DNA of 42,335 bases from an uncultured Lentisphaerales bacterium (GTDB lineage Bacteria > Verrucomicrobiota > Lentisphaeria > JABSQK01 > UBA12247). The notes beneath the pieces are model-generated. The model was not told the DNA's origin and searched no databases. It worked only from the letters and a program-made list of their open reading frames with translations. Shown piece by piece: positions 1 through 42,335 of the stretch (the stretch's first letter is position 1; each line of letters starts with the position of its first letter). The stretch lies in contig CALSSJ010000039.1 of the NCBI GenBank assembly GCA_943788985.1, forward strand, positions 1-42,335, read 5' to 3'. The translations under genes and the position numbers were made by a program.

Positions 1-102
1 AATCGCTCACGCCAGGATAAAAATTGTACGAGTCTGCCTGGCTCTGGCATCAAATGTGCTAGGCGGGGCCAGAACTTGTGGTTTTCTCCAATTGAGACTA
101 TC

Positions 103-572
103 ATGGAATTGATAAGAAACCACAATCCTGAGCAACAGGGGGCCCGCCATGCTTCAGTTCCACGCCACATCCGTACCGCAGGTCAGCGACTTCATGACGA
201 AACGGTAATCGCGCTAAAACCGGGACAAACCATGTGGCGAGCGGTGAAGATCCTGCTCGATGGTCGCATCTCTGGGGCACCCGTGATCGACGACGAGTAC
301 AACGTGATGGGATTCTCTCCGAGCGCGGACTGCGTCCTCTTTCTGGTGAATGCCCGCTACTACGAGGTGCTACCGGCACGGTCGAGGAGCACATGTCCAA
401 GGGCGTGATCAGCATCAGCCCAGGGATGCAGACATCTTCGCCGCGCGGACTTGTTCCGCCAACACAATTCCGGCGTCTGCCGGTGCTCGATGGCAATCGT
501 CTGGTCGGGATTCTCAGCCGTCGCGATGTGATGAGAACCGGGGATGATGATGTGGAAACCACGCGAGACTGA
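103..572 (+). pseudogene. CBS-pair domain protein split by frameshifts (probably sequencing indels); 3' end uncertain
   Basis: CBS motifs in two frames: 'RISGAPVIDD' (ORF 76..408) and 'VEEHMSKGVISISP...FRRLPVLDGNRLVGILSRRDVMR' (ORF 234..572). Confidence 0.7.
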
Positions 573-745
573 CGGTGCTCCCTTCGTGCGGACAATCTCA
601 AGAGCCGGGTCGAAGTGCCACACATTGTCACTCGCCCCGACTTCCACGGCTAGCAGTCCTGCTCGTAGATCTCCGCTGAAACTGGCGCATCTCGCAGCGG
701 CGGGTATTTTACCCAGCTTTATGTGAGACTACCCGAGGACTGATC

Positions 746-902
746 ATGTCACAAGAGATCGTAAAATTGGTATCCCAGCGAAGGCACTGGATTCTTTTAT
801 ACCACGACCCGCAATTCCCGTCTTGGTAAGAAGCTTGAACTGCGTAAGTACGACCCAGTCGCACGGAAACATTGCGTATTCAAAGAAGCCAAGATGAAGT
901 AA
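746..902 (+). CDS. rpmG: 50S ribosomal protein L33, Zn-free type; one extra base in the CCC run at 774-776
   Basis: Removing one C gives [51 protein letters not shown], with the L33 signature KYDP..RKH..F.E.K. GAGG RBS upstream. Absent from the ORF track. Confidence 0.93.
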
Positions 903-931
903 GGAGCCGGACCACGGTTCCCCTTCCAGAT

Positions 932-969
932 AGCCAGGACTCGCCGCGCGATGTCCCTGGCTTTTTTTT
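932..969 (+). terminator. Rho-independent terminator after rpmG
   Basis: Stem AGCCAGGAC...GTCCCTGGCT followed by a run of T. Confidence 0.75.
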
Positions 970-1369
970 GCTCGGACGAGATTGCGGAGTCCGCAAATCT
1001 TGCGCGTGCCCCACTGCAGACTGCGGACTTCGCACCAGCGACGCTTGCGGGCATGCCTGTACTGCGTGAGTTGGGCCGTGGTTGGTGCCCCTGTAGTCTA
1101 CGCAGTGCAGACAGACGCGGGACGGCCGGTCGCGGTAAAGGTGTCCCGCTTTCCAGGCGAAGACCTAATCTCGCGGTCGGTGCCGATTCGTGAAGGGAAT
1201 CTGCGGCCCCCACTGACCGTGCAGGCGGATTTTTCGGAGGAGTTGCAGCACGAGCTGAAGGTGCGCCGAGCGTGCGGAGATCGCAACACGCCTACCGCAA
1301 GTCAGTCTGGACGCGCGAGCGCTGCGGAACTGGCGGCTGACGATCGAACGTCAACGGGGGCTGCGTTTG

Positions 1370-3878
1370 ATCGGCCAATTGTCGAAATTCGGCCCAACTA
1401 CGCCAAGCGCTGTTGGAGGGGAATCGCCAGGTGATCGGCGCTCCGACCGGCTCTGGTAAGTCGACGCAAGTCCCGAAATACCTGCTGGATGCAAAGCTGA
1501 ACGGAAAGATCCTGGTGCTGGACGCGCGGCGGCTCGCGGCACGCATGCTAGCAGGGCGGTTTCGAGCGAGCTGAATGAGCCGGTTGGGCTCACGGTCGGC
1601 TACCAGACGCGGTTTGAGTCGGAGCACACCAAGGAGACCCAATCCTGTACATGACCGAAGGCATCCTACCGCGTATGCCTGCAGAGCAATCCGCGGCTGA
1701 ATGGCGTGGGGGGCGGTGGTGCTGGACGAGTTTCACGAGCGCACGCTGGATGCGGATCTGGCGCTGGGCGCAATCATGCAGTTGCAGGCGGACCGCCCAG
1801 ACTTGCAGCTGCTGGTGATGTCAGCAACGCTGGAGACCGCGGCCGCTGGCAGAGTTTCTGAATCCGTGTCAGGTGCTGCAGGCGGAGGGCAGGCTGCCCA
1901 CGATCGAGATTGAGCATGCGCAGCCCGGTGGGGCGCGCGAGATCTGGGACCAGGCAGCGTTGGCCGTGAAGCGACTGGTGGCGACCGGTGATTCTGGGGA
2001 CGTTCTGGTATTCATGCCGGGACGCGTACGAGATTCGGCGTACAATCGAGGCGGTGCGCAAGACCAAGCTGGGCGAACGGAGTGAGCTTGTTTCCGCTGT
2101 ATGGAGATCTCGGCGCGTCGCAGCAGGACGAGGCGCTTGGCGGGTGCGAACTCCGCAAGGTGATCGTGGCCACGAACATTGCCGAGACCTCGCTGACGAT
2201 CCGCGGCGTGAGGCATGTGGTTGACGCGGGCCTGGCACGCGTGAATCGCTATGATCCGGCGCGAGGCTAAACAGCTTGAACCTGGAGCCAATCAGTCGGG
2301 CCTCGGCGATCCAACGTACGGGGCGAGCTGGGCGGGAAGGCCCGGGGCGGTGCCTGCGGCTGTACACACGACGAGAGTTTGATAATCGCCCAGCACTGGC
2401 GGATCCAGAAATTCACCGGGTCGATCTGTCGGAACTGCTGCTGTATCTGGCATCGCGGTCCCTTGAGCCGGCGGAGTTTCCGTGGCTGTCCCCACCACAG
2501 GCACATGCCCTGGCCGAAGCCAGCAGGCTACTGGGTGCAGCTAGAAGCGGTGGAGGATGAAGAACTTACGGTGACGGGCCGGGCGTTGGCAAAGCTGCCG
2601 ATGCACCCGCGGCTGGCACGCTTGCTGTACGAAGCGCGGGATCGTGAGTGCCTGCTGACGGCAAATCGAGGTCGCTGCGCTGTTGTCCGAGCGCAGGCAT
2701 CGTGACCGGCGGCGCGCAGGGCATGAAAACCTTTTTTCGGAATTCGCAAAACGCGTATGGCAAGGGGCCAGAGAGCGACTTGGTCTGCCTGCTGAAGGCA
2801 TTGCATCTGGCCCGGGAACGTGGCTTTGATCGCCATGCCTGTGATCAGCAGTCCGTGCATGCAAACACCTGTCGGCAGGTCTGGCGTAGTGCTGCGCAGT
2901 TCGCAAAGGTGTGCGAACGATTGAAGTGGCGCATCACGGATTTTGCGCCGTTCGATGAGCTAATCAAGTGCCTGGTGACGGCGTTTCCGGATCGGCTGGC
3001 AGCACGACAGGATCTGAGCGGCAGCATCTGCCGGCTGGCAGAGGAAGGGCGGGCGGATTTGTCTAAGGCGGCCTCGGTGCGCAAGGCCCCGTTGATCGTG
3101 GCCGCGGAGTACCGGGTCACCAGCAAGCCCGGGGCGCCGACGCGGGCGGAGTTGGGCGTGGTGAGTGAAGTGCGCGAGGAGTGGCTGCGTGAGTTGGACC
3201 CAGGCGCGTTCTCCGTGGTCGATCGCATGGAGTGGGGTGCGCACGCAGCAGTTGATCGAGGCGCGGCGGGTAACCCGCTGGCGCGGGCTGGTGTTGTCCA
3301 CGGCACCGGGACGGCGCTTTAATTACGAGCAGGCGGCGGCGATGCTGGCGGAACGGATCATCTCGGAGGAGTTGCAGCTACGAGGCTGGAATAAGGACTG
3401 TAAGGCCTGGCAGGAGCGGGTGCGTTGGTTGACCGAGGTGCGCCCGGAACAGGGCCTGCCGGCATACGACGATGACGATATGAGGATCGTGTATGCGGAG
3501 TTCGCAGATGGGGCTCGGCGCTACACGGATATTCGCGACAAGCCGGTGCTGCCGTACCTGAAGAATGTGCTGTCGTGGGATGATCAGCAGTTGGTGGAGA
3601 AGATGGCTCCGGCAGAGCTGCCGCTTCCGGGCGGGCGTAAGCTGCGCATTTCGTATCGGCCAGGCCGCGGGCCGACGGGCCGGGCCAAGATTCAGGAGCT
3701 GTATGGCCTGGAGGAGACGCCGCAGGTGGCTGGGGGCACGCCAGTGCAGATCGAGATTCTCGGGCCGAATATGCGGCCAGTGCAGGTGACCGAGGACCTG
3801 GCCGGGTTTTGGCGAGACTTGTACCCGGAGATCAAGCCCGCGCTGGCGCGCCGGTACCCGAAGCACGAGTGGCGGTAG
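1370..3878 (+). pseudogene. hrpB: ATP-dependent RNA helicase HrpB (DEAH/RHA) broken by multiple frameshifts, probably assembly errors; start approximate
   Basis: Motifs in order across frames: APTGSGKST (~1440), [44 protein letters not shown], and the HrpB C-terminus 'PVQVTEDLAGFW...RYPKHEW'. Confidence 0.9.
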
Positions 3879-5217
3879 GACTCTTGACTCCTGACTCTTG
3901 ACTCTTGAGCTGACTCTTTGACCGGGCTGACTCTTTGACCGTCACCACGTCAACGAGTCACTTCGTCATTCCAAGAGTCAAGAGTCAAAGAGTCAAGAGT
4001 CCCCGCGCTAGGAATCGCGCTGCGGGCGGGAAGTTCGAGCAAGGCAGAACGGCGAGGGAAAAGCTGCAAGCTTGGGAATTTGACTCTTGACTTCTGACTC
4101 TTGACTCTTGGGCTGACTCTTTGACCGGGATGACTCTTTGACCGTCACGACGTCAACGAGTCACTTCGTCATTCCAAGAGTCAAGAGTCAAAGAGTCAAG
4201 AGTCCCCCCGTTAGTAATCCCGCTGCGGGCGGGAAGTTCGAGCAAGGCAGAACGGCGAGGGAAAAGCTGCAAGCTTGGGAATTTGACTCTTGACTCCTGA
4301 CTCTTGACTCTTGAGCTGACTCTTTGACCGGGCTGACTCTTTGACCGTCACCACGTCAACGAGTCACTTCGTCATTCCAAGAGTCAAGAGTCAAAGAGTC
4401 AAGAGTCCCCCGCTAGTAATCCCGCTGCGGGCGGGAAGTTCGAGCAAGGCAGAACGGCGAGGGAAAAGCTGCAAGCTTGGGAATTTGACTCTTGACTCCT
4501 GACTCTTGACTCTTGGGCTGACTCTTTGACCGGGATGACTCTTTGACCGTCACGATGTCAACCAGTCACTTGGTCATTCCAAGAGTCAAAGAGTCAAGAG
4601 TCAAGAGTCAAGAGTCCCCCGGCCAGAAATCCCGCTGCGGGCGGGAAGTTCGAGCAAGGCAGAACGGCGAGGGAAAAGCTGCAAGCTTGGGAATTTGACT
4701 CTTGACTCCTGACTCTTGACTCTTGAGCTGACTCTTTGACCGGGCTGACTCTTTGACCGTCACCACGTCAACGAGTCACTTCGTCATTCCAAGAGTCAAG
4801 AGTCAAGAGTCAAGAGTCCCCCGCGCTAGGAATCGCGCTGCGGGCGGGAAGTTCGAGCAAGGCAGAACGGCGAGGGAAAAGCTGCAAGCTTGGGAATTTG
4901 ACTCTTAACTCCTGACTCCTGACTCTTGAGCTGACTCTTTGACCGGGCTGACTCTTTGACCGTCACCACGTCAACGAGTCACTTCGTCATTCCAAGAGTC
5001 AAGAGTCAAAGAGTCAAGAGTCCCCCGGCCAGAAATCCCGCTGCGGGCGAGAAGTTCGAGCAAGGCGGAACGGCGAGGGAAAAGCTGCAAGCTTGGGAAT
5101 TTGACTCTTGACTCCTGACTCTTGAGCTGACTCTCTGACCGGGCTGACTCTCTGACCGTCACGATGTCAACCAGTCACTTGGTCAATCCAAGAGTCGAAA
5201 GTCAAAAGTTAAGAGTC
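3879..5217. repeat. Tandem array of 7 palindromic ~123-bp units and 6 near-identical ~80-bp linkers (period ~203 bp)
   Basis: Units at 3879-4001, 4082-4204, 4285-4407, 4487-4616, 4697-4818, 4900-5022, 5103-5217. Left arms are (GACTCTT)n and right arms (AAGAGTC)n. Linker core GCTGCGGGCGGGAAGTTCGAGCAAGGCAGAACGGCGAGGGAAAAGCTGCAAGCTTGGGAATTT. Confidence 0.97.
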
Positions 5218-5331
5218 CACCAGGCGGTCTCGCATGGCAAAATGTCATCACGTCAACCACCGAGTCACCCTAGTCACCAAGTCAAAGTCACCATTACAGC
5301 GCAAGCTCTGTCTCTGCTTCTCCTACGCCGG

Positions 5332-6942
5332 TCAGCGGCCTTCATTCATGGCTAGGGCCACTGCCTCGGCTACTTTCACGCCATCGACACCGGCCGAGAG
5401 GATTCCGCCTGCATAGCCTGCGCCTTCGCCTGCGGGGAATAGCCCGCGGATACTGAGGCTCTGGAAGTCCTTGCCACGCGTCATCCGAATCGGAGACGAG
5501 GTGCGCGTCTCCACCCCCGTCATCACGGCATCCGGGCGTGCGTAGCCTTTGATTTTACGATCAAAGGCGGGCAGCGCCTCGCGCATTGCCGCGATCACAA
5601 AGTCCGGTAGGCATTCACTGAGGTCGGTGAGCTTGACTGCTGGCTTGTACGAGGGAATGACCTCGCCAAGTTTTGTCGAGGGCCGTCCCGCGAGAAAGTC
5701 GCCCACCAGCTGGGCAGGCGCATCATAATTCCCGCCGCCGGCCTGAAAGGCCAGCGTCTCAATCTTACGTTGGAGTTCAATGCCGGCCAGCGGATCGTCG
5801 CTGGGAAAGTCTTCCGGGGTGATGCCGACGACCATGCCGGCATTCGCATTGTGCTCCACGCGCGAATACTGACTCATGCCATTGGTCACCACGCGCCCCG
5901 CTTCTGAGGTCGCCGCCAGGACCGTGCCGCCGGGGCACATGCAGAAGCTGTAGACGCTTCGCGCATTCTTGCAGTGGTGCACCAGCCGATAGTCCGCCGA
6001 GCCTAAAATCTCGTGCCCGGCTTGCGGGCCATATTGGCTCTTGTCGATCATCGACTGCGGGTGCTCGATGCGCACACCGATCGAAAAGGGCTTTGGCTCA
6101 ATGAGCACGCCCTTGTTCAACAGCATCTCGAAGGTGTCGCGCGAGCTGTGCCCAACTGCCATCACGACGTAGCGGCTGGCGATCTCGCTGCCGTCGGCCA
6201 AGCGTACGCCCTGTACTTGTTCGCTCTCGACCAGCAACTCCGAGACTTGACTACCAAAGCGAATCTCGCCGCCGAGGTCGGTGATCGTGGCCCGCAAGTG
6301 CTCGACAATCTTGACCAATCGAAAGGTGCCGATGTGCGGTCGATAGACATAAAGGATCTCGGGCCGGGCACCGGCATTCACGAATTCGGTAAGTACCTTG
6401 CGCCCTTGGTGCTTTCGGTCCTTGATCTGGCTGTAGAGCTTGCCGTCTGAAAAGGTTCCGGCGCCGCCCTCGCCATACTGCACGTTCGACTCCGGATCAA
6501 ATTCCCGCTGGCGCCAGAAACCAAAGGTATCTTTGGTGCGCTGACGCACCGCCTGGCCGCGTTCCAAGACGATCGGGCGATAGCCCATCTGCGCCAGCAA
6601 CAGTGCTGCGAAATAGCCGCAAGGCCCGGCGCCCACCACGATCGGGCGCTCTTGGAGATCCGGCGGGGCCTCGGCCACCATCTGATAGGTGGTGTCCGGC
6701 GTCAGCCGAATCTTCTGGTCGCGCTTAAGCTGTTCCAGCAGCGTCTCGTCGTCGAGGCTGGTCTCGGCATCGACCACGTAGACCAGCAAGATATTGCCGC
6801 GCTTGCGGGCATCCAGGCTGCGCTTGAAGACTGCGTAGGTACCTAGTTCATCGTCGCTAATCCGCAAGCGCCTCAGTAGGGCTGCTCGCAGGTCGGCGAG
6901 GCTGTGATCCAAGGGCAGGGTGATTTCGGAGACTCTGATCAT
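5332..6942 (-). CDS. NAD(P)/FAD-dependent oxidoreductase (uncharacterised FAD-dependent dehydrogenase family)
   Basis: GAGPCG dinucleotide-binding motif, GEGGAGTFSDGKL, FCMCPGG, GVETRTSSP, GEGAGYAGGI. Start taken at ATG (MIRVSEI). Confidence 0.88.
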   Translation of the reverse strand: MIRVSEITLPLDHSLADLRAALLRRLRISDDELGTYAVFKRSLDARKRGNILLVYVVDAETSLDDETLLEQLKRDQKIRLTPDTTYQMVAEAPPDLQERPIVVGAGPCGYFAALLLAQMGYRPIVLERGQAVRQRTKDTFGFWRQREFDPESNVQYGEGGAGTFSDGKLYSQIKDRKHQGRKVLTEFVNAGARPEILYVYRPHIGTFRLVKIVEHLRATITDLGGEIRFGSQVSELLVESEQVQGVRLADGSEIASRYVVMAVGHSSRDTFEMLLNKGVLIEPKPFSIGVRIEHPQSMIDKSQYGPQAGHEILGSADYRLVHHCKNARSVYSFCMCPGGTVLAATSEAGRVVTNGMSQYSRVEHNANAGMVVGITPEDFPSDDPLAGIELQRKIETLAFQAGGGNYDAPAQLVGDFLAGRPSTKLGEVIPSYKPAVKLTDLSECLPDFVIAAMREALPAFDRKIKGYARPDAVMTGVETRTSSPIRMTRGKDFQSLSIRGLFPAGEGAGYAGGILSAGVDGVKVAEAVALAMNEGR

Positions 6943-7163
6943 GCTGATACCTTGCCTGCTCACGCCGTTCTTTCGCAGGACAATTCAGCAGGAGTCTCAT
7001 TGGGAAGACGCGGTGCTCCCGCAAGCGGGGCCTGTTGTTGTCTGTTTTTGGACTCGCGACTTTTGACTCGCGACTCGCGGGTAGGATGATGCATTGACTT
7101 TGTGACAACTAAGCAGCGGTGTCGGATAAAAACCGGCAGTCACCACGTCAAGAAGTCAAGGTG

Positions 7164-7907
7164 TCAGTCGAGGCGGGCGAAGAGGTAGCGGACCTCTACC
7201 TCGATCGTCAAGGGAATGACGTGGCGGCGATAGAGTTCGGCGACCGCCGCCGGGGCGATCTTGCAGGTGGCCGCTAGATCCGTCTCGAAGTCGACGTCGT
7301 GGCCGTAGGTCGCGGCCTTCTTTTCGATGCGGCGCAGGACGCGTTCCTCGACTTGCGGACTCCGCAACTCGTGGACGACGGCCTCGCGATCGCGGGCGCG
7401 GATCGCGGGGATGTACGCATCAGGGGCCGCGGAGAATTTTGCCTCGGCGACAAACTTCCCGTAGTGAATGCGCTTGGCTAAGGCCTGAAGAACGGCGACG
7501 TCGCAGGTGGCGCTGGAGCCATAGTTGCCGTCGTCTCCAGCCGGACAGATGGCAGGCAGGATCTCGTGGAGGTAGACCTGGTAGATCTCGTCGCAGACGG
7601 TGATGTCGTTGGGCATGATCGAGGTGGACGGCGGCAGCGGCGGGAGGCTGGACGCAGGCAGTTCGCGGGTGAATGCGTTCTCTTCGGGGCTGAGATAGCG
7701 GCGCACTCTGGCGTGCAGGTTCTCGGTCTCGGCGAGAAAGAAGTGGAGAAAGGAAGGGGGACCACTGAGAATCGCGTCCGCGATGTAGACGGGCGGATTG
7801 CGCGGAAACTGGGCGCGCTCGATCAGGGCAAAGATGATGGTCTCTTCCAGGCGAATCAGCCGCTCACGAATGCTGCTGAGTTGAGGTGGCGTTTGGGCTG
7901 TCCACAT
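7164..7907 (-). CDS. Chorismate mutase, yeast/plant (ARO7-like) type
   Basis: 'L.SIR..LIRLEETIIFALIERAQF..N..VY', 'HARVRRY.SPEE.AF', 'DDGNYGSSATCD...LQAL..RIHYGKFVAEAKF', 'VIPLT..VEV.YL..RL' match eukaryotic-type chorismate mutase; 247 aa. Confidence 0.9.
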   Translation of the reverse strand: MWTAQTPPQLSSIRERLIRLEETIIFALIERAQFPRNPPVYIADAILSGPPSFLHFFLAETENLHARVRRYLSPEENAFTRELPASSLPPLPPSTSIMPNDITVCDEIYQVYLHEILPAICPAGDDGNYGSSATCDVAVLQALAKRIHYGKFVAEAKFSAAPDAYIPAIRARDREAVVHELRSPQVEERVLRRIEKKAATYGHDVDFETDLAATCKIAPAAVAELYRRHVIPLTIEVEVRYLFARLD

Positions 7908-8011
7908 AGCGAAGGCGTGCTTCCCGGTTATACTGTAGCATTTTACGAAACGGGGCCGATACGGTACTACAATCTGCTGTGTTTTGAAGCGGTGAAGACG
8001 GAGATGGGCTG

Positions 8012-8605
8012 TTGATTGATCATTCGGAAGATGAACGGACGATTCCAGAGAAGATCCGGTTTGTACGGGATCTGCGTGGGCTGTCGCAGGAAGAATTTGC
8101 TCGGCAGCTGGGGGTTTCGTTTCCCACAGTGAATGCCTGGGAGCGCGGCCGCTCCCAACCGTACCCGCGGCATCGCAAGTCGATTGATGAGCTGTATAAG
8201 GACACGCTGGCGGATGACCGCAGCCGGACTGTGATGATCGTGGAGGATGATCCGTCGTCGGCGATCGTGCTCCAGGAGTATGTGGCGTTGGCATTGCCGG
8301 AATGGTCGACCCGGATCATGCTCAATGGCTATGATGCGATGATTCAACTCGGCGTACTGCGGCCAAGGCTGGTGCTGCTGGATATCATGATGCCGGAGAT
8401 CGATGGTTTCAAAGTACTGGATCGCATCCGGAACATGGAGGAGATGGCGGATACGCTGGTGATCTTCGTGACGGCAGCTACGGATGAACGGGTGCTGGCG
8501 AGGGTGGCGGAGTCTGGATCGTATGGCCTGATGCAGAAGCCGTTGGTCCGGGACGAAGTCTTCGGGTTGTTGAAGGCTGCTGCCACCGAGTCACTCGGCT
8601 ACTGA
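8012..8605 (+). CDS. Response regulator with N-terminal XRE helix-turn-helix and C-terminal receiver domain
   Basis: HTH 'LSQEEFARQLGVSFPTVNAWERG'; receiver motifs 'IVEDD', 'LLDIMMP', 'FVTA', 'QKP'. Confidence 0.88.
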   Translation: MIDHSEDERTIPEKIRFVRDLRGLSQEEFARQLGVSFPTVNAWERGRSQPYPRHRKSIDELYKDTLADDRSRTVMIVEDDPSSAIVLQEYVALALPEWSTRIMLNGYDAMIQLGVLRPRLVLLDIMMPEIDGFKVLDRIRNMEEMADTLVIFVTAATDERVLARVAESGSYGLMQKPLVRDEVFGLLKAAATESLGY

Positions 8606-8641
8606 TGGGCGATGCTGGCCTTGGCTGATGCAGGTTAGCTG

Positions 8642-10153
8642 ATGTGGCGCTCGCATTTTGCCCCTCACATTGTCTTTGTCTTCCTGCTGGCTATCTCTGG
8701 TACGTTTGGCGGGCTGCGCCTGTTGGGCCATTTGCGCTCGCTGGAGGAGACCCGGTTACAGCTGACCCTGGCCAAGCAGCAGATCAGCGAGATGCGCACG
8801 CTGCATGACCACTTGCCCGCCTGCGTGGATAATCTGGCACATTTCATGAATCACCCCAGCCGGGATTGGCAGGAGCGGTTTCGCAGCTCGTTTGGCGAAT
8901 TGGCCGCGGCCAGCACGGCAATCGAGGCAGTCCCACCCAGGTTTCACGGGTTTCGTGCGGAGATCGCACGCATGGAGCAGCACCTGACGCGCTGGTCGGC
9001 CTGGTCGCCGGACGAGCAGGCTGAAGACGTCCTTGCCGACCTGGACAATGGCCTGCGCAGGTTGAATGCGCACTGGGGGGCGATGGTGGACCATGCGCTG
9101 TCGACGGTGGTGGAGCAGGCCAAGGACACGGAGATGAAGCAGCAGGCGCTGTTGCGCGAGGCTTTTATCGGAATTGTACTGTGGTCGGCTCTGGCAATGG
9201 CCTATTTGGTGATCGTGCAGATCATGCTGGCGGTGCCAGTTGAGCGCCTGGCCCGCGTGATGCGGGCGGTGCGGAAGGGGGATCTACAGGCCCGCGCCAA
9301 AGTTGCTTCTGGTAGCCCGGTCGGGCGCTTGGCGCAGGACTCGAATCTGATGGTGGATGCGCTGGTCGAAACGCTTTCCGAGCAGGAGCAGACCGTGGCC
9401 ACGCTGCGGCGCACGAACGAGGAGTTGGTGGCTGCGAATCGGCACAAGAACATGTTTCTGGCCATGGTGAGTCACGAGCTAAAGACGCCGTTGAATGCCA
9501 TCATTGGTTTCGCAGACATCCTGTCGATCAACCAACCGAAAAATCTCACGGACAAGCAGCTGGATTTCGTGCAGCGAATCTTCACGGCGGGCCAGCACCT
9601 TCAGGCGATGATCAGTGATCTCATCGACATCGCCAAGATCGATGTGAACGCGATCGAGCTGAGCTCGGAGGCGTTTGACGTGGGCGAGTTGCTCCGTGAG
9701 GTGTACGACATGCTGGCCAACGAGTCGGAGCAGGAGGGTCAGTCGTTGGTGCTTTCAATCCCGGAGACAGCGATCCCCGCTGAGTTGGATCGCACCCGAG
9801 TGAAGCAGATTATCGTGAATTTGGCGGCGAACGCGGTGAAGTTTACCCCGGAAGGCGGGCGCGTAGAGCTCGTGGCACGAACTGACGGCGAGGTGTTGAA
9901 GCTGCGGGTGGTGGACGACGGCATCGGGATCGCACTAGATCAGCAGGAGCGCATCTTCGGCGTATTTGTGCAGGGCGATGCCCGCCTCCAGCGGCAGCAC
10001 GAAGGCGTCGGGTTGGGCCTGGCTTTGACAAAACGACTTGTGAATTTGATGGCTGGCACAATTGGTGTGAGCAGCAAACCGGGTGAGGGTGCTGCGTTTG
10101 ACGTGACCCTGCCGCTCCGTAGGCCCGAACCAGAGGGAGCCCAAACGACATGA
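8642..10153 (+). CDS. Membrane sensor histidine kinase (2 TM, HAMP, HisKA, HATPase)
   Basis: H-box SHELKTPLNAI, N-box NLAANAVKFT, G1 DDGIG, G2 GVGLGL; HAMP 'PVERLARVMRAVRKGDL'. Confidence 0.93.
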   Translation: MWRSHFAPHIVFVFLLAISGTFGGLRLLGHLRSLEETRLQLTLAKQQISEMRTLHDHLPACVDNLAHFMNHPSRDWQERFRSSFGELAAASTAIEAVPPRFHGFRAEIARMEQHLTRWSAWSPDEQAEDVLADLDNGLRRLNAHWGAMVDHALSTVVEQAKDTEMKQQALLREAFIGIVLWSALAMAYLVIVQIMLAVPVERLARVMRAVRKGDLQARAKVASGSPVGRLAQDSNLMVDALVETLSEQEQTVATLRRTNEELVAANRHKNMFLAMVSHELKTPLNAIIGFADILSINQPKNLTDKQLDFVQRIFTAGQHLQAMISDLIDIAKIDVNAIELSSEAFDVGELLREVYDMLANESEQEGQSLVLSIPETAIPAELDRTRVKQIIVNLAANAVKFTPEGGRVELVARTDGEVLKLRVVDDGIGIALDQQERIFGVFVQGDARLQRQHEGVGLGLALTKRLVNLMAGTIGVSSKPGEGAAFDVTLPLRRPEPEGAQTT

Positions 10154-11673
10154 AGATCATCGAGCAAATGCTCTCCGCAGCCCAGTACAACCGCGGCATG
10201 GATATCGTGATTATCTCCACGACCAGTGCCATGCAGGAGGTTTACTGGCAGCAGCGGCTCGAAGCGAGCAAGGGGCAAATTGCGAATCGCAGCGGGCTGA
10301 TTCTCGCCGTTCACGAGGACTGGCCCGGTGGGGCCGGGAATGGCCTGGGAACGCTATACTGCCTGCAGAAGGCGGTCGAGCGGGCGAAGAGCACCGGCGT
10401 GGATCTGCTCCAACGGCTGCGGGACGGTGCCTCACTGGCGATCTATCACACGGCAGGCAAGGGCACCCGCCTGGCACCGCTGCCAGCGGCCGAGAATAAT
10501 AATAAGCCGGCGGTAAAGCTGCCCGGGATGTTGCACATCGACGGGGCACAGCGGCCGATCACCATTCTGGAATCGGTGATTCGGCAAACCTCTGTCTACG
10601 CGCCAGCGCGTGCCGGCTACGTCTCCGTATTTTGGGGTGATCAAATTTTTATCCCGACTACGGATCCTGCGCGGCAACCGCGCGCTCACGTCGAGATCCT
10701 CTGCCAGCTCAGCAGCTTTCCAAGCGAGCAAGAGTGGCAGACGCGCGGGCTGCAGAATTATGGCCTCATCGCGGTCGACGCGGCAGGAAATGCCAGACAG
10801 GCTGAGAAGATCAGCTACGGCCAGGCTAAGAAGCTGTTGGTAGATGGCGTGATCAATGCCGATGGCGGGATCGGCCCCAGCATCGGTTCCTTTACGATGT
10901 CCGCGCTGATGACCGAGGCGCTGCTTGCGGAGTTCGCAACCGAACTGGCCCAGAAGCAGGGCAAGATGGATACAGATCCGCACTTCTGGATGCCGATGGC
11001 GTTGCCGTTGGCAACCTATGCCGAGGTGATGCAGGCCAAGGGCGCCAAGGAGCCAGCGGCCCACCACGCGCGCATTCGCAGAATGCTCGAGACGCTGCCC
11101 GCGCAGCAGGCCGTGCTCGGCGCGATGGACGTGGGGGCGGACAGCTATTGGTGGGACTACGGGCAGCTCACGGGCTATCATGGCAACTGCATGCGATTGC
11201 TCCGCGATGATGAAGAGGGCAGGGCGATGCGCCAGTTTTTCGCAGCGCCGGAACCGGATGAGAACGGTGCCATCTGCATTGGCTGTACGATCGGCCGCGG
11301 GCGAGCCTTTGACTCGTTGCTGATTGATGTTGCTTGCGAGAGTGTGGCCGTGGCCCGCGCCGCGGTCGTCGGCCTGCGAGCCCCGTCGCTGGAAGGCCAG
11401 GGAATCATCGTCTATCAGCACCTTTCGCGCACCGCCGTGACCGTCGAGGACGGCGGCGTGATTGCTGACTCCGTGCTGCCGCCAGATGAGCGGGTGAGCA
11501 TGCACACTCAAATTGGCCGCCACGGCGGCGATGACTGGCATGAGGTCCTCGCGGGCAATCCAGTCTCGTACGACACTCTTCATAAACGAAACCACGCGAT
11601 TGATCCGCTCGCTGCCGAGCAGCTTGCGATTGCGCAATTCGCATCCTACCAAACAGGACCTAGTGATGGCTGA
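10150..11673 (+). CDS. Uncharacterised sugar-phosphate nucleotidyltransferase-like protein
   Basis: [21 protein letters not shown] (GxGxRL NTP-transferase-like loop), FWGDQ, WWDYG. ATGA overlap with the kinase gene. Confidence 0.6.
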
Positions 11674-12667
11674 CTTCCTTACTCTCTTCGCACCCCTAGA
11701 CATGCACCTGCACCTGCGAGACGACGGCATGCTTCGTGCTGTCGGACCAGCCTCGGCTGCAGACTTCGCAGGCGCTGTAATTATGCCCAACCTTGTGCCG
11801 CCGGTGGACTCTCTGGCAGCAATGCGGGCGTACCGCGATCGAATCGAAGCGGCGACAGCTGACTACGACTTCACGCCGTTCATGACCTTATTTTTTCGTG
11901 ATTACAGCGATGCCGAGCTGGCCGCAGCGCGCGATGAGATCATCGGCATTAAACTCTATCCCGCTGGTGTCACCACCAACAGCGAGGCAGGTGTGAAAGA
12001 GATTTCAGGCTATGATCGCCAGCTTAGTGCGATGCAGGAGCTGGACATTCCGCTGCTTGTACACGGAGAAAGCCACGGCTTTGTGCTAGATCGTGAGCAG
12101 GAGTTTCTGGCCGTCTATCGCACGCTGGCGAAGCGTTATCCCCGGCTGCGCATCGTGATGGAGCACATCACGACCGCTGCTGCCGCCGCGTTGCTGGACG
12201 AGTTCGAGAACCTATATGCCACCGTCACGCTGCACCACCTGATCATTACGCTAAACGATGTGGCTGGCGGGCTATTGCAGCCGCACTTGTTCTGCAAGCC
12301 CATCGCCAAGCGTCCGGAGGACCGTGACGCCTTGTTGGCCGCGGCCCTGGGGGCGCATCCTAAGCTGATGTTCGGCAGTGATTCCGCTCCGCATCCGCGC
12401 AGCAAGAAGGAAGCCTGCGGTTGCGCCGCAGGCGTCTTCTCTGCACCCACCGCCGTGCCGCTGCTGGCCGATTTGTTCGACCGCAACGGTGCGCTTGCGT
12501 CCTTACAGGCCTTTATTGGTGACAACGCCCGGCACATCTACCGGCTGCCGGAACAGGACAAGACAGTTCGCCTGGTGCGGAAGCCGCAGACGCTCATTGC
12601 GGAGTTCGCAGACCTAGTCGTCTTTGGCGGTGGTGAGACGATCGCCTGGTCAGTGGAAGGTGCCTGA
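11666..12667 (+). CDS. pyrC: Dihydroorotase (homodimeric, E. coli-like type)
   Basis: [43 protein letters not shown]. Confidence 0.93.
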
Positions 12668-12814
12668 GTCTTGGGAGCCCGAAAAGTAGGAGGGCCTCCC
12701 GAGTTTGCAGGCGTATTTACTGTAATGATGTGGGGCTACTACTACGGTGGCCGGTTTTAAATTCAACTTTGGCCCTGACGGCTCTCGCCCAGATAGTGGT
12801 TTCGCCGCCTCGCA

Positions 12815-13651
12815 TCAGTCCGTAGCGCCGCGCCGCCAGGCGCGGCTGCGATAGTCGCGAGGGCTCACGCTGGTGGCACGCTTGAACCGTCGGGAGAAGT
12901 AGAATGGGTCTGGATAACCGACTTCCCGCGCAATCTCAGCAATCGGGCGGGCGGTACAGGCGAGCAGATCTCTGGCTCGTTCCATTCGTAGTTGGTCCAG
13001 ATAGGCCAGGGGCGGGCAGCTCATCTGCTCTCGGAAGAGGTGGGCGAAGCGCGAGGCACTGAGGCCGGCGATCTTGGCCAGATGTGGAATGGTCAGCGTG
13101 CTGTCCAGATGCTCGGCCACATACTCGCAGGCCGCCGTAATGCGGGAATCGCGCGCTGCTAGTTCACCAAGAGCCGCGGCCTGCGCGCAGCTCAGCAGGG
13201 CGCGCTCGAGGGCATTCATCGCCAGCAACGTCCGGTAGGCATTGCCGCTAATCGCGAGGTGGTGCATTTCCTGCAGCGTCGCGCTTACTGCCGCTAAGTT
13301 TCCCAGTTTGGCCAGATCGAGCAGGTAGATATCGGACGGGAGGCGCGGGTACTTGAGGAGCGGAGACCAATGCGGCCAAGGCTGCATATGGACCCAGAGG
13401 ATCTGCCAGGATCCGCAGTCCGGGGCAGTCGCGTAGTCATGCGCCGTGCCAGGCGGAATGATCGCCAACGTGCCTGGAGCTAGCAGCGTGGAGGGCCCTC
13501 CGGCGCGGAAAATGCCATGGCCTGCAAGGCTGAGAATGAGTAGATAATCCGGAGTGCCTGGCACCCGCTGCACACGATAGCTTCCGCCATTATCGTTCAT
13601 GCCGGTGATTAGCTGGGCATACGTAGGAATATTGTTACTTATGGGCTGCAT
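12815..13651 (-). CDS. AraC family transcriptional regulator
   Basis: Cupin-like N-terminus and double HTH 'LAKIAGLSASRFAHLF...IAEIAREVGYPDPFYFSRRFK'. Divergent from the PhyH gene. Confidence 0.93.
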   Translation of the reverse strand: MQPISNNIPTYAQLITGMNDNGGSYRVQRVPGTPDYLLILSLAGHGIFRAGGPSTLLAPGTLAIIPPGTAHDYATAPDCGSWQILWVHMQPWPHWSPLLKYPRLPSDIYLLDLAKLGNLAAVSATLQEMHHLAISGNAYRTLLAMNALERALLSCAQAAALGELAARDSRITAACEYVAEHLDSTLTIPHLAKIAGLSASRFAHLFREQMSCPPLAYLDQLRMERARDLLACTARPIAEIAREVGYPDPFYFSRRFKRATSVSPRDYRSRAWRRGATD

Positions 13652-13757
13652 AGCAGAATCATACAGGTTCTTGGCATCTTCGTCCAGTTGCTGTGACGAA
13701 GGCTGGCAGCTAGTCTATCCTTCCCACAAGCAGTTGAAACCAACGAAGGACCATGCC

Positions 13758-14528
13758 ATGAGCACACTCACACCACAGCAACTCGAAGCCTATCAGAACA
13801 CCGGATTCCTGCTGGTTAAGGGCTTTGTGCCCTTAGCACAGGTGGCCGAGATTCGTGACGAGGTGGCGGGCTTGCATGCGGCCCTTGCTGGTCGCGAGAG
13901 CATCCCTGGCTTGGGGATTACCTGGGAAGATCTGCCAGAGGGCGAGCCCCCCCAGATTCGTCAGCTGATGGGCAGCCAGAACGTATCGCAGAGCCTGCGC
14001 GAGATTGCCAGTTCGCCGCGCTTATGGTGCGCGATAGAGCAGTTGCTGGGCGAGCCCGTAGAGCTGTTTCACTCGAAACTGATGATGAAGGCCGCACACA
14101 AGGGCAGCTTTACGCCGTGGCATTCCGACTGGGGCTACTGGCGGGACATCTTTGAGCGTCCCGCGCAGATGAATGCCTTCCTGGCGATTGATCCCTCAAC
14201 CCTGGAAAATGGCTGCATTCGCTATGTTCCGGAGAGCCACCATGCGTATACCGAGCACCAGCAGATGGAGTCTCGCTCGGGGTTTAGTATCGGGCTGCCT
14301 GGGGACATTGACGCCTATGATGCGGTGCCGCTGGAGATGGAACCGGGCGACGTGGCGTTTCATGGCTCGTTGACGATTCACGCTTCTGAGGGAAATCAGT
14401 CAGATCACAGCCGCATTATGAACACCTTCGCCTACACCGCCGTAAGTTGCTTCAAGACGGGTCGCGAGGGCTTCTCCGCTCAGCGCCTGCAACAGGACAA
14501 GCTGATTAATCTCGCAGAATTGGCGTGA
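13758..14528 (+). CDS. Phytanoyl-CoA dioxygenase (PhyH) family Fe(II)/2OG oxygenase
   Basis: WHSD, ENGC..YVP.SH, PGD..FH...IHAS..N; AAGGA RBS before ATG 13758. Confidence 0.88.
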   Translation: MSTLTPQQLEAYQNTGFLLVKGFVPLAQVAEIRDEVAGLHAALAGRESIPGLGITWEDLPEGEPPQIRQLMGSQNVSQSLREIASSPRLWCAIEQLLGEPVELFHSKLMMKAAHKGSFTPWHSDWGYWRDIFERPAQMNAFLAIDPSTLENGCIRYVPESHHAYTEHQQMESRSGFSIGLPGDIDAYDAVPLEMEPGDVAFHGSLTIHASEGNQSDHSRIMNTFAYTAVSCFKTGREGFSAQRLQQDKLINLAELA

Positions 14529-14627
14529 TGCCCCCGAGGTGCCGAATAAGGAGCGATTCATGGCACCATAGCATGCTGTCGGGTCCTCCTATCGTCCTGC
14601 TAGGGCGTAGTAGCTGGTTGTGACTAT

Positions 14628-14681
14628 CCGGTGGTGCGACCACCGGTCACGAGCGTCGCTAGGCGTGCCCCGGAGGGGCAC
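14628..14681. repeat. REP-like palindromes CCGGTGGT-GCG-ACCACCGG and GTGCCCC-GGA-GGGGCAC
   Basis: Two short hairpins; the same motifs recur at 33755-33798 and 34116-34158. Confidence 0.6.
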
Positions 14682-14794
14682 CAGAACGCGTTCTTCCGAC
14701 CACGTCGCAGATCGTCACGTCAGCTCTCCTGCGGGATGCCCGCAGCCTCGTTTCCCTTCCTCGACTCACGCGCCATTCGGCCAGCGTGACTGCC

Positions 14795-14958
14795 AGGAGC
14801 CTGTCGGACTTTGCTGAATCTGCTGCGAAACCGCCAAGGCAGAACCATTTCTTGGCCCGTTTCGGTTGTAGATGTTCAATCTACGTACTTTAATAGGCCA
14901 TTTCAGGCGCTCGATGGCTCGATTTCTCGCGACGATCCCCTAAGTCCGACAGACTGCT
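14795..14958. mobile_element. MITE-like element (~164 bp) with 17-bp terminal inverted repeats
   Basis: AGGAGCCTGTCGGACTT (14795-14811) vs AAGTCCGACAGACTGCT (14942-14958), 15/17 complementary. Central hairpin GTAGAT-GTTCA-ATCTAC. No transposase. Confidence 0.6.
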
Positions 14959-14961
14959 TAG

Positions 14962-15285
14962 CTAGAGTTTTTCGAGTTGGTCCTCGAAGCTCTGGAGCAC
15001 GTGGCGAAAGCCTGAGAAGTTACGTTTGATGGCATAGACGTAGATTCCGGAGAAGCCGGTCTTATTCCCGAATTCTTCTGCTGTGCCAACGAAAATCAGG
15101 GGCACGTCGTACCTCTCGCAGGTGTTGCGTAGTTTTTTTTGGGAGTTTTTGGAGAGGTCGCTAGTGGCGACGGCGAGGACGAGTTGGTGCCGTCGAGCTA
15201 GAGCAAGCAGGCGATCTCCCCCAAGGCATACCTGACCGCGCTGGTGGCCCTGGCGAATTCTAGCGGCCAGATCTTCGATTGTCAT
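14962..15285 (-). CDS. L7Ae/L30e/YlxQ-like RNA-binding protein
   Basis: 'G..RGQV.LGGD', 'LVLAVATSDLS.NS.KKL...C....VP....GT.EEFG..TG' fits the L7Ae fold; 107 aa; overlaps the murJ stop. Confidence 0.72.
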   Translation of the reverse strand: MTIEDLAARIRQGHQRGQVCLGGDRLLALARRHQLVLAVATSDLSKNSQKKLRNTCERYDVPLIFVGTAEEFGNKTGFSGIYVYAIKRNFSGFRHVLQSFEDQLEKL

Positions 15286-16784
15286 GGAGTGTCCTTGCGA
15301 CGTTTCAGAGTGGCGGCGACGGGGATCGCCCAGATCAAACCCACTACCATAGAGCTGAGAAAGATGTGCAGCAAGGTGCCCTGGAGGCCGCTGGCCGGAA
15401 AGCGCTGCGTCACCAGCGTCGCTGCCTGGAAGCTTACCCCCGTCAGGATCAGTATCATGGCCCCGCCTTTTAGGGAGGGCAGCAGGTTGCGGAGTCCGCG
15501 CCGATGCAAGACCACGAACTGGCCGCAGACGATGAACCAGAAACTTGCGGATGAGGCCAGCGCCAAGCCGGCATGCTCCAACGGCGTACGAACGAGTACG
15601 AGGTTCAGGACAATGTTCAGCAGCGCCCCGCCAAGCGACAGCCAGAAGACCGTGCGGTTCTCCTCGCGGACCGAGAAAACGCGTGAGAGCAGAGCCTGGA
15701 CCCCGAGGGCGGGTAAGCCGATCGCATAGGCGGCAAGCGCAAGGCCGGTCGCGGTGGTCGCACTCGAGCTGAAACTGCCTCGCTCAAAGACCAAGCGGAC
15801 AATGCCCTCGCGGGCGACAAAAGTGAGGACTGCGACTGGAGTGAGCAGCCAGAGGTTGGCGGCCACACCTTGGCGAATCGCGATTGCGAACTTCGCAGGC
15901 TCCGCCAGCGCGCGCTGCTCGGCAAGAAAGGGTGTAATGCCGCGACTGACCGCTAGGCCGATTACCGCCAGCGGGAGTTGGATCAGGCGCTGGGAAAACC
16001 AAAGCGCAGACATGCTACCGCTAATCAGCAGCGAAGCCAGAATACGATCGCTGATTTCGACGGACTTGTCGAGAAAAGCCTTGCAGAAAACCCAGCGGAC
16101 TTGTTTGAACAGGCCAGGGTGCCGTGCAGAGAGGCCAGAATAGCCGGCGTCCGGGAGGGCACGCAGCTTGCCGAGGGCAGGGGGCAGTTGCACCACTGCC
16201 TGCAGCACTGCCCCCACCACAAACCCGAGCGGGAGACTGAGCATGCCCAAAGCATCATGGCCCAACCACACGGTCGTAATGACGCCCACGCTCAGAAACA
16301 CAGGGGCCAGCGCATACACGCGGTTGCACTCAAATACGTTGAGAACTCCGCCCAGCACTGCGGCTAGCGCGATGGGCAGTACAAAAGGGGCCAGCCAAAT
16401 CATCATCTGCGCGGCTTCGGGGGTCGGCAGGCCAGGCGCTACCACCGCTGCCAGAATAGGAGCCAGCAGAATCAGCAGGAACATCGTGACCAGAGCTCCG
16501 CCAACCACGAGATTCAGACAGCTGGAGAGAATGCGAAAGGCATCGGCATAGCGGCCTTGGGTGATGGCAGACTTGAACGGCGGCATAAACGCGCGCTCGA
16601 CGACGTCCTCACCCAGGATGCGGCGAAACAAGGTCACGGGCGTCATGGCGGCGACCAGCAGATCCATCGAGACGCCCGCACCAAACACAGCGGCGCACAC
16701 CAGCTCTCGGCCGAAGCCGAAGAGCCGCGATGTAAGCGTGCCGCTTGCCAGGCGCACAATGTTTTTGACCAGACGTGACTCCAC
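15282..16784 (-). CDS. murJ: Lipid II flippase MurJ (MviN)
   Basis: SRLFGFGRE, FGAG, FRRILGE, DRILAS.L..GS.SAL....RL.QLP, FERGSF; polytopic membrane protein. Confidence 0.9.
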   Translation of the reverse strand: MESRLVKNIVRLASGTLTSRLFGFGRELVCAAVFGAGVSMDLLVAAMTPVTLFRRILGEDVVERAFMPPFKSAITQGRYADAFRILSSCLNLVVGGALVTMFLLILLAPILAAVVAPGLPTPEAAQMMIWLAPFVLPIALAAVLGGVLNVFECNRVYALAPVFLSVGVITTVWLGHDALGMLSLPLGFVVGAVLQAVVQLPPALGKLRALPDAGYSGLSARHPGLFKQVRWVFCKAFLDKSVEISDRILASLLISGSMSALWFSQRLIQLPLAVIGLAVSRGITPFLAEQRALAEPAKFAIAIRQGVAANLWLLTPVAVLTFVAREGIVRLVFERGSFSSSATTATGLALAAYAIGLPALGVQALLSRVFSVREENRTVFWLSLGGALLNIVLNLVLVRTPLEHAGLALASSASFWFIVCGQFVVLHRRGLRNLLPSLKGGAMILILTGVSFQAATLVTQRFPASGLQGTLLHIFLSSMVVGLIWAIPVAATLKRRKDTP

Positions 16785-16877
16785 GTGGAAATTCCCCTAC
16801 AATGGTATACTATCCCCGTTCCAAGGCGCGGGTGGTGCCTGCGCGGATGTAGACAAACATATCAAGGAACCCAAGAA

Positions 16878-17282
16878 ATGAAGCATTTCATTGTCCTTCT
16901 TCTCTCGTTTTCGCTAATTGGCCTGATCGCCACAGCGGAAGAAGCCGTCGTTGATGAGAACGCAGTCGCACCAGCAGAGGGATTGGTGGAGGAAGCGAAG
17001 CCCGAGCCGAGCAAGCGTGAGCTGGCACGGTTCGACAAAGATAAAGATGGCACGCTGAACGAGGAAGAGCAGGCAGCTTACGCTGCTGCCGCTGAGAAGC
17101 GCGCTGGGCAGGAAGCCGCCCGCCTCGAGAAATTCGACGCTGATGGCGACGGCAAACTCTCCAAGGAAGAGCGTGCTGCTGCGAAAGAGGCAATGTCCGA
17201 CAAGAAAGGTAAGAAAGGTAAGAAAGGCAAGAAAGGCAAGAAGGCCAAGGGCAAAAAGGGCAAGAAGAAAGGCGGCGAATAG
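16878..17282 (+). CDS. Secreted EF-hand protein with Lys-rich tail
   Basis: Signal peptide MKHFIVLLLSFSLIGLIATA; EF-hand loops DKDKDGTLNEEE and DADGDGKLSKEE; KKG repeats. Confidence 0.82.
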   Translation: MKHFIVLLLSFSLIGLIATAEEAVVDENAVAPAEGLVEEAKPEPSKRELARFDKDKDGTLNEEEQAAYAAAAEKRAGQEAARLEKFDADGDGKLSKEERAAAKEAMSDKKGKKGKKGKKGKKAKGKKGKKKGGE

Positions 17283-17321
17283 CAGCCGGCATTGCGTAAC
17301 CGCGGACGCAATTCAATTACT

Positions 17322-17362
17322 GAGCCCTGTGGAGCCTTTGGGTTCCCAGGGCCTCTTCTTTT
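17322..17362 (+). terminator. Probable intrinsic terminator
   Basis: GAGCCCTG...CAGGGCCTC stem with inner GGAGCC/GGTTCC pairing, followed by TTCTTTT. Confidence 0.6.
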
Positions 17363-17417
17363 GCTACCCGAATCATTGATTCGCGATCTGTCGCCCTGCG
17401 ACGAGGTCGCCTGACCT

Positions 17418-18347
17418 ATGAAATCTCTATTTACTAAATTTCGCCATGGACTTCAACGCACGACCACCGGGTTGGTACGCGTGTTTTCGACCGCTTTTAG
17501 CGACGACAAACCGTGGGATAACGAGTCGTTTGAACGCCTCGAAGCAGCGTTGATTGGCGCTGACCTCGGCGTCGGGCTGTCCATGACGATTGTCGGCGAT
17601 CTGCGCGACAAGTATGGCCGCGGCGAGATTAAGACCGCTGCGGATATCATTGAGACTGCCAGGCAGCATGTGTCGAAAGTCATGAGCCAGGAGCAGCCAC
17701 CTTTTAAGCTGGAGTCCCAAGGCCCGACCGTCATTCTGATGGTTGGCGTAAATGGCTCCGGCAAGACAACCACTACCGGCAAGCTGGCCGCCATGTGGAA
17801 AGCGCAGGGCAAGCGTCCGGTTTTGGCCGCGTGTGACACGTTTCGCGCCGCCGCATGCGAGCAGCTGAAGATCTGGGGCGAGCGTACCGACTGCCCAGTC
17901 ATTGCCTCTCAGCACGGCGCCGATCCTGCGTCCGTTGCCTTTGACGCCTGTTCCGCAGCTGTGGCGCGAGGGCACGACATCGTCTTGATCGACACCGCTG
18001 GTCGTCAGCACACGGCTGTTGGCTTGATGAATGAGCTTGAGAAGATCCAGCGCGTCATTGGACGCGCCTGTCCAGGCGCGCCGCATCACTGTTGGCTCGT
18101 GGTCGATGGCTCTACCGGGACCAATGCTCTGCAGCAGGCCCGCGAGTTCTCGAAGTACGTGCCTTTGAACGGGCTGTGCCTGACCAAACTGGATGGCACC
18201 AGCAAAGGCGGCGTCGTGGTCGCGATTCACGACGAGCTCAAGCTCCCGATCCGCTACATTGGCCTTGGCGAGGGCGTCGATGATTTGCAGCCCTTCGACT
18301 GCGACCTATTCGCCCAGGCACTGTTCTCGGACGAGAACCTAGGCTAG
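17418..18347 (+). CDS. ftsY: Signal recognition particle receptor FtsY
   Basis: GVNGSGKTTT, DTFRAAA, DTAGR, TKLDGTSKGG, GLGE..DDL..F. Confidence 0.96.
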   Translation: MKSLFTKFRHGLQRTTTGLVRVFSTAFSDDKPWDNESFERLEAALIGADLGVGLSMTIVGDLRDKYGRGEIKTAADIIETARQHVSKVMSQEQPPFKLESQGPTVILMVGVNGSGKTTTTGKLAAMWKAQGKRPVLAACDTFRAAACEQLKIWGERTDCPVIASQHGADPASVAFDACSAAVARGHDIVLIDTAGRQHTAVGLMNELEKIQRVIGRACPGAPHHCWLVVDGSTGTNALQQAREFSKYVPLNGLCLTKLDGTSKGGVVVAIHDELKLPIRYIGLGEGVDDLQPFDCDLFAQALFSDENLG

Positions 18348-18360
18348 TCCGGTCTTGCCC

Positions 18361-18401
18361 GTACGACGTGTCTCCGTGCACGTCGAGTAATTGGCGACGG
18401 G
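18361..18401 (+). repeat. 41-bp direct repeat, copy 1 (REP-like hairpin CGACGTG..CACGTCG)
   Basis: GTACGACGTGTCTCCGTGCACGTCGAGTAATTGGCGACGGG is identical to 19333-19373. Confidence 0.9.
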
Positions 18402-18468
18402 CACGGATGCTCAGCTGCTCAGCTCGGGCGCTCATTGTAAACCCGATAAGGCGCCGTATTTTTATCTT

Positions 18469-18756
18469 ATGAATAGCGATCGCCTACAACTCGCAGTCTA
18501 CCCAGGTGGTGCGATGGTCGCCACGGGGTTGGCCGATCTTAGATCTGGGATACGAAGTGAGAGTGCCTTGGTGATATCCATGGCCGCGACCCGGCTTCGT
18601 CACTTGGGGCTAGAACTCGAAGCGCCAATTCCGGATGCCGAGCTCGCGTTGTACGACTACCTCGCGAAGATCCATGGCGATAATGCCCATTCGCGCTTCA
18701 ATGCGTTGCGCCGACAATTAGTTAGCTTTCAGCGGGCATGGGCATGCGTAAGTTAG
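18469..18756 (+). CDS. Small hypothetical protein, partner of the downstream nucleotidyltransferase
   Basis: 95-aa ORF 'PGG..V..GL.DL..G..SE.AL....A..RL...GL...ELALY..L......AHSRFNAL.RQLVSF' overlapping the next gene. Confidence 0.7.
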   Translation: MNSDRLQLAVYPGGAMVATGLADLRSGIRSESALVISMAATRLRHLGLELEAPIPDAELALYDYLAKIHGDNAHSRFNALRRQLVSFQRAWACVS

Positions 18757-19274
18757 TAGACCGCGGGCGCTTGCTGGAATTTATGAAAGCGCTCGGTCGT
18801 GCAGCGGATGAGCCAAGTCGAGTCTATCTGCTTGGCGGAGCCTGTGCTCTATGGCACGGATGGCGGTCGACTACTCTGGATGTCAATCTTAATATCGTTC
18901 CAGATTGCGACGCAATCTACAGGGCGATACCGATGTTGAAAAAATCGCTATCGATGAACGTCGAACTGGTTGTGCCTAACGCCTTTCTTCCAGAGTTGGC
19001 CGGTTGGCAGGATCGGTCGATTTACATCGAAAGTATTGGGAAGGCCGAGTTTTATCACCTCGATTTCTACACTCAAGCGTTGTCTAAGCTTGAACGCAGC
19101 CACGAGCGGGACCTCACTGATGTCGCCTCAATGCTGGCCGACGGCCTGGTTGAGCCAAGTAAACTGCGCCTCTACCTTGATGAACTGTTGCCGAAACTCT
19201 ACCGCTACCCTGCTGTAGATCCCGCCTCTTTCCAAGCTGCTGTTGAGGCATTTCTAGAGGAAGCTGGGGCATAA
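18744..19274 (+). CDS. DUF6036-like minimal nucleotidyltransferase
   Basis: 'VYLLGGA...HGWR..T.DV(N)L', 'D.Y.QALSKLER.H.RDL.DV'; Pol-beta-like MNT/AbiEii-related layout. Confidence 0.75.
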   Translation: MRKLVDRGRLLEFMKALGRAADEPSRVYLLGGACALWHGWRSTTLDVNLNIVPDCDAIYRAIPMLKKSLSMNVELVVPNAFLPELAGWQDRSIYIESIGKAEFYHLDFYTQALSKLERSHERDLTDVASMLADGLVEPSKLRLYLDELLPKLYRYPAVDPASFQAAVEAFLEEAGA

Positions 19275-19332
19275 AAGAGGAGCCAAGTCGGAGTCTCTCT
19301 GCTTGGCGGGCCCTGCGGCTCTATGGCGCTTA

Positions 19333-19392
19333 GTACGACGTGTCTCCGTGCACGTCGAGTAATTGGCGACGGGTACGGAGACCCGGTCGTAC
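19333..19392. repeat. 41-bp direct repeat, copy 2, extended into an inverted REP pair (GTACGAC...GTCGTAC)
   Basis: The second half CGACGGGTACGGAGACCCGGTCGTAC is an imperfect reverse complement of the first half. Confidence 0.85.
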
Positions 19393-19429
19393 GAGCGACT
19401 GTCCAGCTTCGCGAAACTGAGAGAAAAAG

Positions 19430-19475
19430 ATCGACTCGAGTCGATTGCTATCGATGTGAGTCGACTCGAGTCGAT
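19430..19475. repeat. Two copies of the palindrome (A)TCGACTCGAGTCGA(T)
   Basis: 19430-19445 (16 bp perfect) and 19461-19474 (14 bp); third copy at 38286-38301. Confidence 0.8.
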
Positions 19476-19531
19476 TTTTTTCTGGCCCTTTTTGCCCGGC
19501 TTGGATGGGCCAAGATACCTTGGCTACCAGC

Positions 19532-21625
19532 TCAGTCTTGCTTGGCGGATTCCTGCATCTGGCGCAGGCGTTTTGCCAGCAACGCATAGTCGTCACCAGC
19601 CATGACGGCGAGCCGTACGGCGATGGTTTGGTGGCGGACGGCCTCCTCAGGTTTTCCCGCCCGGAGGTAGGCCTCGGCAAGCGTGTCGCGAATTGCGGCG
19701 TTGTTTGGCGCTAGCTCCACGGCTCGAGTCGCGGTCGCGACTGCCTCTTCAACATTTCGATTGCAGTTTGCCATGAACCACGCGGCATCGTTGCGGACAA
19801 AGGCGCTATCTGGGAGCGCATCGAGCTGCTCTTGGAGGGGGCTGTGCCTGGCCTTGTAGAGGCTGTCTGCGGCCTTGGTCGCGCCAGCTGCCTCGAGGCG
19901 CGTGACTGCTTCGATAACCAGATCCACGGACGGATTCAGCGCCATCATCTTGCGGTACTCTGACTCAGCCTTGGCGGGATCACCGGCGGCCAGTTCGGCG
20001 GCTGCCTGAAAGCGATGCATCTCGCCGAGTAACTGGGCGTAGACGGTGTGGTGCTCGTTGCGACTTGGCGAGATCAGCAGGTAGGTCTTGATGTTCCTGG
20101 CAGCCGTGCGGAAAGCCTGCGCACTGGCACTCGGTGTGGGCGGGTGGGACAGCACACCCGAGTAGAGCCAAGCGCTAAGCTTGGAGGCGGTGCGCGCGAG
20201 TTCCATTTGCTTCTCAGCCAGCCGTGGCAGGTCGAGCGAGTGCAGGGGCTTGCCGAGGGCCACGCGCTCATTGCTGTCCGCGAGTGGCAGCAGATTGGCG
20301 ATTTCGAGATGCTGCTCTCGTTCCGGTTCGCCTGTGTCAAAGGTGACCGCGTAGATCGCGTGCAGGCTGGCATCCTGTGGGGCCGCGTCGAGTGCGGTCT
20401 TGAGCAACGCGCGGCTGCAATGGTATGCTCCCAGTCATCGTCCAAGGAGCTCCAGAGGGCTTCCGGTTTCTGCAGAATCACCAAATTCGAATTCAGTAAC
20501 TGCTTCAGCGTGTCATCCATCTCCATACTCGCCGCCGCGTCAATGACGGCCAGCTGCTGGTTGAGGTCCGCGCGCGTCAGGTTTTGGGCCCATTTGTCCC
20601 AGATTGCTCTTGCTGCCTCAGAACGCCCGTGCCGCGACAGCAGCAAGAGTCGGTTATACTCGTGTCCCGTCCATTCACCTTCGGACAGGTCGAGTGCCTC
20701 GACAACGCGCCCCTGGTGGAGCAGCAGCGCGTAGGCGTCATGATACTGATGAGTGGCCAGATACCCCTCTAAAGCCTCGTCAAACTGGCCAGTTGCGACC
20801 AATTGCCACAGATCGGGCGCCGCGTCTGGCCACTCGCCTGATTGCAGGTAGCTAACCAGTTCCTGGGTGTGCGGGCGGCCTTTCTTGCTAGCCTGAGACC
20901 AGTCGCCTAATTCCAAGGCCAGCCCGGCATGTAGCTGCTCACTTTCATCCTTGGCTAGCTTCAGCGCCTCGTCGGTTCGCCCGATTGCTCGGTACAGATA
21001 GACCAGCGGGGCGTGGGCATCCGGCGCGTGCTTTTCGAAACAGGCGATGCCATCAGCGACGCGATTCTGCGCGGCCAGCCAGGCGGCGTAGCCATCGGCG
21101 CCCCGGTCGTACTTGGCGCACTCCCGTAGGATCATCTCGAGGATGTGCTCCTGATCGCTCAGTACGGCGGCTGCCATACTTGCACGGAGGTCGCTGACGC
21201 GGACTGCTCGCAAGACTCCGGCTAGGTGGGCCTTGCCCGTCGCCCGGATGAAGCGCCCGGCAGCTGCGAACTCACCATCCTGCAAGGCCCTGCGTACCAT
21301 GGAGCGCTTGCCTTCGGCATGGATCGCCCGATAGCGGGCGAGTTCCGCTGCTACTTCTGGCGGCGTATCTGGCATGATGCCATCCCGCAATTGCTGCAGG
21401 ATATACGCTGCGCGATAGACGATCTCCGGGTCGTCGGAGCTGAGCACCGCCCCGAGCAGCGGTCTGGCGTCCTCTCCGTCCTCTTAAAGGATGCGTTAGG
21501 CGGCCTTGCGCTCCAAGAAAGTGGCTGCCCCGAGACGCTCCATTGTCGCCTTTAAGCTTCTCTCGACCGCGGTTGCGGAGTTCGCAAAAAGCGTTGCAAA
21601 GATCGCAAGAATCAGACCCTTATTA
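19532..21625 (-). pseudogene. Disrupted secreted HEAT/TPR-repeat protein
   Basis: Signal-like 'KGLILAIFATLFANSATA' lacks a clear start. In-frame TAA at 21496-21498 and 21484-21486; frameshift near 20410. TPR C-terminus 'NDAAW..A...RN...A...A.RAVEL.P......DTLAEAY'. Confidence 0.75.
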
Positions 21626-21628
21626 TGG

Positions 21629-23503
21629 TTATGCCGCACCTCGTGCCTCCCGATATAACTCCGCGCGTTTGCGTTTGACCAACTGGTCGATGTCGTAGTC
21701 CGTGAGGTTGGCCTTTGCGCCCATGTTCTTCAGCATCTGGCGTTCCGCGCGATCCACATGGCCGTCTGCCAGGCACATGGCCAGCATGGTGTCAATCAGC
21801 TCGCGGGCACTCTCGGGAGAGTCTGCGGCCATGCTTGCGCCGTCACCTTTGTTGACTGAGTCGATGATGTCCGCCAGTTCGCTCGGCGGGATGCCGCGTG
21901 TTCTGGCAAAACGGTTGAGCTGCATCTCTTCGCGATCGTCGACGTGTCCGTCCGCGTACATCACGGTGATGGCGCAGGCGATCACTTCTTTGTCTGCCAG
22001 CGTGGCCCTGCCGGTGTACTCGCGGGGGACAGAAGAGACCACGTGGCGTTGATGCCGCGAGTGAAGCCTATTATGGATGCTATCCAGTACCCAGCTGTAG
22101 CGGCCGGTATTCAGCGGCGTCCCACAGAAATCGCAGGTGGGGTTCTTGGAGGCTGTGTCTGGGGCTCCGCAGCCGGGACAATGGCAGCTGGCCAGCAGGT
22201 TATGCTTTACGGACTGCGCCTCGGCAGACCGTTTCAGTACCAGCGTGTGGCGGTAGGAGCGGGTTGGAGCGGCCGGGTGATTCTCCCGGCTCGCGGACCA
22301 ATGCACCATGACCTCGGCAAAATCGAAGGCGCCCTCGCGGCGGACTGTCTGGATTTCCACAGCCCCGATCGCAACTCCGGACAACCAGGTGTCTCGACCT
22401 TGGTTATCAGTCTTCATACCATGCTGCTTTGCGGCGACGAAGGACTCGCTAGCACAGCGCCCCAGCTTTTTCTGGTTTCCGGTCGTCTCGGCGGCAATCA
22501 GCCGCCAGAAAGTGGCAGATGCGCGATCCTCGACATGCTGCGTGTTGAAGTCTGCATCGCGGCTGCGCAGCTCGCTGACGCCCGGCAGATCGGCGACTGC
22601 TCGGTCCACATCCCAGACGACTTCCTGCGTAATCTCGGTCAGCACCCAGTCATACTCGCCGGCGTTCAGCACGGATCCGCAGAATGTGCAGGTGGCTGCA
22701 TCGACGGCTTTGATGGCCCCGCCGCAGTTTGGGCAGTTCCCTTCGAGCAGGCCCGGGGTGTCGCGGGTCTTGGCTCCGGGCTTTCTGAGAAAGCTCCAGT
22801 ATTCGATAAACGAGTGCGGCGTTCGCTTGTTGCCGTGGATCAGCCTGTCGTTGTGCGTGTCCACCGTGTAGTCGATTGCGGTCGCGCGAATCGCGACATG
22901 CAGCGCGTCGAACTGGCCATCGCTGGTCACGGCCACCACGTCCACGTCATCCACCTGGACGCCGCTCATGTGGTTGCGCTGATGCGCAGCCCGCAACAGC
23001 TCTAGCTGGACGTTGAACCGCTCGTATACGCCGTCGGACATACACGGCCGGACCGACTCGATGTTCCCGCCCGCCCAGGCGCGCTGGATCCGCTCGAAGC
23101 CATCTTGGACTCGCCTTTTGAAGGCGTTGAGTTCGAAAGTCGTATCCCGTTCCTGCAAGGCTGCGAGGTTCGCATCCCGCTGGGCATGGTGTCGTTGCAG
23201 ATTGTGATTGCGAATCGTGGTTTCGATTCTGTGCTGTCCCTGATACTTCAGGTAGCCGACGATCAGGACCACGATCAGCACGGGCACACCGATGGCTGGA
23301 TAGCGCACTACTAGATAAATTAAATAGGCAATGTCCACGCCCGACGAGCCGTCGCCACCGATCGTGGTGCCGCTCGACCAGCCGCCGCCTCCGCCAGAGA
23401 AACGTTGCCCATCGCCTGCGCGAGCCCAGGCTTCCAAACTTAAGAACAGTAGGGCTGCGCCGGCTAGGAACAGCCGACGATGCCAGTGGCGCCAATCACT
23501 CAC
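21629..23503 (-). CDS. Membrane protein with two Tim44-like domains, two Zn-ribbons and a C-terminal TerB-like region
   Basis: GTG start with AGGAAAGG RBS; signal peptide, Gly-rich 'RAGDG..FSGGGGG', TM; 'F..IQ.AW', 'FIEYWSF.R'; CPNCGG..CTFC and CPGCGA..CDFC; two 'ADGHVD..E' TerB motifs. Confidence 0.8.
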   Translation of the reverse strand: MSDWRHWHRRLFLAGAALLFLSLEAWARAGDGQRFSGGGGGWSSGTTIGGDGSSGVDIAYLIYLVVRYPAIGVPVLIVVLIVGYLKYQGQHRIETTIRNHNLQRHHAQRDANLAALQERDTTFELNAFKRRVQDGFERIQRAWAGGNIESVRPCMSDGVYERFNVQLELLRAAHQRNHMSGVQVDDVDVVAVTSDGQFDALHVAIRATAIDYTVDTHNDRLIHGNKRTPHSFIEYWSFLRKPGAKTRDTPGLLEGNCPNCGGAIKAVDAATCTFCGSVLNAGEYDWVLTEITQEVVWDVDRAVADLPGVSELRSRDADFNTQHVEDRASATFWRLIAAETTGNQKKLGRCASESFVAAKQHGMKTDNQGRDTWLSGVAIGAVEIQTVRREGAFDFAEVMVHWSASRENHPAAPTRSYRHTLVLKRSAEAQSVKHNLLASCHCPGCGAPDTASKNPTCDFCGTPLNTGRYSWVLDSIHNRLHSRHQRHVVSSVPREYTGRATLADKEVIACAITVMYADGHVDDREEMQLNRFARTRGIPPSELADIIDSVNKGDGASMAADSPESARELIDTMLAMCLADGHVDRAERQMLKNMGAKANLTDYDIDQLVKRKRAELYREARGAA

Positions 23504-23582
23504 TTGAAGTACCTTTCCTGTAATTCCGCAACGACGGCGATCTGCTGTCGCGCTTATGCCATAACTATGGAGGAGCCCCGTC

Positions 23583-23855
23583 ATGCCGCAAGCCGTTGTC
23601 AATCCCGAAGAGTTAGAGCGCTTTTCCCAGCAACTCCAGCATTTTTCTGATCGGCTGAAGCAACAGACCGCGATCCTCAACGCGGGATTTTCGCAGCTTG
23701 GCTCCACATGGCGCGATCAGGAGCACCAGAAGTTTGCGCACGAGTACCAGCAGACCATGCAGGTGATCAACAAGTTCATTGACACCACCGACGCCCATGT
23801 GCCCTTTCTGCTGCGCAAGGCCAAGCGCGTGCGCGACTATCTTAATCAGGCCTGA
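23583..23855 (+). CDS. WXG100 family (type VII secretion target-like) protein
   Basis: 90 aa, 'A.V.PEELERF...L..F', central W-x-D (TWRD), helical C-terminus 'L..KA.....YL'; GGAGG RBS. Confidence 0.85.
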   Translation: MPQAVVNPEELERFSQQLQHFSDRLKQQTAILNAGFSQLGSTWRDQEHQKFAHEYQQTMQVINKFIDTTDAHVPFLLRKAKRVRDYLNQA

Positions 23856-24712
23856 TGGCTAAGGAAGGCGCTGACGTTCGCAATGTGGCTGAGCTTGAAC
23901 TGCTGTATCTGCGACTGGGGCAGTTCATGCCGGACGTTTCCTCCGTGCATGATAGTGTCGAGCAGGAACTTCTCCAAGTCCGCGGGCTGTTGGACCAACA
24001 TCGTCGCAAGTGGTTGGCGCGGACGCAGCGGTTACGCGATCAACTGGCCGAGGCTCAGCTGGCCGAAGCGCGCGTGCGCCGGACTCAAACACGGCAGGAT
24101 CAGGCGCAAGCGGCGCCCCACACCAGCGCGATCCAGCGCCAAGTCATTGCCGCGGAGAAGCAGATCCGGGCGACCGTCGCTCGCGAGCGCATGCTCGATG
24201 AGGTTGCCGCTCGTTATCGGGCCAAGGCCCACGGCCTAATCCTGCGTGGCAACGACTTAGTGCCGCGTGCCCGGCTTTTTCTTAACAAGTCACTGCATCA
24301 GCTGCGCGGCTACCTCGCGGACGGGGAAGATCGTGCGGAGGGCGCGGTGCTGCCACCGGTGCGCAGCCTGCTTTGGCGGCAGTCTTGCGCCGCGATGTTG
24401 CGCGTAGCTGGTTCCGTCGAGGTGCCTGCCGGCGCGCGCGTGATTGTCTCTGCCTTTGGGTTGCGGACTGAGCCCACCGCTGCGGCGCTCGCCGCTGCCT
24501 ACGTGACCCGATTTAGCCAGCGGCTGCGGGACAAGCCCGGGGCGAATCGCGAGACCATCGCCCTGGTACCAAGCGACCACCTTGAGAACGTACGCAAGGC
24601 CTGGAGAGCAGCTGGCGGAAACATTTCTGCGGTTCAATCGCTGGCGCTCACCGTGGCCGAAGTGCGGGAGCTCACCCGTCTCTACCGCGGGTCGACGGAG
24701 CGAAATTCATGA
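23855..24712 (+). CDS. Hypothetical protein, coiled-coil N-terminus (WXG100 partner-like) plus unknown C-terminal domain
   Basis: TGATG coupling to the WXG100 gene; 'ADVRNVAEL..L...L..F'; helical region ending 'L......L..YL'. Confidence 0.65.
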   Translation: MAKEGADVRNVAELELLYLRLGQFMPDVSSVHDSVEQELLQVRGLLDQHRRKWLARTQRLRDQLAEAQLAEARVRRTQTRQDQAQAAPHTSAIQRQVIAAEKQIRATVARERMLDEVAARYRAKAHGLILRGNDLVPRARLFLNKSLHQLRGYLADGEDRAEGAVLPPVRSLLWRQSCAAMLRVAGSVEVPAGARVIVSAFGLRTEPTAAALAAAYVTRFSQRLRDKPGANRETIALVPSDHLENVRKAWRAAGGNISAVQSLALTVAEVRELTRLYRGSTERNS

Positions 24713-25644
24713 ACGAGTTGCCCAAAGAATTTGTGGCCCGGCTAAGGCAAATCGTGCCGGATGAGTACCAAGCTGCGGTGTTCGCACACATGAGCGAGGC
24801 GCAGCCTGCGTGCTTTCGGGTCAACACGCTGCTTGCCGAGAGGGAGTCGGTGTTTTGCGAACTCCGCAATCTGGGATTGGAGCCAGAGCCGATTGACGGC
24901 GCGCCGGGTTTTGCGGTCCCCGCTGAGAGTCGTCGCATCCTGACGGATGCAGAAGCAGCTCGCGAAGGGCGGATCTACATTCAGTCGCCTTCGAGCATGC
25001 TGCCGGCACCTGCGCTGGACGCCCAGCCCGGGGAGACGATTCTGGATCTCGCAGCAGCGCCAGGCGGCAAGACCTTGCACCTGGCGGCGTTGATGAACAA
25101 CGAAGGGATGCTCTCGGCAGTGGAAGCAATCAAGGGCCGATTTCACCATCTGCGGGCAAATCTGACGCGTTGCGGAGTGAGCAACTGTAAGACCTATCTG
25201 ATGGATGGGCGTAGTGTCGGGCGCAAGTGCCTGGAGCGCTTCGATCGCATCCTGCTGGACGCGCCGTGCTCGAGCGAAGCGCGGATTCGCGCGGATGACC
25301 CGACTAGCTGGAAGCACTGGAAGCCGCGCAAGGTTCGCGCCTGTGCGCACAAGCAGATTGGACTGATTCGCGCGGCCTGGCAGGCGCTAAAGCCAGGCGG
25401 GACCCTGATGTATTGCACCTGTTCCTTTGCGCCAGAGGAAAACGAGGCAGTGGTTCAGGCTCTGCTTGAGCGCGAGGAGAATCTTTCGGTGCTGGAGATT
25501 CCGGGGCTGCCAGACGCAGCGCTGCCCGGTTTAGCGGAATGGAACGGGAAGCGCTTTGCGGAGAGCCTGGCCCGGACCCGGCGTGTGATTCCGGGGCCGC
25601 TCTGGGATGGATTTTATCTGGCATTGCTGCACAAGGAGCTTTGA
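24709..25644 (+). CDS. RsmB/NOP (RsmF-like) RNA cytosine-C5 methyltransferase
   Basis: FRVNTL, YIQSPSSM, LDLAAAPGGKT, DAPCS, YCTCS..PEENE. Confidence 0.9.
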   Translation: MNELPKEFVARLRQIVPDEYQAAVFAHMSEAQPACFRVNTLLAERESVFCELRNLGLEPEPIDGAPGFAVPAESRRILTDAEAAREGRIYIQSPSSMLPAPALDAQPGETILDLAAAPGGKTLHLAALMNNEGMLSAVEAIKGRFHHLRANLTRCGVSNCKTYLMDGRSVGRKCLERFDRILLDAPCSSEARIRADDPTSWKHWKPRKVRACAHKQIGLIRAAWQALKPGGTLMYCTCSFAPEENEAVVQALLEREENLSVLEIPGLPDAALPGLAEWNGKRFAESLARTRRVIPGPLWDGFYLALLHKEL

Positions 25645-27038
25645 TGAGTCAGCCAAATATTCTCTTTATCATGACGGATCAGCAGCGCTGGGACGCGATG
25701 AGTTGCTCGGGAAGCGACTGGTTGCGAACTCCGCACATGGACTGGATCGCGGCCGAAGGTGTGCGCTTCACGAACTGCGTGACGACATCGCCGGTGTGTA
25801 TCCCAGCGCGGGTGACGTTGGCCTCAGGGCAGTACCCACATACCACCGGGGTCTGGAACAATTGCACCTATACGCTCGCTCCGGAAACGCCTACTTGGAT
25901 GGCGGCGATTCGCGACGCTGGCTATCGCACCAGCTTATTCGGCAAGACCCACCTGCATCCTCACGGAAGCGATGATTTGCGGGATCAGGAGCATTTGCTC
26001 CACGCGTATGGGCTGGATGATGTGGACGAAATTGGCGGCCCGCGCGCCAGTGCCCGCGTCGGCAGCTATATGACCGACCTGTGGCAAAAAAAGGGACAGT
26101 GGCAGGCCTATCAGGAAGACTACGCAGACCGCTTCGCGACCAAGCCGTACGTGGTGCGGCCTTCGGCGCTGCCGCTCGAGGATTACGCGGATTGCTACGT
26201 GGGGCGGCGCGCGGCGGAGTATCTGGCGGCGTATGATCGGGAGCAGCCGTGGTTCTGCTGGGTGAGTTTTGGCGGGCCGCACGAGCCGTGGGATACGCCG
26301 GAGCCATACGCCAGTCGCTATCGGCCAGAGGATATGCCGGTGCCTGCCAGGCGGTTTGCGGACTCTGCAACCCGGCCGTCGGGCGGGATCGACGCGGCGT
26401 TTTCCAGGGGCGGCGCGGTGGCGCGCTCGGCCGAGGATATGGCTGCCTGCCGAGCGGACTACGCAGGGAATGTGAGCCTGATCGATGATCAGATCGGACA
26501 GTTGCTGGCCACGGTGGAGGCGAGAGGCGAGTTGGACAATACGGTGATCCTGTTCACCAGCGACCACGGCGAGCTGAACGGAGACCACGGGCTGATCTAT
26601 AAGGGGAACTTTCTGGACGGCGCGGTCCGGGTGCCGCTGTTGCTGCGGGTGCCAGGGGAGGCGGGTGGCACTGTCTGCACCAGCCCGGTGGAACTGGTGG
26701 ATGTGGGGCCGACACTGGTGGAGCTCGCAGGCGGGGCGTTGCGAACTTCGCAAGAGGGCGTCTCGCTCACGCCCGCGGTGGCAGACCCGGCAGCGCAGAT
26801 TCGGGAGTACGCGATCTCAGAGCTGGATCACGAGGTCATGATTTTGACGGAGCGCTGGAAGCTGGCAGTGAATACTCAGGGGGCACCGTATTTGCTGTTC
26901 GACCGGGTGGCCGATCCTGAAGAGAGTCGCAACCTCGCGGGAAACGCGGAGTACGCAAAAGTTGCGAATGAGTTACTTCAGTTTTTGAAGCCGATGATGA
27001 TCATGCCGGTCTTATCTCTGCGCCCCGCAATGCCTTGA
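25644..27038 (+). CDS. Formylglycine-dependent sulfatase (choline-sulfatase-like)
   Basis: PNILFIMTDQQR, CIPAR (CxPxR), GKTHL, PHEP, TSDHG, VRVPL. Confidence 0.92.
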   Translation: MSQPNILFIMTDQQRWDAMSCSGSDWLRTPHMDWIAAEGVRFTNCVTTSPVCIPARVTLASGQYPHTTGVWNNCTYTLAPETPTWMAAIRDAGYRTSLFGKTHLHPHGSDDLRDQEHLLHAYGLDDVDEIGGPRASARVGSYMTDLWQKKGQWQAYQEDYADRFATKPYVVRPSALPLEDYADCYVGRRAAEYLAAYDREQPWFCWVSFGGPHEPWDTPEPYASRYRPEDMPVPARRFADSATRPSGGIDAAFSRGGAVARSAEDMAACRADYAGNVSLIDDQIGQLLATVEARGELDNTVILFTSDHGELNGDHGLIYKGNFLDGAVRVPLLLRVPGEAGGTVCTSPVELVDVGPTLVELAGGALRTSQEGVSLTPAVADPAAQIREYAISELDHEVMILTERWKLAVNTQGAPYLLFDRVADPEESRNLAGNAEYAKVANELLQFLKPMMIMPVLSLRPAMP

Positions 27039-28309
27039 TTCGCGTAGAGCCCTGCCTGCAGGGTGTGGCTTCCGAGGTCAAAGGTCCGATAAAGTTGGAC
27101 GTCGATGGTCTGTTCGTCGTTGGTCAGGTTATGCTCGAAGCCGAAGCCCGCGAAAAGGCTGCTGCGCTTGCCGAACTGCTTGATGTACCACGGGCCAGCG
27201 CGCACGAGGGTTTCCTTTTCCTCGCGAAACTCGTGGTCCACGGTGATGTCTAGCCAGGCCCCAGGCGCGGCCGGAGGATAGTACTCCATTTTGAACGAGG
27301 CTAAGCGGTAGTCTTCGGAGCTAAAGGGAAGCAGGCCGCCCTGGATTTCCTGGTCATACTCGATGTCCGCAAGCGATGCGCGCAATTCGAAATCACCAAG
27401 CCGCCGCCCAAGTGAGACCAAGTTTCGATCGCGCAGCTCAAGGGTCTCGCCGAAGAAATGCGCCGTGAGCAGACTGTCGCGCTCACTGATTAGGCGGACT
27501 TCCCAGTCGTTCAGCTTGTAGCGGAATCGCAGGTCCCAGCCGAATTGGTCGCCGAAATCTGAATTGGGCCCGCCGTCGAGGTCGAGCTGATGCGTACCAA
27601 TCGCTGCGTAGGCGCGCCAGGATTTGGTGCGTTTGCGCAGGTAGACGCCAACCTCGGTGAAATCTGCGTAATGCTCGCGAAAAAGAAGGGGCTCATTGTC
27701 TGCCTGGCTGGACCCGTCTTCGACCCAACCGCCGAGATGCCAGTCGTCAGCGACAGGGGTTTCAAGACGCAGTTTGAGCTTCTGGCTGCTATCCGTATCG
27801 AAGCCGCTACCGGTGTCGTGCTGAGTATTTAGTAGCACGTATCGAATCTCGTATTTGATCGGGGCCTGTGGCCTGAGGCTCGAGAGCTTGGGCGGCTTCA
27901 GACCCGCCTTCCTGAAGCTGAGCAGGATGACTTGCTGCGATTGATCATCCCAGCTGAGCTGGGGCAGGCTCTGGACGACCTCGACTACCTCCTGATAGGC
28001 CGCATCTTTAAACAGGAGTCCGATCAGGGTAGTGGCATGAAAGGTGTACTCGGGCTCCTGAATTAGGTCGCGTAGCAAACTGATGGCCTGCTGCTCTTCG
28101 CCCTGCTTGAGCAGCATGTAGGCAGCCTTCTCGAGGGCAGGGCCGCGTTCTTCCGGAAAGCCGATCAACTCAGCGAGCGCATCAAGCGCGGCATCGTTGT
28201 CACCGATGTCTATGGCAAGTTGGAGATCGGTCCACAACATATCGGCCAATGGATTGGCCAACGCCAGATTTGTCGCCAAGAGCAGCACACATACACGCAC
28301 TCTTTGCAC
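26978..28309 (-). CDS. Exported protein, N-terminal TPR-like helices plus putative beta-barrel
   Basis: Signal peptide; helical repeats; alternating aromatic/polar strands ending 'GMIIIGFKN'. Confidence 0.6.
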   Translation of the reverse strand: MQRVRVCVLLLATNLALANPLADMLWTDLQLAIDIGDNDAALDALAELIGFPEERGPALEKAAYMLLKQGEEQQAISLLRDLIQEPEYTFHATTLIGLLFKDAAYQEVVEVVQSLPQLSWDDQSQQVILLSFRKAGLKPPKLSSLRPQAPIKYEIRYVLLNTQHDTGSGFDTDSSQKLKLRLETPVADDWHLGGWVEDGSSQADNEPLLFREHYADFTEVGVYLRKRTKSWRAYAAIGTHQLDLDGGPNSDFGDQFGWDLRFRYKLNDWEVRLISERDSLLTAHFFGETLELRDRNLVSLGRRLGDFELRASLADIEYDQEIQGGLLPFSSEDYRLASFKMEYYPPAAPGAWLDITVDHEFREEKETLVRAGPWYIKQFGKRSSLFAGFGFEHNLTNDEQTIDVQLYRTFDLGSHTLQAGLYANQGIAGRRDKTGMIIIGFKN

Positions 28310-28491
28310 CTTCAGTAACCCCTTCTTCCTCTTTGGTTGGACCTTGTGAGAAAACGAACTGTCAAAACGCTGTTAACTGACAGACTGCACGGCAACTCAC
28401 CCCGCACCTTGAAATCGCGTCGTTTCTTCCTATCGTTCCCGGCTCGACTCTTGCCGCCGTGTTGCGCTTCCTTATGATCAGAGGCTTTGTT

Positions 28492-29739
28492 GTGATTGAT
28501 ATAAAAATTTTGCGTGATGACCCTGCTGGCGTAAAGGCAAATTGCCTCCGCAGAGGTATCACAAATGTAGATGTAGATGCGCTAGTCGCTTTGGATGGTG
28601 AGCTCCGCAGCGTGATTCAGAACATTGAGGCGATGCGGGCAAAGCGCAACGAACTGAGTAAGCAGTGTCGCGAGAATCCGGAAGCGCGCGACCAAGTGAA
28701 GGCGATGAAGGGCGAACTAGCGGAGAAAGAAGCGCGGGAAACTGCGCTGCGCGCCGAGTTGGCCGCGGGCATGAGCTGGCTGCCTAACTTTCTAGATAAG
28801 CGGGTGCCAGACGGGCATGGCGATGAGGATAACGTGGAATTGCGCGTGGTCGGCGAGATGCCGCAGTTCGATTTTAAGCCGCGCGATCATCAGGAATTGG
28901 GTGAGATCCTCGGGATTATCGACACGGCCCGCGGCGGTAAAGTCGCGCAGAGCGGGTTCTTCTTCTGGAAGGGGAAGGGCGCGCAGCTGGCGACGGCGAT
29001 GTTTTTCTGGGTACAGCAAGAATTGGTGAAGCGTGGCTTTACGCTGTTTATGTCCCCTTGTGCCGCGAAGGAAAAGACGCTATTCGGGACCGGCTATCTG
29101 CCATTCTTCGCCGACGAGACCTACCAGCTGGCTGGCGAGGACCTGGCTCTGATTGGCACTTCGGAGCAGACTCTCATCGGCTACCATGCGGATGACCTGC
29201 TGACGTCGGAGGAGATGCCGCTACGTTATACGTCTTTTACGCCGTGCTTCCGCACTGAGGCTGGCAGCTATGGCAAAGAAACGCGCGGGATTTTCCGCGT
29301 GCATCAGTTTCACAAAGTCGAGCAGATCATTTTTTGCGAGCCAGGGGATTCGGAAGCGGCGCACGAGGAGTGCCTGGTGAATGAAGAGTATCTGCTGCAA
29401 CAGCTCGGGCTGCCATACCGCGTGGTAAATGTGTGCGTGGGCGACCTGGGAGCCCCGGGCTTCATGAAGTACGATACAGAGGCCTGGTTTGCTGGCTACG
29501 GCGGCTACCGTGAGGTGTGCTCGAACTCGAACCTGACAGACTTTCAGACGCGCCGTCTGGGTGTGCGCTACAAGGATGAGAACGGCAAGCGACAGTTTGT
29601 GCATACCATCTCCGCCACGGCGGTGACCGATCGCGTGGTCTGCGCAATTCTGGAGAATTTCCAGGAGGCTGACGGCAGCGTGCGCGTGCCAGAGGTGCTG
29701 CAACAGTATACCGGCTTTGATCGTATCGAGGCTGGCTAA
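28492..29739 (+). CDS. serS: Serine--tRNA ligase
   Basis: MIDIKILR N-terminal coiled coil, GTSE, CFRTEAG, RVHQFHKVE, KYD.E.W, SN.TDFQ.RRL, ENFQ..DGS..VP.VL. Confidence 0.95.
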   Translation: MIDIKILRDDPAGVKANCLRRGITNVDVDALVALDGELRSVIQNIEAMRAKRNELSKQCRENPEARDQVKAMKGELAEKEARETALRAELAAGMSWLPNFLDKRVPDGHGDEDNVELRVVGEMPQFDFKPRDHQELGEILGIIDTARGGKVAQSGFFFWKGKGAQLATAMFFWVQQELVKRGFTLFMSPCAAKEKTLFGTGYLPFFADETYQLAGEDLALIGTSEQTLIGYHADDLLTSEEMPLRYTSFTPCFRTEAGSYGKETRGIFRVHQFHKVEQIIFCEPGDSEAAHEECLVNEEYLLQQLGLPYRVVNVCVGDLGAPGFMKYDTEAWFAGYGGYREVCSNSNLTDFQTRRLGVRYKDENGKRQFVHTISATAVTDRVVCAILENFQEADGSVRVPEVLQQYTGFDRIEAG

Positions 29740-29741
29740 CG

Positions 29742-32700
29742 ATGATTGGCAACGTACTCAAATCTGTTTTTGGGACCAAGCAGAAGCGGTTAATTAAATC
29801 GCTGGCGCCGCTGGTTGCCAAGATCAACTCTCTCGAAGAATCGCTGCAATCTCTTACGGACGAGCAGCTTATCGCGAAGACCGATGAGTTTCGTGGCCGG
29901 CTTGAACAGGGCGAAACTGTAGATGACCTGCTGCCGGAAGCGTTCGCAGTGGTGAAGAATGCCTGTCGCCGGATGGTCGGTAAGGAAGTGCCACGGCCAC
30001 CGGGAACAGTGACCTGGGTTGAGATACCGTATGACGTGCAGCTCATGGGCGCGATCATGCTGCATCGCGGCGGGATTGCGGAAATGCAGACAGGTGAGGG
30101 CAAGACGCTGGTCGGGATTTTGCCGCTCTATCTGAATGCTTTGACCGGACGCAACTGCCAGCTGGTGACGGTGAATGACTTCCTGTCGCGCCGTGACTCA
30201 GAATGGGTGGGCGCGATCCTGCGCTGGCTTGGCCTGACGGTCGGCTGTATTCAGTCACAGATGGAATCGGAGGTCCGGCGAGAGCAGTACCTTTGCGATA
30301 TCACCTACGGCACAAACAGCGAGTTTGGCTTCGACTACTTGCGTGATATGGGCATGGCGACGCGGCCAGAACAGGTGGTGCAGCGAGATTACTTCTATTG
30401 TATCGTAGACGAGATTGACTCGATCCTGATCGACGAGGCACGTACGCCGCTGATCATCTCGGGCCCAAGCCCGAACTCGACCCATCGCTACGATAAGCTC
30501 AAGCCCGCGGTGGATCGGTTGATTCGTGAGCAGAATCGGATGTGTACCGAGCTGGCGAATGATGCGAAATCCATTCTGGATCGCGACGAGTACAGCGACG
30601 AGGAAGAGCAGGAGGCTCTTGAGAAATTGCTGCGTGTAAAGATGGGCATGCCAAAGAATCGACTGATCCTGCGCCTGCTCGAGGATCCGGCTTTGGAGCA
30701 GGCTGTCGAGCAACTGAACGCCGTCGTCCACAGCGACCAGAATCGCGAGATGCTCCGGGATTTCAAGGAGTCTCTGTTCTTCAACGTGGATGAGCGTCAT
30801 CAAGACTCAGACTTGAGCGAGAAAGGGCGCGTTTTTCTGCGTCCGGATGACCCGGAAAGCTTCGTGCTGCCGGATTTGTCTACTGGATTCAAGCAGATCG
30901 AGGATGATCCCGATCTGGATGATGACGCGAAGCGCGAAGCGCGCGAGCAGTTGCAGGGGACCTTCGACGAACGCAGCGAGACGATTCACAACATCGCCCA
31001 GCTGCTACGGGCCTATACGCTGTATGAGCGCGACAGGCAGTACATCGTGGTGGACAACAAGGTGGTGATTGTCGACGAGAATACTGGCCATCCCATGCAT
31101 GGCCGGCGTTTTGGCGAAGGCCTGCATCAGGCGTTGGAAGCCAAGGAAGAGGTGAAGATCGAGCGCGAGACCACGACGTTGGCGACCGTAACGATCCAGA
31201 ACTACTTCCGGATGTACGATAAGCTCGCCGGGATGACCGGAACGGCCGAGACCGAGGCCTCCGAATTCAAGGAGATCTACAAGCTCGATACTGCTGTCAT
31301 TCCCACCAATCAGCCCTGCCTGCGCGTAGACGAGGATGATCGCATCTTCCGGTCCCGTCAGGAAAAATACCGGGCAATTATTGGAGAAGTGAAGGAGCGC
31401 CACGCAGCTGGACAGCCGATGCTGATCGGAACGGCCTCAGTGCAGGTCTCGGAGATCCTCAGCCGGATGCTGCGGCGCGAGAAGATTGCGCATAATGTAT
31501 TGAACGCGAAGCAGCATGAGCGGGAAGCTGAGATCGTGGAGAGTGCCGGTCAGCGTGGGGCAATCACGATCGCTACCAATATGGCCGGGCGTGGTACAGA
31601 TATTCGCCTGGGAGAAGGTGTGGCTGACTTGGGTGGATTGTGCGTGATCGGCAGTGAACGGCATGACTCGCGGCGCGTGGACCGTCAGTTGCGAGGTCGC
31701 TGCTCTCGCCAGGGCGATCCCGGTGTCTCCCGGTTTTACGTCTCGCTCGATGACGATCTGATGCGGTTGTTCGGCTCGGACAAGATCGCGGGCTGGATGC
31801 AGAAGATGGGGATGGAGGATGGCGATGAGCTCTCCCACCCTTGGCTGAACAAGTCGATCGGGCGTGCCCAGAAACGCGTGGAGCAGAAAAACTTCGGCCA
31901 GCGCAAACGCGTGTTGCAGTACGACGATGTGGTCAACAAGCAACGGAATGTGATCTACGATCGGCGCCTTTCGATCCTGCGCTCGGAAGACTCGCGGGAA
32001 CTGCTGTTCGACTATGTCTACAGCGCCGTGGGTGACCGCGTGGCGGAATACATGCAGGACAAGCGGGCTGACGGAACCAAGCTGGATGTGGACGGCCTGC
32101 TTGGCTGGCTACAGCAGACTTTTCCGATCGGCTTCAGCAGCGATGACTTGGACGCCAACTGCGAAAACGCTGATGTCCTGGCGAAGCAGATCACTGATAA
32201 GATCGAAGAAGCCTACGCACGCAAGGAGGTAGGCGAAGAGCCTGAAGACCTGCGCATGCTCGAACGGTCCATGATGCTGAACCCGCACGATGTGGCCTGG
32301 CAGTCGCATCTGGATGCGATGGATCAGCTGCGCAACGGCATCTGGATGATGCAGCTTGCCCAGAAGGATCCGCTGGTGGAGTACAAGCGTGAAGGCTTCT
32401 CGATGTTCGATGAGTTGATCGGGCGCATTAATGACGAGATCTGCTCGAACATCTTCCGCTCCGCGACCAATCTGGAGAGCTTCCGCCGGATGCTTGCTTC
32501 GCTGCCTCGGCAGGAGGTGCATCGCATTCTCGGGCAGTTCGATTCTGGTGGAGCGCCAGCCGCAGAGGAGGCCCCGCAGCAGATTGGCGAAGATGGCGAG
32601 CCCATTCGCCGTGGGCCGGAGAAGCCCAAGACCTACGAGCGCTCGACACGCAAGGTCAATCCCAATGGGCCCTGCCCGTGCGGGAGCGGCAAGAAGTACA

Positions 32701-32744
32701 AGAAGTGCTGTGGCCGCGTGGGTAAAGTGGAACCGCAGCTATGA
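29742..32744 (+). CDS. secA: Preprotein translocase ATPase SecA
   Basis: EMQTGEGKT, VDEIDSILIDEARTPLIISG, GMTGTA, ATNMAGRGTDI, QLRGR..RQGDPG, SEC-C CPCGSGKKYKKCC. Confidence 0.97.
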   Translation: MIGNVLKSVFGTKQKRLIKSLAPLVAKINSLEESLQSLTDEQLIAKTDEFRGRLEQGETVDDLLPEAFAVVKNACRRMVGKEVPRPPGTVTWVEIPYDVQLMGAIMLHRGGIAEMQTGEGKTLVGILPLYLNALTGRNCQLVTVNDFLSRRDSEWVGAILRWLGLTVGCIQSQMESEVRREQYLCDITYGTNSEFGFDYLRDMGMATRPEQVVQRDYFYCIVDEIDSILIDEARTPLIISGPSPNSTHRYDKLKPAVDRLIREQNRMCTELANDAKSILDRDEYSDEEEQEALEKLLRVKMGMPKNRLILRLLEDPALEQAVEQLNAVVHSDQNREMLRDFKESLFFNVDERHQDSDLSEKGRVFLRPDDPESFVLPDLSTGFKQIEDDPDLDDDAKREAREQLQGTFDERSETIHNIAQLLRAYTLYERDRQYIVVDNKVVIVDENTGHPMHGRRFGEGLHQALEAKEEVKIERETTTLATVTIQNYFRMYDKLAGMTGTAETEASEFKEIYKLDTAVIPTNQPCLRVDEDDRIFRSRQEKYRAIIGEVKERHAAGQPMLIGTASVQVSEILSRMLRREKIAHNVLNAKQHEREAEIVESAGQRGAITIATNMAGRGTDIRLGEGVADLGGLCVIGSERHDSRRVDRQLRGRCSRQGDPGVSRFYVSLDDDLMRLFGSDKIAGWMQKMGMEDGDELSHPWLNKSIGRAQKRVEQKNFGQRKRVLQYDDVVNKQRNVIYDRRLSILRSEDSRELLFDYVYSAVGDRVAEYMQDKRADGTKLDVDGLLGWLQQTFPIGFSSDDLDANCENADVLAKQITDKIEEAYARKEVGEEPEDLRMLERSMMLNPHDVAWQSHLDAMDQLRNGIWMMQLAQKDPLVEYKREGFSMFDELIGRINDEICSNIFRSATNLESFRRMLASLPRQEVHRILGQFDSGGAPAAEEAPQQIGEDGEPIRRGPEKPKTYERSTRKVNPNGPCPCGSGKKYKKCCGRVGKVEPQL

Positions 32745-32770
32745 GCACGGCGTACCGGCCACGGTAGGAC

Positions 32771-33679
32771 ATGGCAGCCCGTTCTAAGAACAAGCACCGG
32801 CTGCATCACTGGTTCGAGTATGCGCTTGCCCGGTGTTTGATCGCCTTCACGCGGCTGTTGCCACGGCCGCTGCTGTATGGAGTTTTCTCTACGGTTTCGC
32901 GGCTGTGGGCAGTTCTTGACCGGCGGCATCGCTCGATCACGCTGCGCAATCTGGAGCTCGCCTTTCCCGAGTTGAGCAAGGAAGAGCGTACCGCGCGGAT
33001 GGCGGCTGCGTACCGTCATTTTGGCTTTGTGATGGCCGACAACGTGCTGTTTATGACCAAGCGCATGAGCGTCTCGGAGTTGTCCGAGCGGGTCGATACC
33101 AGCGAGTGGCCCAAGTTGGCCCAGACTATGGAGAGTGCGCAACGCGGTTTGCTGGTGATTACCGGTCACATCGGCAACTGGGAGCTGATGTCCCTTTTGG
33201 GGTGTGCGCTTGCGGAGCAACCCGCTGCGGTGGTGTCACGTGAGCTGACCAATCAGTATCTGGAAGATCGGATCGTGCGGCCATTTCGGACCATGACTGG
33301 TGTCCAGATGTGTTATAAGCAGGGGGCCCTCAGGAGCGTCATGCGCGTTTTGAAGAGCGGCGGCTACGTCGGTATGCTGATCGATCAAAAGGCTCGGCTG
33401 CGGGATGGAGTGACCGTAGATTTCTTCAACAAGGAGGTCGTCGCCTTCTCGTCCTCTGGAGCAATCCAGAAAAAGTACGACATTCCCGTAGTTGCCATGT
33501 TTCTGATTAGGGAGGGAGACGGCTACAAAATGATTGTGTCGGACCCGATCGAGTGCGGTGAGGATGACACCGTGTTGTCGCTTGTGCAACGCCATCAGGA
33601 CGCGATTGCAGATGTCATCCGTCAATATCCCGAACAGTGGTTCTGGATGCACAACCGTTGGCGCCTTCCGCGCGAGTAG
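32771..33679 (+). CDS. Lipid A biosynthesis (LpxL/HtrB-family) acyltransferase
   Basis: H.GNWE, LIDQK, 'I..YPEQWFWMHNRW'. Confidence 0.88.
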   Translation: MAARSKNKHRLHHWFEYALARCLIAFTRLLPRPLLYGVFSTVSRLWAVLDRRHRSITLRNLELAFPELSKEERTARMAAAYRHFGFVMADNVLFMTKRMSVSELSERVDTSEWPKLAQTMESAQRGLLVITGHIGNWELMSLLGCALAEQPAAVVSRELTNQYLEDRIVRPFRTMTGVQMCYKQGALRSVMRVLKSGGYVGMLIDQKARLRDGVTVDFFNKEVVAFSSSGAIQKKYDIPVVAMFLIREGDGYKMIVSDPIECGEDDTVLSLVQRHQDAIADVIRQYPEQWFWMHNRWRLPRE

Positions 33680-33754
33680 TGATCGACTGTGGGACTGGCG
33701 GCGCAGGCTTCTGGCACCCCGTCCGGTCCGGGGCGCAGGAAACGGGGAAGAGTA

Positions 33755-34158
33755 CCGGTGGTTCCACCACCGGCTACGTTCTTGGTCCCCTCCGGGGAAC
33801 GAGAGCTTCATAGATCTTGATCCGGCGGAAATTCCCGCGGTACCAATCTTCCTCGTCTTCGTCCTCGAAGGGGACAGTTTTCGATGGGTACACGATTCCC
33901 TCGGGGGGACCAGGTGGACGATAGGTGTGGACGATTCCAAGTTACCACGCCGTCAACCTCTCTCGTCGAACTCTCTCCTCAACCCAATCTGATACGAGGT
34001 GTGTAGGATGAGGACGATCGGTACCGTTTCCATTTTTCGGGCCGTGCGGATGATCCTCATCCTCGCTCAGCCGGAGTGCCCGGATCAAGATCTATGAGCT
34101 TGACCTTTGCCGACATCCCGGAGGGATGAACGATCGTAGCCGGTGGTAAAAGCACCGG
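33755..34158. mobile_element. Nested inverted-repeat structure: REP-like outer pair and 18-bp IR inner MITE-like element
   Basis: Inner perfect IR TCATAGATCTTGATCCGG (33808-33825) / CCGGATCAAGATCTATGA (34080-34097); outer imperfect IR 33755-33798 / 34116-34158. Confidence 0.6.
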
Positions 34159-34301
34159 ACTTGACCGCCACGCCGTACGCCCTGGAAGGGCGCCGTGGCA
34201 TTGACCCATCGCAGACCCAAATGCAACCCCTGCGGTGATTACGCGGCACCGCAGTTATTCAGTTGGTTTCGACGGGAGAAGGAAGAAAAACGGTTACTGG
34301 G

Positions 34302-35843
34302 TCACGCGGGGTCGCGCCCACCGGTATCTGGCGAAGGCGCGTGATAGGACGCGCGCACGGCGTGTTCCAACTGCGTGATTTCATCATCGGTGAGCATGTC
34401 AAAATGCGAGCGGCGTTTTCGCACCGAAAGGCCACCGTTGTTTTGTAGGCACAAGGAAATGAAGAGGTCTATCTTCTGATCCGGCATGTCGATGATTTGC
34501 TGAATTGCCACCTTTGCACGATCATAGCTCTCGAGGAAGTTCATCTCGTCAACCAGTTCCCTGGTGATCGTATGTTGGACAAACTGGTACAAAGCTTCCG
34601 CCTGCGAGGTGAGGTCCATGTATGCATACCATGGTGCACAGTCGTTGCGCATCGTCATGTGGCCTTCTTGGTCGAGTTCGTACTCTGCCAATTTCATCAG
34701 GGGGCGAGAAAACGCCTCGAGGGAGGCGTTGTAGTCAATTGAGTCCTTGAGCATCGCGGCGGATACTGGGAGGACAAGCCCCGGTGGACTGAAACCGCGA
34801 CGGGCTAAAATGTTGTGAATCAAGAAGCGATGAATGCGGCCGTTGCCGTCTTTAAATGGGTGAACAAATACAAAGCCATAGGCGATAGCCGCTCCTTCAA
34901 TGACGGCTGGAACACCAGCACGCTCCATGGCGCGGTGGGCTTCGAGCAGCCCTTCCATCAGTTCCGGAATCTGCTGCGGCTGCGGACATACGTAGTGCAC
35001 CCGTTGCTGCCGCCAGGCAAGGGTTTCTCCAATGTAGTTCTGGAAGGTCCGATAGTCTGCCTGGGCAAAGCGGGGATCAACAGTCAAGTTATGCAACTCG
35101 ATAAGGTGCTCTTTGGTACAAAAGTCTTCCTTGTCAGCCAACTGCAGTAGGGCGATAAACCGCTCTGTCCGTGTAGAACTAGGATGAACGTGCTCAATCT
35201 CGAAGGACGACTTCGTCTCCTTATTTTATAAGCAGCTCATTGCTCGCTTGAGCATTTGCGGTGAATAGTTGGCAACCACCTCCTGACAACGAGAGCGCAG
35301 GTTCATTGCCTCGAATTCTCGCAGGGTGGAAGTGCGCCGGATTATCGGGCAAAAGCCGCGATTGCCGAGCAGATTGTTGTTTACCCGTTGCCGGCGTGCT
35401 TTGGGTGCCGGGTTCAGGGTGTAGTACTGATCTTGGTCGAGCAGATCGACGTAGTTACCGGAGGTCAGATCCTGTAGGGGCAGTGTGCTTCCAGTCAAAA
35501 ACTCGTAGAGAAACCAAATCCTCCGGGCATACTTCCCAAGCGGCTTCGAGGAGATGTAGGCGACGATCTCGGCGGCATCTGCCTCTAAAAAGACGGCAGC
35601 CAGGATGCCCAGATTGACGCGGTCATACTTAAGGGCGAACTCCAAGTGGTCTCCGAGAGAGTCCCCGGGCCAATAGATCGAGGTTTAGATGCTGGTTATT
35701 CTTACCCCATCCGTTTCTGTCCGCTGGACGCCAACGGATTCCACCCAGGAGGCGTGCCAGTTTGGAATCGTTTCTAGACTCAAACGCTCGGTCAGGTCGG
35801 CATACCCCGCGGGGCGCCGCGTGGATGCGTCGAATAATGCCAT
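34302..35843 (-). pseudogene. Large Fic-domain protein interrupted by two in-frame TAA codons
   Basis: One reading frame from ATG 35843 to 34302 with TAA at 35685-35687 and 35226-35228. Fic motif HPFKDGNGRIHR; 'YWPGD.LGDHLEFALKYD', 'KETKSSFEIE'. Confidence 0.85.
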
Positions 35844-35982
35844 CGCTGATTCCTCTAAAAATGCTTACGAAGCAATAAATATGATTACCGGGAGCACCTT
35901 ATCAAGAAAAATGATTATGGCATTACTGTGGATTGGTACGAGCCGAGCGCGAGAGGGCCCTGTATTTGCAGCTTGGGTCGTT

Positions 35983-36786
35983 CTACCAGTCCTCTTCCGC
36001 GGCCGGCTCACGACAGGTCGGCTGTACGCAGCCTTCGTGGGAGTCCCCTCGCACCCACATGATCGGCACATCGCGGACTTTTCCCAGCCAGGTCGCGGTG
36101 CTGCTCAGATAGTGCGTGACGTAGCAGCGGCGAAACCCAGTGGTCTTGTTGGCGATGCTCTTATGGAGCAGATTGCTGTGAAACCAAAGCACGGAGCCTG
36201 CTGGCATCTCGAGGGCAATGGCATTGGTTTCATCCACATCCTTCACCTGCCGCGAATCGCTTTTCTGGCCGGGTTGATCGTGCTTTAGCAGCCCGCCCCG
36301 ATGGCTGCCAGGGATGATCCATAGGCACCCATTCTCGATCGTTGCGTCATCGATTGCCTGCCAGGTGCCGACTGTCGTATCCGTCACGAAACGGTCGAAG
36401 TAATATTTATCCTGATGCCAGGGAAAGCCGAGCCCTAGATTGGGTGCTTTGAAGATGAACAGCGTTTGGAGCCCCAGCAGGTCCGGGCCGATGAGCTCGC
36501 TAACCGGCTCGACAATGCGAGGATGATGCTGCTGGTCAAAAAACGCTTGGTTGAAGAGGTGGGGGCAGTGGAGCTTATGCATGGCGTAGATGCCGCTGCG
36601 CCCGTCATTCTTGGCCACGGCCTTCGCGTCTTGATCCAAGTGCGCGTCCGGGAAGCTGATCTCCCCGTCGACGATGCCTGTTGCGTGCGCCGACAGGCTG
36701 TTGCATTCTCCGCGAGAAAACACGCCCTCGCGAATAAAATAGCCCTGGTCTTGCCATTGTTCGCGCTCGATATCAGTCAGTTGCAT
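35983..36786 (-). CDS. Phytanoyl-CoA dioxygenase (PhyH) family protein
   Basis: WHQD, DDATIENGCL..IPGSH, FHS.L.HKS..N....RR. Confidence 0.9.
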   Translation of the reverse strand: MQLTDIEREQWQDQGYFIREGVFSRGECNSLSAHATGIVDGEISFPDAHLDQDAKAVAKNDGRSGIYAMHKLHCPHLFNQAFFDQQHHPRIVEPVSELIGPDLLGLQTLFIFKAPNLGLGFPWHQDKYYFDRFVTDTTVGTWQAIDDATIENGCLWIIPGSHRGGLLKHDQPGQKSDSRQVKDVDETNAIALEMPAGSVLWFHSNLLHKSIANKTTGFRRCYVTHYLSSTATWLGKVRDVPIMWVRGDSHEGCVQPTCREPAAEEDW

Positions 36787-36984
36787 CTAGGTCTCCTTTC
36801 GTGATCAACACCGCTACTTTACGCGCGTGCTGAGCATTCACCACACGCTTCCGCGCGACTGTGCTTAAAGAGAGGGCTGCGGCATTGCGGCGCACTTGAC
36901 GATGCGGCTCTGCCCTGTACCGTTATGGGCTTTTCGTGCGAGTTGTTACTCGCCCCCCGCGACTACCACTCTAGTGGAGCTGAC

Positions 36985-38159
36985 ATGTCCCAGCAAAGAC
37001 TGCCGGACGTTGATTACAAAGCCTTTGCTGATGAGATCTTCGCGCTGCGCGATGAGATGAAGGCGGAGCTTGGCCCACGGGACATTCGCCATCTGCGCAG
37101 TCTGGTCTGGCGCAATCGAATCGTGACCGTGCTTGGCTACGCGACGGCATGGTTCTTCCCGAACCCAATCAGTGCATTTCTGATCGCGGCTGGTTTGAGC
37201 GGACGGTGGATGGTGATGCACCATGTCGGACATGGGGGCTACGATAAGGTCCCGAATATGCCGAAACGCTTTCATAGCCGACGCTACGCGCTGGGCTGGC
37301 GCCGGTTCGTGGATTGGTTCGACTGGATCTACCCGCCCGCCTGGAATCATGAGCACAACGTCTTACACCACTACCACACGGGTGAAGAGAACGATCCCGA
37401 TCTGGTGGAGGATCACGCGGAGTTTTTTCGCAAGGCGAATTGGCCGCTGCCTATGAAGTACGCATTAACACTTGTGCTCGCGCTTACCTGGAAGTTTACG
37501 TACTACGCCCCGAATACCCTGCGGGCGCTGGAACAAAACTGCCGTAATCGCCCCAGCGGCGACCTGCTGGGCGTTGCCTGGGACAATGTGTTCAATCCCA
37601 TGTGCAAGCGTGTCTGGCGGCTCTGGTTGGTGTGCTACATTCCGTACATCTCGGTCGGCTTCGTGCTAATTCCGCTGTGCTTTCTGCCACTTGGCTGGAA
37701 GGCTGTCGCGTCGGTGTTTCTTACTCGGGTGCTGGCCGAGTTTCTCACGAACCTTCACACTTTCTGCATCATTGCGCCGAACCATGCGGGGGATGACATT
37801 TACCGCTACGAGACGCATTTTGCCGGCCGTGACGAGTTTGCGGTGAACCAGGGTGATTGGTTCCGCCAACTATTTCTGTGGCACGGAACCGATCGACTAT
37901 GCGCAGGGCTATCTGAACTACCAGATTGAGCATCATTTGTACCCGGCGATGCCGATCCTCAAGTATCGCGAGTACCAGCCTCGGGTGCGGGAACTCTGCG
38001 AGAAGCACGGCGTGCCGTACGTACAGGAGGTCTGTTTGGGCTCGTGTTCGTAAGCTCGTGGACATTTTGGTGGGCAACACCAGCATGCTCTGGCTGCGAG
38101 AAGACGATGGCGAAGGCGAGGCCGCCAGCGGGACCGGAGTCAGATGCGGCGCGAACTGA
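36985..38159 (+). pseudogene. Fatty acid desaturase with two +1 frameshifts in G runs (~37850, ~38028), probably sequencing errors
   Basis: His boxes HHVGH, HNVLHH, QIEHH across three consecutive frames. Confidence 0.85.
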
Positions 38160-38285
38160 GCCTGCCCTCGCGTTGAAGTAGAGCGGCCTCGATGAAGGTG
38201 GCAGGCGAGAGTCTGCTGGGCAAATCGCGGGATTGAGCGCCGCAGGCATTCACGGCTATGCGGTTTTGGGGCGGCCAAGCCAAGG

Positions 38286-38301
38286 ATCGACTCGAGTCGA
38301 T
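38286..38301. repeat. Palindrome ATCGACTCGAGTCGAT (third copy)
   Basis: Perfect 16-bp palindrome followed by TTTT, between convergent genes. Confidence 0.75.
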
Positions 38302-38332
38302 TTTTCGGTCTCTCTCGAATGTGGCCTTCCCT

Positions 38333-39286
38333 CTAGGCTGAAATCCAGCGGGTTGTTCTATCGAGAGATCGCGTGGAGGGCGGATTGAATGCGCACCCGC
38401 AGGATGCCGCTGCTGGATTTCTTGGCGATCTCCCGAAGCGAGCCCGCAGCAGGGCTAGCGACCGGGGCCCATAAACTCGAGAATAGAGACGAGCTGCAAC
38501 TGCGTGTTCTCGTTGGCCTGATGCAAGGCTCTGACGATTCCTGGCACGCCCATTGCACCGGCGGGTGGCAAGTGTGGTGCATCCCAGAATGGTACGCTCT
38601 GGCGTATCTGTGCTGACGACATAGGCGTTGAGCGCGGTCACCGCACCTTCTGATTGCTGGCCGAACTGCTGCAATATCGTCACGGCCAGGTCAACGCGCT
38701 TTGGGTCTTTGCTAGCCATCTGGGTAACCAGCATGTCGGTGACTTCCGGGGCGTATGGCTGTTGGCCATAGACGCGAAACAGATTCAGCCAGGCACCGTG
38801 CTCTTCCGTCGGCATGCGGAGCATCTTTGAGAACAGGTCTGGAGCGGGGGCGGGGCCAAGGTCCAGCAGCAGTTGACTCAGCGCGCGGTCTCGGCCAAAG
38901 GCCAGAAACAAAGTATCGCGGGCCTTGCTCGGCCGCGCCGCGACTTTACTCAGCAGGTACTCCGCGCGTAGCCGAATCGCGGTTGTGTCGTACTTGGTGC
39001 GCTCTGACAGCTCACGGACCACGTTTAGGTCCTCCGGGGCGATCGCTACCAGCGCTGACATCACCAAAGGTACGTCCTCGAGCTCCTCGTTGTAGAGGGC
39101 TTTCAGCAGGGCTGGTGTTGCGGACTTCGCATTTGGGCCCATGCGGTACAATTCCCAAAGCGCCTGGATGCGCCTAGGGCGCTGCTGTGAGAGCTCTCGT
39201 GTAAGGCGTTCGACTCGGGCTGGATCAGGCGTAGCGATTGCGCAGGTAGCGAGGAGGAGAGCGATGAGCGGAAGCGCCCGCTTCAT
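38333..39286 (-). CDS. Secreted HEAT-repeat protein; 3' part probably frameshifted near 38580
   Basis: Signal peptide MKRALPLIALLLATCAIA; HEAT-like 'RIQALWELYRMGPNAKSATPALLKAL'. Confidence 0.6.
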   Translation of the reverse strand: MKRALPLIALLLATCAIATPDPARVERLTRELSQQRPRRIQALWELYRMGPNAKSATPALLKALYNEELEDVPLVMSALVAIAPEDLNVVRELSERTKYDTTAIRLRAEYLLSKVAARPSKARDTLFLAFGRDRALSQLLLDLGPAPAPDLFSKMLRMPTEEHGAWLNLFRVYGQQPYAPEVTDMLVTQMASKDPKRVDLAVTILQQFGQQSEGAVTALNAYVVSTDTPERTILGCTTLATRRCNGRARNRQSLASGQREHAVAARLYSRVYGPRSLALLRARFGRSPRNPAAASCGCAFNPPSTRSLDRTTRWISA

Positions 39287-40176
39287 GTCAGCGGAGCGCG
39301 CTCGATAATTCCGTGTTCGAGCGGCTTGTTCTTGAGAATCTCGTTCGGCCCGTAGATGCCAGCACTGACGCGGCTAAGCGCGTAGACGATGGTACGCGGC
39401 CGCAGAAAGGTGGCCGGATCTGTGACCGAGTTACAGCCGACCTGCGAGTAATCGCCGAGAATCACGCCGAGTTTTCTGGTGCCAAGGTCAATCTTGAGTT
39501 CGCCGAGGACGAGTTGGACGTTGCGCTGCTCTGAGCGCGCCAGCATGCCGTTGAAAATCCCAAAGTTTGCCGCGGTCGCCTGATTGCCGAAATGCGACAG
39601 GTAGCCGCAGATCGAGTCGCCCAGATAGGACGGATGCGGAAATGAGCTGTTGTCCATCATCGCCACATTCTTCAATTCACCACGTAGCGTACAGCCATCA
39701 CCGATCAGGCAAGGTGCCCGTAGATAGGCACCGGAACGAATCGTGCAGTTCTTCCCGAGCACCAACGGACCTTGCAGGATCGCGCCTGGCTCGACCACGG
39801 TGCCTTCGCCGATGATCACGGATCCGTCTACCAGCGAGACATCGCCGTAGCAGCGGGCGCCCTCAGCCACGACTAGCCCGTGGTCTCCTGTGGCGCTGCC
39901 GAATACGCGTCCGGGTGTGGCGCCAGCTCCGTGTGCCCAAGCAGCACCTTCTAGTGCATCGAGCGCGTGGCGTGCGGACTCCGCAACCGCGCTGGCGATC
40001 TTTGCACTGTGCGTCTGTGTGTAGGCCTTGATGGTGGCGACGGCGTCCACCACGTTGGCAGTGCCGCGCAGCAGCGCTTCGTGCGCAAAAGGATGCGCGT
40101 CAAAATCGAAGTAAGCTGCCCAGTGAAGTTCTTCCGGCAGCGGGGCACAATCGGCAAGCTTCACAGCTGTTGCCAC
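39283..40176 (-). CDS. Left-handed beta-helix (hexapeptide) transferase resembling the GlmU C-terminal domain
   Basis: Hexapeptide repeats 'IIGEGTVVEPGAILQGP..LGKNCTIRSGAYLR'; 'H.SYLGDSI.G...FG', 'KLG.ILGD...VGCN.V..P'. Confidence 0.75.
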   Translation of the reverse strand: MATAVKLADCAPLPEELHWAAYFDFDAHPFAHEALLRGTANVVDAVATIKAYTQTHSAKIASAVAESARHALDALEGAAWAHGAGATPGRVFGSATGDHGLVVAEGARCYGDVSLVDGSVIIGEGTVVEPGAILQGPLVLGKNCTIRSGAYLRAPCLIGDGCTLRGELKNVAMMDNSSFPHPSYLGDSICGYLSHFGNQATAANFGIFNGMLARSEQRNVQLVLGELKIDLGTRKLGVILGDYSQVGCNSVTDPATFLRPRTIVYALSRVSAGIYGPNEILKNKPLEHGIIERAPLT

Positions 40177-41093
40177 TACACTTGCTCCTTGTACCAGGCG
40201 ATTGTCGCTGCCAGGCCATCGTCCATGTTGCTGACTGGAGTGAAACCCGTGTTGCCGAGGGCTTGTGCGTCGGCCTGCGAATGTCGCACGTCACCGGCTC
40301 GCTCTTCGGCGAACAGAATCTGCGAAGACGATCCAATTAGTGCGACGATGCGCTCCGCGAGTTCCTTGATCGTGATCCGGCCGCCATAGGCTACGTTGTA
40401 GACATCCGTAGGCTCAGGAGTGGTCGCGAGATGAATATTTGCCGCCGCGATATCTTTGACGTAGATGAAGTCGCGGGTCTGGCCGCCGTCGCCATAGATC
40501 GTAATGGTCTCGTTGCGAAGCGCGCGGTGGATGAAAATGGGGACTGCGGCGGCATAGGCGCCAGCTGGATCCTGGCGCGGGCCAAAGACGTTGAAATACC
40601 GCATGCAGGCCGTAGTAAGCCAACCTTCGTCTTGGAACATTCGGCAGTAATACTCGCCATCCAGCTTGGTCACGGCATATGGGCTCTTGGGCTCAGGAAT
40701 CATCGACTCCACCTTGGGCACCGTCGGATTATTGCCATAGACTGCTGCGGAACTGCTGAAGCACAGCTTCTTAACCCCAGCATCGGCCGCTGCGCGCAGC
40801 ACCTTCAAGGTGCCAGTGGCGTTCAGCTCGACGCAGGTCTCGGGATCTTGCATCGACTCTGGCACGCTGATCAGCGCCGCGAGGTGAAAGACATAGTCGG
40901 CGCCAGCGACTGCCGACTTGAGTGCGGCATCATCCAGAATGGACGCCTCGATGAAGCTACATTCCAAGCCGTTCAGATTGGCTGGATTGCCGGTTCGCAG
41001 GTTGTCGAGGATCGTAATTTCGGCTCGCCCCTGCAGCTGCTCCGCGATATGGCTGCCGATAAATCCGGCTCCGCCGGTAATCAAAACTTTCAC
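40176..41093 (-). CDS. NAD-dependent nucleotide-sugar epimerase/dehydratase (extended SDR)
   Basis: TGGAGFIGS, HLAA, SSSAAVYG, YAVTK, RYFNVFGPRQ, GDG.QTRDF. Confidence 0.93.
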   Translation of the reverse strand: MKVLITGGAGFIGSHIAEQLQGRAEITILDNLRTGNPANLNGLECSFIEASILDDAALKSAVAGADYVFHLAALISVPESMQDPETCVELNATGTLKVLRAAADAGVKKLCFSSSAAVYGNNPTVPKVESMIPEPKSPYAVTKLDGEYYCRMFQDEGWLTTACMRYFNVFGPRQDPAGAYAAAVPIFIHRALRNETITIYGDGGQTRDFIYVKDIAAANIHLATTPEPTDVYNVAYGGRITIKELAERIVALIGSSSQILFAEERAGDVRHSQADAQALGNTGFTPVSNMDDGLAATIAWYKEQV

Positions 41094-41125
41094 GGAATTG
41101 TGCGCGCCTCTTCTCCTAGAGAAAA

Positions 41126-41201
41126 TGGCGACCCCAACGGGGTTCGAACCCGTGTTGCCGGGATGAAAACCCGGTGTCCTAGGCCTCTAGACGATGGGGT
41201 C
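41126..41201 (-). tRNA. tRNA-Glu (anticodon TTC)
   Basis: Reverse complement GACCCCATCGTCTAGAGGCCTAGGACACCGGGTTTTCATCCCGGCAACACGGGTTCGAACCCCGTTGGGGTCGCCA: 76 nt, acceptor stem, GTTCGAA T-loop, encoded CCA. Confidence 0.96.
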
Positions 41202-41217
41202 GCTTCGAGGGGCGGCA

Positions 41218-41245
41218 AATATATACGCGTGCTTTTACCTGTCAA
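41218..41245 (-). promoter_or_regulatory. Sigma70-like promoter of tRNA-Glu
   Basis: TTGACA (41240-41245, minus strand), 16-bp spacer, TATATT (41218-41223), just upstream of the tRNA. Confidence 0.6.
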
Positions 41246-41331
41246 ACAGGTTTTTCGCACGCATCTGTGCGCGAAGCACGGCGCTTGCTTTATTGGTACC
41301 CTATTGCGCACCCAATCGCTGAGGATTTAGA

Positions 41332-42057
41332 ATGGACAAGGACGGATTGTCAATCATCGTCCCCGTCATGAACGAAGAGGAATCAGGGCCCACGCTCGCA
41401 CAAGAAGTGTCGGACGCCATGGTCGGCCTCGACCGCGAGTGGGAATGCCTCTGGATTAATGACGGATCGACCGACCGCACCCTTGACGTGATGCGGGACT
41501 TCGCCAATGAAGATCGCCACCATCGGGTCATCGACCTGGACGGAAACTTTGGCCAGTCCGCAGCGCTGGCGTACGGCTTCACCCAAGCGAAGATGCCGCT
41601 TCTGGCCACGCTGGACGGCGACGGCCAGAATGTTCCGGCTGACTTGGTGAAAATGCTGACGGTTATGGATGAGCAGGATGTCGACATGGTCAACGGCATC
41701 CGCGCGAAGCGCCAGGACAGCAAAGTCCGTCTTTGGTGCAGCAAGCTGGCGAACGGCTTCCGCAACAACCTGACTGGTGAGTCTGTCACCGACGTCGGCT
41801 GCGCCATCCGTGTATTCAAGCGCGAGCACGCACTGCGCATTCCGGTATTCCGAGGCATGCATCGATTTTTTCCGACCTTGCTCCGGCTCGAAGGCGCACG
41901 GATCACGGAGATGCCCGTTCAGCATCGTTCTCGAGAAGTGGGCGTCACAAAGTACGGGATCAATAACCGCCTCTGGGTAGGGATCGCGGATACCTTCGGT
42001 CTCATGTGGTGGAAGCGGCGTTCTGTGCGGCCGCGTGGTCGGCACGAGGGCAGCTGA
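41332..42057 (+). CDS. Family 2 glycosyltransferase (DPM1/ArnC-like polyprenol-phosphate glycosyltransferase)
   Basis: SIIVPVMNEEE, INDGSTD, NFGQSAAL, LDGDGQN.P.D, D.GC....F.R, HRFFP, HR.R..G.TKY. Confidence 0.9.
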   Translation: MDKDGLSIIVPVMNEEESGPTLAQEVSDAMVGLDREWECLWINDGSTDRTLDVMRDFANEDRHHRVIDLDGNFGQSAALAYGFTQAKMPLLATLDGDGQNVPADLVKMLTVMDEQDVDMVNGIRAKRQDSKVRLWCSKLANGFRNNLTGESVTDVGCAIRVFKREHALRIPVFRGMHRFFPTLLRLEGARITEMPVQHRSREVGVTKYGINNRLWVGIADTFGLMWWKRRSVRPRGRHEGS

Positions 42058-42152
42058 GAGATAGCGGCGCGGACTCCGTCGAGAAGGTCTTCGTTGGCTA
42101 GCCGCGCTCGAAGTAGGTATCAGGCTGGGAGCGCAGGCGTCTCGCCCGCTGC

Positions 42153-42334
42153 AACGGACTGGAAGTCCGTTCTACGAACCGCTGACTCTTGACCCTTGAC
42201 TCCTGACTCTTGGATTGACGAAGTGACAGTTTGACGCCGTGACGGTCACTTCGTCATCTTGGTCAAAGAGTCAGCCCAAGAGTCAAGCGTCGAAAGTCAA
42301 GAGTCAAGACCAGGCCAAGGCACCTCGCCTCTAC
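42153..42334 (-). repeat. Composite repeat cluster: two GTAG-type REP hairpins flanking a solo inverted copy (42184-42305) of the array unit
   Basis: Minus strand GTAGAACGGACTTCCAGTCCGTT (42153-42175) and GTAGAGGCGAGGTGCCTTGGCCT (42312-42334). 42184-42305 aligns with the reverse complement of 3879-4001. Confidence 0.85.
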
Positions 42335-42335
42335 G

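Follow-up and report, generated by a model that had tools for sequence, protein, structure and literature searches.

The window analysed here is a 42,335-nt stretch of DNA from an uncultured Lentisphaerales bacterium that makes up the entire contig C39 of its genome assembly (G000; 4.58 Mb in 48 contigs, 83.6% complete), and it carries, between two convergent protein genes, a tandem array of long imperfect palindromes. What kind of element this array is, and how it came to be amplified, is the question that the locus raises. Short-period inverted repeat arrays are widespread and unexplained in bacterial genomes, and a first-pass annotation of the window, made from the sequence alone, had proposed either a BIME/REPIN-like amplified nonautonomous element or a multimeric structured RNA processed into ∼200-nt monomers.

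Anatomy of the array

The array consists of seven units with successive periods of 203, 203, 202, 210, 203, and 203 nt, each bearing a long imperfect hairpin, much as the first-pass annotation had described it (seven units, period 202 to 210); the hairpins measure 115 to 130 nt and the linkers 79 to 81 nt (Table 1). TRF reports a period of 203 with 6.6 copies and a score of 2286. In unit 1 the left arm holds eight GAC triplets at offsets 0, 7, 14, 21, 33, 41, 50, and 58, and the right arm holds eight GTC triplets at offsets 62 to 120, with a spacing that nearly mirrors that of the left arm. On its left side the hairpin abuts an AATT run and on its right side a C-run, and the array ends 115 nt from the stop codon of the convergent FAD-dependent protein gene.

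TABLE 1 Features of the array and its surroundings, in window coordinates
Feature	Position	Strand	Remarks
hrpB 3' part (HrpB_C)	3165..3878	+	left flanking gene
Whole array, hairpin-(linker-hairpin)x6	3879..5217	.	first base directly 3' of hrpB stop codon
Hairpin 1	3879..4001	+	123 nt; same sequence as hairpin 3
Linker 1	4002..4081	+	80 nt
Hairpin 2	4082..4204	+	123 nt
Linker 2	4205..4284	+	80 nt
Hairpin 3	4285..4407	+	123 nt; fold z ∼ -8 to -10
Linker 3	4408..4486	+	79 nt; folds no better than chance; homologue at G000:C11:21372-21453
Hairpin 4	4487..4616	+	130 nt; one additional heptamer
Linker 4	4617..4696	+	80 nt
Hairpin 5	4697..4818	+	122 nt
Linker 5	4819..4899	+	81 nt
Hairpin 6	4900..5022	+	123 nt
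Linker 6	5023..5102	+	80 nt; two additional substitutions
Hairpin 7	5103..5217	+	115 nt; most divergent, 83-85% identical to other array hairpins
Eroded right arm	5245..5290	+	just 3' of array; resembles 8-mer (C10-type) hairpin family
FAD-dependent protein gene	5332..6963	-	right flanking gene, convergent with hrpB
Solo eroded hairpin	7051..7165	.	third (GACTCGC-type) family
Solo hairpin	42184..42305	-	array's own family, reverse orientation

The seven hairpins represent 6 distinct sequences with pairwise identities of 83 to 100%, and the six linkers, all distinct, are 91 to 99% identical. Their variation is concentrated in the first ∼17 nt, as had been seen at first reading, with the two substitutions of linker 6 in addition. 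Variants are distributed over the seven units as a mosaic, hairpin 2 sharing variants with hairpin 4 and hairpin 4 with hairpin 7, while linker 1 resembles linker 5 and linker 4 resembles linker 6, a pattern expected of unequal exchange or conversion. The longest stop-free frame in the array is 67 codons, in agreement with the earlier view that it holds no convincing ORF. A CRISPR array, also set aside in the first-pass annotation, is ruled out by linkers that are near identical rather than unique spacers and by a repeat of ∼123 nt rather than ∼30 bp. A scan of the array for promoters and terminators returned no consensus sigma-70 promoter and no U-tract terminator. Comparison with Rfam at gathering thresholds, which the first-pass annotation had proposed, gave no family for the array; the window's single Rfam match is a minus-strand tRNA gene (41129-41201).

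The window also holds repeats of other kinds. A short repeated palindrome that ends in A/T tails and resembles a terminator or a REP occurs at 19419-19483 and 38282-38312 and at about ten more places in the genome. A 47-nt direct repeat is found at 18361-18407 and 19333-19379, a distance of 972 nt, and once more on contig C30. A dispersed repeat of ∼290 nt (33751-34160), MITE-like with terminal inverted repeats at 33808-33825 and 34080-34097, is nested in a second repeat family of ∼45 nt and has copies on C19, C5, C12, C11, C33, C38, and C28.

Copy number and assembly

Twenty of the 24 public sequencing runs listed contain the stretch, in whole or in part. In four runs that we examined contig breaks fall at the array, as would be expected, and pieces specific to particular units were found; such contigs came from 3 independent DNA runs. 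For 12 of the 15 in-array DNA pieces among the pieces listed (there are 69 more; records 20, 27, and 29 were excluded as gapped or from other loci), depth relative to flank depth tracks the copy number that 31-mers have in the assembly (r = 0.86, slope 0.74; 3 DNA runs), and a shared linker piece in run X3 has a depth ratio of 4.9 against the 4.65 expected. Contig depth is a rough measure of copy number, and these values support ∼5 to 7 copies rather than exactly seven. The array is real: assembly expansion, which the first-pass annotation had named as one case that would undo its reading, was not borne out by contig depth in the DNA runs and is disfavored by the six different hairpin sequences, the six different linkers, the unit-specific contigs, and the matching depth ratios.

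All four runs are one base short at position 3234 relative to the assembly, so the assembly contains indel errors. One-base length differences between units, which lie in C-runs, may be errors of this kind, as may the frameshifts in two genes described below, the TIGR04258 copy on C29 and the integrase on C20. The hrpB gene (2276-3878) is apparently split over several frames, and its break at 3234 is likely an assembly error. The array is apparently fixed at both ends in the 4 runs, and no empty-site joint was found in contigs of 8 runs.

Distribution of the hairpin family

The array unit is not unique to this locus but is one of ∼35 or more hairpins at ∼22 intergenic loci. Searching the genome with unit and linker separately, as had been suggested, placed the unit at 22 merged positions and the 80-nt linker at one site beyond the array, on C11 (21372-21453). 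A strict census returned 35 GAC-to-GTC hairpin rows in G000 and 0 in a shuffled genome, 14 of the array type, 20 of an 8-mer type, and 1 of a third type; one row is duplicated and hairpin 2 of the array was missed. All 22 of the hairpin loci checked fall outside ORFs of at least 150 amino acids.

Beyond this genome, the repeat word of the array was found in G000 alone among 151 genomes searched, and the linker pattern had 0 matches in viral contigs. When the locus was searched as DNA in 60 relatives, with none of the same family among them, the matches were to the flanking genes alone, and a hairpin 3' of hrpB was present at 0 of 9 hrpB loci from distant relatives, which may not be syntenic.

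TIGR04258 genes inside sister arrays

The window holds no TIGR04258 gene, but the first-pass suggestion that a four-helix-bundle gene might stand beside other copies proved fruitful, and two such genes lie inside sister arrays in the same genome. The array at C38:34293-36099 has a period of 171 and its own 50-nt linker, and it encloses a 240-amino-acid ORF that scores 59.8 bits against TIGR04258 (cutoff 40) and also matches the PF01396 zinc ribbon; hairpin 1 of the window is 83 to 87% identical to five hairpins of this array. The array at C10:125223-127495, of the 8-mer type with a period of ∼178 and 63% identity to hairpin 1, encloses a 239-amino-acid ORF that is 77% identical to the C38 ORF, passes the TIGR04258 cutoff, and carries the zinc ribbon as well. 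A third TIGR04258 copy on C29 is frameshifted and has arms of the third hairpin type, and remnants are present on C45 and C31.

At C38 the gene-side arms are shortened and a stretch of ∼23 bp from the hairpin center is repeated on both sides of the gene, which appears to sit in a loop. Four additional runs contain this locus, and its gene-hairpin junctions are bridged by contigs on the left in runs X7, X12, and X18 and on the right in X9.

Several other genes and repeats of G000 were noted. Reverse transcriptase matches occur on C31 and C21, none linked to the TIGR04258 genes as a DGR reverse transcriptase, and the one near the C31 hairpin looks by inspection like a group II-type maturase and was judged unrelated. 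An array with TGAC runs at G000:C10:314000-326600 (L006), with ∼38 copies of a 336-bp unit, was rejected as a family member; it reads as a protein-coding repeat, likely of a giant adhesin. A TIGR02436 four-helix-bundle gene (G000:C15:83588-83905) has a hairpin of ∼110 nt on each side, built on a different word and in direct repeat. There are also three GxxExxY (TIGR04256) genes (L258, at G000:C21:53428-53769, L259, and L260), the C21 copy being flanked by short tandem repeats of another word.

Homologous loci in other bacteria

We fetched 160 loci of TIGR04258 homologues, 134 of which have 200 nt on both sides of the gene, and scored a hairpin as a GAC-run followed by a GTC-run within 200 nt, a motif test that replaced a noisy per-flank self-alignment score. 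Close homologues (at least 60% identical; n = 28) come from PVC bacteria, mostly Lentisphaerota, Kiritimatiellota, and Verrucomicrobiota where named. A hairpin lies upstream in 23 of the 28 close and 66 of the 106 distant homologues, downstream in 17/28 and 12/106, and on both sides in 15/28 and 8/106, whereas the control windows gave 4 hits in 393 and the genome windows 24 in 2312; some loci are near-duplicates, so the counts overstate independence. A direct repeat from flank to flank was found in 23 of 29 close homologues, and the typical layout among close homologues is hairpin-gene-hairpin with the hairpins in direct repeat. Gene neighbors vary between homologue loci.

When 39 proteins are placed in a tree, the prevailing GAC spacing (7, 8, 9, or 10) groups by gene lineage, with several forks weak; the 8-mer group mixes phyla, and the genes of C38 and C10 come out as sisters (99/96). 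Among 30 TIGR04258 loci of the same order or class (one from G000), 15 have such a hairpin within ∼3 kb and 0 have an array of whole hairpins. Arrays of whole hairpins beside the gene were found at two of the 160 fetched loci (L053 and L124), of which L124 is apparently the C10 locus of the same organism. The gene-plus-hairpin element probably spreads without a classical transposase.

Circularly permuted monomers

The single recurrence of the linker lies within a segment of ∼206 nt at C11:21306-21511 that is 86.7% identical to the array over 211 columns and in which the order is right arm, linker, left arm, that is, one period of the array, circularly permuted. Since the linker is present at this unlinked locus in a permuted copy, it is part of the element and not duplicated local DNA, and a one-period permuted copy with the same linker indicates that hairpin and linker moved together as one monomer. 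Another permuted copy, with a short linker, is found 4.6 kb from the first, and a sulfatase gene and a rhamnosidase gene are located between them. Permuted pieces of ∼150 nt from the C10-type monomer, including its linker, occur on C32 and C41. Alternatively, the permuted copies could be eroded remnants of older arrays.

Other arrangements were seen around such copies. On C41 an AAA_14/DUF4143 gene stands between two C10-type hairpin units (L004:3183-4556), and at G000:C31:46000-46300 a similar-looking gene end is followed by a zinc ribbon remnant and then a hairpin. One copy of the ∼290-nt MITE-like repeat directly adjoins a permuted monomer on C11.

Folding and RNA libraries

An array unit folds at z of -8.0 to -10.1, whether as DNA or RNA, with 0 of 200 dinucleotide shuffles as good, and the linker folds no better than chance (z of -0.5 to -2.0). 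Across 13 hairpins, 1 of 41 predicted pairs has changed on both sides, and the covariation term is unfavorable at +1.27; the GAC and GTC triplets are invariant columns, and the bases between them vary. The arms remain complementary between hairpin families, which is equally well explained by inverted binding sites or by arm-to-arm copying. In contigs from RNA libraries, a weak test in which strand and ends are not visible and DNA carryover is possible, neither the array nor the C38 gene is enriched: the single array piece tested has 1.2x flank depth against 3.9 expected from copy number, and depth over the C38 locus is flat in run X18. The proposal of a multimeric structured RNA cut to ∼200-nt monomers thus fared poorly, with so few two-sided pairs, an unstructured linker, and no enrichment in RNA contigs, and the array is probably not a functional RNA.

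Predicted structure of the partner protein

An AlphaFold2 model of the partner protein, built from 109 sequences, has a pLDDT of 90.8. Its top VIA-align match is Xcc0516 (Z 14.7, rmsd 1.5, 112 aligned), followed by BT_0352 (Z 12.0) and Avd (Z 11.7 and 10.6), scores to be read with the knowledge that helical bundles match one another well by chance. Fold comparison places the S23-family proteins 2gsc and 2rld at the top, and a sequence profile search also ranks Xcc0516 (2gsc) first, at an E value of 0.013. Foldseek against the PDB returned nothing at E ≤ 0.001, its best match again being 2gsc (0.035). No HUH, tyrosine recombinase, or DDE match was found in comparisons with transposases and recombinases, in which residues beyond ∼185 are barely covered. 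Invariant polar residues include Q48, R54, N59, E62, S84, and E87. The modeled partner is an Avd-fold four-helix bundle with a zinc ribbon, and by this model it resembles no known transposase or recombinase.

Relation to known systems

Both sister-array genes pass the cutoff of NCBIfam TIGR04258 (four helix bundle suffix domain protein), and we found no paper that ties this gene family to such repeats. To our knowledge, DGRs are the only setting in which a function has been assigned to four-helix-bundle proteins of the IVS/Avd-like kind. The TIGR04258 partner shares its predicted fold with the Avd of DGRs, but here no DGR reverse transcriptase is linked to it, the matches on C31 (group II-like) and C21 lying elsewhere.

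The closest likeness in layout is to the tandem REPIN clusters of Pseudomonas fluorescens SBW25, which are intergenic hairpins of ∼100 nt, found singly as well as in tandem arrays whose spacer is constant, and among which every REPIN type has a cluster next to the RAYT that belongs to it (PMC3116915). The hairpins of G000 are likewise of several types by sequence, and each type has a cluster next to the gene that partners it. They differ from the REPINs so described in that the partner is, by its model, an Avd-fold four-helix bundle with a zinc ribbon rather than an HUH transposase, that the arms are runs of 7- to 8-bp GAC units without GTAG or CGTC tails, and that there are only tens of copies, with a linker that accompanies the hairpin, permuted, at unlinked loci. 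The array is thus REPIN-cluster-like, with a nontransposase partner, and how it moves is inferred.

A second comparison is with the ORF-bearing intervening sequences (IVS) of 23S rRNA, exemplified by the Coxiella S23p, in which a four-helix-bundle ORF is enclosed by complementary sequences (PMC4990558); the S23-family fold matches of the partner add to the likeness. In contrast to these IVS, the elements of G000 are not in rRNA, the array lying between two protein genes; their gene is flanked on both sides by a hairpin, complete or partial, and encodes the TIGR04258 suffix and a zinc ribbon; and gene-less units have been amplified to arrays. Arrays in Geobacter metallireducens also consist of four to five tandem 7- to 8-bp units in inverted pairs, with tens of dispersed copies and function given as unknown, and were interpreted as regulator sites without a link to a gene family in the text seen (PMC2700814). 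Those of G000 have longer arms, are multimerized, and are tied to TIGR04258 genes.

Origin of the array and alternative explanations

Taken together, these observations make it very likely that the array is an amplified, gene-less form of the TIGR04258 gene-plus-hairpin element, an offshoot of it because its hairpins are near-copies of those around the C38 gene. To the full account, a gene-less nonautonomous offshoot that has grown and spread by recombination between repeats, we assign a probability of roughly two in three. Of the first-pass reading as a BIME/REPIN-like element, the amplified and nonautonomous parts are supported, and a RAYT-type element is improbable, with no Y1_Tnp gene found in the 83.6%-complete genome and no GTAG or CGTC tail.

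Among other explanations, it seems unlikely that the repeats are immobile, domesticated DNA sites, in which the GAC/GTC registers are bound by a protein, either TIGR04258 or a nucleoid protein of the host, or serve as a two-way terminator for the convergent gene pair, and the tandem growth is neutral, by slippage or unequal crossover. The invariance of the triplets amid variable bases would suit this reading, as would the intergenic position of 22/22 loci, the apparent fixation of the array at both ends in 4 runs, and the reading of paired hepta- and octanucleotide arrays in Geobacter as regulator sites (PMC2700814). Domesticated sites would sit less easily with a repeat word confined to G000 among 151 genomes, with the same linker in permuted form at unlinked loci, and with homologue loci that differ in their gene neighbors, and with an array that lacks a U-tract terminator or sigma-70 promoter in our scan. 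We consider it quite improbable that the array encodes a multimeric structured RNA, transcribed on its own or as hrpB read-through and then cleaved, RNase III being one candidate, to functional monomers of ∼200 nt that the Avd-like protein perhaps binds. The partner fold is that of Avd, which is present in a DGR ribonucleoprotein entry (8ub7_B), the predicted stems are highly stable, and RNase III cuts IVS elements with related ORFs (PMC4990558); against this stand the near absence of two-sided pair changes, a linker that is unstructured and differs between arrays, the lack of an Rfam match, and the flat depths in RNA-library contigs, which may hold DNA carryover.

Mobilization by a RAYT (an HUH Y1 transposase) that is absent from the assembly is more improbable still. 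Its appeal lies in a layout like that of REPIN clusters in tandem, where every partner gene has a single repeat type next to it (PMC3116915), and in the incompleteness of the genome, but the search for a cognate RAYT that the first-pass annotation had advised found no PF01797 (Y1_Tnp) match in G000 contigs, with a control match in 6 of 14 genomes, and the genes found inside the arrays are TIGR04258 genes. The foot of a REP carries a tetranucleotide tail of the GTAG or CGTC type (PMC3733652), and the hairpin foot here has neither. The slimmest chance falls to an integron-like array of empty cassettes, with the hairpin as attC, or to assembly expansion. An integron integrase match on C20, split across two frames, and the presence of other genes between hairpin copies on C11 and C41 would fit the former, and the indel errors of the assembly the latter. 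Integron attC sites have RYYYAAC and GTTRRRY cores at the hairpin ends, however, and by inspection the hairpin ends here lack RYYYAAC...GTTRRRY cores; expansion is countered by the distinct units, unit-specific contigs, and depth ratios given above.

For the preferred account of a gene-less offshoot, we propose that the ancestral unit was a hairpin-gene-hairpin module with its hairpins in direct repeat, and that the Avd-fold protein, perhaps oligomeric, would bind the GAC/GTC registers, each gene lineage having its own repeat word. Crossing-over between the direct-repeat hairpins would delete the gene or a monomer, and the same process would let hairpin-plus-linker monomers duplicate in tandem and homogenize. 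A released monomer, likely circular, could reenter elsewhere by a crossover within an arm or the loop, which would yield permuted copies. The strand exchange itself may be due to host recombination or to an unrecognized activity of the TIGR04258 protein, and any terminator-like or RNase III-substrate effect on the read-through RNA of the convergent genes would be a by-product.

Implications for TIGR04258 elements

It is possible, if doubtful, that the TIGR04258 protein is itself a sequence-specific mobilizer that binds the GAC/GTC registers and promotes the excision of monomer circles, which then reintegrate at a register. If true, this would explain the tandem arrays, the one-period permuted copies on C11, and perhaps a carriage of genes between copies (the sulfatase and rhamnosidase on C11 and the AAA/DUF4143 gene on C41), and would amount to a REPIN/RAYT analogue on an Avd fold with new chemistry. 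"Tandem inverse repeats" with four-helix-bundle genes have reportedly been proposed as a mobile family; if so, the class is already described. If the protein does mobilize the repeats, the elements would form a mobile-element class without a recognized transposase, for which G000 offers a natural experiment, with two 77%-identical sister proteins in arrays with different words, a gene-less array, and permuted monomers in one genome.
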